From Patescibacteria group bacterium (lineage in GTDB: Bacteria; Patescibacteriota; Patescibacteriia; UM-FILTER-42-10), in contig JBAYGC010000003.1 of the NCBI GenBank assembly GCA_041666845.1, positions 25,007-89,006 of the forward strand: a stretch of 64,000 nucleotides of DNA, read 5' to 3'. Below, in pieces: positions 1-64,000 of the stretch. The translations under genes were made by a program, and so were the position numbers. Numbering within the stretch: position 1 is the first letter of the stretch; every line of letters starts with the position of its first letter. A model generated the notes under the pieces. It did not search any database. It saw nothing but the letters and a program-made list of their open reading frames with translations, and was not told the DNA's origin.

Positions 1-39
1 TACGAGGTTCGTTTCAAACTAAAATAAAATCGTTTGTAT

Positions 40-429
40 TTAATTAATCTCTAATCCCCTTTTCAGATTATCTAAAATTCTAAATATCATTTCAATAAAC
101 TTTGTATCTTTGCTATAATGCTGTGCAATATGTGGATAATATCTTGCATTACGACTTTTGTCTTTCAAACTTTTATAATTCTTATATATTACTGGTTTAC
201 TACTAAAACTACTGGCGATCTCCTTTTCAAATTGCATATAATTACTACAAATCTCTTTTCCAGGTGGCAATTTGGAATATATATAATGAAGTGCTGAATA
301 GAAAGAAATTGTAACAACCCAATCTAATTGGTTTGATCCAATAGTCACCAATGCATTAGCTAGACGTTCATTATGTCTTGCCTGAACAAGATGTTCATCT
401 GGTGTAAATGGATGTAGCTTTGCAACCAT
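40..429 (-). CDS. hypothetical protein; C-terminal R-x6-H (RNARYYPH) suggests a possible HEPN-like fold; in a very AT-rich islet
   Basis: Six-frame ORF of 129 aa. GC content of bases 1-800 (about 27%) is well below the window average of about 40%. No recognisable catalytic family beyond the Rx4-6H-like motif. Confidence 0.3.
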   Translation of the reverse strand: MVAKLHPFTPDEHLVQARHNERLANALVTIGSNQLDWVVTISFYSALHYIYSKLPPGKEICSNYMQFEKEIASSFSSKPVIYKNYKSLKDKSRNARYYPHIAQHYSKDTKFIEMIFRILDNLKRGLEIN

Positions 430-431
430 AT

Positions 432-722
432 TTACGCTGGCTTATATATAGTATAGTTACTTGGAACAATACTCTTAATTGGAAATTTGAATATTGGTGA
501 CAGTTTAAATTTAATATTATAAAGGGGATATTTCTTTATTGTTTTAAACTCTGCAGTGTAAATCTTATCCTCCAATTTTTCATCATAATCATCTATTAAT
601 GTAAATATTTCTATTGTATTAAAATCTATCTTATAATAAATACGAGGTCTTTTTGACCTAACAATATTACCAGAAATCTGGGTATAAAAATCTTTTAGAA
701 TTCTATTATTTTCCTCAGACAT
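432..722 (-). CDS. hypothetical small protein, probably co-transcribed with and upstream of 40..429 (2-bp gap)
   Basis: ORF of 96 aa, K/Y/I-rich, tightly coupled to the downstream ORF; together they form a two-gene module in AT-rich DNA. Confidence 0.3.
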   Translation of the reverse strand: MSEENNRILKDFYTQISGNIVRSKRPRIYYKIDFNTIEIFTLIDDYDEKLEDKIYTAEFKTIKKYPLYNIKFKLSPIFKFPIKSIVPSNYTIYKPA

Positions 723-813
723 AATTACCTCATACTCATTATACCATTAATAACTATCCACTTTATCCACAATCAAGTTATTTGTCAAATCATCCACCCT
801 AACACACATTTAT

Positions 814-1215
814 TTACTTGTTAACTTCCCTCTTCCACAAAACAGGGCCGATGGCGACACCGATAAATATCAAGTAAGCGCTCCACTGCCCGAACACCAC
901 CCCGGTCGTGCCGTTGCCGATCGTCACAACTAGTAGCATCACGACAATCATTAAAGACCAGATGATGCCGTAAGTCAGCGCGTGCCTGGCGGTTTCAATC
1001 GGCATTTTCCGGGAAACCCAGCCGGAGCAGAAAGTCATGGCGACAGCGATTACCAGTCCGACCCACCATGAATTTTCAAACGGCGTTTCCGACTGAGTGA
1101 TCATGGACATGATAAACAGCAGGACATTCACCAGAACATACAGTAATAATCCCCAGCCGAAAATTCTAAGAAATATTTTTCTGCGCATAGATATAGAGTT
1201 TAGTTGATTAATCAC
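814..1215 (-). CDS. hypothetical integral membrane protein (3-4 TM helices); GC-rich (~50%) relative to neighbours
   Basis: ORF of 133 aa with hydrophobic segments (LLLYVLVNVLLFIMSMI, VGLVIAVAMTF, WSLMIVVMLLVV). Its composition differs sharply from flanking DNA. Confidence 0.45.
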   Translation of the reverse strand: MINQLNSISMRRKIFLRIFGWGLLLYVLVNVLLFIMSMITQSETPFENSWWVGLVIAVAMTFCSGWVSRKMPIETARHALTYGIIWSLMIVVMLLVVTIGNGTTGVVFGQWSAYLIFIGVAIGPVLWKREVNK

Positions 1216-1372
1216 CTATTCCCCTATCTATGCTAATCATACGCCTAAATTGCCGAAAAAGAAAAATCTATCCAATTTGCCAAACCAAAAACCCAGCTAT
1301 TGCTGAAGTATCGGGACTCCTTCACCCGTATTCACGGGTTCGGAGTGGTTGCCGTTATTTTAGGGTTGCTGT

Positions 1373-1795
1373 TTATTTCAGTTCTTCCAGATAAGTTTTA
1401 ATAAAATTAGCGGTAGCCGTAATTGTTTCTGCTTTTGCCCCGCGCGGACTTTGTGCCACCCACATGGCAAAATTGTACAGTTCCGTATTATCCACCTTCA
1501 GCCACCTGTTGTTCATAAATAAGAAAGCCATCAATATTGTCATCGCTATTCTTTTATTGCCGTTTCTAAACGGATGATTCTTGATCAGTAAATAAAAAAG
1601 TACCGCCGCTTGCGTATTGATTCCTTTGTATAACGGCCTTTTGTTATATGTCTGAAAAGGCGTCTCCAAACAGCTCTCCAGGATATTGGGAAATCTGGTG
1701 GAAAATGCGGGTATCGGTTCATCATATGCCATCATTTCCTTCGCCAGTCTATAGGCGAGGTACTCTATTTCCATTAATGACAGTGTTTTGGTCAT
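1373..1795 (-). CDS. doc: Doc toxin (Fic/Doc family, death-on-curing type II toxin)
   Basis: Contains the Doc/Fic signature HPFRNGNKR (HxFx[DN][AG]NKR); ~140 aa, typical Doc length. Its ATG overlaps the TGA stop of the upstream HTH gene (ATGA at 1792-1795). Confidence 0.75.
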   Translation of the reverse strand: MTKTLSLMEIEYLAYRLAKEMMAYDEPIPAFSTRFPNILESCLETPFQTYNKRPLYKGINTQAAVLFYLLIKNHPFRNGNKRIAMTILMAFLFMNNRWLKVDNTELYNFAMWVAQSPRGAKAETITATANFIKTYLEELK

Positions 1796-2046
1796 GTGTT
1801 ACCAAGTAATCTTAATGTTTCACCATACTCTTTCACAACCTTCTTTACCGCTTTATTCACAACATCCTTTTCACTATCCTCTAAAGTATCTTTGAATACA
1901 CCCTTGAACTGATTTCTGCTTACCACAAAATTCCGGCCGATTTTTTCGGCCTTTATTTCACCCCTTTTGATCCGATTAAATACAGCTACCCGGCTAATCC
2001 CGAGCATTTCCGCAACTTCAGTAGTAGATAATAAGTCTTTATTCAT
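1792..2046 (-). CDS. HTH (excisionase/MerR-like helix-turn-helix) DNA-binding protein; putative antitoxin of the Doc module
   Basis: N-terminal motif TTEVAEMLGISRVAVFNRIKRGEIKAEKIGRNFVV is typical of HTH_17/excisionase-family binders. 84 aa, translationally coupled to doc. A palindromic operator sits just upstream. Confidence 0.6.
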   Translation of the reverse strand: MNKDLLSTTEVAEMLGISRVAVFNRIKRGEIKAEKIGRNFVVSRNQFKGVFKDTLEDSEKDVVNKAVKKVVKEYGETLRLLGNT

Positions 2047-2062
2047 AATATAATTTATTATT

Positions 2063-2103
2063 GTTAACTTAATAATATAATGTTAACATATGTTAATATT
2101 ATA
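2063..2103 (-). promoter_or_regulatory. putative promoter/operator of the HTH-doc operon: -10 TATAAT (2103->2098), 14-bp perfect palindrome TTAACATATGTTAA (2083-2096) and a second GTTAAC (2063-2068)
   Basis: Seen directly in sequence ~40-60 nt upstream of the HTH start (2046). TA antitoxins typically bind palindromic operators overlapping their own promoter. Confidence 0.45.
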
Positions 2104-2139
2104 GTCAATAGTTATCAATAATCTATACTCCCCCAAACC

Positions 2140-2168
2140 AAAAACCCATCCCGCGGACGCGGGACGGG
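2140..2168 (-). terminator. rho-independent terminator (stem CCCGCGTCCGCGGG + T-run on the minus strand)
   Basis: GC hairpin followed by a T-tract in minus orientation, downstream of rplL. Confidence 0.6.
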
Positions 2169-2189
2169 CATTGGCTTATTTCTTAATAG

Positions 2190-2213
2190 AAAAACACCCC
2201 TCGTAAGGGGCGT
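2190..2213 (-). terminator. rho-independent terminator (stem CCCCTTACGAGGGG + TTTTTCT on the minus strand)
   Basis: Second hairpin with T-tract downstream of rplL; together these form tandem terminators at the end of the rplJL operon. Confidence 0.6.
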
Positions 2214-2269
2214 CTTCCTTAGTTCTAAAAAGAGCAAACAATATAATATTAATTTCCGAGTTTCAGATA

Positions 2270-2366
2270 TTCCCTGAGCGAATCCCGTTCCCCGATCAAG
2301 TCGAGGACAAGTTTTGCGGGATGAGTCGAAGGGTGTAAACACTACAGTCCTTCGACGAGCTCAGGA
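2270..2366 (-). repeat. copy A of a ~90-100 bp palindromic repeat element (core: GTcCTGAGC..TCGAAGGAC..CTTCGA..CTCAGGGaATA), located in the rplL 3'UTR
   Basis: Shares termini and internal inverted repeats with copies at 3459-3544 and 13704-13804 in the same orientation (checked by eye). Confidence 0.6.
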
Positions 2367-2394
2367 CATATTACCTTTTCCCCAGTGACAGTAT

Positions 2395-2838
2395 CTATTT
2401 TAATGTTGCTGTTCCGCCAGCTGCTTCAATCTTCTTCTTGATTTCTTCTGCTTCTTCCTTTGGTACGCCTTCTTTAATAACCTTTGGCGCGCCGTCAACT
2501 AGATCCTTGGCTTCTTTCAAGCCTTTTTCTGTAACTTCTCTTACTACTTTGATTACGTTGATTTTGCTGTCACCGGTTGTGGTCAGTTCCACATCAAATG
2601 AAGATTTCTCTTCTGCTGCTTCGCCGGCTTCGGCTGCTGGCATTGCTCCCATCATCATTGGAGCGGCTGCGGATACGCCGAATTTCTCTTCCAGGATTTT
2701 GACCAGTTCGGCCAGATCCAGAGCAGTCATCTGCTCTACTTCTTCCACGAGTTTTTTAAACTTCGCAGGAACCTCTACTGCTTTTTTCTCTCCTGAAGCT
2801 GCCTCTGCTGGAGCTTCTTTCTTTACTTCTTCTGTCAT
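2395..2838 (-). CDS. rplL: 50S ribosomal protein L7/L12 (with ~20-aa N-terminal K/E/A-rich extension)
   Basis: Motifs [19 protein letters not shown] and the C-terminal domain [38 protein letters not shown] are diagnostic. Confidence 0.9.
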
Positions 2839-2890
2839 TTTTTTATTCCTTAATTAATGGCTTATTAAATAAATTGATTGATTACCATGG

Positions 2891-2918
2891 ATTCCCGCCT
2901 TCGCGGGAATGACATTTT
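2891..2918. repeat. REP-like small hairpin ATTCCCGC-CTTC-GCGGGAAT followed by GACATTT in the rplJ-rplL spacer
   Basis: Perfect 8-bp stem. Related GCGGGAATGAC / GAGAATGAC hairpins occur at 4440-4515 and 32153-32172. Confidence 0.45.
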
Positions 2919-2919
2919 A

Positions 2920-3444
2920 TTATGCTTTTTGCTCTTTAATGGCGTTTAGCGCATAGATGAACCCGCGCATATTGCCCTGCAGAACATTGACGATACCGAC
3001 CAGCGGTGCACGCAGACTACCGACGACCTGTGCCAATAGCTGTTCACGGCTCGGCAGGTTCGCCAGTTCCATTACTTTCGCCTGTTCTATATAACTGCCT
3101 TCCAGTATTCCGCCCAGGATCTGCAAAGTAACATTGTCTTTTTGGAATTTCTTCAGGATTCTGGCTGGAGCGACTTCGTCTTTGAAACCCATTGCAACTG
3201 CAATCTGCCCGTCCAAACCTTTGATATCCATTCCCTCAAGCTTCACTTCATCCAAAGCCCGCTTGATCAGGGTCTTTTTCGCGACATTGCATTCTACTTC
3301 TTCATCGCGGAGCAGTTGGCGCAAGTTTTCGAAACTCTTTACGTTTAAACCGGAATAGTTAATAAAAACAGCGGATTTCATTCCCGAAAGCCTCTCTACC
3401 AGTGTTTTTACTATTTCTTCCTTTTGTACTCGTGTTTTAGGCAT
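2920..3444 (-). CDS. rplJ: 50S ribosomal protein L10
   Basis: 174 aa, adjacent to and upstream of rplL in the conserved order; L10-like sequence (VFINYSGLNV..AKKTLIKRAL). Confidence 0.85.
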   Translation of the reverse strand: MPKTRVQKEEIVKTLVERLSGMKSAVFINYSGLNVKSFENLRQLLRDEEVECNVAKKTLIKRALDEVKLEGMDIKGLDGQIAVAMGFKDEVAPARILKKFQKDNVTLQILGGILEGSYIEQAKVMELANLPSREQLLAQVVGSLRAPLVGIVNVLQGNMRGFIYALNAIKEQKA

Positions 3445-3458
3445 GTTTTTTTCATTAT

Positions 3459-3544
3459 TCCCTGAGTGAAGTACCGCGCAAGCGGTACGTAATCGAAGGG
3501 TCTGGATTTTAATGTCCTTCGACTCACTTCGTTCGCTCAGGAAC
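3459..3544 (-). repeat. copy B of the palindromic repeat element, 15 nt upstream of the rplJ start codon (5'UTR)
   Basis: agttCCTGAGCGaacgaagtGAGTCGAAGGACatt..CCCTTCGAttac..cttcaCTCAGGGAATAATg in minus orientation. Termini are inverted repeats (ttccctgag / ctcaggaac). Confidence 0.6.
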
Positions 3545-3711
3545 TATTCATAATTAAAAAATCTGCGGTAATCACCACAGAAAAACAGCTTGTTTTGTAC
3601 CTCGGTAGGATTTACGGCCATTTTTGTGGCCACCTACTGTCTGTGGCGATATTTAGTTGTAATTCCCAGTTTACACTCTTAAAATAAATCGTCAAGTACC
3701 AATCAGGAAAT

Positions 3712-4395
3712 TTACCCGATTACCGTACCGGAAAACGGCTTTTTCTGCAAAAATCGTTTAAAGTTAGCCAAATTAGTGCCTTTCATCACCACCACCCGGA
3801 TCCCCGCTTTTTCTGCCCTCTTGGCAGCTACGGGATCAAACGGGGCGTTCATTCCCGGTACATATTTACCCCCGATTACTTTTTTGAACTCCTGCCAGGT
3901 CATCACTCCGATTCGCTTAGCGTCTTTGTATTTCCGGGGATCTTTGTCATAAACATGGGAAATATTGGAAAGATTGACCACGGTCTTGGCACCATACTGT
4001 TCCGCCAGAATCACCGCATCCAGATCGGAAGATGAGCCGGGTACATAGCCGGAGCCGATGATTATTTTCTTTTTGGTATTAATTTTCCGGTGGGGATTAT
4101 CTAATACTTTTTCGTAAGCCAGCGTGCCGAAGATTACCCTGATTAGTTCTGCATTCAACTTCGTGGCGGAGATTCCCAGCCAGTCCAGATTATCAGGAGA
4201 TACTTTAGTAACCTTTTCCGCGGCGGCGTTATATTTCCGGCAGACCTTCCCTCCTCCGGCTACAATAACGATCTTGGAATACTTGCTTTGATTTTTAATA
4301 ATCAGCTCACGGAATTTTTTCAGGAATACCCAGTTCACTTCATCAGGAACTATGATTGATCCGCCCAGGGAGATTATGACTGATTTTTTTTTCAT
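3712..4395 (-). CDS. pyrH: UMP kinase, archaeal-type amino-acid-kinase family
   Basis: 227 aa. Motifs VIISLGGSII..IVIVAGGGKVCRKY and GSGYVPGSSSDLDA match the glycine-rich loops of the aspartokinase/UMP-kinase fold. Confidence 0.6.
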   Translation of the reverse strand: MKKKSVIISLGGSIIVPDEVNWVFLKKFRELIIKNQSKYSKIVIVAGGGKVCRKYNAAAEKVTKVSPDNLDWLGISATKLNAELIRVIFGTLAYEKVLDNPHRKINTKKKIIIGSGYVPGSSSDLDAVILAEQYGAKTVVNLSNISHVYDKDPRKYKDAKRIGVMTWQEFKKVIGGKYVPGMNAPFDPVAAKRAEKAGIRVVVMKGTNLANFKRFLQKKPFSGTVIG

Positions 4396-4551
4396 AATTG
4401 TGTTTTTTAATTCATGGCAACTCTAAACAAATTCATCATTATTTACTTGTCATTCCGTACTTGATACGGAATCTAGTTGGAATGTAGATTCCCGGGTCAA
4501 GCCCGAGAATGACATTTTTGGGAAAACCGAATTTGTTTAGAGTAATGTTAA

Positions 4552-5601
4552 TCAATCTAAATATTTTGCTTTATTTTGCAGATGCTCGTCATAGGTCTTG
4601 CTGAATACTGTGGTGCCATCTTCTTTGGTTAAGAAATATAAATAGTCGCTGTCCTCTGGATAAATGGTAGCCACGATCGAATCCATCCCCGGATTGGAAA
4701 TCGGTCCCGGTGGCAGTCCCCGGTTCTCGTAAGTGTTGTATGGATTTTGAATTTCCGTATCGGCAAAAGTCGGTTGCAATGCACTTTTGCCCGTAATGTA
4801 GTTTACCGTCGCATCAGACTCCAGCGGAATTTCGTTTGCCATGCGCGTATAAAATATTCCGGCTGCTATTTTCTTATCCGCGGTCGTGCGCACTTCTTTT
4901 TCCACGATACTGGCTAAAGTAATAATATCATAAATAGTTTTTCCCTGACGTGAAATTTCGTCCCGCATCTCCTGTGTGAGCTTCACATCAAAGTTGTCCA
5001 GCATTTTTTCGATCAGGTGCGCCGGGTCAGAGTTTTTAAAAATACGGTAAGTGTCCGGAAAGAGAAATCCCTCCAGCCCCTGATCCACCGGCTTGCTCGA
5101 AAGGAAGTCGTAGGTTTTGTCCGGAATGATTGAATGTGAATCAACAGTATTCACGACCGTTAAAAATTCATCAATATATTCGCTTTTGGATATTTTTCCG
5201 TCAGCCTCGGCAAAATCCGCCATGTATGTCGCAATCTCGGTACTGGACCAGCCTTCCACAATTGTTACCAGTCGTTCCCTGGACAGTGCGTCGCCGGACA
5301 CCAGCAGATTTGCCAGCTCCATCATGTTCAGATTCTGCGGAATATAATAATCCCCTGCCTTCAACTTGCTTTCATAATGTTTGAGCCAGATATAAGTGCG
5401 GAATATAAAATCATTTCTGCTCAGACCCTCCGTCTCCAGATTAGCACTGATTTTTTTTACACCTTCGCCGGATTCAATGATAAAAAGTTTTGCCTCAGCA
5501 TCGCTGGTTGCTTTGGCATTGATCTGATAATTAAAATAAAACAAGCCGGCCAAGCCGATAAGTATTATGATGCTGATAATAAAGAGTACAATTTTTTTCA
5601 T
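4552..5601 (-). CDS. mltG: endolytic murein transglycosylase MltG (YceG family)
   Basis: N-terminal TM anchor, conserved GLPPGPISNPG block and YceG-like length (349 aa). Confidence 0.8.
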   Translation of the reverse strand: MKKIVLFIISIIILIGLAGLFYFNYQINAKATSDAEAKLFIIESGEGVKKISANLETEGLSRNDFIFRTYIWLKHYESKLKAGDYYIPQNLNMMELANLLVSGDALSRERLVTIVEGWSSTEIATYMADFAEADGKISKSEYIDEFLTVVNTVDSHSIIPDKTYDFLSSKPVDQGLEGFLFPDTYRIFKNSDPAHLIEKMLDNFDVKLTQEMRDEISRQGKTIYDIITLASIVEKEVRTTADKKIAAGIFYTRMANEIPLESDATVNYITGKSALQPTFADTEIQNPYNTYENRGLPPGPISNPGMDSIVATIYPEDSDYLYFLTKEDGTTVFSKTYDEHLQNKAKYLD

Positions 5602-5678
5602 CCCGTTAGAAATTCCTGTATTTAGTAATAAAATATATTCCCGTATCCCACCCGTTAGTAATGATAATTTCTAACGGG
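5602..5678 (-). promoter_or_regulatory. 5' leader of mltG carrying the inverted repeat CCCGTTAGAAATT ... AATTTCTAACGGG (plus an internal CCCGTTAG), ending directly at the ATG
   Basis: Half-sites at 5602-5614, 5651-5658 and 5666-5678; the same architecture is found at asnS (52565-52656). Confidence 0.45.
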
Positions 5679-5729
5679 ATTCATCCGATATTAATTTCTA
5701 GATTAATTATAAATGATATTCTCTAACGT

Positions 5730-6818
5730 TTATAGGTATTTTTCGTTCTCTTTGTTCTTCTGCAATTCTTCTACAATCTTCTTCGCTTCATCCGACCGTT
5801 CTCTGGGGCACACCAGCAGTGCGTCATCCGTATCAATAATCACCATGTCATCCAGACCAATGGTGGCAATAACTTTATCTTTATTTCCGTAGATCATGCA
5901 GTCGGTAGTGTCCATGGGTATTACATTTCCTTTTACTAAATTGTCACCCTGATTGTTTGGTAATAGATCTTTGATCGTATGCCATTTGCCCAGATCGCTC
6001 CAGCCGATTCGATTGGAAACACACATCGCTATTTTTTCTGCCTTGTCGGTGATGGCAGTTTCGATCGACATTTTTTCCAGCGCAGAATATATTTCAGCAA
6101 TCTTCTCTTCCTGTCCACCAAGTTTCAAAAGCTCCACAATCTCCCGGCACGCTTCCAGTATTGCCGGCTGGTATTTTTCAAATAATTTAATAATTGTTGA
6201 GAGTTGCCAGATGTACATGCCGGTGTGGTAGAAGTAACGGCCGGAAGCAATCAGCTCTTTGCAATAATCCAGATCCGGCTTCTCCACCCAGTCCGCAACT
6301 TTAAATATCGCTTCTTCCCCTTTTTCCTGCAGTACGTCTCCGGATTTAATATAACTGTATCCGGTGTCCGGGTAGTTCGGTTTGATCCCCGGCGTCATAA
6401 TGTATTCCGGATTTTCTTTCAGGAAAATTTCCGCGGTCTGAAGCAAAGTTCGGAAAGCTTCCGGGTCGGTGATGTAATCATCAGACGGCAAACTGGCGAC
6501 TACTTCATGATCCGAAAACCGCTCCGCGATCAGAACGCTCTCCAGACAAATCGCCGGTCCAGTATTCTTGCTGGCGGATTCCGGAATAATATTTTTTTCG
6601 GAAACATTCGGCAAATATTTTTTTACCAGATGCTTCACCGATTCATTGACTGAAATAAAAAGATCGTCCTCAATATTTATTAAAGGGGCGATTCTGTCTT
6701 GTGTGTCCTGAATTAAAGCTTTGTCGCTGGCGATTGCCTGAAACTGTTTCGGATTATTTTTTCTGCTGAGAGGCCACAGCCTGGTACCTACTCCGCCGGC
6801 GCGAATAACTATCTTCAT
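5730..6818 (-). CDS. manC: mannose-1-phosphate guanylyltransferase (sugar nucleotidyltransferase, GDP-mannose pyrophosphorylase-like)
   Basis: N-terminal IRAGGVGTRLWPLSR nucleotidyltransferase motif; 362 aa, ManC/CpsB-like. Confidence 0.7.
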   Translation of the reverse strand: MKIVIRAGGVGTRLWPLSRKNNPKQFQAIASDKALIQDTQDRIAPLINIEDDLFISVNESVKHLVKKYLPNVSEKNIIPESASKNTGPAICLESVLIAERFSDHEVVASLPSDDYITDPEAFRTLLQTAEIFLKENPEYIMTPGIKPNYPDTGYSYIKSGDVLQEKGEEAIFKVADWVEKPDLDYCKELIASGRYFYHTGMYIWQLSTIIKLFEKYQPAILEACREIVELLKLGGQEEKIAEIYSALEKMSIETAITDKAEKIAMCVSNRIGWSDLGKWHTIKDLLPNNQGDNLVKGNVIPMDTTDCMIYGNKDKVIATIGLDDMVIIDTDDALLVCPRERSDEAKKIVEELQKNKENEKYL

Positions 6819-6857
6819 GTGATTAGTTTAATTAGCAGTGAATAATTATTATTAATA

Positions 6858-6981
6858 AATTCTAAACCCTAAGCCCTAAATCCTAAATAAATTACAAACG
6901 GTATTGCTTTTCTCGATTTGTAAATTGCGATTTGAAATTTTGGATATTATTTGGAGTTTAGAATTTAGGATTTAGAATTTT
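6858..6981. repeat. imperfect ~30-bp inverted repeats built from degenerate CCCTAA/TCCTAAAT units flanking a nested palindrome (ATTACAAA..TTTGTAAT)
   Basis: aaattctaaaccctaagccctaaatcctaaat at 6858-6889 versus reverse complement of atttggagtttagaatttaggatttagaattt at 6950-6981. Lies in the intergenic region between pcm and manC. Confidence 0.4.
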
Positions 6982-6989
6982 TCAAAACA

Positions 6990-7616
6990 TTATCCTTCTC
7001 TATCAGAGATCAGCGGTACAAACTGGAAACCGGGATAACTTTTGGTTTTGATTTTATCCGGCGCCTGTTTTTCCACCACCACGATATCCTGCACGGCATC
7101 GCCGATCGGAATTACCAGTTTACCACCCACCTTCAATTGGTCAATCAGTGCCTGCGGAATTTCCCGCGCTGCCGCCGCCACGATTATTTTGTCATAAGGC
7201 GCGTATGCCCTCAGACCCTTCGACCCGTCACCGTACGTATGGGTGATATTGATAAATTTATATTTCTTAAGATTCTCTTCCCCGAATTTTTTCAGTTCTT
7301 CAATTCGCTCAATGGCGTACACGTGCCCCTGATCACCGACTATTTCAGCCAGTAGTGCGGTCTGCCAGCCGGACCCGGAACCCACATCCAGTATCCTTTC
7401 TCCTGCTTCCGGCTCCAAAACCTCCAACATAAAAGCCACCGTCATCGGCTGGGAGTTGGTTTGTCCATGCCCGATATGCAAAGGGGCGTTAACCGCCTCC
7501 TTGTCTTTCATGTTTTCCGGCAGAAAATCACGTCTTTTTACCCTATAAAAGGCATTAATTATCTCGGGATTACGCAAATAGCCCTGTCCAATCAGGTCTT
7601 TTACCAGGTTCTCCAT
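6990..7616 (-). CDS. pcm: protein-L-isoaspartate O-methyltransferase
   Basis: SAM-binding motif ILDVGSGSGWQTALLAEIVG and PCMT-like N-terminus (LIGQGYLRNPEI..FYRVKRRDFLP). The ORF extends to 7706, but the ATG at 7616 (MENLVKDL) fits PCMT family N-termini. Confidence 0.8.
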   Translation of the reverse strand: MENLVKDLIGQGYLRNPEIINAFYRVKRRDFLPENMKDKEAVNAPLHIGHGQTNSQPMTVAFMLEVLEPEAGERILDVGSGSGWQTALLAEIVGDQGHVYAIERIEELKKFGEENLKKYKFINITHTYGDGSKGLRAYAPYDKIIVAAAAREIPQALIDQLKVGGKLVIPIGDAVQDIVVVEKQAPDKIKTKSYPGFQFVPLISDREG

Positions 7617-7772
7617 GGTTGTTTTATGCATGAATATCATATTCATATGTATGCTTAGTTTATCATCTTTTCGTGAAAAATAGAAATAAAAGAAAAAGTT
7701 ATCCACAGGTCATCAATATTGGCTAATATATAGTTAAAATTAGCTATATTTATCCAGATCAAATCGATTATG

Positions 7773-7801
7773 TTGACATTTTATATATGTTGTGCCATAA
7801 T
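7773..7801 (+). promoter_or_regulatory. sigma70-like promoter P1 of the giant surface-protein gene (TTGACA-17-CATAAT)
   Basis: TTGACA 7773-7778, 17-nt spacer, CATAAT 7796-7801. Confidence 0.4.
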
Positions 7802-7804
7802 CTA

Positions 7805-7832
7805 TTGACAAATTTTGTAATTGTGCTATATA
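7805..7832 (+). promoter_or_regulatory. sigma70-like promoter P2 (TTGACA-16-TATATA with TG extension)
   Basis: TTGACA 7805-7810; tgcTATATA 7824-7832; about 100 nt upstream of the ATG at 7933. Confidence 0.4.
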
Positions 7833-7932
7833 TAGCATGTTACTAAAAATATAAAACTCTGCCTGGCGACCGCTAGAAGTTACCGGCAGTACTTGAAAAA
7901 TAAATAATCTAATCATTAGCACTAACCACACA

Positions 7933-10900
7933 ATGAACGCTAATCATTACAACTCGAACCCGAAGAAACGGGGGAAGTTTTATCGTGTCGTCAACATTAT
8001 TGTCATGACGGCTTTTTTATTTAATATGACCGCAACTCAGGGGCTTTTAATGCTGTCCCCTGCTCAAGCGCAGGCAACACAGGACAAATATACTCTGTGC
8101 CATGCTACAGGTAGCGATACTAACCCTTGGGTTAGGATTCATGTTCCAGAGTCTGCCTTACCCGCACACCTTGATGGAAATGGCACTCCCCTGGCAGGAC
8201 ATGAAGACGATGTATATTTAGGCTTGGATAATGCCGATCTACTGCAATGTCCCACACCACCAGTAAGCTGTCCGAATGTTTTTGGGGACAATTTTGAGAG
8301 TTATTCAGTAGGCACAATTCCATTACCCTGGTCGCAAAATTATGGGGTAACAATAGAAGATATAAATGGAACGCATGAAAAAATTGCAAAAATGAATTCC
8401 AGTGAAAGTCATGATGAAGAAAGAATGTGGACCACGATTGATACTTCAGGCCGTACTAATCTAAAACTGCGTTATGATCAAAAAACTGATGGTCTTGAAA
8501 GAAATGAGCAGGATGTTTTTACCTTAAAATACAAAATCAACAGTGAATCCAGTTGGAATGTATTGTACCAAACAGATGTTAATGACAGTTGGGATCATAT
8601 GGTCTTCAACTTACCTAATGCAAACCAAATCACTATTAGCTTTGGCCTACTAGGCACAAATGAAAACGATAAGGCGTTTGTTGATAATGTAACCTTATCC
8701 GGCTGTGTTGCAAACGTATGCGGTGACGAAACAGTTGGCGGTGACGAAGAATGCGATGATGGAAATGTAAATGACGGTGACGGATGCAGTGCAACTTGTA
8801 CTATTGAAACCTGCACTGACACAGATAATGATACAATCTGTGACGATATAGATAACTGCCCATCAATACCAAACCCAAGTCAAAACGATGCCGATGCTGA
8901 TGGTGTCGGTGATGCATGTGATATGTGCGCAGGTGCCGATGATGCATTAGATAATGAAGGTGATGGAATACCAAACGGTTGTGATAATTGTCCTTGGGAA
9001 CCAAACTGGGATCAAACAGACACAGATAACGATGGTGTAGGGGACGCGTGTGATGAACCGGTTTGCGGTGATGGCAATTTAGATGAACCACAAGAAGAAT
9101 GCGACGACGGAAATGGTGAAAATGGTGACGGATGTTCCGCACAATGTACATTAACCTATAATATCCAAGGACAGAAATGGAACGATGAAGACAATGACAG
9201 TTATTGGGATGATAATGAAAGTCCTCTTGCAGGAGTAGAGATAACATTAGATGGCGGAAATAGCGGAACAGTATACACAAATGCGAACGGTGAATACGAA
9301 TTTTCCGGTTTGCTTCCAAATAACTACACCGTTTGCGAAGTAGTTCAAGATGGATGGGAACAGTCGCTACCTGGCACGGGTTCAGGAGACTGTTACGAAA
9401 TAACACTGCCCGATGACGGTCAAACCACTTATAATTTTGGCAATCATCAGATAGATAATGTTACAATCGTCGCATATAAAATTGTCTGCACAGAAGAATC
9501 CGACCTACCTAACTGGGGAAATGGCGGAGAGAACATTACTGCGGCAACTGCCCAGAATTGGGTAGACAGCCACGATTCATGTGAATTTGAATCAGATTGG
9601 AATTTCCAATGGCGTGTAGATAGTGGCAACCCATACAATCCAGGCGATAATACTGGTGAATCTGTTGGCACCGATTGGACAACATTTGGTCTTACCGATG
9701 GAAATGGAATGACATCCACTGAAATTGATTTTGATCTCGCAGACAAATTTTGGTTCCGTGAAGTTATGCAGCCAGGATATATTCCTTTCACCTATAACGT
9801 TGCAGGAAATAACAGCAATAATGTTTCAGCCGAATTCTACTGCAGCTCAGATGTCTTAAACTATGACAACTTAGAATGGATTGATAATATGACTCCGGGC
9901 GAAACATATCATTGTGTTGCCTGGAACGTTCAAGCTCAACCGACTAAAGGTGACCTGACAATCTGTAAATACAATGATGTTGACAGCGATGGTGAATATT
10001 CCGACCTGATTGACACTCCTCTGCAATGGGAAATGAATGTTGAAGCTATGTCTGGAGTAGCGGATGGTAGTATTTGGGGTACCGGTACAAACAGCGAGAC
10101 CGGTTGTGTTACGCTTGCTGATATGTGGCTCGGAGAATATCGCGTCACTGAAACAGCTGTAGACGGTTGGTCACCAACCAATCCGGTAAGCGGAGATCAA
10201 TCAATAGAACTTACTGCCGAAAACCCAGATCAGACTGTTCGATTCCTAAACGAGCAGGTTTATGACCTGCATGGTTACAAATGGAATGATTTGGACGGTG
10301 ATAGATATCCTGATTGTAATCCGGTTAAAGGAGCTGAACTGACAACAGCCGCTACTCCCCCGCTGGATTGTGAACCAAGACTTTCAGGTTGGACAATCTT
10401 TATTGATGAAAATGAAAATGGAATTCTGGATGGCGAGGAACAGTCAACTATTACTTCAGATGATCCGGAACACTTAGGCTGGTATTGGTTCGAAGATCTC
10501 CCAGCCGGCGATTATCGTGTCTGTGAAGTACAGCAGTCTGACTGGGCACAAACCTATCCTCAAACCGCTGACGGCTGTCACACAGTAACACTCCCGACAA
10601 TGACCGAAGGTGACACCTGTATTTCAGAATATGCTCTCAATGGAGTAGATAACGCGCCTTCAATCTGTAACTTTGGTAATATTCACGACAAAGGCGATTT
10701 GACAATCGTTAAATACGATGATGATGAGAATCTGATGGCCGAAGTAGAATTCCAAATTGATGGTGAAACATACTGGACTAATGGTAATGGCGAAATCGTA
10801 CTAGAAGATATTTTGACCGGCTATCACATTGTAGAAGAAATGGGCATGGATAATTATACCTTTACATCTGTAACTGGTGATAATTGCACAAACAGCAATC

Positions 10901-13296
10901 CGTCAGCCGCAAATGTTGTGGAAGACGGAACAACCTGCACATTCACCAACACCCGCAATACTGGTGATGTGAGTGGTATGAAATATGAAGATTTGAACGG
11001 TAATGGAATCCGTGATTGCGCAATTCCTGCAAAAAGTCTTGGAATAATTAATGTAAATGATTCCGAAGATCCGGAAGTGTGTGAACCAGCGCTCCCCGGT
11101 TGGACAATCAATCTTGCTTTTAACGCATGTTCTGAAAACAGCTCTGACTACGACTTGAGCAATGATGGAGAACTAGATCTCTCAGACGTTGCTATGATGG
11201 CGCAGTATCTGGAAACACCAAATAATCCGCAGGGCGACATGAATGATGACGGTTTAACGAATCAAGCTGATTTCAATTGTTTTTCCGCCATATACACTGA
11301 CAGTTCTCTGCCGGCTATTGCTGATAAGTCTGACGTGACCGATGAAGATGGTACCTACAGCTTCAAAGGTCTGACCCCTGGATCTTACAACGTCTGGGAA
11401 ACACTAGATAATAATCCTGGCGATGCTCACGGGGGTTGGATTCAAACCAGTACGCCTGTTGTCCATACCGTATTAATCGGCGCCGGTGATGAAATAACCG
11501 GTGAAGACCAAAATTTCGGTAACCAATATGTCGGTTACTGCGGTGATGAGGTTGTGAACAATGGTGAAGAATGTGATTACAATAGTAGTTATGGAGTTCC
11601 TGAAAACTACCATTGTACTCAAGAGTGCCAATTGCAGGAAGATCCTTATTACTTAGTTGATGGTTATAAATATGAAGACTTAGATGGAAATGGCACTTGG
11701 AATGAAGCATATGAACAGCCACTAAACGGCTGGGAAATCTGTTATGCCTATGAACCATTGGACAGAGTAGAAGACATTGCATTCTCATTTGACTCCTTTG
11801 CGCTCGGAATTATGGAAGATACTGATAATTGCGTAATGACCGGCAGTGGCGAAGAATGGCCAGATGGTTATTATCAATTCAAATTCTACAACCCGGGGCA
11901 TGTTACTCTAACTGAAACACCACAGCCGGGATCTGGATATACCCAGACCGAACCTGTAGCCGGAGCACCTTGGGAAATAGAAATGGCGGAAAACCCTGAG
12001 TTACCGCAGTACAACTTCGGCAACCAGCCGGACTTCAGCGTTAATATTGAAAAATCAGCCAGCGTTACTACAATCGGACAAGCTGAGCAATTCGGTTATA
12101 CCATTAACTGGGGATTAACCGGGATAATAACTGCTGATCAAGTTATAATCACTGACACTCTACCCGCTGATGTTTCATTTGTCTCTGCAACAGACAGTGG
12201 AATTTATGACAGTGGTACGCATACCGTAGCTTGGACGCTCAATAATATTGCTCCGGGAACCACCGGTAGCTTCGGTGTAACTGTTCAAGCACTAAGTAAT
12301 GTGACTAACGGCGAGGAATTGTTAAATACCGTAGATATCTTGGGAACCAAATATCTGGAAGCTCCAGCCGAAGCCAGTGCATTAGCAGGTCCGGTACTTA
12401 CCAGAATTGACCGTTCCGACACAGCAAACGCAACTGTAACCGTAGTTGTTCCGGATGTTGCCGCTCCTCTACTGCAGATTACTAAAGATGCCAGCGTGGC
12501 TACGGCTGACGCCGGCGACACTGTAACCTATACTGTAGTCGTAACCAACGTTGGCTCTGCAAAAGCGGTAAATGTCATGGTTGATGATACCCTGCCTGCC
12601 GGAATGACCTTTGTGGACGGTGGCGGAACAACTGTGGCGTTAGTACTTGGTGATATTGAGATCGGGCAGTCCAAAACAACCACTTATGACGTGAAAATAG
12701 CGGATAACGCGACGTCCGGTTCTTATGAGAACTTAGCAGTCGCTTCTGCCGACAATCATGATGATATATCGGACTCCGCGATTGTCGAGGTTGAAAACCC
12801 GGTTGTTCTGGGTGAAACCACTGAAGCGGAATTGGCACTGATCAAAACCGCCGATGTTGAATACACCAACCCGGCCGGAACAGTGGAATACACGCTGACT
12901 GTAACCAATAACGGCACGGAAGACGCCCAAAATGTCGTCCTGACTGACCAATTACCGGACGGATTCGTATTTGAAGGCACAACTGATGTCGTAAAAGTGT
13001 GGAATTTCAGCACAATCGCTGTCGGTGCAGCCGAAACCGTTACCTATAAGGCAACCGTAAACGCTAACACTACAGCAGGAATGTACGAAAACGTGGCATT
13101 AGCCAAAGCGGACAATTCCGACGATGCCGGTGCTTCTGCTATAGTAGAAGTACGTGCCGTATCGGTCTTGGGTGCGCTGGTCGATACCGGTACCACCACC
13201 CGCGACTACCTCCTGTATATCGGCGGCGTGATGCTGGTGATCTCTGGAATCTGGTTTTTTACCAGAGAAAAGAACCTGTCACACCACTCCAAGTAG
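7933..13296 (+). CDS. giant secreted surface protein (1787 aa): signal peptide, Cys-rich repeat, TSP type-3 Ca-binding repeats, SdrD/Cna B-like domains, dockerin-like repeat, DUF11 repeats, C-terminal LVDTG sorting-like signal plus TM plus basic tail
   Basis: Signal peptide ..LLMLSPAQA; C-x-DGN-x-DGDGCS repeat; D-x-D-x-DG-x-x-D-x-C/DNCP repeats; multiple [14 protein letters not shown] SdrD-B-like modules; [16 protein letters not shown] dockerin-like; [29 protein letters not shown]11 repeats; C-terminus [32 protein letters not shown]. Confidence 0.8.
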
Positions 13297-13316
13297 GCTA
13301 GAATCTTCGGACTTTA

Positions 13317-13357
13317 AACACCCCCACACCCATTAATGGGTTTGGGGGTGTTTTGAT
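13317..13357 (+). terminator. rho-independent terminator of the first giant gene
   Basis: aaCACCCCCACACCC-atta-aTGGGTTTGGGGGTGtttt hairpin plus T-run, 20 nt after the stop. Confidence 0.7.
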
Positions 13358-13703
13358 TTACCGGATTAATCTACTTGCCAAAATTAGATGAAATATGGTC
13401 TAGCCTATTGACAAAAAAACTGTAAACTGTAAGATGTAGGAGCTATAAATAGTTCTTTAGGCGTTGCACATTATCATGGAGGAAGAACACGAGCTTATGC
13501 TAGTGTTTGGGGGGAATAGAAAACCAACAAAAGGTTATAAAAAAACCAAAATAAAAGAGTACTAGAAGCATACACCTTTGAAAATCGCTATATTTAGCGA
13601 ATTTGTAACTTGTTGTTGGTTTTTTGTATTCATAAAAAACCTTGCAAATTAGCACATTTAATATGAAATAATTCCCTCTTGATAGGGACTAGAAACAAGA
13701 ATA

Positions 13704-13804
13704 GTTCCTGAGCGCCTGTGGTGAGCACAGTCGAACCAAAGTCGAAGGACAATATAACAAATACTTCGACAGAGTTTATCCCGATGAATATCGGGACTCA
13801 GGGG
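13704..13804 (+). repeat. copy C of the palindromic repeat element, 30 nt upstream of the second giant gene
   Basis: aGTTCCTGAGCGcctgtgGTGAGcacaGTCGAAccaaaGTCGAAGGACaat..aCTTCGAcag..gACTCAGGGGATAATt. Confidence 0.6.
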
Positions 13805-13833
13805 ATAATTAAAAAATAATTTACCAAAATACA

Positions 13834-16800
13834 ATGAAAATTAATCTACTACCTAAGAAGAAAGCGGTATGGAAAATGACCTATAAATCATTCCATATTG
13901 TTGCGTTAATTGCCCTAATATTTAATATGTCTTCAGTTGGGGTATTTTTTACCCCGAATACAGCTCTTGCTGCCGAAAAAACATCGGAAACAGTTGATAA
14001 AACCACCTGTGCGGAAGGTGAAAAATGCGAAGATACCGGCACAATCCTGATCAAAAAATTCCTGGATCTGGATAGGGATGGCGTTCGTGATACCAATGAA
14101 ACATTACTGCCAAACTGGCATTTTACTATTGTAAACGGTGCATATAGTACTGAAGGTGCTACCAACAGTGAAGGTGTGCTGACTCTACTTGATATGCCAA
14201 TTGGTACCTACCAGGTAACTGAAACACTGCAGCCGGGCTGGACTAATACCACACCCCTGACCCAGTCAGCAGTTGTTACGAAGGACAACACAACTATTCT
14301 GCATTTCGGTAATATTGAGCAACATATTGGAAACCTCAGAATCAAGAAATATAACGACTTAAACAGTGATGGCGTCAAACAGACAAACGAACCGTATATG
14401 ACCGGCTGGCATTTTGACGTTACACAAAACGGCCAATTTATTGCTGACGGTAATACCGGAGAAGACGGTGATTGGCTGATTATTGAAAACCTGCCGGTTG
14501 GAATATATACAGTTACAGAAACCCAGCAGGACGGGTGGATAAATACTGATCCGGGCACCAACCCAATCAAGAAAGATGTTAATGTTACAGAAAATACTAT
14601 TACATATCCCACAAATGTGTGGTTCGGTAATGCTGAAATTCCAGGCGAATGCAAATTGGAAATAACAAAATCAGTAAATAAGACCGAAGCAGAGCCTGGC
14701 GATACGCTGGAATACACTTTGTCCTATGAAAACGTCGGAACAGCAGACTGCACCGGTGGTGGAGTACAGCTTTTTGACAATCTGGACAGCAGGCTGACAT
14801 ACAACGGCACTCACTCACAGGATAATACCGATCATGATATAACCTTTGAAGGTAATTTTGACGGAACTGATCCGGTAGCCAATGCACACGTGGTCAGTCC
14901 GGGCGAATCCGGTCATGTCACATTTCAGGCAACTATCACTGAAGATCTGAAGTGCGGTGAAAATAATATTCCGAATAAATACAGAATCTGGAGCAATGAA
15001 ACCGGTGATATCTGGAGCAATGAAGTGAACACAAGCGTTTACAAAGAATGCTACGGATCACTGAAAGTTATCAAGCATGTTGATTTCGGTGAAGCAACAC
15101 CTGATATGTGGGAATTTACAGTTCCGGGATACGGAACCCAGTCCCCTATTGACGGTCAAGATTATGTGATCTTCTCCCAGCTTCCTGAAGGACTATACTC
15201 AGCAACAGAAAGCACAATCCCCGGTTACCATCAGGTATCTTCTACCTGCAACAACGTACAGGTAAACCCGGGCGAACAGGCAGAATGCGTCTTCCACAAT
15301 ACCAAGGATACTTTCTGCAAAATGAATTTCACAAAATCTGTTGATAAAGAAAATGCATTACCAGGCGATGTCGTTACCTATACTCTGAATTATGAAAACA
15401 CCGGCGACGCAGACTGCACCGGTGGTGGCGTGAAAATATATGATGATCTGGATAATAAATTAACCTATGTCGATAATTCTCTTACCGGTAATGAATACAA
15501 CGGTAATGGCGACGGAATATCTCTGTTCGAAGAATTCGACGGCGTTAATCCGCTGGCCAACGCACATGAAGTAATCCCCGGTGAATCGGGTGTCATTACC
15601 TTCCAGGCAACAATTACCGATGATTTGGAATGCGGTGAAACCATCATCCCGAACAAAGCCAAACTCTGGAGTAATGAAACAGGGTATTTCTGGAGTAATG
15701 AAGTAAACACAACTGTCTTCAATCAATGCTACGGATCGTTGAAGGTAATCAAATACGTGGATGAAGGCGATGCAACTCCTGATATGTGGGACTTCACGAT
15801 TGCCGAACACGGGACACTGTCCCCTGCTGAAGGCGATAACTATGTTGTCTTCACACAGATGCCGGAAGGATTCTATGCGGCATCAGAGAGCAATCTGGCG
15901 GGCTACCACCAGGTATCCTCAACCTGCGATAATGTTGAAGTTATCACTGGCCAACAGGCGGTTTGCGAAATCCACAACACAGTTGATCACTATGATATTA
16001 ACGGATACAAATGGAACGATCTGAACGGCAACGGTGAATGGGATCAGAGTGAACCGGGAAAATCCGGTTGGACAATCAATCTGAATACTTTTGAAGGAAC
16101 CCTTCTGGATTCAACCGTTACCTCAGATAATAACGAAGATCTTGGTCACTATGAATTCTCCGATTTACTACCTGGCATCTACCAGGTTTGCGAAGCGCAA
16201 AGTGAAGGCTGGTACCAGACCTATCCGTCCGAAAACAACGGCTGCCATTTTATCTACCTCGGACCAAATGCCGATAATGAAGTAATGTCCTATAACTTCG
16301 GTAACACTGGTTATGGTGAAATTTCCGGAGCAAAATTTGACGATGCCAATGGTAATCACATCTGGGATACCGGCGAACCGGGACTGGAAGACTGGACCAT
16401 AGCGCTCCAATCCAGCTGTTCTGAAGTATTTGCTGACTACGACTTAGAATCTGATTCGGTAATCAACCTGTCAGATGTAAGCCTGTTTGCTGAAAAATAC
16501 GCCCTAGGCAATACACTAGTTGATCTAAACGGTGATGCGGTCGTGAATAACTATGACCTTAACTGCTTCAAAAACGTACTCAGCGCGACCCCGGAAACTA
16601 TGACGGAAAATCCGATCATTACAAAGACAACTGATGCTAGCGGTTATTATCAATTTACCGGTTTGGAAACAGGCGCGTACAATGTATCTGAAGTACAGCA
16701 GACCGGCTGGGCACAAACATTCCCAGAGAGTAACGGAGGCGCTTACGGACCGATTGTTATTACTTCCGGAAAAGTATCAACCGATAATGACTTCGGTAAC

Positions 16801-17691
16801 CGAAGAATCCCGACTAAAGTAAAAGACCCGATCCTGACGATTACCAAAGATGTCAATGTTGCATTCGCCAATCCAGAAGATACTGTTAAATACACCGTGG
16901 TTGTATCCAATATTGGTGAAGCGACAGCTATCAACGTAGTAATGACCGACGTCCTACCAAAAGGATTAACCTATCCGGAAGGCGGCACAACCAAAACTTT
17001 CTCACTGGGTGACATCGAACCGGGTAAATCCGTAACCAAGACTTACGACGCAGTTGTTGGTAAAGACACTAAAAAGGGAAATTATGTAAATACCGCCACT
17101 GCTAAAGCTGATAATCATGATGAAGTATCCGACGACGCTACGTTGGAAGTCAGGATTCCTGAAGTCAAAGGTGAAACCACGCCGGAACTGGAAATTACAA
17201 AAGAAGTAAATGTTGAATTCGCCAATCCCGGTGACGTAATCTCCTACACCATTACTGTAAAGAACGTTGGCGATGGCGAGGCAATCAATGTTATACTGAC
17301 TGACAGACTACCTGAAGGATTCGTCTATGACGGAACAGATGAAGTGGTTAAAGTATGGAACCTGGGCGATATGGCGCCGAATGCTGTAAAAACAATAACT
17401 TACGCGGTAAAAGTACAAAGCAATGTAACTGCCGGTGTCTACGAAAACCTGGCAGTAGTAGGAGCGGATAATGCTGCTGATAAATCAGCAAAAGCAGATG
17501 TGGAAGTAAGATTAATTTCAGTATTAGGCGCTGACTTGCCTGATACCGGAACCTCCACAATTGATTATCTGTACTACCTAATTGGAATAGTCACATTCAT
17601 TCTTGGCTTATGGACAATACAGCGAAAAAATTCCGGGAAATCAATCGGAAAGCAAATAAGCGCAATCCAAACTCTCGCAAGAAAGCGGTAA
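13834..17691 (+). CDS. giant LPXTG-anchored surface protein (1285 aa), paralogous to 7933..13296; contains a ~225-aa internal tandem duplication
   Basis: Signal peptide; SdrD/Cna B-like modules (NGYKWNDLNGNGEWD); dockerin-like DYDLESDSVINLSDVSLF; DUF11 repeats; canonical sorting signal LPDTG (17536-17550) plus hydrophobic segment plus QRKNSGK. Tandem units 14650-15315 and 15316-15987 share CKxxxTKSV..CTGGGV..GESG.TFQATIT..SNETG..WSNEVNT..CYGSLKVIK. Confidence 0.8.
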   Translation: MKINLLPKKKAVWKMTYKSFHIVALIALIFNMSSVGVFFTPNTALAAEKTSETVDKTTCAEGEKCEDTGTILIKKFLDLDRDGVRDTNETLLPNWHFTIVNGAYSTEGATNSEGVLTLLDMPIGTYQVTETLQPGWTNTTPLTQSAVVTKDNTTILHFGNIEQHIGNLRIKKYNDLNSDGVKQTNEPYMTGWHFDVTQNGQFIADGNTGEDGDWLIIENLPVGIYTVTETQQDGWINTDPGTNPIKKDVNVTENTITYPTNVWFGNAEIPGECKLEITKSVNKTEAEPGDTLEYTLSYENVGTADCTGGGVQLFDNLDSRLTYNGTHSQDNTDHDITFEGNFDGTDPVANAHVVSPGESGHVTFQATITEDLKCGENNIPNKYRIWSNETGDIWSNEVNTSVYKECYGSLKVIKHVDFGEATPDMWEFTVPGYGTQSPIDGQDYVIFSQLPEGLYSATESTIPGYHQVSSTCNNVQVNPGEQAECVFHNTKDTFCKMNFTKSVDKENALPGDVVTYTLNYENTGDADCTGGGVKIYDDLDNKLTYVDNSLTGNEYNGNGDGISLFEEFDGVNPLANAHEVIPGESGVITFQATITDDLECGETIIPNKAKLWSNETGYFWSNEVNTTVFNQCYGSLKVIKYVDEGDATPDMWDFTIAEHGTLSPAEGDNYVVFTQMPEGFYAASESNLAGYHQVSSTCDNVEVITGQQAVCEIHNTVDHYDINGYKWNDLNGNGEWDQSEPGKSGWTINLNTFEGTLLDSTVTSDNNEDLGHYEFSDLLPGIYQVCEAQSEGWYQTYPSENNGCHFIYLGPNADNEVMSYNFGNTGYGEISGAKFDDANGNHIWDTGEPGLEDWTIALQSSCSEVFADYDLESDSVINLSDVSLFAEKYALGNTLVDLNGDAVVNNYDLNCFKNVLSATPETMTENPIITKTTDASGYYQFTGLETGAYNVSEVQQTGWAQTFPESNGGAYGPIVITSGKVSTDNDFGNRRIPTKVKDPILTITKDVNVAFANPEDTVKYTVVVSNIGEATAINVVMTDVLPKGLTYPEGGTTKTFSLGDIEPGKSVTKTYDAVVGKDTKKGNYVNTATAKADNHDEVSDDATLEVRIPEVKGETTPELEITKEVNVEFANPGDVISYTITVKNVGDGEAINVILTDRLPEGFVYDGTDEVVKVWNLGDMAPNAVKTITYAVKVQSNVTAGVYENLAVVGADNAADKSAKADVEVRLISVLGADLPDTGTSTIDYLYYLIGIVTFILGLWTIQRKNSGKSIGKQISAIQTLARKR

Positions 17692-18260
17692 GAATTAGTG
17701 CGTTTATTGCGATTGGAGTTGGGGTAGTTATACTAGCTTATCCTTTTATCCCCTCCGTCCGGTTCCTACTGTTCCCGCCAAAAATCAATCCGCAAGTAAT
17801 TGATGATTCAAAAGAACTGGTTTCGGGACTACCGCTGTCAGCAGATAAACAAATCAGCGAAGACTATTCCGGCAATCGGCTAATTATTCCTAAGATAGGA
17901 GTAAATGCCAAGGTAGTCGAAGGCGAAAACGATCAGGCACTGCTTAGGGGCGCGTGGCGCATGCCACAGACCTCCACTCCTGATAAGGGGGGTAATACGG
18001 TCATTACCGGCCATCGTTTCCGTTTCCGGCCACCAAACAACACAACTTTCTATTTACTCGACAAGCTTGAGCAAGGCGACAAAATAGCTGTTGTTTGGGA
18101 AGGAAAAGAGTACTATTACCGGGTAATCGAAACCAAAGTAGTAACCCCGGACCAGGTGGAAGTGATTAACGCCACCAATGACCCGATCCTTACTCTATTT
18201 ACCTGTACTCCCCTGTTTACCTCCCAGAAAAGGCTGGTTGTCATCAGTGAGCTGATCTAA
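17610..18260 (+). CDS. srt: sortase (transpeptidase), membrane-anchored; overlaps the substrate gene by 82 nt
   Basis: N-terminal basic stretch plus TM; conserved His (VITGHRF), active-site TLFTC (TLxTC) motif and downstream Arg (KRLVV). Confidence 0.8.
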   Translation: MDNTAKKFREINRKANKRNPNSRKKAVRISAFIAIGVGVVILAYPFIPSVRFLLFPPKINPQVIDDSKELVSGLPLSADKQISEDYSGNRLIIPKIGVNAKVVEGENDQALLRGAWRMPQTSTPDKGGNTVITGHRFRFRPPNNTTFYLLDKLEQGDKIAVVWEGKEYYYRVIETKVVTPDQVEVINATNDPILTLFTCTPLFTSQKRLVVISELI

Positions 18261-18288
18261 TCTCAGCAAAATATTACCTAAATTACAA

Positions 18289-18320
18289 CAGTCCCGCATC
18301 CGCGGGACTGTTTTGGTTTT
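18289..18320 (+). terminator. rho-independent terminator after sortase (CAGTCCCGC-atc-CGCGGGACTG + TTTTGGTTTT)
   Basis: Perfect 9-bp GC-rich stem with T-run. Confidence 0.7.
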
Positions 18321-18360
18321 AGATCTTATCTCAACCTCAATTAATCGGTTCGGGGGTTGA

Positions 18361-18417
18361 CCCCGTTAGAGGATTTCCTCTAACGGGGTTGACAAATATT
18401 TTATTATATGGTAATAT
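18361..18417 (+). promoter_or_regulatory. perfect 12-bp inverted repeat CCCCGTTAGAGG-ATTT-CCTCTAACGGGG abutting a sigma70-like promoter (-35 TTGACA 18389-18394, 17-nt spacer, -10 TAATAT 18412-18417) of the receiver gene; flanked by direct GGGGTTGAC repeats
   Basis: Seen directly in sequence. The palindrome shares its CCCGTTAG/CTAACGGG half-sites with the mltG and asnS leaders. Confidence 0.5.
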
Positions 18418-18470
18418 TGATTGTTGAATCAAAATAACGTAATATTAAAGTACGTTAATAAATAACTTTA

Positions 18471-18848
18471 ATGTACATGGTCAAAAAAAAGATATTAGTT
18501 ATTGAAGACGAACGGCCGCTTTTAAATGCCCTTTCAGCAAAACTCCAAGTGGAAGGGTTCGAAGTAATTGAAGCGGAAAATGGGGAGTTGGGCCTAAAAC
18601 TAGCTCTGAGTAAACAGCCGGATCTGATTCTCTTAGATATAATTCTGCCGAAGATGGATGGTATAACAGTACTGGAGCATTTGCGAGAAAATACCTGGGG
18701 TAAAACCGCAAAAGTAATTATTCTTTCTAACTTGAATGACTGGAATAATACCAGTTCCGCAGTGAATCTCAATGTTCACGACTATCTGGTAAAGTCAGAC
18801 TGGCAGATAAAAGATGTCATTAAAAAGGTAAAAAGTAAACTTAAGTAA
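18471..18848 (+). CDS. stand-alone response-regulator receiver domain (CheY-like)
   Basis: KILVIEDE..DLILLDIILPKMDG..KVIILSN.. receiver motifs with phospho-acceptor Asp; no output domain (125 aa). Confidence 0.8.
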   Translation: MYMVKKKILVIEDERPLLNALSAKLQVEGFEVIEAENGELGLKLALSKQPDLILLDIILPKMDGITVLEHLRENTWGKTAKVIILSNLNDWNNTSSAVNLNVHDYLVKSDWQIKDVIKKVKSKLK

Positions 18849-18874
18849 TATATTTTTAGATCAAGCTGAACGTA

Positions 18875-20419
18875 ATGAGTAACTTAATTAAAGATTTTGC
18901 AAATAAGGCAAAAAACCGATTAACTTATCAGTCGGCAGTGTCTTTGCGTACCGCAAAAACTTATTTTATACCACATGAAGATAACGGACATAAACCGTAC
19001 ATCATCAGACCGGGAGCGTTACGATTCTACAGTATAGTATTAATCATTACCAAACTGGCGGTAACCGGGTTTATGTATGCTTCTTTCCCTTCGCCAGCAT
19101 ACTTTTCCAGCGCATCCTCGGCAAACATTATTAATCTGACCAACAGTTCACGCGAAGCAAGCGGTCTGAGTGATTTACAGATATCAGAAAAATTAAATAT
19201 TGCCGCCTATCAAAAAGCACAGGATATGGTTAAGAACAACTATTTCAGTCATGAGAGCCCTTCCGGTGCCCAATTTTGGAATTGGGTAATCGGCGCCGGA
19301 TATCAGTACACAACGGCCGGTGAAAACCTGGCGATGGATTTTAATTCCGCAGAAGCGGTTCATAATGCGTTAATGGCCTCCGCAACCCACCGAAAGAATA
19401 TACTTAATGACAAATTTTCGGAGATCGGAGTTTCAATAGTTTCTGGAAAGATTAACGGCAAAGACACAACTATCTTAGTCGAGATGTTTGGTAATCCAAA
19501 AGTGGCGGCAGTTGAACCAGTCGTCGTACCTCCTTCAGTTACCCCGACTACACCAAATGTTAATACTGCTGTTACCAACACGAATACGGCGCCAACTCCC
19601 CCACTCGCGCCCGTATACACCGGGGAGATTGTCAGCAAGATGAGTGATTCTTTGAATATAAAACCCGATGAAACAATTGACTATTGGGTTGATGTCAAGA
19701 ACACCGGCAACACTACTTGGCTTACTTCCGGTAGTAATTTTATCGCATTGAATGTCACCGATCCTGCCGGCAAGGAAAGTCAGTTTGCCAATTCCACCTG
19801 GCTGACAAAATACCGACCAACCAAAATTTCCGATAATATGGCACCCAACGGCATCGCAAGATTTTCCTTTAAATTGACCGCACCGAGCACTACGGGAACT
19901 TACGAAGAATCCTTTCAGTTGGTTGCGGAGAATATTACTTGGATTAACGGCAGTTATTTCAAACTACCCATTACAGTAACCAAGCCAGTTATAATAAACG
20001 CAAACACTGCTGCTCCGGTCAACAAGAATATCAATACTAATCTGAACACTAACACTGCTGCTCCAATAAATCAGAATACTAACGACGCGGTTATTGAGCC
20101 GAATTTTGTCGCTACGACAAACACGAACCTGTCGATCGAGCCTACTGATACGGATGTCACGCCATTTGTTGTTGCTGCCAATAATTCCGAAGAGGCTAAA
20201 GACTTCCTAAGTTTCCTTAATAAATATTCCAATATCATATTCTGGATAGTATTAATACTGGTGTCAATCTCCTTATTGATCAATACAATTGTCAAGATCA
20301 GGATACAGCATGCCAGCACCATCATTCCGAGTCTACTAGTAATCCTCCTGGCGTCCTTAATGCTGTTTATGAGATTCCACTTCATTCAGAATATCGGCAC
20401 ACATCCGATTATTATGTAA
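18875..20419 (+). CDS. membrane protein with CAP (SCP/PR-1, YkwD-like) domain, a beta-sandwich (NBR1-like) domain and Thr/Asn/Pro-rich linkers; C-terminal TM
   Basis: YkwD/CAP block REASGLSDLQISEKLNIAAYQKAQDMVKNNYFSHESPSG..GENLA..HNALMASATHRKNIL..FSEIGVSIV; two hydrophobic helices. Confidence 0.55.
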   Translation: MSNLIKDFANKAKNRLTYQSAVSLRTAKTYFIPHEDNGHKPYIIRPGALRFYSIVLIITKLAVTGFMYASFPSPAYFSSASSANIINLTNSSREASGLSDLQISEKLNIAAYQKAQDMVKNNYFSHESPSGAQFWNWVIGAGYQYTTAGENLAMDFNSAEAVHNALMASATHRKNILNDKFSEIGVSIVSGKINGKDTTILVEMFGNPKVAAVEPVVVPPSVTPTTPNVNTAVTNTNTAPTPPLAPVYTGEIVSKMSDSLNIKPDETIDYWVDVKNTGNTTWLTSGSNFIALNVTDPAGKESQFANSTWLTKYRPTKISDNMAPNGIARFSFKLTAPSTTGTYEESFQLVAENITWINGSYFKLPITVTKPVIINANTAAPVNKNINTNLNTNTAAPINQNTNDAVIEPNFVATTNTNLSIEPTDTDVTPFVVAANNSEEAKDFLSFLNKYSNIIFWIVLILVSISLLINTIVKIRIQHASTIIPSLLVILLASLMLFMRFHFIQNIGTHPIIM

Positions 20420-20589
20420 ACAGATAAGTGCAGATGAAAGTAGACTGCATCTTTACATTACCATTATCTCCCATGAAACAATTAAAGTGGCCGTTTTATT
20501 TATATTATTACGAATTTGATATAAATCAACGATTATTCAAATAATCTGAAGACTTGTTGTTTTAGCTTAATTTTTGCTATAATGCATTT

Positions 20590-21006
20590 ATGAATTTCGT
20601 TAAAATAGTTCTCATTCCACTAAGCATTGCTCTGGTGGTACAATTCTCAAAGACAATCCCGGATACTTTCCGTGGCAAATTTCGATGGAAGAATATTTTG
20701 AATTACGGCGGTATGCCATCGGGCCATGGAGCACTAGTTGCTTCACTATGTACAATGGTCGGTATCGTTATGGGTATTGACACAGTAGAATTCGGAATTG
20801 CATGCGTTATGTCCGTAATCGTCCTAAGGGATTCCGTAGGGCTCCGGAGAATAATCGGTAAACAGGGCGAAGCGATCAATGATTTAAATCAGATAAATAA
20901 AAAAGTTCCTGCTTTGGAGGAACGCGTCGGTCATACTCCGTTTGAAGTAATGATGGGAGTTATGGTCGGAATCGGATTGTCTTTCCTGCTGAATTCTGTT
21001 GTATAA
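20590..21006 (+). CDS. divergent PAP2-family protein (DUF212/YuiD-like acid phosphatase-related membrane protein)
   Basis: GGMPSGHGALV motif characteristic of divergent PAP2; 138 aa, 3-4 TM. Promoter TGcTATAAT ends 7 nt before the ATG, so the mRNA may be leaderless. Confidence 0.55.
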   Translation: MNFVKIVLIPLSIALVVQFSKTIPDTFRGKFRWKNILNYGGMPSGHGALVASLCTMVGIVMGIDTVEFGIACVMSVIVLRDSVGLRRIIGKQGEAINDLNQINKKVPALEERVGHTPFEVMMGVMVGIGLSFLLNSVV

Positions 21007-21020
21007 AGTATTTCGCGGGA

Positions 21021-21314
21021 TTACGAAGAGGTACTGCCTCTTTTTTTGTTTTTCTTAATCTCTGTTTCAATTTCGTGCGCAATCCTATTCCCTATTCCGT
21101 CAATTTTCTGGATACCTACTAACCACCCGCTGGCATAAATATCAATCAGTGATCTGTCCAACATCCTGATTGTTTTTGCTGCTTTATGATACGCCAGACC
21201 ACGGAATTTTTTCTTATCATCGGCAAAGAAAATTTGAGCCTTTCGCTCAAATTTATCGGCGATAACCTGGTTGAATTGTAACGATAAATGCTGATCGATA
21301 TTATTGGCTAACAT
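21021..21314 (-). CDS. small helix-hairpin-helix (HhH) DNA-binding protein
   Basis: GLAYHKAAKTIRML...LVGIQKIDGIGNRIAHEI contains a GIG-type HhH motif. Start chosen at MLANN (21314) to avoid overlap with the upstream membrane ORF. Confidence 0.35.
   Translation of the reverse strand: MLANNIDQHLSLQFNQVIADKFERKAQIFFADDKKKFRGLAYHKAAKTIRMLDRSLIDIYASGWLVGIQKIDGIGNRIAHEIETEIKKNKKRGSTSS
21027..21050 (+). terminator. rho-independent terminator (AGAGGTACTGCCTCT + T7)
   Basis: Hairpin plus T-run 20 nt after the PAP2 stop. Confidence 0.65.
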
Positions 21315-21633
21315 AGATACCGGCAAACAGTAAAATAACAAAAAATACTCCAAGCAGTGTCAGAAATGTCGTAACCATTACTCGGATCGCGTCTTTTACT
21401 CTCTTTTGGACAAACAGATAAATTGGTAATCCGAAAACCAGCACCCCGGATATGGATGCGCTAAATACCAACAGCATTAGCATTAGGCCCGCGGTAAAAA
21501 TCTCTGCCACATTAATCATCATAGAACTCATATTATTCATAATCAGCGCAACGGCAACCACATACAGCGATTCCAATAAGCCCATTAAAATTCCTGACCT
21601 TACCTGACTTGACTCCCCTTTTAATTCAAACAT
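21301..21633 (-). CDS. hypothetical membrane protein (3 TM)
   Basis: Hydrophobic ORF of 110 aa. Confidence 0.4.
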   Translation of the reverse strand: MFELKGESSQVRSGILMGLLESLYVVAVALIMNNMSSMMINVAEIFTAGLMLMLLVFSASISGVLVFGLPIYLFVQKRVKDAIRVMVTTFLTLLGVFFVILLFAGIYVSQ

Positions 21634-21644
21634 ATTTTTATAGT

Positions 21645-21980
21645 TTAATTATTGATATTTGAAAATTGATCAGCGTTCATTTCTTCCCAATCATCTAAAA
21701 TATCATTCCATTTATATGCAAATATTGTATCCACAGTTTCAGTATCTGAATATTGTAATTCCTCCGACACGCCGGAACCGATCCGTTTTGATGCCAGTAC
21801 TTTACGGCCGGTCACGAGAGGTTTTTTTTCTCTTTCCAGTTTAATCTTGCCAAGCGGGCCGTTAAAGATTATCCGTTCCACAGAACCCACACCTTCCATT
21901 ATATCCTCCGTTACGTGTTCTTCCACATCAAATTCTTCCTTTGCATATACTATTAAACTGTCCCATTTTTCCTGATTCAT
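21645..21980 (-). CDS. hypothetical acidic protein
   Basis: ORF of 111 aa with consistent codon usage; no recognisable motif. Confidence 0.35.
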   Translation of the reverse strand: MNQEKWDSLIVYAKEEFDVEEHVTEDIMEGVGSVERIIFNGPLGKIKLEREKKPLVTGRKVLASKRIGSGVSEELQYSDTETVDTIFAYKWNDILDDWEEMNADQFSNINN

Positions 21981-22087
21981 AGGGTTATTTCTTATTAAAT
22001 GACACCTATCAGTATTGTAGCAGAATTATGATAATTTAAAAACCCGTGTTTCATGTGGATATTTTGATCCCCTATTCAGTAAACATG

Positions 22088-22209
22088 GATTGCAAGGAAA
22101 GAGGTATAGACCCGAAACCAAAAACAACCAGCATGCAAACAAAAAACCGATATTCTATCGGCTTAATGGGGTCCCCAAAAATCGCAAAGCGGTTTTTGGG
22201 GAAAGCAAT
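22088..22209 (+). repeat. tRNA-associated repeat (family RptA), partial copy 1, with hairpins CCGATATtctATCGG and CCCCAAAAAtcgcaaagcggTTTTTGGGG
   Basis: ~85% identical to 22270-22390 of copy 2 and to the 31.6-kb and 32.0-kb copies. Confidence 0.55.
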
Positions 22210-22224
22210 ATTTTGAAAATATTA

Positions 22225-22390
22225 CCGAGCAAATCAGGAGCGCATCCTGAGCAAAGGCGAAGGATAGCACGGATTTGCGAGGAAAGGGGCACAGACCCGC
22301 AACCAAAAAATTGTTTCAGAAATGAAAAAACCGAGTTATACTCGGTTTCATCGGGCCCCCAAAAATCGCAAAGCGGTTTTTGGGGAAAGC
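22225..22390 (+). repeat. tRNA-associated repeat RptA, copy 2 (full length, begins CCGAGCAAATCAGGAGCGCA)
   Basis: Shared blocks CCGAGCAAATCAGG.GC.CA, GGATTTGC, GGGGCCCCCAAAAA.CGCA.AGCGGTTTTTGGGGAAAG. Confidence 0.55.
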
Positions 22391-22547
22391 GGGATATTCG
22401 TGAAAGGTGAAATCCTGAATAATAATTCAGGATGGAACCTGAAACGAATAATCACGCGTGGTCGGGGTGGCGGGACTTGCCCGCCAAAGGCGGGTCCGCC
22501 TCTGGCGGAAACCCTTTATAACTAATGGAAATTTGAAATGTTTTGAT

Positions 22548-22623
22548 TGGTCGGGGTGATCAGACTTGAACTGACGACCTCATCGTCCCGAACGATGCGC
22601 GCTACCAACTGCGCCACACCCCG
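22548..22623 (-). tRNA. tRNA-Pro (anticodon CGG), CCA encoded
   Basis: Cloverleaf folded by hand: acceptor CGGGGTG/CACCCCG, D-arm GCGC-AGTTGGTA-GCGC, anticodon stem CATCG/CGATG with loop TTCGGGA, T-arm GGTCG..TTCAAGT..; 76 nt. Confidence 0.85.
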
Positions 22624-22658
22624 ATTATTAACAAAAACTTTTTTCGCCTAAGATGTAG

Positions 22659-22717
22659 CCAACTGCCCGTCCGCCACGGCTATCGCCGCAGGCGTGCCGG
22701 GCGGGCGCCACACCCCG
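22659..22717 (-). other. partial duplicate of tRNA-Pro nt 1-12 + 40-nt insert + CAGTTGG (D-loop) located ~35 nt upstream of the intact tRNA-Pro
   Basis: Minus-strand reading: CGGGGTGTGGCG-[cccgcccggcacgcctgcggcgatagccgtggcggacggg]-CAGTTGG. Same architecture as 55080-55139 next to tRNA-Lys. Confidence 0.5.
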
Positions 22718-22755
22718 TTATAGTTCATATATCTTACAGAATTTCACCAAATTAA

Positions 22756-23487
22756 TCAATTACCTCCGAATCTCCTATTACGCCGGCTATATTCCTCAAT
22801 CGCATCATCAATATCTTCTTCAGTAAATTCCGGCCACGTCTTGTTAATAAACATTAATTCACTATACGCGGATTGCCAAGTCAGAAATCCGGAAAGCCGA
22901 TACTCACCTGACGTTCTGATAATTAAATCCGGATCGGGCAGGTCTGATGAGAATAAATTTTTACTAATCAATTCCTCTGTAATTTGAGCTGGTTTCACTT
23001 TTTGCTTCACAATTTTCTTCACCGCTTCAGTTATCTCCGACCTGCCACCGTAGTTCAATGCAATATTTAAGATTCCACGCTTATTATTCTTTGTCAGATT
23101 TTCTGCTTTGTTGATTGCCTTCTTAATCTCTAAAGAAAGACCTTTTTCAATTCCAATCACTCTAATTTGTATACCTTTGGCATGTAGGCTTTTTGTCTCA
23201 TTTGAAAGCGCGTGTTTAAGGAGGCGCATTAGATATGCTACTTCTTTTTTTGTGCGATTCCAATTCTCTGTAGAAAAAGCATAAATTGTAAGAATATTCA
23301 CACCACGATCAAGACACCACTCTCCTACTTTCATTGCGATATCATATCCCCGCTTATGTCCTGCGAAGGTCGGCAACCCTTTCTTTTTAGACCACCTCCG
23401 ATTACCATCCATAATTATACCAATATGTTTTGGTATTATTCTTGTTTCATCGCCGGTTTTTAACGATTTTTTGGCCATATAAATCAA
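22756..23487 (-). CDS. uppS: undecaprenyl diphosphate synthase (isoprenyl transferase)
   Basis: HIGIIMDGNRRWSKKKG, ..LTIYAFSTENWNR.., ..RTSGEYRLSGFL.. UppS signature blocks. Confidence 0.85.
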   Translation of the reverse strand: MIYMAKKSLKTGDETRIIPKHIGIIMDGNRRWSKKKGLPTFAGHKRGYDIAMKVGEWCLDRGVNILTIYAFSTENWNRTKKEVAYLMRLLKHALSNETKSLHAKGIQIRVIGIEKGLSLEIKKAINKAENLTKNNKRGILNIALNYGGRSEITEAVKKIVKQKVKPAQITEELISKNLFSSDLPDPDLIIRTSGEYRLSGFLTWQSAYSELMFINKTWPEFTEEDIDDAIEEYSRRNRRFGGN

Positions 23488-23568
23488 AAACCCATTATTA
23501 TTTAGAATTATTTGCTTCTATATTCTAATATTTTTAGCAACTTTCGTCAATTGTACATAGTGATAGTT

Positions 23569-24135
23569 CTATTCGGAAAACTCGACTGTCTGATATGTAA
23601 AAATATCGGTATCTTTTTTCCAGGCATCAGTCGGAAGACCGGCTTTATGGCACAAACTAGAAAGAAACTCTTCCTTATCGTTGATTTCCTTCCAGACACT
23701 GGGTAAGAAAGTAGCGCTGAAGCCGTTCTTTTTCAGTACGATTCCATCTTTACCTAAATTGATTTTAGCCAACAGATCCTGATAATCATAATAAGAAAGT
23801 GGTTGCGGAACAGCAAGAATTGAAATATCTATTTGCGTTTTTTTCAGTTCATCTTCCGCAAGCGCTGGAAATCTCAAATCACGAAACGCCGCGGCATATG
23901 CCTTATCAATAATCTCCTCATACAGTGGTAACTCCGGCTCCAGACTGCCGATACAACCGCGCAAAACGCCATTTTGAGTAAGTGTGACAAAAGCCGCGCG
24001 CTTTCGCATTAAGTTTTCTGAAATTACCGTGGACACATTAATTGTCAATTTGTCATGATTCGCGAAATAGAATTCGATAGTGTCCCGGGCTAATCTAAGT
24101 AAAAACTTTTTTTCTTCACGAGTATATTTCTCCAT
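23569..24135 (-). CDS. AMMECR1-domain protein
   Basis: AAFVTL..NGVLRGCIGSLEP motif of the AMMECR1 family; start set to MEKYT (ORF extends to 24195). Confidence 0.65.
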   Translation of the reverse strand: MEKYTREEKKFLLRLARDTIEFYFANHDKLTINVSTVISENLMRKRAAFVTLTQNGVLRGCIGSLEPELPLYEEIIDKAYAAAFRDLRFPALAEDELKKTQIDISILAVPQPLSYYDYQDLLAKINLGKDGIVLKKNGFSATFLPSVWKEINDKEEFLSSLCHKAGLPTDAWKKDTDIFTYQTVEFSE

Positions 24136-24139
24136 ATTT

Positions 24140-25219
24140 CTATTGCCAAACCCCCTCAATATTATAACCACACTCGGAACATTTGCCCTGAACAATTTCC
24201 ATGTTTGTCACCGCATGCCAGTCTCTTGTGATGTTCACATGATTGCATTTCGGACAATATGTGCTCTGATGTTCACTGTCCGCAACATTACCGGTATAAA
24301 CATATTTCAAACCCGCACTTTTTCCTGCACGGTAAGCCCGCAATAATGAATCCGGCGGGGTTGGTGGTTTCTGATTCATTTTATAGTTGGGGGAAAAAGC
24401 TGTCACATGCCATGGAATGGAGTTACTGACATCGGCAATGAATTTTGCTATTGAATTTAGCTCCTCGTCTGAATCGTTTTCTTCAGGGATAATTAATGTG
24501 GTTATCTCAAGCCAAATACCCATATCATGTGCTCTTTTGATGGTCCTCAATACCGGATCCAAATGTGCCTTGCATGTTTTTCGGTAAAAATCATCATTGA
24601 AAGATTTTAAATCTATATTCATCGCATCAAGGTAGGGGTGAATTTTATTCATCGCCTCTTCCGACTCATAACCGTTAGAAACAAAAACATTCTTAATCCC
24701 CTCGGTATGAGCCAGTTTTGAAGTATCATACAAGTATTCAAAAAAAATCACCGGTTCGTTATAGGTATAGGCAATAGATGGAATTTTATGCTGCAAACAA
24801 TATTCTACAATTTTATGCGGAGGCAGATCTTGTCCATAATCAACCAGTTTTCCCAAGCGCAACATTCTTTCATCTTTGTCTTTTATTTTTTTCTGAACCT
24901 CTTTTGCCGATTGTGATAGATCCCAGTTCTGGCAAAAATCACAGGCAAAATTGCAACCGACCGTTCCTATTGAAAATATTTCTGTTCCCGGCAGAAAATG
25001 AAAAAGCGGTTTTTTCTCAACTGGATCAACATTTACTGCGGAAGCTTTACCATAAACCATCAGATATAAATCACCCTGGTAATTCATACGCACACCGCAA
25101 ATTCCCGTCCTGCCGTCAACAATCCGGCAGTAATGAGCACAGGCAGTACATTCTACCTGATTCTGGGGTAGTTTTGTGTAAAGCTTGGCTTTGCTTAATA
25201 CTATTTTATTTCTATGCAT
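24140..25219 (-). CDS. radical SAM enzyme (AmmeMemoRadiSam-system type)
   Basis: CNFACDFCQNW (Cx3Cx2C) radical-SAM cluster motif and an N-terminal Cys-rich segment (CTACAHYCRI..GICGVR). Adjacent to the AMMECR1 gene, as in the described AmmeMemoRadiSam trio. Start set to MHRNK (ORF extends to 25279). Confidence 0.65.
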   Translation of the reverse strand: MHRNKIVLSKAKLYTKLPQNQVECTACAHYCRIVDGRTGICGVRMNYQGDLYLMVYGKASAVNVDPVEKKPLFHFLPGTEIFSIGTVGCNFACDFCQNWDLSQSAKEVQKKIKDKDERMLRLGKLVDYGQDLPPHKIVEYCLQHKIPSIAYTYNEPVIFFEYLYDTSKLAHTEGIKNVFVSNGYESEEAMNKIHPYLDAMNIDLKSFNDDFYRKTCKAHLDPVLRTIKRAHDMGIWLEITTLIIPEENDSDEELNSIAKFIADVSNSIPWHVTAFSPNYKMNQKPPTPPDSLLRAYRAGKSAGLKYVYTGNVADSEHQSTYCPKCNHVNITRDWHAVTNMEIVQGKCSECGYNIEGVWQ

Positions 25220-25275
25220 ATTATTTGTCACTAAAACTATGATTCCATTGTATTTGTTAATTGAACATACCAAAA

Positions 25276-26244
25276 TCAAAATGTATGATAGCGGGCATTT
25301 ATTTCATCAAATACTGACTTGGAAACATCTTGAATTACTTTTTCCATCTCATTCACATCAGTCCCCTTAGTCATAACACAAAGAAGATATGGATGATTCG
25401 GATAATAGATTATCCCACAATCATGTAGCTGTTGGTCTTTATTATCCTGCTCCGATCTGATTCCGAATTTATTTGCAATAATCAAATCCGTAGGAAGATC
25501 ATTGGCGATCCCAGAATCATAATTTGCTCTGGCCAAAAGAGCAAGCGCTTTTTCAGAATATTCCCTGTTCAAATATGAAGCGTTGTATAAAACCCTGAAC
25601 AATGATGAATACTGTTTAACTGTTATATAGTCATCAGCCAAATTTTCTTCGGGATATGGGATATCCATGACGTCATGCATTAAACGTATTTCATCAAAAT
25701 CAACAACATTTGATAATAAATCAAATGCGTAATTCTCTGAATTGATGATCATTTTTTCTATCAGCGCCTCAACCGTTTCACCGGCTTCTGAACCCTCCGG
25801 TACTAATACCAGCGAAAGAAATGTCGGATCTGTTTCTGCTTTTTTATACAGCGCAATCATCATCGGAACTTTTAATAGACTGGCTGGAGCAAAAAGAGTA
25901 TCCTGATTCACGCCATACCAGGGACCGTTATTCAGATTCCGATAATAGACAGAAATATCATGTATTGATTCTGTTTCTAATTTAACTTTTGTCATATTAG
26001 TGACAGTATTTTCCAAAGAAATAATTTCTTTATTCTGTAACCCATCTTCCGATTCGCATTCTAAAAGCGGGCTGATATACTGATATCCGCTCTGCCTGAT
26101 CTCCTGCGATTCCTTATTCTTGCCAAAAAATAAATATGAAATGCTAAAACCAATCACCCCACCGATCAATAGGAATACAAAAAGAGTAATAAAAACCTTT
26201 TTAGTGTTGATTTCCCTATATTCTTTGTTGGCAATTTCATTCAT
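25276..26244 (-). CDS. membrane-anchored serine-hydrolase (class A beta-lactamase/transpeptidase-like fold)
   Basis: SxxK (ASLLK), SxN-like (SEN) and K[TS]G-like (TKGT) motifs in the right order; N-terminal TM. Confidence 0.4.
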   Translation of the reverse strand: MNEIANKEYREINTKKVFITLFVFLLIGGVIGFSISYLFFGKNKESQEIRQSGYQYISPLLECESEDGLQNKEIISLENTVTNMTKVKLETESIHDISVYYRNLNNGPWYGVNQDTLFAPASLLKVPMMIALYKKAETDPTFLSLVLVPEGSEAGETVEALIEKMIINSENYAFDLLSNVVDFDEIRLMHDVMDIPYPEENLADDYITVKQYSSLFRVLYNASYLNREYSEKALALLARANYDSGIANDLPTDLIIANKFGIRSEQDNKDQQLHDCGIIYYPNHPYLLCVMTKGTDVNEMEKVIQDVSKSVFDEINARYHTF

Positions 26245-26341
26245 ATTTTCCTATTTCTATTATATTATACTGTTTTGTCAAAATAACGTCCAATCAAAAA
26301 CCCCTCGCATTTGAGGGGTCTTTATGATAATTACAATGAAA

Positions 26342-27430
26342 TTATAACGTATGGCTCATACACACAGCATAATCATTCGTCTGACTCCAAGCTGACTGGG
26401 GAATTATTGCATGGATACAACCCGGGCCGAATTTAATTTCCTTCTGTATTTCTACTTCAGAATATCCGCCATAAACTCTGCCATATGCCAAAACCAGCGA
26501 CCACGTTGCATCAATCCCCTTTCCGATACTAGTTAAATAATCCCCGACCCATTCCATCTGATTCCGTTCCTGCGAAAGTGTACCCACAGTTCTCCTGATA
26601 TTATATCGGTAACGGGAAGCGTTTAAGAGATAGCGGTATTCACCACCCTGATACCCGGACTCAATTGCCCGGTCAACATCAGTTTCGTCGGTAACTAGTT
26701 TGATAGAAATATCGGAATTATAATTACTTTCAGAAACAATTAAATTATCCAGATATAGTTTTCCTTCACTGATTTCCATTGCACTATTATATTCAGGAAC
26801 GGTAAATTCAATATATTTATTTGTCCAATCAGTTATCTCAAATTCATAACCGGAGTCTAGTTTTGATGCCGTATATTCATCTGAACCAAGACGGGCGATC
26901 TGACCGATCAAATCATCCGGGCCGTTACCAAGGCCTGTTCCATACAGTCTTACGGTATCGCCCGGCATCACATAGGTCTTATCTACAGATGTAAATCTGG
27001 CAGTTGTATTAACAGTGCTTGATTTATATACCACACTTTCTATTCTATCCAATGAAGCAACATAATCAAGATAACCAGATAGATTAGACCCCTTATATTT
27101 GATCCAAAACTGATAATCTGTTCCCTCGCTAAGTCCTATCATATCCCTACAATATTTTGTATCAGAAATTTTTTCATCTCCCCCTAATGAAAGTATAACA
27201 ATATAATCATCTGATAATAGATCACCATGACTAGTTTGAAATTGAGGATACGATGCATCTAGATCTTCAACAACATCTGCAATTGTCCAACATAATCTGA
27301 TTGAATTACTAGTCGTTTCATCCGTGTAGATATTAGTGACAAACTGTTCTGCCGCATTTGCCCGAGGAACAAAAAATAATAAACTAAAAAACACAATTAC
27401 CCCGATTGAGATAAGTAATTTACCTTTCAT
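26342..27430 (-). CDS. secreted hypothetical protein (signal peptide)
   Basis: N-terminal MKGKLLISIGVIVFFSLLFFVPRANA signal; followed by terminator CCCCTCaaatgcGAGGGG+T5 at ~26300-26330. Confidence 0.4.
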   Translation of the reverse strand: MKGKLLISIGVIVFFSLLFFVPRANAAEQFVTNIYTDETTSNSIRLCWTIADVVEDLDASYPQFQTSHGDLLSDDYIVILSLGGDEKISDTKYCRDMIGLSEGTDYQFWIKYKGSNLSGYLDYVASLDRIESVVYKSSTVNTTARFTSVDKTYVMPGDTVRLYGTGLGNGPDDLIGQIARLGSDEYTASKLDSGYEFEITDWTNKYIEFTVPEYNSAMEISEGKLYLDNLIVSESNYNSDISIKLVTDETDVDRAIESGYQGGEYRYLLNASRYRYNIRRTVGTLSQERNQMEWVGDYLTSIGKGIDATWSLVLAYGRVYGGYSEVEIQKEIKFGPGCIHAIIPQSAWSQTNDYAVCMSHTL

Positions 27431-27502
27431 AAGCTACTTTGTTTAATATTTAAACTAATAATCTACCTACAAATCATATCATATTTAAACAGCAACCCAA
27501 AA

Positions 27503-28009
27503 CTAACTGCTTAACTGCCCTTCCAGTATATGAACAGCGGGTGCCGGGTTACCGTCATCTGGTTCCAATGTCAATATAAAATAATCATGGTCCGTTAAAT
27601 CCTGATCTGCACTGAATGTATTCTGATACACATCATTTTCTTTAATCACTTTGCCGGTACTAATAAAGTTCTGGGGCGCATTAATAACGATCCAGCCCTC
27701 ATAATAATCAGTTCCTTCCGGGTCGGGGAGATTCTCAAAGGTTGCCGACAAATTGTATTCACCATTTTCAAAGTTTGCTTTTGCTTCACCAAAACCCGTT
27801 CCCCCACTGATATCAGTGAGTAATCCTGTAAATTTATAAAGCATTTCAACTGCAGTATTTGTATATACATGTTGGACAGTATCAGTATTTGCATTTGAAA
27901 CATTTAATATTGATTCTTCTTTCGGATCATTGCTAATAAATACCCAAGTCAATCCGCTTATAATAATTACCGTGATTGCTACAATAAATATTTTTATGTT
28001 TGAATGCAT
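27503..28009 (-). CDS. secreted/membrane-anchored hypothetical protein
   Basis: N-terminal hydrophobic anchor; 168 aa. Confidence 0.35.
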   Translation of the reverse strand: MHSNIKIFIVAITVIIISGLTWVFISNDPKEESILNVSNANTDTVQHVYTNTAVEMLYKFTGLLTDISGGTGFGEAKANFENGEYNLSATFENLPDPEGTDYYEGWIVINAPQNFISTGKVIKENDVYQNTFSADQDLTDHDYFILTLEPDDGNPAPAVHILEGQLSS

Positions 28010-28037
28010 CTATCGCAAAATTAATAGTTATTATTTG

Positions 28038-29120
28038 CTAAAACCACTTCTTTCTTTTAAAGTAAGCAACCATAGATACGGCAGTAATAATGATGACGAT
28101 CCACACCCCGTGATAACCGTAATGCCAATTAAGCTCCGGCAAATTGCGGAAATTCATGCCGTAAACACCCACTAAAAAAGTTAGCGGGATAAATATAGTG
28201 GAAATGACAGTTAGCACCTTCATAATCGCATTCATCCGGTTGCTGATGCTTGATAAATATATATCAACCATGCCGGACAATACATCGCGATAGGATTCAA
28301 TCGCTTCAATCGCCTGAATAGTATGATCATAAATATCACGGATATAAGGGCGGGTGGTACTTTTTATCAAAGATATTTCCTCACGTTCAAAACGGTTAAC
28401 TACGTCACGGAGTGGCCAGAGCGACCTACGGAGCAACATTGAGTCCTGCTTAATCTTATTCAATTTGTGCAGAGTCTCAGACGTCGGATTTGAAAGTAAT
28501 TCTTCTTCTATTGTTTCAATTCTATTCCCCAATTCTTCCAAAACCGTAAAATAATTGTCGACAATCGCATCCAATAGTTCATATATCAGATAATCACAAC
28601 CCGTTGATCTGATTCTCTTTCCGCCTTCTTTTATATTATTTCTGATAAAACCAAAAACGTCGCCCTCTGTTTCTTGAAATGTCGCCACCAATTCATTTTT
28701 GAATACGAAACTCACCTGCTCAGCATGAATCTCTTTATTGGAATCAAGAATAAACATTTTTACTACAATAAAAATTGTTTCATCATTCAATTCATATTTC
28801 GGGCGCTGGCGGGTATGTAAAACATCCTGAACCAGTAAATGATTCAGTTCAAATTCCTGGCCGATTTTGTTTATTTTTTGTACATCACGCAATCCAGTTA
28901 CATTAATCCAATTGCAGTATTTACTTTTAATAGAAGTATCAAGTTTTTCCAAATCCTCAACATATTCTTGAAAATAGTTTTCCTCATTATAAGAAATCAA
29001 CTCGACCTTAGTTTGAGTTGTTTCCTCATGCGGATGCGCAATCAAAACCCCCTCCGCGTGATCTGACTTTTTTATTGATCTCTGAAAAAATTTGGTTGGC
29101 GATATTTGTGATAATTTCAT
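28038..29120 (-). CDS. corA: magnesium/cobalt transporter CorA
   Basis: C-terminal two TM helices with the YGMNF (GMN) signature; 360 aa. Confidence 0.85.
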   Translation of the reverse strand: MKLSQISPTKFFQRSIKKSDHAEGVLIAHPHEETTQTKVELISYNEENYFQEYVEDLEKLDTSIKSKYCNWINVTGLRDVQKINKIGQEFELNHLLVQDVLHTRQRPKYELNDETIFIVVKMFILDSNKEIHAEQVSFVFKNELVATFQETEGDVFGFIRNNIKEGGKRIRSTGCDYLIYELLDAIVDNYFTVLEELGNRIETIEEELLSNPTSETLHKLNKIKQDSMLLRRSLWPLRDVVNRFEREEISLIKSTTRPYIRDIYDHTIQAIEAIESYRDVLSGMVDIYLSSISNRMNAIMKVLTVISTIFIPLTFLVGVYGMNFRNLPELNWHYGYHGVWIVIIITAVSMVAYFKRKKWF

Positions 29121-29280
29121 AAAACAATATTATTATTTACTATTATTTCACTATATATCTATTATACACCATTAATCGCATACTAAAAAACGAGATTTAC
29201 CTTGCTTTAAACCATTAAAAACCGAAAAACTAGGAAGTATTAACATTCCGGATAAGGAATAATCCTTGGTTCAAAATTAA

Positions 29281-31182
29281 TTATGTATTATAGGGGATTA
29301 TTGGTGGCTCGTATATTCTAGGAACCTTCTGCTTTAAATCACAATATTCGTTCACAAAGCCGTCACAGTCATCGTCGTATGGGGTGATGCATAATTCTCT
29401 GGCACCCGGGTTTACAGAACTCAAAGTATCGTCACAATCCGGTCCTAAAGTACAATCTGATCCATAACCGTCTAAATCATTGTCAACACAATGTTTTTCA
29501 TCAATCTGCCAATCACAATCATCGTCTAAATTATTATCTAATTCCGCAGCTCCCGGATAAACGTTAGCAGGATTTATGTAGTTACAGCTTAATGGCGCGA
29601 TTTTCCCTATGTTTATATCGTGATTTTCATCTATATCCACCCGCTTAAAATAAATATTACCCATCGAAACATAAGCAATAATGTCGAAGCCATCGCTGAT
29701 GTGCAACATTTCAGTGGCATACATATATGGGTCGGCAAGATCGATATTTCTCGATGCGGACCAACTTCCAGATTCAAGATCAGTCGTGTAGCTATATTTG
29801 ATCGAATCAACAGTCTGGTCTGGGCCGGAAGTCCAAACTAAATAGTAATAGTCATCTTTTTTGAAAATATGAGCCGACTCTGCCTTACCTCTGCCACCGG
29901 TAACACTTATCGGACCTAAATCTGTCCAGTCAATTAAATTACTTGATTTAGCTAAACCGATAACCATTTGATAAGTAAACGGGGTTGGCACAGTAGAATA
30001 AACCATATAGTAATATCCGTCATCATCCTTGAATACAAAGGGGTCTCTACATTGGTGACGCCAATCCCCTGATTCACCCCAGGCTGTCCAACTCAGATTA
30101 CAATCCCAGACACAACCATCACCAGTTGAATCATCACAATTATTGATCGGGTATCTGGTCCAAGTATTCAGATCTGAGGATGTCGCAATGCCGATTCTTT
30201 CCTTGTGCTCAGCCGGATCCGGAAGCGCATCAGTCACTCCGGTATAGAACATATAATACTTGTTGTCTTGATTATTATAAACAACTGATGGCGCCCAGAC
30301 ATGCTGATTATCCCAACCACCGCTAGTGGCAATGTTCAAAATCCCGGTTGCACTATTCCAATAATTCAGATTATTTCCTGATGCTTTTTGATAACCAAAG
30401 TCCATTGAATTAGCAGCGCAGGTTTGCCATAACGCACAACCAATCTCAGGGAATCTTATGTAATAACTATGTAAATAATTAGTCATACTATCATAATAAA
30501 TGGCAAAATCTTGAGCAAGATAACTTGGCGGGTTAAGCAAAAATGAGTTGTATGTCGAACAATATTCACCATTTAAAGAATTATAAAATTCTTTAGTATC
30601 ATTACAGTCCTGGCCAGGATCTGAATTATAACTTACAGGTAAACTGCCATTGGTACAAAGCTCAGAAGAGATATTAGTAGAAAAACCATCACCGTCCAAT
30701 TCGGAATAACCGATCATACTATACCAAGCAGAACTATCATAGTCATTACAGTCGTCGCCAATTTCTGCTGAATATCCAGAAGGCAAATCTTCACCAGAAC
30801 AAATATTTGTTAATAACTCAGTTGAAGAATAGTGACTGTCGCTATCTCTGTCCGGAAAACCAATCAAGATTCTCCAGATTTCTGGGTTAGCATCATCACA
30901 ATCATTACCATCATATAAACAACCATTGATTATGCCGCTATAAGGATATTCCCCGCGACCATCTCCATCCAGATCATCACACAAGACTGAAACTGACAAT
31001 TGCTCATTTAATATATTATTATCAGAAATACAGATATTAACTGCAGGGGTAGTCACATTTATTTCTGGATTTACAATTGCCAAAGCAAAGCCAGCAAAAT
31101 AAAAAATCGCCAACATCAAGGCGACAAAAACTGAAGTCCTCATCCATAAATTAATATAGTTTATATCTTTATATTTATTCAT
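29281..31182 (-). CDS. secreted protein with MopE-like Cys/Asp metal-binding motifs flanking a 5-bladed beta-propeller glycoside-hydrolase-like domain (GH43/GH32 clan-like)
   Basis: Signal/TM; repeats D-C-D-D-x-N-P-x-x-W / DGDG-x-G; WAPSVVY..YYMFYTGV, RDPFVFKDDDGYYYMVYST blocks reminiscent of GH-J/F propellers. Confidence 0.4.
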   Translation of the reverse strand: MNKYKDINYINLWMRTSVFVALMLAIFYFAGFALAIVNPEINVTTPAVNICISDNNILNEQLSVSVLCDDLDGDGRGEYPYSGIINGCLYDGNDCDDANPEIWRILIGFPDRDSDSHYSSTELLTNICSGEDLPSGYSAEIGDDCNDYDSSAWYSMIGYSELDGDGFSTNISSELCTNGSLPVSYNSDPGQDCNDTKEFYNSLNGEYCSTYNSFLLNPPSYLAQDFAIYYDSMTNYLHSYYIRFPEIGCALWQTCAANSMDFGYQKASGNNLNYWNSATGILNIATSGGWDNQHVWAPSVVYNNQDNKYYMFYTGVTDALPDPAEHKERIGIATSSDLNTWTRYPINNCDDSTGDGCVWDCNLSWTAWGESGDWRHQCRDPFVFKDDDGYYYMVYSTVPTPFTYQMVIGLAKSSNLIDWTDLGPISVTGGRGKAESAHIFKKDDYYYLVWTSGPDQTVDSIKYSYTTDLESGSWSASRNIDLADPYMYATEMLHISDGFDIIAYVSMGNIYFKRVDIDENHDINIGKIAPLSCNYINPANVYPGAAELDNNLDDDCDWQIDEKHCVDNDLDGYGSDCTLGPDCDDTLSSVNPGARELCITPYDDDCDGFVNEYCDLKQKVPRIYEPPIIPYNT

Positions 31183-31248
31183 GTTAATAAACTGGCCAGA
31201 TTATTTTAATCAACATTATTTTTGAACCAGCACATTTTACAAATGCTC

Positions 31249-31322
31249 TGGCGGGGGTGGAAGGTATCGAACCCTCGTCTCAGGTTTTGGAGACCTACAT
31301 TCTACCATTGAACTACACCCCC
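31249..31322 (-). tRNA. tRNA-Trp (anticodon CCA)
   Basis: GGGGGTG-TA-GTTC-AATGGTA-GAAT-G-TAGGT-CTCCAAA-ACCTG-AGAC-GAGGG-TTCGATA-CCTTC-CACCCCC-G-CCA; 74 nt. Confidence 0.85.
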
Positions 31323-31419
31323 ATTAGCCAAATTTTATTTTCTCTAAGTAACTGGGAAATGAAGTAATTCGGATTCTACCATTGCCACCGCCTTCGGCGG
31401 AAACGACACCCCCAACATT

Positions 31420-31551
31420 CTATTTGGTTTCCTTATGGACAGTATGTTTTTTGCACCATTTGCAATGCTTCTTGATCTCAAGTCTTTCCTTAAGAGTTTT
31501 TTTGTTCTTTTTGGAATGATAATTAATGCGCTTGCATTCTGTACATTCCAT
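31420..31551 (-). CDS. rpmG: 50S ribosomal protein L33 (43 aa)
   Basis: Translates to [43 protein letters not shown]; matches the L33 consensus (ECTECK..NY...KN.....LEL.KYC..C.KHT.HKE.K). Below the ORF-track length cut-off. Confidence 0.8.
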
Positions 31552-31619
31552 TTTTATTAGATTATCTTGTGACATCTGTATTTTCTAATATGATTAATTA
31601 ATTTATATATGAAGATCTA

Positions 31620-31736
31620 CCGAGCAAATCAGGAGCGCACCCAGGCAGTTGCGAAGCAAATGCATCGGGGAGCACAGATTTGCAAAGAATAATGGGGCCC
31701 CCAAAAAACGCACAGCGGTTTTTGGGGAAAGGGGCA
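31620..31736 (+). repeat. tRNA-associated repeat RptA, copy 3 (between tRNA-Thr(UGU) and the rpmG promoter)
   Basis: CCGAGCAAATCAGGAGCGCACCCAGGCAGTTGCgaaGCAAaTGCatcggggagcacagatttgcaaag..GGGGCCCCCAAAAAAcgcacagcggTTTTTGGGGAAAGGGGCA. Confidence 0.55.
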
Positions 31737-31801
31737 CAAATGCGGAAGGCGGAGTGAATGCAAATTTTGCATGCACGTAGCCTGAAGCATTTGATGACCC
31801 G

Positions 31802-31876
31802 TGGAGCCGAGAAGAGGATTCGAACCCCCGACCTGCTGTTTACAAAACAGCTGCTCTACCACTGAGCTATCTCGGC
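31802..31876 (-). tRNA. tRNA-Thr (anticodon UGU)
   Basis: GCCGAGA-TA-GCTC-AGTGGTA-GAGC-A-GCTGT-TTTGTAA-ACAGC-..TTCGAAT..-TCTCGGC-T-CCA; 75 nt. Confidence 0.8.
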
Positions 31877-31924
31877 ATCATTGGCGGGCAAAACAGATGC
31901 TCTGCCAGCTGAACTAGGTGGTCA

Positions 31925-32010
31925 TGGTGGGCCGGGAGGGATTCGAACCCCCGAAGGCTAAAGCCAACAGATTTACAGTCTGTCCCGTTTGACCGCTTCG
32001 GTACCGACCC
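31925..32010 (-). tRNA. tRNA-Tyr (anticodon GUA), long variable arm
   Basis: 86 nt; anticodon stem ACAGA/TCTGT with loop CTGTAAA; variable arm TTGGCTTTAGCCTTC; T-loop TTCGAAT; acceptor GGGTCGG/CCGGCCC. Confidence 0.8.
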
Positions 32011-32034
32011 ATGCATAGTTTTAACGAACCCAAA

Positions 32035-32151
32035 CCGAGCAAATCAGGGGCACACCCGGGCAGTTGCGAAGCAACTGCATCGGGGAGCACGGATTTCAAA
32101 ACAATAATGGAGCCCCCAAAAATCGCACAGCGGTTTTTGGGGAAAGGGGCA
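32035..32151 (+). repeat. tRNA-associated repeat RptA, copy 4 (between tRNA-Thr(GGU) and tRNA-Tyr); contains perfect hairpin GCAGTTGC-gaa-GCAACTGC (32061-32079)
   Basis: CCGAGCAAATCAGGGGCACACCCGGGCAGTTGCGAAGCAACTGCATCGGGGAGCACGGATTTCAAAACAATAATGGAGCCCCCAAAAATCGCACAGCGGTTTTTGGGGAAAGGGGCA. Confidence 0.55.
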
Positions 32152-32174
32152 TCCCGCTGAGCGGGAATGACCCG

Positions 32175-32250
32175 TGGAGCCCACCATCGGATTTGAACCG
32201 ATGACCTTTCCCTTACCATGGGAGTGCTCTACCAGCTGAGCTAGGTGGGC
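32175..32250 (-). tRNA. tRNA-Thr (anticodon GGU)
   Basis: GCCCACC-TA-GCTC-AGCTGGTA-GAGC-A-CTCCC-ATGGTAA-GGGAA-AGGTC-ATCGG-TTCAAAT-CCGAT-GGTGGGC-T-CCA; 76 nt. Confidence 0.85.
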
Positions 32251-32258
32251 ATGATATT

Positions 32259-33047
32259 TTAAATATGCATTTCCGAAATCTGCTTTTCCATCTCAGCCAG
32301 TTTCTGATTCTCGGGATTTACTCGTTTAAGCGTTCTAAAAGTCTCCTGAGCAGTGTATTTGTCTTTAGAGAGTATACTGATTTCAATCAAATAGTCAAGA
32401 TACTTGGGATTATTGGGATCCAGTTTGACCGCCTTTTTCACATACATTTTTGCTTTCTCCAAATCCCCTATTTCTTTATATACCATACCCAGGTCATGAT
32501 GCGTCAGACTGTTTTTTTCATCTAGCTTCAGCGCGTGTTGCAGAGCTTCAATCGCATGCTCATAATCCTTCTGCCCAGTATAAGTCTTACCCAGATTATC
32601 ATACGCAGAAATATTCATATGATCCATGCTGATTACCTGGATAAATTTCTTTTCAGCCTGGGCATATTCCTCTTCTTTGATCAATTTTTCTCCTTCTGAC
32701 ATCAGTACCAGCACTTTTTGCTGGTTAGTCGCCGATTTGTCGCTTTTTGACTGAGATTTTTCCTGATAATTTTTTTCCAGCTCGAGTGCTTTACGGTAGA
32801 TAAACCGGAAGAAACTACCTATGATTTTGATTAACGGTCTTACCACAATCATTATTTTATCGCGCAGCCACTCAAATTTTCTGCGCAACCGCATTTCAAT
32901 GATATCATCCTTCTTTTGATCCAATCGCTCCTGTGGAACAGTATCCACGTCAATCGTCGCCAGAATAGAGAACTTCTTAAAAATAATCACCAATAACACT
33001 ACTGAACTTACTACCACGAGAACAAGTGCTGTAATGTCTAAAATCAT
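32259..33047 (-). CDS. membrane-anchored tetratricopeptide-repeat (TPR) protein
   Basis: N-terminal TM; C-terminal TPR-like repeats (YDNLGKTYTGQKDYEHAIEALQHALKLDEKNSLTHHDLGMVYKEIGDLEKAKMYVKKAVKLDPNN). Confidence 0.55.
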   Translation of the reverse strand: MILDITALVLVVVSSVVLLVIIFKKFSILATIDVDTVPQERLDQKKDDIIEMRLRRKFEWLRDKIMIVVRPLIKIIGSFFRFIYRKALELEKNYQEKSQSKSDKSATNQQKVLVLMSEGEKLIKEEEYAQAEKKFIQVISMDHMNISAYDNLGKTYTGQKDYEHAIEALQHALKLDEKNSLTHHDLGMVYKEIGDLEKAKMYVKKAVKLDPNNPKYLDYLIEISILSKDKYTAQETFRTLKRVNPENQKLAEMEKQISEMHI

Positions 33048-33064
33048 TCTGGTTTAGTGACTTT

Positions 33065-33862
33065 TTAAATCGAGTACCTAATGAATTTCTCTATTACTAT
33101 CTCCTCGCCTGATTTAGCGCTTTCTTTTATCAAATCTTCAATCGTCTTCTTTTCATCTTGAAAAAAATGTTGTTTTAACAGGCACACTTCTGAATAATAC
33201 TTGTTCATTTTTCCTTCAACAATCTTTGCCATAACATTCTCAGGTTTATTTTCACCGGCAAGTTGTTCTTTGTAGATTTCCATCTCTTTTTGTTTCTCAT
33301 CTTCGGGAACATCGTTCGGAGAAAGATAAGGAGGATTCATTGCCGCAACCTGCATTGCGATACTGTGAGCTAGTTGTTCATCACCACTGGATAGAACAAT
33401 AATACTGGCAACCTTTTTGTTGATATGTAAGTAGCTATCTATTACATTACCTTCAATAATCTCAAATTTACCAAGCTGTAAATTCTCACCGACTTTAACG
33501 ATCAGGTTGTTTCTAATTTCATCCATCGCCCAGGATTCAAAGGAAGCTAAATCTGTGGTTAACAATTTTTTCGCCAGTGCATCAGCAGCAGCAATAAAGT
33601 CAGCATTGCGGGCTACAAAATCCGTCTCACAATACAGTTCAACAACGGCTATTTTATTTCCTTCGCGGGAAAATGCGATAACACCTTCTTTGGCCTCCCT
33701 GTCCTGTTTTTTTATCGATATCTTATCACCTTTTTTTCTTAGAAGTTCTATTGCCTTCTCCATATCCCCTTCCGCTTCTTTCAGCACTTCCTTTGCATCC
33801 ATAATTCCGGCACCGGTTTTTTCTCTTAGTTCTTTAATAAGTTCTAATGTTACTTCTGCCAT
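33065..33862 (-). CDS. tsf: translation elongation factor Ts
   Basis: N-terminal UBA-like ELREKTGAGIMDAKEVLKEAEGDMEKAIELLRKKG signature. Confidence 0.9.
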   Translation of the reverse strand: MAEVTLELIKELREKTGAGIMDAKEVLKEAEGDMEKAIELLRKKGDKISIKKQDREAKEGVIAFSREGNKIAVVELYCETDFVARNADFIAAADALAKKLLTTDLASFESWAMDEIRNNLIVKVGENLQLGKFEIIEGNVIDSYLHINKKVASIIVLSSGDEQLAHSIAMQVAAMNPPYLSPNDVPEDEKQKEMEIYKEQLAGENKPENVMAKIVEGKMNKYYSEVCLLKQHFFQDEKKTIEDLIKESAKSGEEIVIEKFIRYSI

Positions 33863-33893
33863 TATTTTGATTATTCAATATTAATTTCATTTA

Positions 33894-34634
33894 CTATTTC
33901 TTCGCCACAGGAATTGGCTTTGATGCTTTTTCCGCTACCGCGCCTTTTTCTCTCATCGTTTTACCCTCTGCGACTGCTTCGGCAATTAGACTGGTAATCA
34001 GTTCGATTGACTTGGTCGCATCGTCATTTCCCGGTATCGGATATTTGATGATGGAAGGATTAGTATTCGTATCGGTAATCGCGATTAAAGGAATTTTTTT
34101 CTTGATTGATTCTTTTACCGCTGTTTTCTCATCTTTAATATCTATAACATACACTGCTGACGGCAAAACATTCATATTCTTCATTCCTCCGACTAATTTC
34201 TCCAGTTTTTCAATTTCTTTGGTAAAATCCAGTTTCTCTTTCTTTGTGTATTTATCCAATTCACCTGATGCAGCCTGCCCTTCAAGCTTGATCAGTCTTT
34301 TTTGCAATTTGGAAACGTTGGCAAAGTTGGTAAACAAACCACCCAACCACCGCTCAGTAATAAAAGGCATGCCAACCGCTTGGGCATGTCTCTTTACAAT
34401 TTCTTTGGCCTGGCGTTTTGTTCCGACAAACAGGATGCTACCACCCTTCATAACTGTGTTGCGGACATACTCCCGAGCAATATTCAGGTGCTCAAGTGTC
34501 TTTTCCAGGTTAATAATATGCACCCCGTTTCGGACCGTGAAAATGTACGGTTCCATCTTGGGATGCCGACGCGACTTCTGATGCCCAAAATGGACACCAT
34601 TCTTGAGTAATTCAAGTACTTCTACCTCTTTCAT
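33894..34634 (-). CDS. rpsB: 30S ribosomal protein S2
   Basis: VHFGHQKSRRHPKM..IFTVRNGVHIINLEKT.. S2 signature. ORF extends to 34736, but the conserved N-terminus begins at MKEVEVLELLKNGVHFGH (ATG 34634). Confidence 0.85.
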   Translation of the reverse strand: MKEVEVLELLKNGVHFGHQKSRRHPKMEPYIFTVRNGVHIINLEKTLEHLNIAREYVRNTVMKGGSILFVGTKRQAKEIVKRHAQAVGMPFITERWLGGLFTNFANVSKLQKRLIKLEGQAASGELDKYTKKEKLDFTKEIEKLEKLVGGMKNMNVLPSAVYVIDIKDEKTAVKESIKKKIPLIAITDTNTNPSIIKYPIPGNDDATKSIELITSLIAEAVAEGKTMREKGAVAEKASKPIPVAKK

Positions 34635-34922
34635 CGTATTTGCCTTTCTTTCCTCTACTCTTCCATATTCTAGGCCTATAAATCCGTCCTGCGTATGCCT
34701 GACGGACAAGGGTAGGCTTAGGGCTAAAACGGCCAAATTCAGCTGTTTTAGGCCAAAAAGAGTATGTGAGATTACTTATTAATAAAGCGTAACAATAATA
34801 GCCTAAAAGCCCAAATAAAGCAAGTCATAGCACTTTTATAAAGCAAATGACCCGATATTTGCATAATATCAGGGTTTCTGGTAGGATAAAGCCGAGTTTA
34901 AGTAAATATCTATTAAAAAACA

Positions 34923-35204
34923 ATGAAAAAAGAAGGTCATCCGAAATACTATCCTGACGCAACTGTGACATGCGCATGTGGTAATACATTCACCGCCGGT
35001 TCAACCGTAAAGGAAATTAAGGTGGAAATTTGTGCTTCCTGCCATCCGTTTTATACCGGAAAGCAGAAGTTTATCGATACTGCGCGCAGAGTTGACCGTT
35101 TCAAACGTATTCAGGAAAAATCTGACGCTTTGAAAGCAAAAGCGCCCAAGAAAAAAGTTAAGGCAAAGAAAAAAAATACAGCGGAAAAACGGGATAAAAA
35201 ATAA
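34923..35204 (+). CDS. rpmE: 50S ribosomal protein L31 (with Lys-rich C-terminal tail)
   Basis: [10 protein letters not shown]..Cx[16 protein letters not shown]31 zinc-ribbon signature. Confidence 0.85.
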
Positions 35205-35268
35205 CTACTTTAACTTGCTCCCTATTTATTATTATTAAGAATAGGGAGCATTTTATTTAAAATTTAAA

Positions 35269-36339
35269 ATGGAAGAAAAAATCAAACAACTTACCGACCG
35301 TTTCGACGAATTAGAGCGGACCTTACAGGATCCGAATCTTGCTAATGACAATAATAAGTTGCAGTCGGTTGCCAAGGAATATAATGATTTAAAAGATACA
35401 ATTATCTTAACCAGAAAACTGAAGGAACTGCAAAAAGCTTACGAGGAAAACGAGGAGTTGATTAAAAATAACGACGAGCCGGAACTACTGCAGATCGCCG
35501 AAGAAGAGCGTTTGGAATTAAAGAAACAACTTGATGAAATAGAAAAGGAGCTTTCACTGGCGCTGCTGCCGAAAGATCCGATGGACGAAAAAGATATTAT
35601 TGTGGAAATCAGAGCCGGCGCCGGCGGTGATGAAGCTGCGCTGTTTGCCGGTGATCTATTCAGAATGTATTCGCGCTATGCTGAGAGAAAAGGATTCAAA
35701 ACACAGCTGATGAACGCCAACCGCAATGAAATCGGCGGGTTTAAGGAAATTGTATTTGAAATTATCGGTTCGCACGTTTACAGCGACCTGAAATATGAAA
35801 GCGGCGTACATCGAGTGCAGCGCATACCGGATACTGAAAAGAACGGTCGGGTACACACCTCAACCGCCACAGTCGCAATCCTGCCTGAGGCGGAAGATGT
35901 TGATATCGAAATCAAACCGGAAGATTTGCGCATCGATGTTTACCGATCATCCGGTAACGGCGGTCAGAGCGTTAACACTACCGATTCCGCAGTCCGCATC
36001 ACGCACATTCCTACCGACACAGTAGTTACCTGTCAGGATGAAAAATCGCAGATCAAAAATAAGGACAAGGCAATGAAAGTCTTAAGAGCCCGTTTGTTAA
36101 AAGTGAAAGAAGATGCGGAAAGCAAAAAACGCGGCGATGCAAGGCGGTCGCAAATCGGTAGCGGTGACCGGGCGGAAAAAATAAGAACATATAATATCCC
36201 CCAGGATCGGATTACCGACCACCGCATCAAACAGAGCTGGCATGAGATCAACTCCATACTTGACGGCGACATTGCTGAAATAATCGAAAGTTTGAGAAAC
36301 GAAGATCATAAAAGACTGCTGGAACATGCAAATAATTAA
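35269..36339 (+). CDS. prfA: peptide chain release factor 1
   Basis: GGQ motif ([24 protein letters not shown]) and RF1-type recognition loop ([17 protein letters not shown], PxT position). Confidence 0.85.
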
Positions 36340-37156
36340 CTGGCAAAGAGAAGCTACTCAAGAATTAGTAAATCATTCCATTACTTCTGCCACGCTTGAT
36401 GCAGAAGTTTTGTTATCATTTGTATTAAAAAAGCCTAAAGAATATATTTTAAGCCATCCGGAAATCATTCTGACACAAAAACAGCAGACGACTTTGGACA
36501 AGTTAATCAAAAGAAGAACCGAATTAGAACCGGTTGCCTATCTGACGAATAATAAAGAATTTTACGGTTTAGATTTTTATGTGGATAAAAATGTATTAAT
36601 CCCCCGCCCGGAGACAGAACTACTGGTAGAAACAGTACTAAAAGAAATAAAAAATGATTTAACAATTACAATAGCGGATATTGGGACCGGATCCGGCTGT
36701 ATCGCCATCGCTATCGCAAAAAATCTTCCGCAAGCAAAAATAATCGCTGTAGATATTTCAAACCCCGCGCTGACTGTAGCCAAGAAAAACGCAAAAAAAT
36801 ACGGCGTGAAGAAACAAATCCGCTTTGTGTGCGGAGATTTATTAAAAAAACTGAACGATCCGGTAGATATTATTATCGCAAATCTTCCATACGTACCAAA
36901 AAACGAAGCAAAAAAAGAAATATCTTTTGAGCCAAAAGAAGCTTTGTTCGGCGAAAATGACGGAATGGAGTTTTTGGAAAAAATAATCACACAGTCAAAA
37001 ACCAAGCTAAATGAAAACGGTGTGATACTACTTGAAATTCACCCGCCTCAAGCGGATAAAATAAGTTCATTTGCCAGGAATACATTTCCAGATGCAGATA
37101 TTATTATACTAAAAGATCTGGCCAATAAAGAAAGGATCCTATCAATTAAATTGTAG
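36326..37156 (+). CDS. prmC: release-factor glutamine N5-methyltransferase PrmC/HemK
   Basis: SAM motif [12 protein letters not shown] and NLPY (NPPY-type) catalytic motif; follows prfA as usual. Confidence 0.8.
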
Positions 37157-37186
37157 AATCCTTTCGCCTATTTTCTTTACAAATAT

Positions 37187-38455
37187 TTATTCGGTAGTAT
37201 ATTCCTGCGTGCTGGGAATAATGTGAATCCAGGTACTACCCCGACCCAGATCAATCTCCTGACCATTTGAGTCAAAATATCTTGTTTTAGTCGTCCGGTC
37301 GGGCTTCTTCCAAGTACCCTCAATCACTTCCCCGTGGCGGGCAACCAGCGCACGTCCTTCGCCCTGTATATCAAAAGTTAATCTGCCTTTTTCACCGATT
37401 GAAACCACCGGCGGAATCTCCACTACAATAACATTCTTTGCACGGATTTGTTGATCAGTGTTCCGGTCTTTATGTGCCACCCCTGCATTAAAACGCAAAT
37501 ACTCATCAGTCTCCCGATCATATTGATATTCCACTTCATAATTATATCCTGAAAAACGGATAATAACTTTTTTTGCGTCAACCGGACGGTCTGCAAGTTC
37601 CGGATCACTACTATAGATACCTAATTCAAATTGTGGCTGCTCTGTTTCAAGTCCTAAATCCCTTAATGCGTATCCCAATAATTCTTTTGAAGTGTACAGG
37701 TTATGCGGAGCCGACTGGGTGTTGTCCCGCCAAAAATATTGACCCTTCCGTAATGCATCCAAATCTCTGAGTCCTAAGCCTTGGATTGCTCCCAGAGCCT
37801 CCGGACTACCACCAGCATGTGTATAGAGCCCGTTGTATTCTGATATCCATTCCAAATAATACGGCCGTGCGGAACGCACCGGTCCTATTTTATCCGGCAG
37901 TTCTTTCGGATCAAACACAACTAAAAATCGGGTAGAGAAACCTTCTACCAGCGCTTCGTAAACAACCTGCGCCTTGGAAAGCCCGGACTGCGGACGAACG
38001 GAAGGGAGATTTTCAATCATCACCCCGACCGGCAGTAAAGAAGAATCTTCGTTAGCTACTATTCTTCCGTCGATTAATCTTGCTTTAGTTAAAGACGCCT
38101 CTTCCGTGCTTTTATTGGTATTCACAACACTGGAATTAGCGTCACCAGATGTAAAAATATCTTTGACTTCACCCGCCATGGCACTGATTAAAATCCAGCT
38201 GACAACCGCTCCGACTAACAGAAACATTCCGATAACTAACACGGGTTTTTTACTGAATAAATTCTTTAACGGATTATTACTGTTTGTATTCTTTTTTTCA
38301 GCAGTTTTGTCTTCTCTTCCAGAATCGTCAGCTTTTTTCTCAACCTCTTTTTTACTTTCAACTTTTACGTCATTTTTCTTGTCTACATCTTCCGGAATAT
38401 TCTGTTGCTTCTCCTGATCGTTATTTTTTTTATTTTTCTTTTTTGTCTTACTCAT
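37187..38455 (-). CDS. DUF3048 (YerB-like) extracytoplasmic protein with Lys/Glu-rich N-terminal tail and TM anchor
   Basis: VMIENLPSVRPQSGLSKAQVVYEALVEGFSTRFLVVF..GPVRSARPYYLEWISEYNGLYTHAGGSPEAL block; paralog of 39113..40180. Confidence 0.5.
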   Translation of the reverse strand: MSKTKKKNKKNNDQEKQQNIPEDVDKKNDVKVESKKEVEKKADDSGREDKTAEKKNTNSNNPLKNLFSKKPVLVIGMFLLVGAVVSWILISAMAGEVKDIFTSGDANSSVVNTNKSTEEASLTKARLIDGRIVANEDSSLLPVGVMIENLPSVRPQSGLSKAQVVYEALVEGFSTRFLVVFDPKELPDKIGPVRSARPYYLEWISEYNGLYTHAGGSPEALGAIQGLGLRDLDALRKGQYFWRDNTQSAPHNLYTSKELLGYALRDLGLETEQPQFELGIYSSDPELADRPVDAKKVIIRFSGYNYEVEYQYDRETDEYLRFNAGVAHKDRNTDQQIRAKNVIVVEIPPVVSIGEKGRLTFDIQGEGRALVARHGEVIEGTWKKPDRTTKTRYFDSNGQEIDLGRGSTWIHIIPSTQEYTTE

Positions 38456-38544
38456 TTTTTATTATGATAAATATTACAGAACGCTAGCTAAGCATAATAG
38501 AACTTAAGGTCTGAAGCAATTTCCTTAGCTTGCAAAGTTTATGA

Positions 38545-39096
38545 TTACAGAGGCAACATGTCACCCTGATGATAACATATAAACTGCTGTGGCAGTCCTA
38601 ATCCAACTAGAATTGGGCAATCATTTTTCCCGCTGGCTGCATTTCCTTCAAGGTATGAAATTAAATAATAGCCTTTGAGCGCACTACCTGATGGATAAGA
38701 TATGGAAGTATAACCGTAACATAAAAGCGGGGTCATTCTATATAGTGGATCGTTTGGAGTTGTTGCCATAATCCCTGTTTGCGTCAATGGAGATAAAAAA
38801 ACGTCCTTACTGCCACCCTCCAAACAACTGAGATCCCAATTGAATCCGTATATATTTGTTATATCCTCTTCCCCATAGCCCGTTGCCGTAGAATTATCCG
38901 GATATCTGCCATACCGATCATAATATATCTCTAAAGCATTTGCTATTTGCGAAAGATCAGCTTTACGTTTCACATTTCTGGCATCGGTTCGCGCGCTATT
39001 CAAAGCAACCACCGCGATTGTTGCCAGCAGACCGATTATGGCAATGACAACCAACAGCTCAATTAATGTGAAGCCATTGGGGTGTTTTGATTTCAT
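38545..39096 (-). CDS. type IV pilin-like protein (prepilin N-terminal cleavage/methylation domain)
   Basis: MKSKHPNG|FTLIELLVVIAIIGLLATIAV class III signal peptide (start chosen at 39096; ORF extends to 39126). Confidence 0.75.
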   Translation of the reverse strand: MKSKHPNGFTLIELLVVIAIIGLLATIAVVALNSARTDARNVKRKADLSQIANALEIYYDRYGRYPDNSTATGYGEEDITNIYGFNWDLSCLEGGSKDVFLSPLTQTGIMATTPNDPLYRMTPLLCYGYTSISYPSGSALKGYYLISYLEGNAASGKNDCPILVGLGLPQQFICYHQGDMLPL

Positions 39097-39112
39097 CAAA
39101 GTAGAATAAAAT

Positions 39113-40180
39113 TTAGTTATATTCAACTGTTCGATCCGTCGGTACTATCTGAATCCAAGTTGGACCCGGATTCAGTTCAATTTCCTTACCGTCGGATGTA
39201 TTATAAAACCTTGTCCTTCCCGCCTGATCTTTTTTCTCCCAAGTCGCATTAATCATTTCACCGTCCTGGAACAACAGAGCTCCCCCCTCCCCGATTGTAT
39301 CCATCGCCAGTCTTGAAGAGTCCGCCATACTCGTTTTAACATATTGGACAATAACATTTTTGGCAAACAACTGATTACCCGTAACATAGTCGGTATGCGG
39401 TTCATCTCCATCTTCTCTCAGGTAACGATTATTCTCGAAATCATACTGATAACTGACTTTATAACTGAACGTTGAATAATCGATGGTAATTTTTTTGGTT
39501 TCATTTACTCTCTGCGATGCCGTCTTTTCTTTCTTAAACAACCACGGCTCATAATCCCCATCCCCGGTAATCCCCTTGTCTCTCAGCGCGAAAGCCAGGA
39601 GTTCTGAAGACGTAAACAGCGTATGTTCACTGGCTGTTGATCGGGAAGGATCACGCCAAAAATACGCGTGTTGTCCGCCGATTTGATCCAGATTGGTAAT
39701 GTTATCAATCTTCGGTATCAGCCTAATCGCATCCGGACTACCCCCTGCATGCGCGTAAAGCGGATTGTATTCAGCCACCCAATCCAAATAGTAGGGGCGG
39801 GCGCTTCTAACAGGTCCAATCTCTTTTATTTCATCATATGTCGCATATATTGCCAGGAATCGGGTGATACCGCCTTCTGCTAATGCTTCATATACCACGC
39901 CTGCTTTATCCAATCCTGACTGCGGACGGACTGTAGCAAGGTTCTCCACCATTACAGCAATTGGATAATGATTTTCCTCCCCCTTTGTGACCGGCACACC
40001 ATCCAGAACGCGTGGAGCCTGTTTCCCGGTGGCGTTTGAATTTATTTCTATGTTCTGATCCATTGAACCGCCACTAAAAACAAAATAACTGATCATTACA
40101 ACAAAACCTACTACCACGACAACCAGTAAAGTAATTTTAGTGGACTTTTTGTTAAAAAACTTCTTTATTTTTTCAGACAT
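39113..40180 (-). CDS. DUF3048 (YerB-like) extracytoplasmic protein, paralog
   Basis: VMVENLATVRPQSGLDKAGVVYEALAEGGITRFLAIY..GPVRSARPYYLDWVAEYNPLYAHAGGSPDAI. Start set to MSEKIKKFF (40180); the upstream extension (to 40297) overlaps rplY. Confidence 0.5.
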   Translation of the reverse strand: MSEKIKKFFNKKSTKITLLVVVVVGFVVMISYFVFSGGSMDQNIEINSNATGKQAPRVLDGVPVTKGEENHYPIAVMVENLATVRPQSGLDKAGVVYEALAEGGITRFLAIYATYDEIKEIGPVRSARPYYLDWVAEYNPLYAHAGGSPDAIRLIPKIDNITNLDQIGGQHAYFWRDPSRSTASEHTLFTSSELLAFALRDKGITGDGDYEPWLFKKEKTASQRVNETKKITIDYSTFSYKVSYQYDFENNRYLREDGDEPHTDYVTGNQLFAKNVIVQYVKTSMADSSRLAMDTIGEGGALLFQDGEMINATWEKKDQAGRTRFYNTSDGKEIELNPGPTWIQIVPTDRTVEYN

Positions 40181-40205
40181 ATTTTTATTTCCAGGATAAG
40201 ATGGT

Positions 40206-40907
40206 TTATTTATCTTTGGTTTCTGCTTTCTTTTCCTTGCCCTTTTCCGCTTCAGTACCTTCAGCTTCAGCACCTTCAGCTTTAACTTCCTCCGCACCTT
40301 CCGGTACCTTGACGGTTATTTCTTCATTCAGTGCTTCCAGTTCCGCATCGGTCCTTGGCGCCTCTACCAATACGACTGCTTCATCTGGCTTGTCCATAAT
40401 TGTTACGTTTTCTGGAACATTCAAGTCTTTGACGTGAATAACAGTTTCAAAATCGGTAATTTTCGATATATCAACTTCTAATTCATGGATTAAGTCGCTT
40501 GGCAAACACTGGATCTCTAAATGATCAATGCTCTTAACCAATACCCCACCCATTTCTTTTACTGCCGGTGATTCGCCGATGAATTTAATATGCACTTCCG
40601 CGGTTACCTTCTCTTTCATATTGATTTGCCTGAAATCAACGTGAATCGGCAGATCCGTTTCTGGATCAAACTGGACATCCTGCACGAGAACCTTAATCGT
40701 GCTCCCATCATCAACCTTAAGATCAACCAATGTGCTACTACCAGCTTCTTCAAATACTTTTTTAAACGTCAAAAAATCAAGCTCTAATGATTGAGTTTCA
40801 ATACTGGGTCCATATACAACCGCCGGAATAATTTTTTGCTCGCGCAGTTTTTTTACGTCTTTCCCCGTTAGTGTTCTTTTTTTTGCATTTAGAATCAAGG
40901 TGTCCAT
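40206..40907 (-). CDS. rplY: 50S ribosomal protein L25 / general stress protein Ctc (with acidic-Lys C-terminal tail)
   Basis: L25-type N-terminal beta-barrel (LNAKKRTLTGKDVKKLREQKIIPAVVYG) plus a Ctc-type second domain. Confidence 0.75.
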   Translation of the reverse strand: MDTLILNAKKRTLTGKDVKKLREQKIIPAVVYGPSIETQSLELDFLTFKKVFEEAGSSTLVDLKVDDGSTIKVLVQDVQFDPETDLPIHVDFRQINMKEKVTAEVHIKFIGESPAVKEMGGVLVKSIDHLEIQCLPSDLIHELEVDISKITDFETVIHVKDLNVPENVTIMDKPDEAVVLVEAPRTDAELEALNEEITVKVPEGAEEVKAEGAEAEGTEAEKGKEKKAETKDK

Positions 40908-40941
40908 CTTATTCCTTTCGTGATTATGATTACATTATTAT

Positions 40942-41289
40942 TTATTCAGCTTTTTGAATGTGTTCAAGTAATTGACCACTTGAAAGCTCCAAATGAAGAT
41001 CAAGCACATCATTGGATGTTACTTCATCACCATCTTTAAATTTCAAAACGTCATCACTAGTTAGATCTGTAATTAATCCTACCGAACTGATGCCGATTGC
41101 CCCATTCAAAACAAGGGCAACAATCGAACTGTTGCAGCTTTTGCATTTGATATGAACCAAATGCGCATCCTCGCGTTCATCCAGTATTCTCGCCGACAGC
41201 GGGTTATACTGGGTGTTGCACAGAGGACAATACGATATTAGTTTAATCCCCTCTCCCTGGAGATAAGGATCATTGGGTGATTTCATCAT
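40942..41289 (-). CDS. hypothetical zinc-ribbon protein (CPLC...CKSC)
   Basis: Two CxxC pairs; 115 aa. Confidence 0.4.
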   Translation of the reverse strand: MMKSPNDPYLQGEGIKLISYCPLCNTQYNPLSARILDEREDAHLVHIKCKSCNSSIVALVLNGAIGISSVGLITDLTSDDVLKFKDGDEVTSNDVLDLHLELSSGQLLEHIQKAE

Positions 41290-41393
41290 TCTGTATTTTT
41301 TATGTATTCCGATTATATCACAAATTTTGTGATAAAGTCAACCCCGTTTTAGACGGGGTATAAGGGTGTTTGGTATCACTTTTAGTGAAGTAA

Positions 41394-41885
41394 TTATCCC
41401 AAGATTTGGAGGACTTCAGCAAATGGCATAATCATACCGTCAACAAGGGGTTGCAACCCCTTGTTGCATGGCAAATTGTGCTTCTCTCTATTATATTGGA
41501 TGTACTCTATAGTATTCATCATTTGCTCATCACTTTCTATGGGCGTATAGCTATATTTCTGTGCCCAAAGGTGAAATTCTTCCTTGTAACCATGCTTGTG
41601 TTTATAGAGCTGGGCTGATTTTCCTTTAAACTTCCTAATAATATTGTCTTTCTCTAACTCAGTACATAACAAAATCATATGGACATGATCGCGACAAATA
41701 TTATAGGCAATCACTCGCAGTTCTTCTTCGTGTACCATGTGAGCAATATATCTAGTTATCTCAACCTCATCATCATTATTCAATACCACCGGCTCACCTC
41801 TCTTTACACCAAATTGAACCATCCTTTCGCTCACTCGGCTATTATGAGTTACCCAGGTTATGTGATAAGGCAATAAATCTTCCAT
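41394..41885 (-). CDS. tnpA: IS200/IS605-family Y1 (HuH) transposase TnpA / RAYT-like
   Basis: YHITWVTHNSR N-terminus, HuH motif DHVHMILL, C-terminal FKGKSAQLY..HGY..EFHLWAQKYSYT..IEYIQYN matching the TnpA catalytic-Tyr region; 163 aa. Confidence 0.75.
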   Translation of the reverse strand: MEDLLPYHITWVTHNSRVSERMVQFGVKRGEPVVLNNDDEVEITRYIAHMVHEEELRVIAYNICRDHVHMILLCTELEKDNIIRKFKGKSAQLYKHKHGYKEEFHLWAQKYSYTPIESDEQMMNTIEYIQYNREKHNLPCNKGLQPLVDGMIMPFAEVLQILG

Positions 41886-41949
41886 CTCTTTGTTTTTGAT
41901 AAAACTTCTCGATAATCATACAGTCAACAAGGGGTTGCAACCCCTTGTT
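41429..41949 (-). mobile_element. minimal IS200/IS605-like element (tnpA only) bounded by 37-bp direct repeats, each containing the perfect hairpin CAACAAGGGGTTGCAACCCCTTGTTG; abuts the 3' end of tRNA-Glu
   Basis: ataatcatacCgtcaacaaggggttgcaaccccttgtt (41429-41465) versus ataatcatacAgtcaacaaggggttgcaaccccttgtt (41913-41949). Confidence 0.65.
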
Positions 41950-41953
41950 ACTC

Positions 41954-42028
41954 TGGTACCGCCTAGGGGAATCGAACCCCTGTTGCCAGGATGAGAACCT
42001 GGCGTCCTAACCACTAGACGAAGGCGGC
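41954..42028 (-). tRNA. tRNA-Glu (anticodon CUC)
   Basis: GCCGCCT-TC-GTCT-AGTGGTT-AGGAC-G-CCAGG-TTCTCAT-CCTGG-CAAC-AGGGG-TTCGATT-CCCCT-AGGCGGT-A-CCA; 75 nt. Confidence 0.85.
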
Positions 42029-42078
42029 ACAAAAGGCAGGGAGTAGTTTAACACACCCTGCCTTATAATTTCAAGTTT

Positions 42079-43086
42079 TTACAATTTCTTTCCCACTCTT
42101 TCAGCCATATCAACGAGACGGCTGGTGTATCCCCATTCATTGTCATACCAGGTTACTACTTTAACCAAATCACCGGCCACTACTTTAGTCAGGCTCAAAT
42201 CAACAATTGTAGAATGTGTATTACCAATAAAATCGGTTGATACCAGCGGTTCTTCAGTCACTCCCAAGATTCCCTTATACTGTTCCGTCTCCGATGCTGC
42301 TTTCAAGGCATTATTAACTTCTTCTTCAGTCACCTCTTTTTTTAACAGGATTGTTAAATCAGAAAGTGAAACGTCCATGGTTGGGACACGAACTGCGTAG
42401 CCGTCAAAAATACCTTTCAGATCCGGGATTGTGTTTCCCGTTGCCTTCGCGGCGCCGGTCGTTGTGGGTACAATATTTTCCGCAGCGGAACGTGCCCGAC
42501 GCAGATCTTTGTGCGGAGCATCAACCAGATTCTGATCAGCGGTATAGGAATGAATAGTCGTCAACATCGCCTTTTTAATCCCGAACACTCTGTGCAGCAC
42601 TTCCATAACCGGCGCAACTGAATTTGTCGTACACGATGCATTGTCAATTACGCAATCTTTTGTCGGGTCGTAGTCTCCGTCATTGACACCAATCACACAG
42701 CTTTTTACTCCATCCCCTTTTCCCGGAGCGGAAAGAATCACCTGTTTCGCACCGGCCTTGATATGCAGTTCGGCCTCTTCTTCCTTTCGAAATCTTCCCG
42801 TGCATTCCAAAACAATATCCACACCTAAATCTTTCCAAGGCAATTTAGATGGATCCTTTTCTTCATAAACTTTATAGTGCTTACCATCAACCGTAATTCC
42901 ATCTGCATCACCCTTTACCTTTCTATCATATGTACGATAAACCGTATCATGTTTTAAAAGATGAGCTAGTGTCTCATTATCGGCAAGATCGTTGATTGCA
43001 ACGACTTCTACCCCTTTTCTTTCCAGTGCTATTTTAAAAGCTGCACGGCCGATCCGGCCAAAACCATTAATAGCTATTTTAATCAT
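42079..43086 (-). CDS. gap: glyceraldehyde-3-phosphate dehydrogenase
   Basis: NGFGRIGR Rossmann motif and active-site SCTTNS. Confidence 0.9.
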   Translation of the reverse strand: MIKIAINGFGRIGRAAFKIALERKGVEVVAINDLADNETLAHLLKHDTVYRTYDRKVKGDADGITVDGKHYKVYEEKDPSKLPWKDLGVDIVLECTGRFRKEEEAELHIKAGAKQVILSAPGKGDGVKSCVIGVNDGDYDPTKDCVIDNASCTTNSVAPVMEVLHRVFGIKKAMLTTIHSYTADQNLVDAPHKDLRRARSAAENIVPTTTGAAKATGNTIPDLKGIFDGYAVRVPTMDVSLSDLTILLKKEVTEEEVNNALKAASETEQYKGILGVTEEPLVSTDFIGNTHSTIVDLSLTKVVAGDLVKVVTWYDNEWGYTSRLVDMAERVGKKL

Positions 43087-43096
43087 TTTTTATATA

Positions 43097-43891
43097 TTAA
43101 GAATTAAGCTTGGAATTAATAAACTTTTTTGCCAGGTTATAAATCATCCCGATGAATACTTCCGGTTTAAGACTGGAGCCACCGACTAGCACACCGTGAA
43201 TATTTTCATTATCAACAAAATCAGTAATGTTTTTATCATCAACACTGCCTCCATATAGAATCCTGATTTTTTCATCAATTGTTTTTTGCGGATATATATC
43301 TTTCAGCGTGTATTTGATCAATCCAATTGCGGAATGTGCTTCATTTGGATCAATCGCTTCTCCCCTGCCGATTACCCATACTGGTTCATAGGCGATGATC
43401 AGCTGGTTGAAACAGTCAATACCCTTTAAGGCGTTGGCAATTTCATTCATAATCACAATGTCTCTTTTGCCATCCTGGCGCTCTTCATATTTCTCACCGA
43501 CGCAGATAATCGGAACCAAACCGTACTGTAGTGCTAGCTTTACTTTCTTATTGATTTCAACATCGGTTTCGCATAAATGAATGCGTCGTTCGGAATGTCC
43601 CAAAATTACGTAATGACACCCCATATCTTTCAGCATACGCACCGATACTTCTCCGGTATAAGAACCGTCCTCCTTCCAGAACATATTTTGTGATCCCAAA
43701 GATATGCTGGTTTTTGCAATCACTCTCTGTACTCTTTCCATTGCCGGATATGAAGGACAAATACCAATTTCAACCGGCAAACCTTCTGGTGGCAGACCGG
43801 CAACAACTTTTTTGGCAATTGTTTCCGACTCATAAGGAGTCAGATTCATCTTCCAGTTACCAATAACGAAAGGAAAGTTTAGTTCAGGCAT
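43097..43891 (-). CDS. tpiA: triosephosphate isomerase
   Basis: GNWKMN, ILGHSERR, and the IAYEPVWVIG.G active-site blocks. Confidence 0.9.
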   Translation of the reverse strand: MPELNFPFVIGNWKMNLTPYESETIAKKVVAGLPPEGLPVEIGICPSYPAMERVQRVIAKTSISLGSQNMFWKEDGSYTGEVSVRMLKDMGCHYVILGHSERRIHLCETDVEINKKVKLALQYGLVPIICVGEKYEERQDGKRDIVIMNEIANALKGIDCFNQLIIAYEPVWVIGRGEAIDPNEAHSAIGLIKYTLKDIYPQKTIDEKIRILYGGSVDDKNITDFVDNENIHGVLVGGSSLKPEVFIGMIYNLAKKFINSKLNS

Positions 43892-43970
43892 ATGTATAAA
43901 AAATAATAATTGATATTAGCTCTTAGCCGAACGTTAAGTTCAGCATACAATAATGGTTACCTTTTGTAAA

Positions 43971-44900
43971 TTAATTTGACCATTCGAAATTATCAAATGC
44001 CCAGGTCGTTAATGCTTTGACTTCCTCAAATCTGGTATCGCTGGAATAGCTTCCTAGCACCACGACAATCACTTCGTTCCCATTTTCATTTTCTGCCTGT
44101 GCCACCATACAGTATCCGGCATCATACGTGAATCCGGTTTTTGCACCTTTAATATTCAGATAACTGTCGAGCAAAACATTCTGAGAAATTTGCTTATGGA
44201 ATTCTTTATTATCAAGTGTTATAAAAGAATGTTCCTTGCGGGTTGTCGCATCACTGATTTTCGGCTGAGCAAAAGCCACCTTGCCCAATTTTGCCAGGTC
44301 AGCAACTGTTGAAACATTTTCCGGATTTAAACCCGTAGGTTCTACATACTTGGTATTCCCCATTCCCAGACTAGCGGCTTTTTTATTCATTTCCGAAACA
44401 AATTCTTCTCCGCTCATCCCAGTTGCATGGACCAACGCCTGCGTCGCATTATTAGCTGATCCGACTAAACTTGCGTAAAACAGATCTTCCACAGTCATAT
44501 GGTCATTGCTTTTTACCTGCACCCGAGATCCTTCCAGGCCGTTTTCGCCAACACCAATCTGACCGACCTGATCAAACCCGGGGTTATGCTCCAAAAAAAC
44601 AAGCGCAGTCATTAGTTTGGTAACGCTGGCAATTGAGTGCTGGCGGTTCGGTTCCTTCTGAAATAATATTTTTCCGGTATCCTTGTCCATTACCAATGCC
44701 GAACTGGAGGTAAGATAAATGCCGGAGCTGTCGGAAATTTTTTCCGGAAGCAGATCAGCGGGTACTGCTGACTCCTGGACATTTAGCTGTACAGTATTAT
44801 TTTCATTTAATGAAGGCACTAACTCGCCGTTCGCACCTTGAATTATCGGTGGAAACAGCTGTCCAAAAAAAACAATTCCAATTATCAGATAGTAAACCAT
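43971..44900 (-). CDS. D-alanyl-D-alanine carboxypeptidase (peptidase S11, PBP5/6-like)
   Basis: SxxK (SIASVTK), SxN (SANN), KTG (GAKTGFT) motifs; N-terminal TM. Confidence 0.75.
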   Translation of the reverse strand: MVYYLIIGIVFFGQLFPPIIQGANGELVPSLNENNTVQLNVQESAVPADLLPEKISDSSGIYLTSSSALVMDKDTGKILFQKEPNRQHSIASVTKLMTALVFLEHNPGFDQVGQIGVGENGLEGSRVQVKSNDHMTVEDLFYASLVGSANNATQALVHATGMSGEEFVSEMNKKAASLGMGNTKYVEPTGLNPENVSTVADLAKLGKVAFAQPKISDATTRKEHSFITLDNKEFHKQISQNVLLDSYLNIKGAKTGFTYDAGYCMVAQAENENGNEVIVVVLGSYSSDTRFEEVKALTTWAFDNFEWSN

Positions 44901-44902
44901 AC

Positions 44903-45481
44903 TTATGCCTGTTCTTCTTTTACCTTTTCAACACTCTCTTCCTCATCATCTTCATGCAATAGCGCTTCCAGATTGTTATCGCTGTTTAACTTTTCATAAT
45001 CCGGCAATTCTTTTACATCATTTATCCCCAAGAATCTCATGAAATCAAAAGTAATCCGATAGTATGTCAGCTTGTCCTTGCTATTCTCTTCACCTTCGAT
45101 CAAACCCTTGATCAATAAATTGCGCAAAATCAAACTGCAATTAACTCCACGGATCATTTCCAGTTCCCCCTTGGTAACCGGCGCCCGGTAAGCGATGATG
45201 GTTAACGTTTCAAGCGACGGCTTGGTTAACTCGCCCGTTTGTTCGTCTTTCAGGTATTCTCGTACAACACCGGCATTATCGGGACTTGATACCAGCTCAA
45301 ATTTACTGCCATCACGCATCAGAGCAATTCCCTGCTTCCCTCCGTTATATTTTGCCATCAGCTCATGCAATGCTTCTTCAACATCTTTTTTTTCTTTTTT
45401 TACAATTTCTGCCAGTTTGTTGGCAGTGAGCGGTTTGTTCGCAATGAATAATAGGCTCTCAATCTCCGAAGATAGTGACAT
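44903..45481 (-). CDS. scpB: segregation and condensation protein B
   Basis: Tandem winged-helix pattern (ESLLFIANKPLT.. / ETLTIIAYRAPVTKGELEMIRGVN). Confidence 0.75.
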   Translation of the reverse strand: MSLSSEIESLLFIANKPLTANKLAEIVKKEKKDVEEALHELMAKYNGGKQGIALMRDGSKFELVSSPDNAGVVREYLKDEQTGELTKPSLETLTIIAYRAPVTKGELEMIRGVNCSLILRNLLIKGLIEGEENSKDKLTYYRITFDFMRFLGINDVKELPDYEKLNSDNNLEALLHEDDEEESVEKVKEEQA

Positions 45482-45498
45482 TCTATTAATATTAATAT

Positions 45499-46215
45499 TT
45501 ATATGTCTTCTAAATTATTATTTTGTTCAATATATATTTCCTCAAACACACTTTCCTGCATAACAACCACTGAACGCTGTTTTACTAATTCAAGTAACGC
45601 TAAAAAAGTAACAATCACTTCTGTTTTATTCTTCGACTGAGTTAGCAAATTTTTAAAACTCAACCTGGCTTCCGTAGAAATCGCGGTTTTGATTTGAGAA
45701 ATTTTTTCCTGGATGGAAACAGTTCTTTTAATCATTTCCTGTGGCAGTTTCACAATCGGCTCTATTCTTTCCAGCACTTCTTTAAAATAATCGCGTAGAT
45801 CTTTTGCGCTAATGCCTTGCGGAGGATTAAAAATCGGTTCAACTGTACGGACGCGGGAAGACTCTCTGAAATATGAGAATTTCTTTTTGCCGATCATTTT
45901 CTGGATATGTTTCGAAGCATCATAATATATCCGGTAGATTTTCAACTGCTTTTCCAAATCACCGGCTTCTTCTTCACCGTCTAATTGCAGTGACGGTAAT
46001 AATAACTTCGATTTGATCAGCAACAGCTTGGCAGCCACCACTAAAAAATCAGCCAGATCACCCGGTGGCAGATCCTGTACTTGTTCAATATATGCCAGAT
46101 ATTGTTCCGCAATATTGGCCAGTGATACTTCCGTTATGTCCAGCTCCTCTTTTTCGATCAATTGCAATAAAAGCGGTAACGGCCCCTGAAATTGTTCTAA
46201 TTCTATTTTATACAT
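45499..46215 (-). CDS. scpA: segregation and condensation protein A
   Basis: N-terminal FQGPLPLLLQLIEKEELDITEVSLANIAEQYLAYI ScpA signature; upstream of scpB. Confidence 0.8.
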   Translation of the reverse strand: MYKIELEQFQGPLPLLLQLIEKEELDITEVSLANIAEQYLAYIEQVQDLPPGDLADFLVVAAKLLLIKSKLLLPSLQLDGEEEAGDLEKQLKIYRIYYDASKHIQKMIGKKKFSYFRESSRVRTVEPIFNPPQGISAKDLRDYFKEVLERIEPIVKLPQEMIKRTVSIQEKISQIKTAISTEARLSFKNLLTQSKNKTEVIVTFLALLELVKQRSVVVMQESVFEEIYIEQNNNLEDI

Positions 46216-46267
46216 TTCTGAATTTACTAAATAAAAAACCCGAAGTACGATTCTTCAAACCTGTGAA

Positions 46268-46843
46268 TCATCTTTTCTTTTTGGTTTTGCCTTTTTTAGG
46301 AGCCTTTTTTGCCACTCTTTTTTTCTTGGCTTTCTTTTTGTTTTTAGACTGCTTCGGTTTTATAATGATATCGGACATGAATCTTTTGGCAAAAATTCCC
46401 TGAATCGGATCAACCATTTTTACATAATCTTTCACTTTCATCGCAATCGATTCTTTGAAAGAACCGGACCCCAATAAAACTCTAGTGGATTTATTCAGCG
46501 ATTTATCCATTACTACTTTTGTTTTATGGATAAAACCAAACGGGGTGATTGCTCCCGGTTTTACCTTGAATACTTTCTGCATCACATTTTCTTTGGCAAT
46601 TGTGATCTTTTTTGCATTCAATATTTTTTTCAGTTTGGTAAGATCCAGACGGTAATGCGCTGGCAGAACAACTAGGTAATATTCTTTTTCTGTTTTCACC
46701 AGCAATGTCTTGGCAATTTCACTTAATTTCAGTTTTAGCGTATTAGCCAAGTCAAAAGCAGTATAAACTTTTTTGTGTTCTATGATTTCGTATTTTGTCT
46801 TATTCTCATCCAGAGATCCAAGCAACTTTTTTGAAATTGGCAT
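46268..46843 (-). CDS. YbaK/ProX-type aminoacyl-tRNA deacylase domain protein with Lys-rich C-terminal tail
   Basis: YbaK-like core (..HKKVYTAFDLANTL....AKTLLVK......VVLPA..RLDLTKL) plus a KKKAKKKRVAKKAPKKGKTKKKR tail. Confidence 0.5.
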   Translation of the reverse strand: MPISKKLLGSLDENKTKYEIIEHKKVYTAFDLANTLKLKLSEIAKTLLVKTEKEYYLVVLPAHYRLDLTKLKKILNAKKITIAKENVMQKVFKVKPGAITPFGFIHKTKVVMDKSLNKSTRVLLGSGSFKESIAMKVKDYVKMVDPIQGIFAKRFMSDIIIKPKQSKNKKKAKKKRVAKKAPKKGKTKKKR

Positions 46844-46861
46844 ATTATTAATTTGTTATTA

Positions 46862-47170
46862 TTATTTTTCTTCTACCAGATTAATCTCAATTTCAATCCC
46901 CTTCTGATGTTCAGCAATCCAATTATAGATGAAGGCCATAACAAATCCAGAAACCATCCCCATTACGTACGACATTAAGATAAATCCAAAGAATCCTGCG
47001 ACACCAAAGATCATCCAGGACGAACCGGAATCGATATAACCGAACCCACCGGAAAATAGTAGCATCATTCCAAAATAAGGTACGCTCACAACGATAGAAA
47101 GTGCAACTGTTATCAAGCTGGTCATTCTAGCCAGGGACCAGGGATTAATTTTAGATACTTCGTATTTCAT
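46862..47170 (-). CDS. hypothetical membrane protein (3 TM)
   Basis: 102-aa hydrophobic ORF. Confidence 0.4.
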   Translation of the reverse strand: MKYEVSKINPWSLARMTSLITVALSIVVSVPYFGMMLLFSGGFGYIDSGSSWMIFGVAGFFGFILMSYVMGMVSGFVMAFIYNWIAEHQKGIEIEINLVEEK

Positions 47171-47181
47171 TTGATTTTGGA

Positions 47182-47775
47182 TTATGAATTGTTTCTGTTG
47201 ACTACCCTCTTTTGCATAAATACGGTCAGTGAGGTAAATATTACCACCAAAACACCCAAAATTATGTAGATCGCACTATTCGGGAACTGATAACTGATTA
47301 CGACCATGATTTCGATTAACAAATGGAATAGCATCCAGAACGCAAACACCATATAACCGTACGTAACGACAAACCAATTGGGCTGCCTCTTTTTCACGTT
47401 AAACATATAATACATCAGGAATGTCAGCAGAAATACCGGGATAATGAAGGCGGAATGAATTAACAATTTGTACATGATATAATCCGCTTTCTGGGTTGTC
47501 GGATAGTAAATCTTTGCTTGAGAAAGCCCGGAACGTTCATAGGACAAACTTGCATTATAATAATTCGTGCCGGTTGTACCACTTGAATATTCAGAGACAA
47601 TCGGGTTGGCAGCTTTATTTAAGTCAAAGATTATTCGCTCGCCAAGCAGAATAATTACGATTGCCATAATAATCGTAAATACAACACCTAGGGCAGAAAC
47701 TGATTTTTGCTTTTTCTGCTTAATGTTTGCCGCTTTTGGCTTTGCGGTTTCTTTTAAAATATCTTTTGGAGTCAT
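47182..47775 (-). CDS. hypothetical membrane protein (4-5 TM)
   Basis: 197-aa hydrophobic ORF. Confidence 0.4.
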   Translation of the reverse strand: MTPKDILKETAKPKAANIKQKKQKSVSALGVVFTIIMAIVIILLGERIIFDLNKAANPIVSEYSSGTTGTNYYNASLSYERSGLSQAKIYYPTTQKADYIMYKLLIHSAFIIPVFLLTFLMYYMFNVKKRQPNWFVVTYGYMVFAFWMLFHLLIEIMVVISYQFPNSAIYIILGVLVVIFTSLTVFMQKRVVNRNNS

Positions 47776-47795
47776 ATATTCCCCCGTATGATTAG

Positions 47796-49544
47796 TTAAT
47801 TTTTAAATTTTGATTGATTGTTCAATAAGAATAAAATTAAAAACGTCAGGACTAGACCAATGGCAGTCACAATATAAAATACCACTTTTCGTCCGCTGTC
47901 TTCAGTGCCCGGCGCGTTAACCGGATCATTATTGTCCGCATTTCTGAAAAAAAGATCTTCCGTCATTGCATCATATGCCATTGTACTGCTTAGTTTGGTA
48001 AGGAAATATTTATCCGCGGAAGGATTAATCCAGTAATTACCCTGGTCATTCAAAGCCAGAGCTTCTATTTCTGACTTTTTAATCCAACCCGCGTAGTCCG
48101 TATTAAAGTTTGGCAATTCTTTTTTACTGCTGTCTATAACATAAAGGATAATCGACGCTGTATTGCTGTAATATTGGTCATAAGCCAGATAATCACTGCC
48201 TGCGTAAACTAAATAGTCACCAGATACCTCGTCTGCTAATGATGAATCAAAATGCGCAAGGAACATTGTGCTATTTTCCACTGCTAACGCTTCTCCGGCG
48301 TTCATTTTATTGTAATTATCATTAATCAAATCAACAGAATTGGCAACATTATAGATCGCGAACTCATCAACAATAGAATCAATCGAACGGTTGTCGTATT
48401 CCCCGGAACCGATATATAGATTATCTCCGGAAAAATTACTGATACCAAATTGCTTGGTGCTTTCTGCGGTAAGCGGTACAGATGATCCGTTTAAGTAGAA
48501 AGATGGAAGCTTGTCCTTTTGCCAGGTTAAGGCGACTTGTTGCCAGCTATTTACATCCAGAGCAAAGTTGCCGGAAATCCAGGTATCAGTCGTATAATCC
48601 GCATCATTATATGTTGAAAGAGTATAGTGGTATCCGTCAGCTGTAATATTGGAGTTCAGATCAAAACGGAAAAGAAGGCTATTGCTGTCACCACCCCTAA
48701 CTGTTGCGATGTTTACTGTCTTAGTTTCTTCAGCAGACCAATTTGGTTTGATCCAAGCTTCCAATGTTCCGCCGTTACTGCTGATCGCATTATCTGCGGT
48801 CATAGTTAACTTATCTTCATTTTCTAATAGTACCCCTTCGTTGACAACACCGGCAGTATATTCAACACCGACATTATTTTCCGGACTACTGGTTACTGAA
48901 GAAATCTTCATTGGATAAACTAAATTCTCTGTCTCAAAAGAAATGGCGACCGGCACAGCATGACCGGTTTTCAATTGCTGAATAACACTGTCCGACTGCA
49001 GGCTTTTGGTATCAATCTTCATTGCCACAAAATACCACCCGTTATCAATATAACTGTTCAATATGTAGCTGGCCGATTCCGGGTAGCTATAACCGTTATC
49101 ATTCAGCCATGTCGTAAGTGCATCCTTGTCTGTTGCTGAAATTGTAGTTACTTCATAATACTCAATCTGTTGTGTGTCGATAATCGTCACCTGCTTCTCA
49201 GCATCTGTTCCGCTTAAAGGCATCCCGCCGGACATCATATTATCATCATATCCGTAGTAAATCTGGGTCAGCTGATCCAATGACGTAAACAACTCGTCTG
49301 ATCCTTTAGTAATCGTCGGTTTGGACGGTGTCGGAATTACCCAACCAAAATTGTCCGCATCGCCCTGAAAGGTAATAGACACCACCATTGTTTCCACCCC
49401 ACCGTCATAAAAAATAACTGCTTTTTGGGCAGTTTCTTGAACCCAATAATCAGGCTGTGGCATTACCATACCGTCAGCTGTCGAAAGCTGTGGCAGGAAT
49501 AAGGATAATACGACCAATACATTGAAAATCTTTTTTAGAAACAT
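47796..49544 (-). CDS. secreted protein with concanavalin/LamG-like lectin domain and C-terminal TM anchor
   Basis: Signal peptide; AISSNGGTLEAWIKPNW...LNGSSV resembles LamG-like jelly-roll; C-terminal hydrophobic helix. Confidence 0.35.
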   Translation of the reverse strand: MFLKKIFNVLVVLSLFLPQLSTADGMVMPQPDYWVQETAQKAVIFYDGGVETMVVSITFQGDADNFGWVIPTPSKPTITKGSDELFTSLDQLTQIYYGYDDNMMSGGMPLSGTDAEKQVTIIDTQQIEYYEVTTISATDKDALTTWLNDNGYSYPESASYILNSYIDNGWYFVAMKIDTKSLQSDSVIQQLKTGHAVPVAISFETENLVYPMKISSVTSSPENNVGVEYTAGVVNEGVLLENEDKLTMTADNAISSNGGTLEAWIKPNWSAEETKTVNIATVRGGDSNSLLFRFDLNSNITADGYHYTLSTYNDADYTTDTWISGNFALDVNSWQQVALTWQKDKLPSFYLNGSSVPLTAESTKQFGISNFSGDNLYIGSGEYDNRSIDSIVDEFAIYNVANSVDLINDNYNKMNAGEALAVENSTMFLAHFDSSLADEVSGDYLVYAGSDYLAYDQYYSNTASIILYVIDSSKKELPNFNTDYAGWIKKSEIEALALNDQGNYWINPSADKYFLTKLSSTMAYDAMTEDLFFRNADNNDPVNAPGTEDSGRKVVFYIVTAIGLVLTFLILFLLNNQSKFKN

Positions 49545-49558
49545 ATTTTTGAAATAAA

Positions 49559-49867
49559 TTATTTTTTATTCTTAAATGGCAAAGACTGCTGTTCACCTAA
49601 AAGCTTCATAGTTTCTTTCTTGCCTTTTCTGGTCAGCTGCACTTCTTCAATAAACCATTTCTTCGGCGTTCTCCTACCGTAGCCGATTAACAGACCCTTA
49701 TCAATCAGACGTTCAATGCTTTTTGTCACTATCCCCTGCCGGTCAATTGTCTTGGGGGCGTTTTTTTTCTTTTCATAAAACTTCAAGAGATGTTTGCGCT
49801 TACTTCTCCCCTTGATATTGAGCAAGCTTAGAAGTATATACCTTTGAAGTTGAGATACTCTCATCAA
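49559..49867 (-). CDS. hypothetical basic protein (possible winged-helix)
   Basis: 102 aa, K/R-rich. Confidence 0.3.
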   Translation of the reverse strand: MMRVSQLQRYILLSLLNIKGRSKRKHLLKFYEKKKNAPKTIDRQGIVTKSIERLIDKGLLIGYGRRTPKKWFIEEVQLTRKGKKETMKLLGEQQSLPFKNKK

Positions 49868-51268
49868 TCACTTTTTTAAATTCAATTTAATATGCAGGTC
49901 ATCCAACTGCTGTTCACTGACCGCTGATGGTGAGTTCATGAGCAGGTCACGATTATCACCTGTTTTCGGAAATGCTACTACCTCCCGGACATTGGTCCGG
50001 TTAAGTAGAATCATCAACAGCCGGTCAATACCCGGAGCAATTCCGCCGTGTGGAGGTACACCGTACTGAAAAGCTTCTAATAGATGCCCGAATTGTTCGT
50101 GAGCTTCTGCATTGGAAATTCCAACTAATTCCAGAATTTTTTCCTGTATTTTATGGTCATAAATCCTCAAACTGCCACCGCCGACTTCATATCCGTTTAG
50201 AACCAAATCATGCTGCCAGGAACGCGCTTTCAGCGGTTCATACTCCAGTAATGGTAAATCTTCTGTCCGCGGTGCGGTAAAAATATGATGAAACGGTACA
50301 TGCTTTCCGTCTTTCAGCTCCGGTTCAAAATACGGCCAGTCGACAATAAAGCAAAACGCCAGCTCGTTTGGATCATTTTTATTTGTTCTAATGTCCGGCT
50401 TATCGTTTCCGTATTTTTCCATTGCTTCTTTATAAGTAATGCGCGGCCATGGAGAAAAGGTAATCTTTTTTTCCGGAAACAATTCCGTAACCAGCTTAGT
50501 AAACATTCTTTCCGTCAGATTCAGTATCTCATCCTGACTCATAAAAGACATTTCCATATCCAGCTGGTAAAACTGGTCTGGGGCGCGGTCGGAACGTGAA
50601 TCTTCATCACGAAAACACGGAGCAATTTGGAAATACTTTTCAAATCCGGCCACCATTAGTAATTGCTTGTATTGTTGTGGCGATTGCGGTAGAGCGTAAA
50701 ACTTGCCCGGATACACTCTGGAAGGAACCAGATAATCCCTAGCACCTTCAGGAGTAGATTTACCCATAATCGGCGTTTCTATTTCGATAAACCCTTCTGT
50801 ATGCAAGAAATCCCTGATATATTTATTGAATTTGGAACGCATAATCACCATCTTTTTGTTTGAATCTCTGCGCAGATCCAAGTATCGGTATTTATAACGA
50901 ATTTCCTCCGCCACTTCCTCTTTATCATTTTCCACTATTTCAAACGGAGGGGTCTTTGATTCGGTAAGAATATTTAATTCCAACGCTTCTATCTCAACTT
51001 TGCCGGTCGGCATATTTTTGTTGACCAGTTTCTCCGGTCGCTCATTAACCTGTCCGATTATTTCCACCACAAATTCCGGTCGAAGCTCTTTCGCCTTATC
51101 CACTAATTCATCATTGCCCGGCAGAAAAACCACCTGTACGATTCCTGATACGTCGCGCAAATCAACAAAGACCATTTTACCCATGCGGCGCGCCGATTGA
51201 ACCCAGCCGTTAAGTTTTACTTTCTTGCCGATATGACCAGCAGTTTCCACGGTTAAAATGCGTTTCAT
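49868..51268 (-). CDS. aspS: aspartyl-tRNA synthetase, short archaeal/eukaryal-type (no GAD insertion domain)
   Basis: N-terminal OB fold; class II motif 2 FRDEDSRSDRAPDQFYQLDME (FRDEDLRADRQPEFTQ-like) and motif 3 GGGSLRIY..HGGIAPGIDRLLM; only 466 aa. Confidence 0.75.
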   Translation of the reverse strand: MKRILTVETAGHIGKKVKLNGWVQSARRMGKMVFVDLRDVSGIVQVVFLPGNDELVDKAKELRPEFVVEIIGQVNERPEKLVNKNMPTGKVEIEALELNILTESKTPPFEIVENDKEEVAEEIRYKYRYLDLRRDSNKKMVIMRSKFNKYIRDFLHTEGFIEIETPIMGKSTPEGARDYLVPSRVYPGKFYALPQSPQQYKQLLMVAGFEKYFQIAPCFRDEDSRSDRAPDQFYQLDMEMSFMSQDEILNLTERMFTKLVTELFPEKKITFSPWPRITYKEAMEKYGNDKPDIRTNKNDPNELAFCFIVDWPYFEPELKDGKHVPFHHIFTAPRTEDLPLLEYEPLKARSWQHDLVLNGYEVGGGSLRIYDHKIQEKILELVGISNAEAHEQFGHLLEAFQYGVPPHGGIAPGIDRLLMILLNRTNVREVVAFPKTGDNRDLLMNSPSAVSEQQLDDLHIKLNLKK

Positions 51269-51271
51269 ATG

Positions 51272-52564
51272 CTATGGTTTTAATCTATTTAATAATCTCG
51301 GAAAAGGAATAGTTTCACGAACATGGTCCAGTCCGCAGATCCAGGCGACAGTCCGTTCCAGACCGATGCCGAAACCGGCGTGCGGTACGGAACCGAAGCG
51401 GCGCAGATCTACATACCATTCGAAATCTTTTTGAGACAGTTTATGTTCCTTTATTCTTTGTTCCAACAATTCGAGATCCCAGATTCTTTCCGACCCGCCG
51501 ATAATCTCACCGTACCCTTCAGGAGCCAACATATCGTCACACAATACTACATTTGGATCTTCCGGATCCGGTTGCATATAAAAAGCTTTGATCTTGGTCG
51601 GATAATGAGTGACAAACACCGGCATATCAAATTGTTTCATCAGCATCGTTTCATCATCCGCTCCCAAGTCCTCCCCCGCTTTGATGTCTGAACCCAATTC
51701 CTGCAATTTTTTCACCACCTCCGAATAACGCATCCGGGGGAAAGGCGCTTTAACTTTTTCCAGGAATTTTGTATCTCTCTCCAAAAGTGCCAGTTCAGTT
51801 TGCATGGATTTTAGAATATTGGATACCACGTAGGAAACCAATTTTTCCTGTACATTCAAATTTTCTTCGTGTTGCATAAAAGCGACCTCGGCATCCAACA
51901 TCCAGAATTCCATCATGTGCCTCCGGGTTTTGGATTTTTCCGCGCGGAATGTCGGTCCAAAATCATAAACCTTTCCCAGCGACATCGCCATCGCTTCCAA
52001 ATAAAGCTGACCGGATTGAGAAAGATATGCCGTCTCTTCAAAATACTGGGTTGAAAACAGAGTAGTAGTCCCTTCACATGCGGTAGGCGTCAGAATCGGG
52101 CTGTCGGTCAGGGTAAATCCTTCATTTCTGAAAAATTCCCGCATCAACCAGATTATTTCATTACGCACCTTCATGATTGCTACCTGCCTTTCGGATCTCA
52201 GCCACAGATGGCGATTATCCAGAAGAAAATCAACCCCGTGTTCTTTCTTGGAAATTGGGTATTCCAGAGCCACTTGCAGTACCTTAATGTCTTTCACCTG
52301 CATTTCGTAGCCGTATGGTGAACGTTTATCTTCATTAACCACCCCGGTAACCACCACACTTGATTCCATTGTCAGCTTTTCACAGGCTACCCAAGCTTCT
52401 TCCGAAACCTCATTTTTACTGATAACCGCCTGAATCCGGCCGGTTCCGTCTCTTAACTGCAAAAAGAATATCTTGCCGGATGAGCGAAAATTAAAAACCC
52501 AGGACTGTAGTTGCACGTCCTGACCCAGATACTTTGAAACTTCCGATATACTGATTTTTTTCAT
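51272..52564 (-). CDS. asnS: asparaginyl-tRNA synthetase
   Basis: Motif 2 [24 protein letters not shown] (AsnRS-specific FRAE.S.T.RH) and motif 3 [16 protein letters not shown]. Start at ATG 52564 (MKKISIS); the ORF-track start at 52585 corresponds to a GTG. Confidence 0.85.
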
Positions 52565-52656
52565 CCCGTTAGAAATTATTGCCACAATATTTCTGAAATT
52601 TTTCCCCTTTTCTCCCCTTAAATATATCCCGTTTTTGCTTTTTAATTTCTAACGGG
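52565..52656 (-). promoter_or_regulatory. 5' leader of asnS with inverted repeat CCCGTTAGAAATT (52644-52656, minus orientation) ... AATTTCTAACGGG (52565-52577) ending at the ATG
   Basis: Identical half-sites and geometry to the mltG leader (5602-5678). Confidence 0.45.
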
Positions 52657-52758
52657 ATCCATAATTCAGCCCCTACTATAGCATTTTTATTGGACAATTG
52701 CAAACATCTTAATAACAAAATACGGGCCGATCATCCCGTATTGTAGAATCCTGATGAT

Positions 52759-53343
52759 TTACGAATTATTACTCCTTTTTACCACCCTATTTCCTACCAA
52801 AACAACTATTAAAGCGCCCAAGAAATCGTAGGTCAAATCTGATGATGTATCATACCTTGCCCCCACTCTCTGCATTTCAAATATTAAATCTCCAAAATAT
52901 TCTGTTAATTCATACAACACTGTCACAAGTACTGCCACAGAAACAACATAGGTTTGAAAATGGAAATTCGACAGATTAATTATTCTCCTTTCTCTCAGAA
53001 TTATAAAGATGTTGTAAACCAATACTGCGACCGCCAATGAACCAAAAAAATGCGCTAAATCATCCCACCAGGCAAATTTTGTATATAGATACATGAAATT
53101 ACCGACAGCGTCTAACCACACACTCGAAGCAATTACAAAAATTACAAACCACGGCAAGGTAGTCTGGTACTTTTTCTTAATATAATTGTTTACAACCAGA
53201 TATGCACCGCCGGCAATAATTGCGGTAAGCGACAATGCGATTCTACGATCAAAAGCATCATAGTCAATAATTAATTCAATGCCGACTAAAATAACAATAC
53301 TTAAGAGTAAAATATTAACCAGTACTTTGTTACTTGATTTCAT
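52759..53343 (-). CDS. hypothetical membrane protein (5 TM)
   Basis: 194-aa hydrophobic ORF. Confidence 0.4.
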   Translation of the reverse strand: MKSSNKVLVNILLLSIVILVGIELIIDYDAFDRRIALSLTAIIAGGAYLVVNNYIKKKYQTTLPWFVIFVIASSVWLDAVGNFMYLYTKFAWWDDLAHFFGSLAVAVLVYNIFIILRERRIINLSNFHFQTYVVSVAVLVTVLYELTEYFGDLIFEMQRVGARYDTSSDLTYDFLGALIVVLVGNRVVKRSNNS

Positions 53344-53352
53344 ATTGTGTTA

Positions 53353-54009
53353 TTAGTCAATCTGCTCTTGGAGTAAATCAATCCCCTGCTGCACACTATT
53401 CTTTGCCTTTGCTTTTATAGTATTTTTTGTAGACTCAAAACTGTCCTGTGATGTTTTCTTTGCCTGTTCAATAATCGCCTTCGCTTCATCCGGGATACTG
53501 TTTGATATCTGACCAAATGTAATCTGGTGTTTTACTCTATTCTCCTCCAACAAGCGGTATATACTTTCCAGATCCTTGCCCTTTGCCTTTGCTTTTTCAA
53601 TATAAGTGTTTGCTTTTACCATCTGCTCATTAAACCGGTCAGTCGTTTCACCGATGACTTCTGTTTTTTGCTTTTGGGCCAGTACCTCTATTTCTTCCAA
53701 TCTGCGGTTGGCCAGCATAATCCGGTATTCCGCTTTTTTTACCACATCAATCATAAACCATCCGCGTGCTGTTTCCCACCATGTTTTCAGAAAATACAGC
53801 GGGCTGGAAGGAACCCATTTAAGATCCGGCAGGTCAATTTCCACATTTACAATCGTTACATCATTATTGGCAATATTAGTATTGGTAATGGTCTCGGGGA
53901 CAGTAATCACTTCCTCATTAGTATTATCAGACACAGGACGCAACATTGGCTCTGCCAGTACTGAAACAGGCACCAATAGAATAATTAATGATATTATTAT
54001 TATTTTCAT
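53353..54009 (-). CDS. secreted hypothetical coiled-coil protein
   Basis: Signal peptide; K/E/A-rich heptad-like C-terminal half. Confidence 0.35.
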   Translation of the reverse strand: MKIIIISLIILLVPVSVLAEPMLRPVSDNTNEEVITVPETITNTNIANNDVTIVNVEIDLPDLKWVPSSPLYFLKTWWETARGWFMIDVVKKAEYRIMLANRRLEEIEVLAQKQKTEVIGETTDRFNEQMVKANTYIEKAKAKGKDLESIYRLLEENRVKHQITFGQISNSIPDEAKAIIEQAKKTSQDSFESTKNTIKAKAKNSVQQGIDLLQEQID

Positions 54010-54062
54010 ATACTTTTCAGCATTAACTGAATTAAGTATATCAGATATATGTGAAAATAAAA

Positions 54063-54090
54063 AAACCGCCGGATATGGCGGTTTTAATGG
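54063..54090 (-). terminator. rho-independent terminator (AAAAACCGCCggatatGGCGGTTTT), bidirectional-looking
   Basis: Hairpin flanked by A- and T-runs, downstream of 54109..54462. Confidence 0.6.
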
Positions 54091-54108
54091 TTGAATAGTA
54101 ATGTCCCC

Positions 54109-54462
54109 TTACAATTTACTCTCAATTCTTGTTACAGCTTCATTTATTTGATCAGCCATTTGTGGATCAATAATATCTTGTATTGCCTCGAATAATTCTT
54201 TGAATGCGTCTATCTTCCCCCGATCAAACTCCTTTCCTTCATCAATTCCACGCTCACACATATTCAGATAATGTAATAAATTCCTTAAGTTACCATCAAA
54301 AGACTGACTCTCTGGATCCTCTGAAGTCAGAATTGTTATTGCATCATCAATATCATTATTAGGACTGTCCGATCCAACACGATTATCATATTCTCCATCA
54401 GGATCTAATTCTTGAGATTCCATTCCTTCTCCTGGTTGTGACATTTCTCGTTCACCTGCCAT
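54109..54462 (-). CDS. small highly acidic protein (paralog 1)
   Basis: 117 aa, about 30% D/E; pattern DIDDAI..LT.E.....L..L..C..GI..GKEFD..KIDAFKELFEAIQDIIDPQMADQINEAVTRIESK shared with 54594..54905. Confidence 0.45.
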   Translation of the reverse strand: MAGEREMSQPGEGMESQELDPDGEYDNRVGSDSPNNDIDDAITILTSEDPESQSFDGNLRNLLHYLNMCERGIDEGKEFDRGKIDAFKELFEAIQDIIDPQMADQINEAVTRIESKL

Positions 54463-54556
54463 AAAATTTGTAGTTAATTTTTATATAAACCAACTTGATA
54501 AGATTTTATCATAAATTCACTGATTTGTCAATTTAGTTAGTACGATTAAAAATAAA

Positions 54557-54585
54557 AGCCGCCAAATATGGCGGCCTTTTCTAAT
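54557..54585 (-). terminator. rho-independent terminator (AAAAGCCGCCaaatatGGCGGCCTTTTCT), paralogous to 54063-54090
   Basis: Same stem-loop consensus CCGCC-(g/a)(g/a)ATAT-GGCGG. Confidence 0.6.
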
Positions 54586-54593
54586 AAATTTTT

Positions 54594-54905
54594 CTATTCT
54601 CCGATATTCATTTTACTGTCTATTCTTCCTAGTATTTCATCAAATGCTCCGAGTGTTTCCGCGTCCAAATCATCCCTCACTTCATCCAAAGCTTGTCTGA
54701 ATTCACTTAGTTTTTCCGGATCGAGCTCGTTTCCACCCGAAATCTGAGCATCGCATATCTGCAAACAACTGACTGCTTCATCATAATTACCCTCGTCCGT
54801 TAAAGCCTCAATTGCCCTGTCAATATCTCTGTTTGGATCAGATACTTCGAATTGCACATCATCCATTTGCCCATCCAAATCTGGCATTGTTGGTTCACCC
54901 ATCAT
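54594..54905 (-). CDS. small highly acidic protein (paralog 2)
   Basis: DIDRAIEALTDEGNYDEAVSCLQICDAQISGGNELDPEKLSEFRQALDEVRDDLDAETLGAFDEILGRIDSK. Start set to MMGEPT (54905), because the ORF-track extension to 55013 runs through tRNA-Lys. Confidence 0.45.
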   Translation of the reverse strand: MMGEPTMPDLDGQMDDVQFEVSDPNRDIDRAIEALTDEGNYDEAVSCLQICDAQISGGNELDPEKLSEFRQALDEVRDDLDAETLGAFDEILGRIDSKMNIGE

Positions 54906-54952
54906 AATTTTATGATCAATGATTAATACTGTCGATGCACGAATATACAATG

Positions 54953-55028
54953 TGGTGCGCCGTGAGGGATTCGGACCCCCGACCATCAGCTTAAAAGGCT
55001 GCTGCTCTACCAACTGAGCTAACGGCGC
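54953..55028 (-). tRNA. tRNA-Lys (anticodon UUU), CCA encoded
   Basis: GCGCCGT-TA-GCTC-AGTTGGTA-GAGC-A-GCAGC-CTTTTAA-GCTGA-..GGGGG-TCCGAAT-CCCTC-ACGGCGC-A-CCA; 76 nt. Confidence 0.85.
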
Positions 55029-55079
55029 ATGTTCTTATTTAATCAGATTTTTAATGAATTTAATCCGTCAGCGGAATCA

Positions 55080-55139
55080 CCAACTGCCTGTCCGCCATAG
55101 CATCACTGTAAGCGATGCGTAGGAGGAAGCTAACGGCGC
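55080..55139 (-). other. partial duplicate of tRNA-Lys nt 1-12 + 41-nt insert + CAGTTGG, ~50 nt upstream of intact tRNA-Lys
   Basis: Minus-strand reading: GCGCCGTTAGCT-[tcctcctacgcatcgcttacagtgatgctatggcggacagg]-CAGTTGGTG. The insert ends ..TGGCGGACAGG, as in the tRNA-Pro copy (..TGGCGGACGGG). Confidence 0.5.
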
Positions 55140-55284
55140 ATGAATAACTACCTGATATTAGCAAAAAGCGCTTTAAAAAGCAAGGCTTATGGGGTAGGTT
55201 AACAAAAAGTGGAAAAAATGTAGAAAAAGAGGCTTGTTTATGGCAGGTTATAGTGATAAGATGATATAGCTAAATCAAATAAAT

Positions 55285-56700
55285 ATGGCTAAACAAAACA
55301 CAGAATTAACCGAAAAAATACCCCCTCAAAACCTTGAGGCGGAAAAGGCAGTATTAGGCTCCATGCTGATCGACAAAGATGCAATTATTAAGATTGCCGA
55401 CATTATTAACCCGGATGATTTCTATCAGGACAGCCATCGCCTCATATTTGAAACCATGCTGGAACTCTATAACCAGCGCGAACCAATCGATATATTAAAC
55501 CTTGCCAACCGGCTTAACGAACGAAAGCTCCTGGAATCAATCGGTGGTAGAGCAAGTCTGATGAATCTGGCAAATGCCGTACCGACTGCCAGTAATGTGG
55601 TAAATTATGCCAACATTGTACAAAAAAAAGCCACATTAAGAAGGTTGATCCAAACCGCCTCTGAAATAACCAGCATGGGCTATCAGGAAACGGAAGATGT
55701 CAGCCATGTTTTGGATAAAGCCGAGCAGTCTTTATTCAAAGTATCACAAAAACATTTGCGCACTAATTTCGTTCCGATCCGCAGCGCCTTAACCGAAGCA
55801 TTTGACCGGATTGACGAACTGCACCGGGAAGGCGGAAAGTTAAGAGGAGTGCCGACCGGGTTTACCCAATTGGATAATAAGCTGGCCGGACTACAGAAAT
55901 CTGATTTGATAATTATTGCCGCCAGACCGAGCGTCGGTAAGACTTCCCTAGCGCTGGATATTGCTAGACAGGTTGCCACAAAAGCAAAAGTTGCCGTCGG
56001 CGTATTCAGCTTGGAAATGAGTAAAGAACAGTTGGTAGACCGCATGCTCTGCGCCGAAGCCAATGTTGATTTATGGAAAATGCGCACCGGTAATCTTTCT
56101 GACCGCGAAGAAGATGACGACTTTCCCCGCATCGGCAATGCAATGGGTATTCTTTCGGAAGCGCCGATTTTCATAGATGACTCGGCGACCGCCAATGTAA
56201 TGGAAATCCGAACTAAGGCCCGCCGCCTGCAATCAGAACATAATCTGGGATTACTGGTAATCGACTATTTACAGCTGATGGAGGGTACGTCAAAAACAGA
56301 AAACAGAGTTCAGGAAATATCGGAAATAACCCGTGCGCTCAAAGCAATTGCCCGCGAACTGAATATCCCGGTTATTGCGCTATCACAGCTTTCCCGTGCG
56401 GCAGAAATGCAGTCCGGCGCATCAATCCCCCGCCTTGCTCATCTCAGAGAGTCCGGATCAATCGAACAGGACGCGGATGTGGTTATGTTTATTTACCGCG
56501 AGGTCATGGATAAAAATTCCGGCGTAGATGTGGAAGAAGACCGTAAGAATATTGCACAGGTAATTATCGCTAAACATCGTAACGGCCCGACCGGCGTGAT
56601 TGAGCTGTATTTTGAGGAAGAAAAAGCCAGCTTCAGAAATCTGGATAAAACATTTGATAAAAATGAAGCATTACCCGAAGAAGAAAAAGCACCTTTTTAA
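55285..56700 (+). CDS. dnaB: replicative DNA helicase DnaB
   Basis: Walker A (ARPSVGKTSLAL), Walker B (LLVIDYLQLM), DnaB N-terminal domain; 471 aa, no intein. Confidence 0.9.
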   Translation: MAKQNTELTEKIPPQNLEAEKAVLGSMLIDKDAIIKIADIINPDDFYQDSHRLIFETMLELYNQREPIDILNLANRLNERKLLESIGGRASLMNLANAVPTASNVVNYANIVQKKATLRRLIQTASEITSMGYQETEDVSHVLDKAEQSLFKVSQKHLRTNFVPIRSALTEAFDRIDELHREGGKLRGVPTGFTQLDNKLAGLQKSDLIIIAARPSVGKTSLALDIARQVATKAKVAVGVFSLEMSKEQLVDRMLCAEANVDLWKMRTGNLSDREEDDDFPRIGNAMGILSEAPIFIDDSATANVMEIRTKARRLQSEHNLGLLVIDYLQLMEGTSKTENRVQEISEITRALKAIARELNIPVIALSQLSRAAEMQSGASIPRLAHLRESGSIEQDADVVMFIYREVMDKNSGVDVEEDRKNIAQVIIAKHRNGPTGVIELYFEEEKASFRNLDKTFDKNEALPEEEKAPF

Positions 56701-56703
56701 TCA

Positions 56704-57021
56704 TTGATTCAAAATAAAATGTCCATGTTCAACAAATTAAAAGAAGTAAAAGATCTGCGTGACCAGGCCAAACAACTGCAGAACCAGCTGTCTGAAGAAT
56801 CAGTAATGACGTCAGCTGAAAACGGAAAAATAAACTTAGTGATGGACGGCAATCAGACTGTCGTTAGTCTAGATATAAATCCGGAGTTATTGACACCTGA
56901 TAAAAAAGAGACGCTGGAAAAAGGTCTGCGTAATGCTTTCAACGATGCGGTTAAAAAAATACAACGGGTAATCGCACAAAAAATGCAGGCCGGAAATTTT
57001 AAAATGCCGAATTTAGGATAG
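56704..57021 (+). CDS. ybaB: nucleoid-associated protein YbaB/EbfC
   Basis: 105 aa, MFNKLKEVKDLRDQAKQLQNQL.. typical YbaB start; lies between dnaB and recR. Confidence 0.75.
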   Translation: MIQNKMSMFNKLKEVKDLRDQAKQLQNQLSEESVMTSAENGKINLVMDGNQTVVSLDINPELLTPDKKETLEKGLRNAFNDAVKKIQRVIAQKMQAGNFKMPNLG

Positions 57022-57025
57022 CACT

Positions 57026-57628
57026 ATGGGAACCCTGCCACCGTCAATCCAAAACCTAATCGCTGAATTTAATAAACTGCCGGGTATCGGCCCTAAGACC
57101 TCCGAACGGTTTATTTTTCATTTGCTGAAAAGACCAAAGAGTGATTTGGAACAGATGGCAAACAGCTTGAGAGATCTGAAAGATAAAATAGCAATCTGCT
57201 CAATCTGTTATGATTTTACAGAAAAATCCCCGTGCAGTATTTGTTCCAGTTCGCAAAGAGATAAAACAACAATCTGCGTTGTTGCCGAAAGTCCCGATCT
57301 GATGGCAATTGAAAAGTCAGGTACTTATAAAGGTTTATATCATGTTCTGGGCGGAGTGATCAATCAGATTGAAGGCATCGGACCGGATCAATTAAAAATC
57401 AATGAACTAGTGGATAGAATTAAAAAAGACGGCATTAAAGAAATAATTCTGGCCACCGACCCTGACATGGAAGGTGAATCGACCGCCTTATATTTAATCC
57501 GGGTATTGAAACCTCTGGGAATAAAAATCACCAGAATCGGTAAAGGCTTGCCGATGGGTAGCAATATTGAATACGCCGATGAAGTAACCCTGGCCAATGC
57601 AATGGAAGGAAGAGGCGAAGTAAAATAA
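57026..57628 (+). CDS. recR: recombination protein RecR
   Basis: HhH (LPGIGPKTSERF), C4 zinc finger (CSICYDFTEKSPCSIC), Toprim domain. Confidence 0.9.
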   Translation: MGTLPPSIQNLIAEFNKLPGIGPKTSERFIFHLLKRPKSDLEQMANSLRDLKDKIAICSICYDFTEKSPCSICSSSQRDKTTICVVAESPDLMAIEKSGTYKGLYHVLGGVINQIEGIGPDQLKINELVDRIKKDGIKEIILATDPDMEGESTALYLIRVLKPLGIKITRIGKGLPMGSNIEYADEVTLANAMEGRGEVK

Positions 57629-57644
57629 ATATACAAAACAAAAA

Positions 57645-57668
57645 AGCGCTTATAAGCGCTTTTTTAAT
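57645..57668. terminator. bidirectional rho-independent terminator (AAAAAAGCGCTTATAAGCGCTTTTTT) between convergent recR and rplU
   Basis: Perfect 8-bp palindromic stem flanked by A6 and T6. Confidence 0.75.
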
Positions 57669-57674
57669 TTATTA

Positions 57675-57992
57675 TTATCCGGTAATTTTCTGAATTTGTA
57701 ATTTAGTATACCATTGACGATGACCCTTAGTTCTGTGATAACGGGTCTTGGATTTATATTTTACTACCATTACCTTCTTTGCCTGCTTTTCTTCCAGCAC
57801 TTTACACACAACTTGAGCTCCTTTGACATTCGGGGTTCCTAATGATATTTTCTTGCCCGTATCATCGGAAACAAGCAATACATCCTTAAGTGTCACTTCA
57901 TCCCCTTCTTTTTTACCAAGTTTTTCGACTTTAAGAACGTCGTTTTCCTTTACTTTATACTGTTTTCCCCCGGTTTTGATTACTGCGATCAT
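57675..57992 (-). CDS. rplU: 50S ribosomal protein L21
   Basis: MIAVIKTGGKQYKVKENDVLKVEKL... L21 signature; 105 aa. Confidence 0.85.
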   Translation of the reverse strand: MIAVIKTGGKQYKVKENDVLKVEKLGKKEGDEVTLKDVLLVSDDTGKKISLGTPNVKGAQVVCKVLEEKQAKKVMVVKYKSKTRYHRTKGHRQWYTKLQIQKITG

Positions 57993-58047
57993 AAATTTAT
58001 TCTTTAATTAAAAATCCTCATAAGTGTAAGCTTTCCGATAGCTTCTG

Positions 58048-59154
58048 TCAAGACGCCCTTGAGCTCCTCTTTTTATAGATAATCACCAAAGATAAGCCCA
58101 AAATAACCATTGCCATAACCAGTACAATCAGTGAAATCAGCTTTCCTTTTGTCGATAAAAACAGGGACGTAGCCCCAAAAGCACCGGTCACTATATACAA
58201 GAAGATCACTGCCTGTCTATGTGAAAGACCGATGTCCAGAAGTCGGAAATGCAGATGTCTTTTGTCCCCCCAGAATGGTGAATGCTTTTCTTTAAAAACT
58301 CTTCTGAAAATTACCCAGGCCACATCCAAAAGTGGAACACCCATGATCAAAAGTGCGGTAGCAATTTTTGCTCCACTAATGATTGCTAAGACGCCTAATA
58401 CAAACCCGATAAACGTAGAACCGCCCTCCCCCAAGAATATGCGCGCGGGATGAAAACTGTAAATTAGAAAACCAGCTAACGCACCGGCAAAAATAATTGA
58501 AAGCAATGCTGTCTCCGGCTGGGCAACATTACTCGTGAGACTGAGTGCAAATATTACAACCGCGCCGATCGTCCCAATCCCCGGTACCAATCCGTCCAGT
58601 CCGTCTAAAAATTTTGTAGTATAAACCATAACCATTATCCAAATGAATGCGATCAGATCCGCCCAAAGCGTAATTGAATAAGGAGTATTACCGATTCTGA
58701 AAACTTCCAGCCTAATCGTATCAAGTTGCAGTGTACCACCAAATGGACTGGAAATATACGGGATACCGACACCAACCGCGATGATTACCAGCCCTGCCAA
58801 CGCCGGCCAGATCAACTGTAGATGCGGTTTTAACCTGTATTTATCATCCAAATATCCCCCGATCATTAACAAAGTTCCGGCTACCAGAATTCCAATGATA
58901 TGTTTCTGCAACATATAACCACCCAGCATTTGATCCGTAAATAAAGTATAATAAAGCAGGACAACCGCAAAACCGATGAAGACAGCAAGCCCACCTAATA
59001 GAGGCACGGGAGTTTTTTGAATTTTTCTCTCGGGATCTGTTTCGGGATTATCCAATATATTGTTTTTGACAGCAAACTTTCTAACCAGTGGAGTAATTAA
59101 TACCACGGCCAGGAAAGACAGAATAAATGGGATAATATATGAAGTGTAATTCAT
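58048..59154 (-). CDS. glycosyltransferase family 4 polyprenyl-phosphate N-acetylhexosamine-1-phosphate transferase (MraY/WecA superfamily; WecA/TagO-like)
   Basis: 10-11 TM; DDKYRLKP, DGLDGL, FLGEGGSTFIGF and RHLHFRLLDIGLSH blocks resemble WecA (MGDAGSTLIG / HIHHRLL) more than MraY (HHHYEL). Confidence 0.6.
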   Translation of the reverse strand: MNYTSYIIPFILSFLAVVLITPLVRKFAVKNNILDNPETDPERKIQKTPVPLLGGLAVFIGFAVVLLYYTLFTDQMLGGYMLQKHIIGILVAGTLLMIGGYLDDKYRLKPHLQLIWPALAGLVIIAVGVGIPYISSPFGGTLQLDTIRLEVFRIGNTPYSITLWADLIAFIWIMVMVYTTKFLDGLDGLVPGIGTIGAVVIFALSLTSNVAQPETALLSIIFAGALAGFLIYSFHPARIFLGEGGSTFIGFVLGVLAIISGAKIATALLIMGVPLLDVAWVIFRRVFKEKHSPFWGDKRHLHFRLLDIGLSHRQAVIFLYIVTGAFGATSLFLSTKGKLISLIVLVMAMVILGLSLVIIYKKRSSRAS

Positions 59155-59558
59155 CGTTTATTTTTTCCCATATAACTTTCTAAGATCAGTATTGCTGCCT
59201 GCCGGTCAATATTTCCCTTCGGTTTCCTTCTGCCCGGGATATCCCTCAATAAACGCTCGGCAAATTGGCTGGTTAAACGTTCATCCTCCAACACGACAGG
59301 AATCTTAATTCTGCCTCCTAATGTATCCGCAAATCTTTTTATTTTTTCGGACTGCGCATTTTCCTCTCCGCGCATATTAACCGGAAAACCGACAATGACT
59401 TTTTCAATACTTTCTTTTTCTATAAAATCACAAATCTTCTGAATAATATTGGCAGAATTATCCATTGTATCACCTGGGAAAATATAATCCTGCTTTTCAT
59501 CAGAAGTAGCAATACCTATCCTTTTATCTCCATAATCAATTCCCAAGAGTTTTCCCAT
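59151..59558 (-). CDS. ruvX: Holliday-junction resolvase-like RNase YqgF/RuvX
   Basis: MGKLLGIDYGDKRIGIATSD RNase-H-fold N-terminus (start chosen at 59558; ORF extends to 59585). Confidence 0.75.
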   Translation of the reverse strand: MGKLLGIDYGDKRIGIATSDEKQDYIFPGDTMDNSANIIQKICDFIEKESIEKVIVGFPVNMRGEENAQSEKIKRFADTLGGRIKIPVVLEDERLTSQFAERLLRDIPGRRKPKGNIDRQAAILILESYMGKNKR

Positions 59559-59560
59559 AT

Positions 59561-60331
59561 TTATTCCTCGGTTATTATTGTGCATCCGTTTTTGGTAACC
59601 ACGACTGTATGTTCAAAATGGGCGGAAAGACTCTTATCAACCGTGCTGATTGTCCATTGGTCATCCTCGGTTTGTACCAATTCATCACCCACGTTGACCA
59701 TCGGTTCTATTGCGATCGTCATCCCTTCTTCCAGTTCAATACCGGTTTTTGGTTTACCGTAATTAGGAATTCTGGGATCCTCATGTATTTCCTTACCCAC
59801 ACCATGGCCGACTAACTGCTTTACAACTGAGAATCCTTCATTCTCAACATACAGCTCTATAGCTGATCCGATATCACCGACCCTAGCCCCGCTTTTAACT
59901 TTGGCAATTCCTTTCCGCAACGCCTTTGCCGTAACATCCAACAACCTCTGTTTATCATCAGAAATCTCACCCACTCCGACCGTAACCGCCGTATCAGTAC
60001 AGAGCCCTTTATAAAACATCCCGATATCCAACCCAATAATATCTCCTTCTTTCAGGATCATATTCTTACTAGGGATTCCGTGTACCACCTCATTATTGAC
60101 TGAAGTACAGAGTGTCGCAGGATACGGATTGTCTTCATCGCCTTCCACTGTATAATTCAAAAAGGCCGGTACACCGCCGGCAGCACGAATCAGTTTTTCC
60201 GCTAAACTGTCCAGTTCAAAAGTAGAAATACCTGGCTTTGCGGCGTTGGCAACTTGATTTAATATGCCTGCCAGAAGTTTCCCACATTCTTTCATGATTG
60301 CTATTTCTTCCGGAGTTTTGATGATTATCAT
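59561..60331 (-). CDS. map: methionine aminopeptidase type I
   Basis: Metal ligands in DIIGLDIG..., HGVGKEIHEDP, and pita-bread fold length (256 aa). Confidence 0.85.
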   Translation of the reverse strand: MIIIKTPEEIAIMKECGKLLAGILNQVANAAKPGISTFELDSLAEKLIRAAGGVPAFLNYTVEGDEDNPYPATLCTSVNNEVVHGIPSKNMILKEGDIIGLDIGMFYKGLCTDTAVTVGVGEISDDKQRLLDVTAKALRKGIAKVKSGARVGDIGSAIELYVENEGFSVVKQLVGHGVGKEIHEDPRIPNYGKPKTGIELEEGMTIAIEPMVNVGDELVQTEDDQWTISTVDKSLSAHFEHTVVVTKNGCTIITEE

Positions 60332-60996
60332 TGTTTTGCGAATTCACTGTTATTTAATTTGGAAACAATTTCATCTGCCACATCTTTGATCCGCTGCTCA
60401 CCGTTAATCCTAATCAGCACGCCTTGATTCAGATACATGTCCAACACCGGCTCCGTATCGTGATGATATATTGCTAGCCTTTCTTTAATTACCGGCTCCG
60501 TATCATCCTCCCGATGAATCAACTGCCTGCCACATTTATCACAGACACCTTCTTTCTTCGGAGGATTATATTTAACGTGATATGTCATCCCGCATGAACA
60601 GATTCTCCGTCCAGTGATCCTTCTGACTGCTTCTTCATCCGAAATAGCAATTTCTAATGCAACATCAATTTTTACAATTTCATTAAGAAACTTCGCTTGT
60701 ACAATATTGCGTGGGTACCCATCGAAAACAAAACCGGCTCGGGCATCAAGCTCCATAAGTCGTTCCGCTACCAGTTTATTGGTAATATCATCCGGCACAA
60801 GTCTTCCATTCTTAATGAATTGCTCTACAATCTTCCCCAAGTCTGTCCTCTTCTGAATATGCTGGCGGTAAATATTACCGGTGGAGATCCAAGGTAGATG
60901 AAGATCTTCAGCGATTATTTCTGCCTGAGTTCCCTTACCTGAACCCTGGGGGCCGAAAACCACCACTCTTTTTATCAAATTATTTGATATTATCAT
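60328..60996 (-). CDS. adk: adenylate kinase (zinc-lid type)
   Basis: P-loop GPQGSGKGTQA; lid CSCGMTYHV..CDKCG CxxC-x-CxxC. Confidence 0.9.
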   Translation of the reverse strand: MIISNNLIKRVVVFGPQGSGKGTQAEIIAEDLHLPWISTGNIYRQHIQKRTDLGKIVEQFIKNGRLVPDDITNKLVAERLMELDARAGFVFDGYPRNIVQAKFLNEIVKIDVALEIAISDEEAVRRITGRRICSCGMTYHVKYNPPKKEGVCDKCGRQLIHREDDTEPVIKERLAIYHHDTEPVLDMYLNQGVLIRINGEQRIKDVADEIVSKLNNSEFAKQ

Positions 60997-61078
60997 ATAT
61001 TCATTATAGAATCTCTTCTCAAAAAAGAAAACCCGAGGTTATTCCTCGGTACTGTCCTTAGATCAGAATATTTGTTTA

Positions 61079-62383
61079 TTAAAACCCTTCATAATCACGC
61101 ATTACGAGTTTTGACTCAATCTGTTTAACAGTTTCCAATACAACACTTACCACGATTAACAAACTAGTTCCGCCAAGCACCAATGATTTAATTCCGGTAG
61201 CAGCCTGGATAATAAAAGGTAAAACGGCAATCGCGCCAAGAAATAAAGCTCCGGTTAACAGAATACGGTTCGACACATATCCCAGATATTCAGTAGTTGG
61301 TTTTCCCGGTCTGATCCCAGGGACAAACCCTCCCTGTTTCTGCAGATTTTCCGATATCTGATCAGGATGAAAAATCACTGCTGTATAAAAATATGTAAAC
61401 GCCACTACAAAAGTAAAATACGTAATTCCGTAGAAAAGCTGGTTATTAAATATGTTAACAACCCACTGCGCAAAATTTGCAATCCAAGCGGTATCTGATC
61501 CGATAAAATATTGAGCGATAATCGGCGGAATCAAAACGATGGAAATTGCAAAGATAATTGGAATAACTCCGGCCTGATTAACACGTAACGGGAGATGGGT
61601 GCTAACCCCACCATATACCTTATTACCCCTGATTCTTCTTGCATAAGAAACCGGGATATTTCTTTGCCCCTCAGTAATAATAACCACTCCGGTAATGGTA
61701 ATGATTCCGATGACAATAAATGCTAAGTATGTAAATATCTGACTTGGATCAAACACGGCAAAAGTCTGCTGGATTGATCTGGGCAGGGCGGCAACGATAC
61801 CGGCAAAGATTAAGACTGATATTCCGTTCCCGATACCCTTTTCGGTAATCAATTCTCCCAGCCACATTAACATTATACTTCCGGCCGTAATCATAATTAT
61901 TGCCGATGCCCACTGGAAAGACGTTAAATTGCCGATTATTCCCTGCGCAGTGGCGCCTACGGCCGACCCTCCGGTTCTTTGTAGAATAGTAATAGTGCTA
62001 TAAGCCTGCAATGCGGCTAAAGGCACTGCCAGCAGTCTTTGGTATTGATTAATTTTCGCCTGACCCGCTTCACCATCTTTCTGGATTTCCTGCAAGCGCG
62101 GAATGATCATTACCAATAATTGGAAAATAATGGAAGCCGTAATATAAGGCCCCAATCCAAGCATGACCACTGAAAAGTTTTCCAGCGCTCCGCCGGAAAA
62201 CATATTCAAAAGACCCAGTACCTGATTGGAACTGAAAAAATTCTTTAGGTTTTCAACATCAACTCCCGGGACTGGAACATGTGCCGCAATTCTGAAAACC
62301 AAGAGCAGACCTAAAACATATAGGATCTTATTCCGGATATCTTTCACCTTCCATAATTGGAGCACTTTTTCAAATGCGGACAT
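61079..62383 (-). CDS. secY: preprotein translocase subunit SecY
   Basis: 10 TM; conserved ..KIRNKILYVLGLLLVFRI.. and ..GIRPG..T..YL... blocks. Confidence 0.9.
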   Translation of the reverse strand: MSAFEKVLQLWKVKDIRNKILYVLGLLLVFRIAAHVPVPGVDVENLKNFFSSNQVLGLLNMFSGGALENFSVVMLGLGPYITASIIFQLLVMIIPRLQEIQKDGEAGQAKINQYQRLLAVPLAALQAYSTITILQRTGGSAVGATAQGIIGNLTSFQWASAIIMITAGSIMLMWLGELITEKGIGNGISVLIFAGIVAALPRSIQQTFAVFDPSQIFTYLAFIVIGIITITGVVIITEGQRNIPVSYARRIRGNKVYGGVSTHLPLRVNQAGVIPIIFAISIVLIPPIIAQYFIGSDTAWIANFAQWVVNIFNNQLFYGITYFTFVVAFTYFYTAVIFHPDQISENLQKQGGFVPGIRPGKPTTEYLGYVSNRILLTGALFLGAIAVLPFIIQAATGIKSLVLGGTSLLIVVSVVLETVKQIESKLVMRDYEGF

Positions 62384-62386
62384 GCC

Positions 62387-62899
62387 TTATTTTCCTTTTT
62401 CTTTTTTTTCTTTTCTTTCCTGCTCTATTTTTTGTTGATGAGAAGGTTGGCGCTCAATAACGATTACATTACCTCCTGCTTTTTTTATAGCATCTTCTGC
62501 TGTTTTAGAAAAGCGGTGGGCAGAGACCGTTACTTTCTTTTTGATTGATCCGTTACTCAGAATTTTAATGCCAGGATAGATTTCCGGAACCAGCTTAGCC
62601 TTCAAGATCTTAGCGGGTGTAATATTTGCACCCTCCTCAAAAGTGGCATTCAACTGGCCCAAATTTACAATATGCATTTGTAGTTTAAAACTCTTGAATC
62701 CTCTGGTTTTGGCAACCTGTCTGATAAATGAAGGTGCTTTTTTACCATGATGGACCGCTTTGCGTCTGCCACCTGAACGGGAACGCTGTCCTTTCAATCC
62801 CCTTCCGCCATAAGTACCACCCTTACCGGAATCACCGCGAGCGATTCTTTTCCGTTTCTGTTTATTAGAGTTCTTTAATTGTGAGAGTTGTAATGTCAT
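62387..62899 (-). CDS. rplO: 50S ribosomal protein L15 (with C-terminal K/E-rich extension)
   Basis: KRIARGDSGKGGTYGGRGLKGQRSRSGG glycine-rich L15 signature. Confidence 0.85.
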   Translation of the reverse strand: MTLQLSQLKNSNKQKRKRIARGDSGKGGTYGGRGLKGQRSRSGGRRKAVHHGKKAPSFIRQVAKTRGFKSFKLQMHIVNLGQLNATFEEGANITPAKILKAKLVPEIYPGIKILSNGSIKKKVTVSAHRFSKTAEDAIKKAGGNVIVIERQPSHQQKIEQERKEKKEKGK

Positions 62900-62905
62900 A
62901 ATTGA

Positions 62906-63418
62906 TTATGATTTTTTTAATTGTTCTATTTCCTCTTTCGTTCTCATTTTCTTCAAAGCCTGAATAGTAGCACGAACATTACTTATCTTGTTTTTAGAAG
63001 CAAGCATTTTACTGACAACGTTTTTAATACCGGACAATTCCAGTACCGCTCGAACCGGTCCGCCGGCAATAATTCCCCTACCTTGTGTTGCCGGTTTTAG
63101 TAAAACCTGCGCGCCACAATTTTTTTCCAGCACCACATGAGGAATCGAGTCTTTAACAATTTTTACAGTGAATAAATCTTTCTTGGCCAAGGTAATCGCT
63201 TTGTTTACAGCCGTTGCAACATCCGCGCCTTTACTGACGCCCATTCCCACCTTACCCTTACGATCCCCGACAACGACACAAGCTCTAAAACGCATACGTT
63301 TTCCGCCGGCCTGAACCCTAGTTACGCGAGTAATCTCGATAACTTTCTGGTCAAATTCATCCTTTTCTCTTTCTTCCCTTTTTGGAAATCTTTTTGATGT
63401 ATTTTGTGGCATTGACAT
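62906..63418 (-). CDS. rpsE: 30S ribosomal protein S5
   Basis: S5 dsRBD and C-terminal domain (..RVTRVQAGGKRMRFRACVVVGD..GMGVSKGADVATAVNKA..). Confidence 0.85.
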   Translation of the reverse strand: MSMPQNTSKRFPKREEREKDEFDQKVIEITRVTRVQAGGKRMRFRACVVVGDRKGKVGMGVSKGADVATAVNKAITLAKKDLFTVKIVKDSIPHVVLEKNCGAQVLLKPATQGRGIIAGGPVRAVLELSGIKNVVSKMLASKNKISNVRATIQALKKMRTKEEIEQLKKS

Positions 63419-63426
63419 GTATATTG

Positions 63427-63807
63427 TTAGAATTTAAGTCCGCCTTCTCGGGCGCCTTCCGCTACCGCTTTAACTCTGCCGTGATATCTGACTCCAGCTC
63501 TGTCAAAAACAACTTCCGTTACTTTCTTTGCAACCGCCTGCTGAGCAATCAGTTTACCGACTTCGCGAGCAACATCAACTTTCTTTCCGGACTGTTTCGC
63601 TTTTGGCAGTTTTAAATCATTGGTGCTGGTAATTGTATTACCGGCCTTATCATCAATAACCTGAACATAAATATGTTTAAGACTCCGATGCACGGCTAAA
63701 CGTGGTCGTTCCGCGTTGCCTTGAATCTTAGCGCGTGTACGAGCCTTTCTTCTTTTCCTTGTTATTCTTTTTTGGATCAGTATGTTTTTCATGATTCTTC
63801 CAAACAA
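63427..63807 (-). CDS. rplR: 50S ribosomal protein L18
   Basis: ..RLAVHRSLKHIYVQVIDD..GN..LAAGKLIAQ..AVAKKVTEVVFDRAG..YHGRVKA.AEGAREGGLKF. Confidence 0.85.
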   Translation of the reverse strand: MFGRIMKNILIQKRITRKRRKARTRAKIQGNAERPRLAVHRSLKHIYVQVIDDKAGNTITSTNDLKLPKAKQSGKKVDVAREVGKLIAQQAVAKKVTEVVFDRAGVRYHGRVKAVAEGAREGGLKF

Positions 63808-63823
63808 TTAATATTTCTAAATA

Positions 63824-64000
63824 TTATTTCTCTGAGCTTTTAACAACTTTGCCAGCTTTTCGGCGTATCTTCTCATCCATATATTTCATTCCCTTACCCT
63901 TGTATGGTTCAGGTACTTTAATATGTCTTATTTCAGCGGCTGTCTGGCCGACTTTCTGTTTATCAATACCGGATATGGTCAGTACGTTTTTTTCAATTTT
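63824..64000 (-). CDS. rplF: 50S ribosomal protein L6, C-terminal fragment (gene runs off the window)
   Basis: Reverse translation gives ..[47 protein letters not shown], the L6 C-terminal consensus; upstream of rplR in the spc order. Confidence 0.7.

What the first reader, a model, noticed from the sequence alone, without database searches (positions are those of the whole stretch)
41394..42028. Minimal IS200/IS605-like (Y1/HuH transposase) element inserted directly 3' of tRNA-Glu, bounded by identical REP-like hairpins
A 163-aa HuH/Y1 transposase (DHVHMILL; FHLWAQKYSYT) is flanked by 37-bp direct repeats that differ at one base. Each repeat contains the perfect palindrome CAACAAGGGGTTGCAACCCCTTGTTG (41441-41466 and 41925-41949). 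The distal copy ends 5 nt from the tRNA-Glu 3' end, and the proximal copy lies inside the last codons of tnpA. At about 520 bp this is smaller than typical IS200 (~700 bp), and it has the REP/RAYT-like property that the same hairpin bounds both sides. The element is probably still mobile and could be the source of hairpin repeats elsewhere in the genome.
Basis: partly seen in the sequence, partly recalled or inferred. Interest (0 to 1): 0.6.

Follow-up and report, generated by a model that had tools for sequence, protein, structure and literature searches.

The report
Hairpin-flanked Y1 transposase module beside tRNA-Glu
A roughly 580-bp piece of acquired DNA next to a tRNA gene encodes a small single-strand-DNA transposase flanked by two copies of a hairpin that relatives of this enzyme keep almost unchanged across many bacterial phyla, and in most other genomes the same enzyme sits in-frame inside a restriction-modification gene.

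Summary
ORF 41394-41885(-) is a Y1/HUH transposase: Pfam Y1_Tnp 44.8 bits against a cutoff of 23, and the predicted fold matches IS200/ISDra2/IS608 TnpA. Two 38-nt direct repeats with one mismatch each contain the palindrome AACAAGGGGTTGCAACCCCTTGTT.

Close relatives of this genome (80-97% GAPDH identity) have the same GAPDH-tRNA-Glu-115aa locus without the element. It is therefore a 578-583 bp insertion, bracketed by TACCA.

It is not a typical IS200, and it is not a classical RAYT either. It misses both NCBIfam cutoffs, its motifs (DHVH / LWAQK / YxxxNRxKH) fit no described subclass cleanly, and it is single-copy here.

The hairpin belongs to the whole protein family. I found 205 copies in 628 kb of homologous loci against 2 in shuffled sequence, with covariation in the stem. 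Codon choice is fixed where the hairpin encodes NKGLQPLV. Copies are also scattered on virus-like contigs that carry no Y1 gene.

In 52 of 80 species-level loci the whole Y1 protein lies in-frame inside the methyltransferase domain of a Type IIG (MmeI/Eco57I-like) restriction enzyme, always at the same site. I found no description of this arrangement in the literature available to me.

Verdict: real mobile module, new variant of a known kind. tRNA adjacency is incidental.

The parts
41394..41885 (-). Y1/HUH single-strand DNA transposase gene, 163 aa. HUH = H67-V-H69. Catalytic Y128, with N132 as the likely third metal ligand.
   Evidence: ORF. Pfam Y1_Tnp 44.8 bits, cutoff 23. Family-invariant residues. 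PDB profile hits ISDra2 and IS608 TnpA. AlphaFold pLDDT 89.8, and the 30 best Foldseek hits are Y1 transposases.
41925..41949 (.). Hairpin A, upstream of the gene and 4 nt from the tRNA 3' end. Perfect palindrome 41926-41949.
   Evidence: The same hairpin is found upstream of the gene in many homologous loci.
41441..41466 (.). Hairpin B, a perfect 26-nt palindrome overprinted on codons 141-148 (NKGLQPLV).
   Evidence: An in-frame C-terminal hairpin is present in 59 of 81 loci. Codon-level constraint.
41912..41949 (.). Distal copy of the 38-nt direct repeat: hairpin plus a 13-14 nt extension (GACTGTATGATTAT on the gene strand).
41428..41465 (.). Proximal copy of the 38-nt direct repeat (extension GACGGTATGATTAT, coding for DGMIM).
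   Evidence: The 14-nt extension does not recur elsewhere in the window within 2 mismatches as a true copy.
41376..41953 (-). Inserted segment relative to the empty sites of related genomes: 578 nt, or 583 nt counting one TACCA.
   Evidence: Empty sites in L081, L083/84, L086 and L090/91. In every relative the sequence after the tRNA reads TACCA|A(A/T)..., as it does after 41371-41375 in the window.
41371..41375 (-). Second copy of TACCA at the right edge of the insert. It repeats the tRNA 3' end TACCA at 41954-41958.
   Evidence: Read directly. Interpreting it as a target duplication or an element end is inference.
41954..42028 (-). tRNA-Glu(CTC) with encoded CCA. It is the insertion-site neighbour, not part of the element.
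   Evidence: ARAGORN and Rfam tRNA 63.4 bits. Present without the element in relatives.

Best explanation
Window 41371/41376-41953 is a horizontally acquired mobile module inserted just 3' of the CCA end of tRNA-Glu(CTC). It encodes an intact one-domain Y1/HUH single-strand-DNA transposase from a small subclass that is so far unclassified. It also carries two copies of that subclass's cognate DNA hairpin: one at the left edge, and one written into the last codons of the gene itself (NKGLQPLV).

Most likely mechanism (inferred by analogy with IS200/IS605 TnpA and TnpA-REP): a dimer of the protein recognises the folded hairpin on single-stranded DNA, for example the lagging-strand template. It cleaves beside the hairpin through Y128, forming a 5'-phosphotyrosine link with metal held by H67, H69 and N132, and then rejoins the strands. 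This would move the module. In other hosts it would also spread solo hairpins in trans, in a REP/RAYT-like manner.

In this genome window the module is single-copy and its hairpin has not spread.

Shown: protein family, fold and catalytic residues; hairpin conservation, covariation and nucleotide-level selection; presence/absence polymorphism and a remnant in a sister strain; dispersal of hairpins without the gene elsewhere.

Inferred: ssDNA cleavage, the exact cleavage sites, current activity, and the strand used.
For: Protein: Pfam Y1_Tnp 44.8 bits. The family profile hits ISDra2 TnpA at 8.6e-7 and IS608 TnpA at 3.5e-5, with Y128 aligned to their catalytic Tyr helix. AF2 model pLDDT 89.8, and the top 30 Foldseek hits are all IS200/ISDra2/IS608/TnpA-REP. 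H67, H69, Y128 and N132 are invariant across 23 diverse homologues.

Hairpin is a family trait: 205 hairpins in 628 kb of 81 loci against 2 in shuffles, peaking just upstream of the gene, at its C-terminal codons and just downstream.

Nucleotide-level selection: of 31 loci encoding KGLQPL, 25 use exactly AAGGGGTTGCAACCCCTT and 2 carry the compensatory CTG/CAG pair. Background codon frequencies predict about 7e-4 per locus.

Stem covariation: 91.6% of cells paired against 83.1% in shuffles; 91 double-change cells against 22; 0 of 500 shuffles reach the observed values. The central two bases are loop-like.

Insertion: relatives with 97, 94, 84 and 80% identical GAPDH have GAPDH-tRNA-Glu-promoter-115aa with no Y1 and no hairpin.

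Remnant: a 96% relative keeps only hairpin B plus the ORF tail. Homology to the window starts exactly at the hairpin foot (41465), and unrelated ORFs lie to its left.

Action in trans: 34 viral-contig stretches carry the exact hairpin, up to at least 6 per 36.9-kb contig, yet no viral contig encodes a relative of the protein.

Closer homologues (61-65% identity) have the same design.
Against: No second copy of the gene or the hairpin exists in 64 kb, and no other WIN-type copy turned up in the metagenome scan, so current mobility is unproven.

The geometry differs from IS608. If the whole ORF belongs to the element, the right edge lies about 70 nt beyond hairpin B, and the insert is bracketed by a 5-nt repeat (TACCA), whereas IS200/IS605 elements make no target duplication.

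Both NCBIfam equivalog cutoffs are missed.

No close (>66% identity) relatives exist in any collection searched, so there is no sign of recent spread.

No promoter of its own was found.
Confidence: 0.62

Rival explanations
1. It is a classical autonomous IS200/IS605-family insertion sequence, a minimal IS200. It would transpose by peel-and-paste, with hairpin A and hairpin B as its LE and RE.
For: Y1 transposase fold, with closest sequence similarity to ISDra2/IS608 TnpA rather than TnpA-REP (0.32). DHVH motif as in class 1 (PMC6006769, Table 1). Hairpins in direct orientation at both ends. Presence/absence polymorphism.
Against: NCBIfam transpos_IS200 scores 41.8 against a cutoff of 55. The Y motif is YxxxN, not Y[IV]ENQ, and the W motif is WA, not W[TS]. 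Single copy in the window, and 80 loci come from 79 assemblies, whereas IS200 averages 4.8 near-identical copies per genome. A TACCA repeat flanks the insert. A unit bounded by the direct repeats (41428-41949) would leave the last 11 codons outside the element. The identical hairpin is shared by proteins only 40-60% identical across phyla, which is unlike IS-specific ends.
Confidence: 0.2
2. It is a domesticated, RAYT-like host gene in a REPtron-like arrangement. It no longer moves itself. Instead it maintains or processes REP-like hairpins for the host.
For: Single copy flanked by its cognate hairpins. JGI annotates many members as RayT. Hairpins are dispersed without the gene on other contigs. 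Hairpins are inserted in-frame inside genes, including the Y1 gene itself, as reported for RAYT subclass 2.4 (PMC6006769).
Against: NCBIfam REP_Tyr_transpos scores 41.6 against a cutoff of 80. There is no Y---NP motif, and the hairpin has no GT[AG]G foot. The gene is absent from a relative with 97% identical GAPDH and from four further relatives, so it is not vertically inherited here. Only two hairpins occur in 64 kb, both at the gene.
Confidence: 0.2
3. It is an inactive relic: a Y1 domain that broke away from a Type IIG restriction-modification/Y1 fusion gene and landed here by illegitimate recombination. The duplicated hairpin would be a by-product.
For: The closest relative in GTDB genomes (L001, 66% identity) is embedded in an Eco57I/MmeI-like ORF. 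52 of 80 loci are embedded. Stand-alone and embedded forms interleave in the tree.
Against: The ORF has a clean start and stop, and all family-invariant residues are present. No RM-like sequence occurs anywhere in the 64-kb window. 23 of 80 loci from many phyla are likewise free-standing with flanking hairpins. The two repeats are 97% identical, which argues for recent formation or maintenance.
Confidence: 0.1
4. The hairpins are ordinary transcription signals, such as a terminator after the tRNA and an RNA-level regulator, duplicated by chance.
For: Hairpin A lies directly after the tRNA, and a GC-rich stem could pause or stop read-through.
Against: No T-tract follows, and the scan finds no terminator-like site. 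There is no Rfam match. The same palindrome travels with this protein family across phyla, inside coding sequence and with fixed codons.
Confidence: 0.03

Closest known systems
IS200/IS605-family TnpA elements (IS200, IS608, ISDra2; TnpA_Y1 subclass 1.1)
   Same: One-domain HUH/Y1 fold, a DH[VI]H motif, and a catalytic Tyr on the C-terminal helix with a polar ligand four residues later. DNA hairpins of the same orientation lie near both ends. The element is present or absent between strains.
   Different: Y---N-R-x-K-H instead of Y-[IV]-E-N-Q, and WA instead of W[TS]. It scores below the NCBIfam cutoff. It is single-copy, has no tnpB, and a 5-nt repeat flanks the insert. One hairpin lies inside the coding sequence about 70 nt from the end. 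The hairpin sequence is shared across the whole subclass and across phyla rather than being element-specific.
RAYT / TnpA-REP with REP/REPIN sequences (TnpA_Y1 class 2; E. coli TnpA-REP, PDB 4er8)
   Same: A single-copy Y1 gene is flanked by its cognate palindromes. Solo palindromes are scattered on DNA that lacks the gene. Palindromes are tolerated in-frame inside genes, as in subclass 2.4.
   Different: There is no Y---NP motif and no GT[AG]G foot on the hairpin. Sequence similarity to 4er8 is weak (E 0.32). The gene is not vertically inherited at this locus. REP sequences are normally species-specific, whereas this hairpin is nearly invariant from Patescibacteria to Bacteroidota, Spirochaetota and Deinococcota.
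TnpA_Y1 subclass 1.2 of Quentin et al. 2018 (PMC6006769)
   Same: A DH[IV]H motif, a Y motif followed by basic/His residues (YIKNQKEHH against YIxxNRxKH), a conserved short C-terminal tail, low copy number, and occurrence in Bacteroidetes.
   Different: Subclass 1.2 has WQ and Y---Q, and is reported without associated hairpins. I could not compare sequences directly, so membership is untested.
Rickettsia palindromic elements and in-frame REP insertions
   Same: Palindromic repeats that survive inside protein-coding genes because they carry no stop codon. This palindrome is stop-free in all six frames and reads NKGLQPLV on both strands.
   Different: It is much shorter (24-26 nt) and is tied to a specific HUH enzyme.

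Membership tests
Y1/HUH transposase superfamily (Pfam PF01797, TnpA_Y1) | Match to the Y1_Tnp profile above the gathering score | tested here: met
   44.8 bits against 23, residues 34-131.
Y1/HUH transposase superfamily (Pfam PF01797, TnpA_Y1) | HUH motif plus a single catalytic Tyr with a polar residue four positions later | tested here: met
   D66-H67-V68-H69, Y128 and N132 are invariant in alignment A1. Y128 aligns to the ISDra2 catalytic helix.
Y1/HUH transposase superfamily (Pfam PF01797, TnpA_Y1) | TnpA fold (beta-sheet with HUH strand, C-terminal Tyr helix) | tested here: met
   AF2 pLDDT 89.8 and pTM 0.85. The Foldseek top 30 are all Y1 transposases, E 4e-6 to 2e-4.
IS200/IS605 insertion sequences (subclass 1.1) | NCBIfam transpos_IS200 equivalog cutoff | tested here: not met
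   41.8 bits against 55.
IS200/IS605 insertion sequences (subclass 1.1) | Motifs W[TS] and Y[IV]ENQ | tested here: not met
   LWAQK and YIQYNREKH, compared with Table 1 of PMC6006769.
IS200/IS605 insertion sequences (subclass 1.1) | Subterminal hairpins at both ends, same orientation, no terminal inverted repeats | tested here: met
   38-nt direct repeats, each holding the hairpin. No TIR found.
IS200/IS605 insertion sequences (subclass 1.1) | Several near-identical copies per genome | tested here: not met
   One copy in 64 kb. The 80 best GTDB loci come from 79 assemblies. The rest of this genome could not be read.
IS200/IS605 insertion sequences (subclass 1.1) | Insertion 3' of a fixed 4-5 nt target without target duplication | tested here: inconclusive
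   There is one insertion event only. It lies 3' of TACCA, and TACCA recurs at the other edge. This could be a duplication or an element end.
RAYT / TnpA-REP (class 2) | NCBIfam REP_Tyr_transpos equivalog cutoff | tested here: not met
   41.6 bits against 80.
RAYT / TnpA-REP (class 2) | Y---NP motif | tested here: not met
   Y128-I-Q-Y-N132-R133.
RAYT / TnpA-REP (class 2) | Gene flanked by cognate REP palindromes (REPtron) | tested here: met
   Hairpins lie at both sides here and in homologous loci.
RAYT / TnpA-REP (class 2) | REP carries a 5' GT[AG]G foot | tested here: not met
   The consensus is (A/G)(A/G)CAAGGGG..CCCCTTG(T/C)(T/C), with no GTAG.
RAYT / TnpA-REP (class 2) | Many dispersed extragenic copies of the palindrome in the host genome | tested here: inconclusive
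   Not seen in this window: 2 copies, both at the gene. Seen elsewhere: extra copies within 5 kb in many loci and at least 6 per 36.9-kb viral contig lacking the gene.
RAYT / TnpA-REP (class 2) | Vertical inheritance as a single-copy host gene | tested here: not met
   Absent from relatives with 97, 94, 84 and 80% identical GAPDH at the same locus.
TnpA_Y1 subclass 1.2 (Quentin et al. 2018) | DH[IV]H, WQ, YIKNQKEHH, a 30-aa C-terminal tail, and no associated hairpins | tested here: inconclusive
   DHVH and a basic/His tail after Y are shared. WA instead of WQ, N instead of Q and the presence of hairpins differ. No subclass 1.2 sequence was available for direct comparison.

The most novel reading that the evidence does not exclude
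The window gene may be the free-living form of an undescribed kind of HUH element. Its whole transposase, together with a phylum-spanning invariant DNA hairpin, usually lives in-frame inside the catalytic methyltransferase domain of Type IIG (MmeI/Eco57I-like) restriction-modification enzymes. It always sits at the same site, between the FxWxxEFPxIF segment and motif IV. Two readings fit. It could be a DNA-level counterpart of an intein or homing element that uses its host gene for expression and uses hairpins as cassette boundaries. Or it could be a restriction enzyme that has recruited a hairpin-specific ssDNA nuclease.
Probability: 0.3. Interest if true: 0.8.

Novelty: new variant of a known kind. 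Interest (0 to 1): 0.6.

Why it matters
Y1/HUH transposases are the engines of IS200/IS605 elements (the home of TnpB/IscB) and of REP/RAYT systems, and their hairpin recognition is normally element- or species-specific. This small subclass has about 163 clusters at E<=1e-30 among 1.84 billion representatives. It keeps one hairpin nearly unchanged across distant phyla, writes it into its own coding sequence, spreads it in trans in some hosts, and is mostly found fused in-frame into Type IIG restriction-modification genes.

If the fusion is functional, it links ssDNA transposition chemistry to restriction-modification in a way I found no description of. It would also give a compact, well-defined enzyme/hairpin pair for biochemical study. 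For this genome the practical point is modest: a single acquired module in a hypervariable tRNA-Glu hotspot of a Patescibacteria genome.

Tried and rejected
1. tRNA targeting as a family trait. ARAGORN on 60 homologous loci found no tRNA next to the gene, so I rejected it.

2. Known RNA motif. Rfam at E<=10 gives only the tRNA.

3. Terminator role. No terminator-like site was found.

4. Further copies of the WIN-type repeat. The single metagenome scan with hairpin+TTGAC gave 4 loci. Only L095, which is the L082-type remnant, is related. The source contig is not in that collection.

5. Look-up of the exact protein to reach the rest of its 265-kb contig. It is not on record, so the whole-genome hairpin count could not be done.

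6. Literature. No paper in the searchable library contains GGGGTTGCAACCCC or KGLQPLV. None combines PF01797 with PF07669/Eco57I in a relevant way.

7. An apparent inverted copy of the 14-nt extension right after the tRNA in L082 (AATTAATCATAG). I dropped this because the same bases match the ancestral post-tRNA flank of L090 (AATTGATCAC).

8. Y1 relatives on viral contigs: none found.

9. Pfam on the ORFs that replace Y1 in L082, on the ORFs between hairpins in viral contig L105, and on the neighbouring 115-aa protein: no informative hits.

10. A restriction-modification gene in the window: none.
Full report
1. OBSERVATION

The repeats are 38 nt (41428-41465 and 41912-41949) with one mismatch. 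Each contains the palindrome AACAAGGGGTTGCAACCCCTTGTT. The proximal copy is a perfect 26-mer (41441-41466). The distal copy is perfect over 24 nt.

The 25-mer occurs only at these two places in 64 kb, against 0.00 expected. A relaxed scan for CAAGGGG-N6-CCCCTTG finds no further copy.

As single-stranded DNA both copies fold into 10-11 bp stems with a 4-nt loop, -10.8 to -12.7 kcal/mol, z -3.9 to -5.7.

On the gene strand the order is: tRNA-Glu ... ACCA, GAGT, hairpin A plus GACTGTATGATTAT, 26 nt, ATG ... Y1 ... hairpin B (codons 141-148, NKGLQPLV) plus GACGGTATGATTAT, 11 more codons, TAA.

2. THE PROTEIN

Pfam Y1_Tnp scores 44.8 bits against a cutoff of 23. Both NCBIfam equivalogs are missed: IS200 41.8 against 55, and REP-associated tyrosine transposase 41.6 against 80.

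A profile of 23 homologues hits ISDra2 TnpA (8.6e-7), IS608 TnpA (3.5e-5) and, weakly, E. coli TnpA-REP (0.32). Y128 aligns with their catalytic tyrosine helix.

The AlphaFold model has pLDDT 89.8 and pTM 0.85. Its 30 best Foldseek matches in the PDB are all IS200/ISDra2/IS608/TnpA-REP.

H67, H69, W107, Y128 and N132 are invariant. The catalytic tyrosine is therefore Y128, not a tyrosine in FHLWAQKYSYT.

The motif set DHVH / LWAQK / YxxxNRxKH matches none of the 12 subclasses tabulated by Quentin et al. 2018 (PMC6006769). Class 1.1 (IS200) has W[TS] and Y---Q. Class 2 (RAYTs) has Y---NP. Subclass 1.2 (YIKNQKEHH, low copy, no hairpins) is the nearest, but I could not test membership.

The family is small. 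Among 1.84 billion cluster representatives, 163 score E<=1e-30 and 352 score E<=1e-10.

3. THE ELEMENT IS AN INSERTION

Genomes whose GAPDH is 97% (L081), 94% (L083-85, a 1.18-Mb contig), 84% (L086) and 80% (L090-92) identical carry the same GAPDH / tRNA-Glu(CTC) / promoter TTGACT-N18-TATAAT / 115-aa gene / L25 locus. None has the Y1 gene or a hairpin.

In all of them the tRNA end reads TACCA|A(A/T).... In the window that flank (TACCA|AACACCC...) reappears at 41371-41375. The insert is therefore 41376-41953 (578 nt) plus one TACCA. It contains the complete ORF.

A 96% relative (L082, which matches L095) keeps only hairpin B, its 3' extension (GACAGTATGATT) and the tail of the ORF. blastn homology with the window starts exactly at the hairpin foot: 41465 to 40901 matches L082 6631-7185 at 88%. 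To the left of that point L082 has two unrelated ORFs.

The hairpin foot is therefore a rearrangement breakpoint, and the element was present in the common ancestor of these two strains.

I found no other WIN-type copy. The rest of the source contig could not be fetched.

4. THE HAIRPIN BELONGS TO THE PROTEIN FAMILY

A scan of one genome per GTDB species gave 199 confirmed loci. The 80 best come from 79 assemblies spanning Patescibacteria, Methylomirabilis, Deinococcota (Trueperaceae), KSB1, Ignavibacteria, Balneolaceae, Bacteroidota, Spirochaetota, Smithella/Syntrophaceae and others.

These loci plus the window (628 kb) hold 205 hairpins, against 2 in shuffled sequence. The hairpins are concentrated 0-150 nt upstream of the gene, at +380 to +480 (the C-terminal codons) and at +480 to +700.

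Selection acts on the nucleotides. Among 31 loci encoding KGLQPL after the Tyr motif, 25 use exactly AAG GGG TTG CAA CCC CTT, and 2 have the compensatory pair CTG/CAG. Background codon use predicts about 7e-4 per locus.

The two inner stem pairs and the two outer ones were not used for detection. The inner pairs covary through four Watson-Crick pair types each (UA/CG/GC/AU) and the outer pairs show fewer alternative types; the central two bases behave as a loop. Overall, 91.6% of cells are paired against 83.1% in shuffles, with 91 double-change cells against 22, and 0 of 500 shuffles reach the observed values.

The palindrome has no stop codon in any frame and reads NKGLQPLV on both strands. 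This explains why copies also sit in-frame at other positions in genes, including inside the Y1 gene itself.

Homologues at 61-65% identity show the same design. L135 has a hairpin 45 nt before the ATG and one in the C-terminal codons. L131 has a C-terminal hairpin with CTG/CAG and a second hairpin 30 nt after the stop.

tRNA adjacency is not a family trait: 0 of 60 loci.

5. HAIRPINS WITHOUT THE GENE

The exact 22-mer occurs in 34 stretches of IMG/VR viral contigs, mostly intergenic. One 36.9-kb contig has at least 6 copies. The extended form GAACAAGGGGTTGCAACCCCTTGTTC is also seen in the Smithella/Syntrophaceae loci. No viral contig encodes a relative of the protein. In some hosts, then, the hairpin spreads in trans, as REP sequences do.

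6. MECHANISM

By analogy with solved TnpA and TnpA-REP complexes, the most likely mechanism runs as follows. A dimer binds the folded hairpin on single-stranded DNA. It cleaves next to the hairpin through Y128, with metal held by H67, H69 and N132, and then rejoins the strands.

This part is inference. The data show an intact enzyme, a co-evolving hairpin under structural and nucleotide selection, a breakpoint at the hairpin foot, and gain or loss of the module between strains.

The geometry does not copy IS608. The right edge lies about 70 nt past hairpin B if the ORF is to stay whole, and TACCA flanks the insert.

No promoter of its own and no terminator were found, so expression probably depends on read-through from the tRNA/GAPDH unit.

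7. CLASSIFICATION AND RIVALS

The element works like both IS200/IS605 and RAYT/REP systems but fails defining tests of each; the membership table lists these.

I favour an acquired, possibly still mobile module of a new TnpA_Y1 subclass (0.62). The rivals are a canonical IS200 (0.2), a domesticated RAYT-like gene (0.2), a relic that escaped from a restriction-modification fusion (0.1), and plain transcription signals (0.03).

8. THE UNEXPECTED FAMILY CONTEXT

In 49 of 80 loci the Y1 reading frame continues for hundreds of codons on both sides. Three more (L011, L023, L031) are the same arrangement broken by stops or frameshifts. Two of these are Gracilibacteria, which probably use an alternative genetic code.

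All 13 host ORFs tested are MmeI/Eco57I-type Type IIG restriction-modification or methyltransferase proteins. The Y1 domain splits the methyltransferase domain: MmeI_Mtase positions about 8-125, then Y1_Tnp, then Eco57I positions about 35-171, then TaqI_C.

The insertion point is always after F[DN]WxxEFPx[IV]F and before motif IV. Uninterrupted relatives lack the insert.

The inserted piece corresponds to the whole stand-alone protein, and the DNA hairpin is still at its 3' end.

Five stand-alone genes lie next to an uninterrupted enzyme of this type, with hairpins between and around the genes (L004, L014, L021, L034, L065). In several embedded loci further hairpins sit just upstream and just downstream of the whole ORF.

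Stand-alone and embedded forms interleave in a neighbour-joining tree, and the window's closest relative (L001, 66%) is embedded.

About 59 of the 150 best representatives are longer than 350 aa.

I found no paper describing this fusion or this hairpin. The one systematic survey discarded 'unexpectedly long proteins' as fusions or annotation errors.

The window itself has no restriction-modification gene.

9. VERDICT

The finding is real. The specific label 'minimal IS200' and the tRNA link are not.

The window copy is a modest single insertion. The family it belongs to is unusual enough to deserve follow-up. Interest 0.6; new variant of a known kind.

Noticed in passing
L024:3306-6965, L047:3306-6983, L029:3297-7334, L056:1956-5306, L068:570-4580, L001:2655-5777, L005:2949-6914 and about 45 further loci: The whole Y1 protein is embedded in-frame in the methyltransferase domain of MmeI/Eco57I-type Type IIG restriction-modification ORFs of 750-1350 aa. 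It always sits after F[DN]WxxEFPx[IV]F and before motif IV, and the DNA hairpin is still at its 3' end. I found no description of this in the searchable literature.
   Followed up: partly
L097-L130 (IMG/VR contigs), e.g. L108 376/3874/4715/9722, L105 967/2688/10788: The exact hairpin (GAACAAGGGGTTGCAACCCCTTGTTC) is scattered, mostly between genes, on virus-like contigs that encode no Y1 relative. Several related contigs of about 10 kb show a 1721-nt unit bounded by hairpins with identical flanks.
   Followed up: partly
L020:1603-1650, L026:5462-5510, L057:4890-4935 and 5455-5500, L064:4840-4885, L029:7363-7410, L016:2368-2415, L097:3878-3925: Many hairpins are followed, 8-15 nt later, by a repeat of only the 3' half-site plus the next few bases (for example TTGCAACCCCTTGTTCTACGA twice). 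This could be a footprint of the cleavage or joining chemistry, or of slippage. It is not present in the window.
   Followed up: no
L003:5527-5900; L013:2310-2530 and 3075-3150: Tandem arrays of the hairpin occur next to the Y1 gene, with a period of about 50 nt and spacers that are themselves repeated.
   Followed up: no
L081:5058-5390, L082:5097-5345 and 5664-5738, L086:5059-5299; window 41954-42078: The GAPDH-tRNA-Glu spacer is hypervariable among close relatives. L086 has a tRNA-Glu gene split after the anticodon stem by an insert that carries a second complete tRNA-Glu. L081 and L082 have a further GC-rich structured insert of about 200-260 nt with no Rfam match. L082 adds a GIY-YIG gene (5389-5655).
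   Followed up: partly
L011:186-2942, L023:1032-4574: In Gracilibacteria the RM-Y1 fusion ORF is interrupted by in-frame stops under table 11, yet RM similarity continues on both sides. This is consistent with the alternative genetic code of that lineage rather than with pseudogenes.
   Followed up: no
L131:3533-3565; window 41428-41440 and 41912-41924; L082:6655-6666: The bases just 3' of the hairpin read TTGACNGT in the window (N = T or G), in the L082 remnant (A) and in a 61%-identical relative's downstream hairpin (C). This may be a conserved flank motif with a free central base.
   Followed up: no
window 13316-13353 and 18360-18389: Other strong palindromes occur in the window (AAACACCCCCACACCCATTAAT/ATTAATGGGTTTGGGGGTGTTT, and a perfect 14-nt inverted repeat ACCCCGTTAGAGGA/TCCTCTAACGGGGT). 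They are unrelated in sequence to the Y1 hairpin.
   Followed up: no
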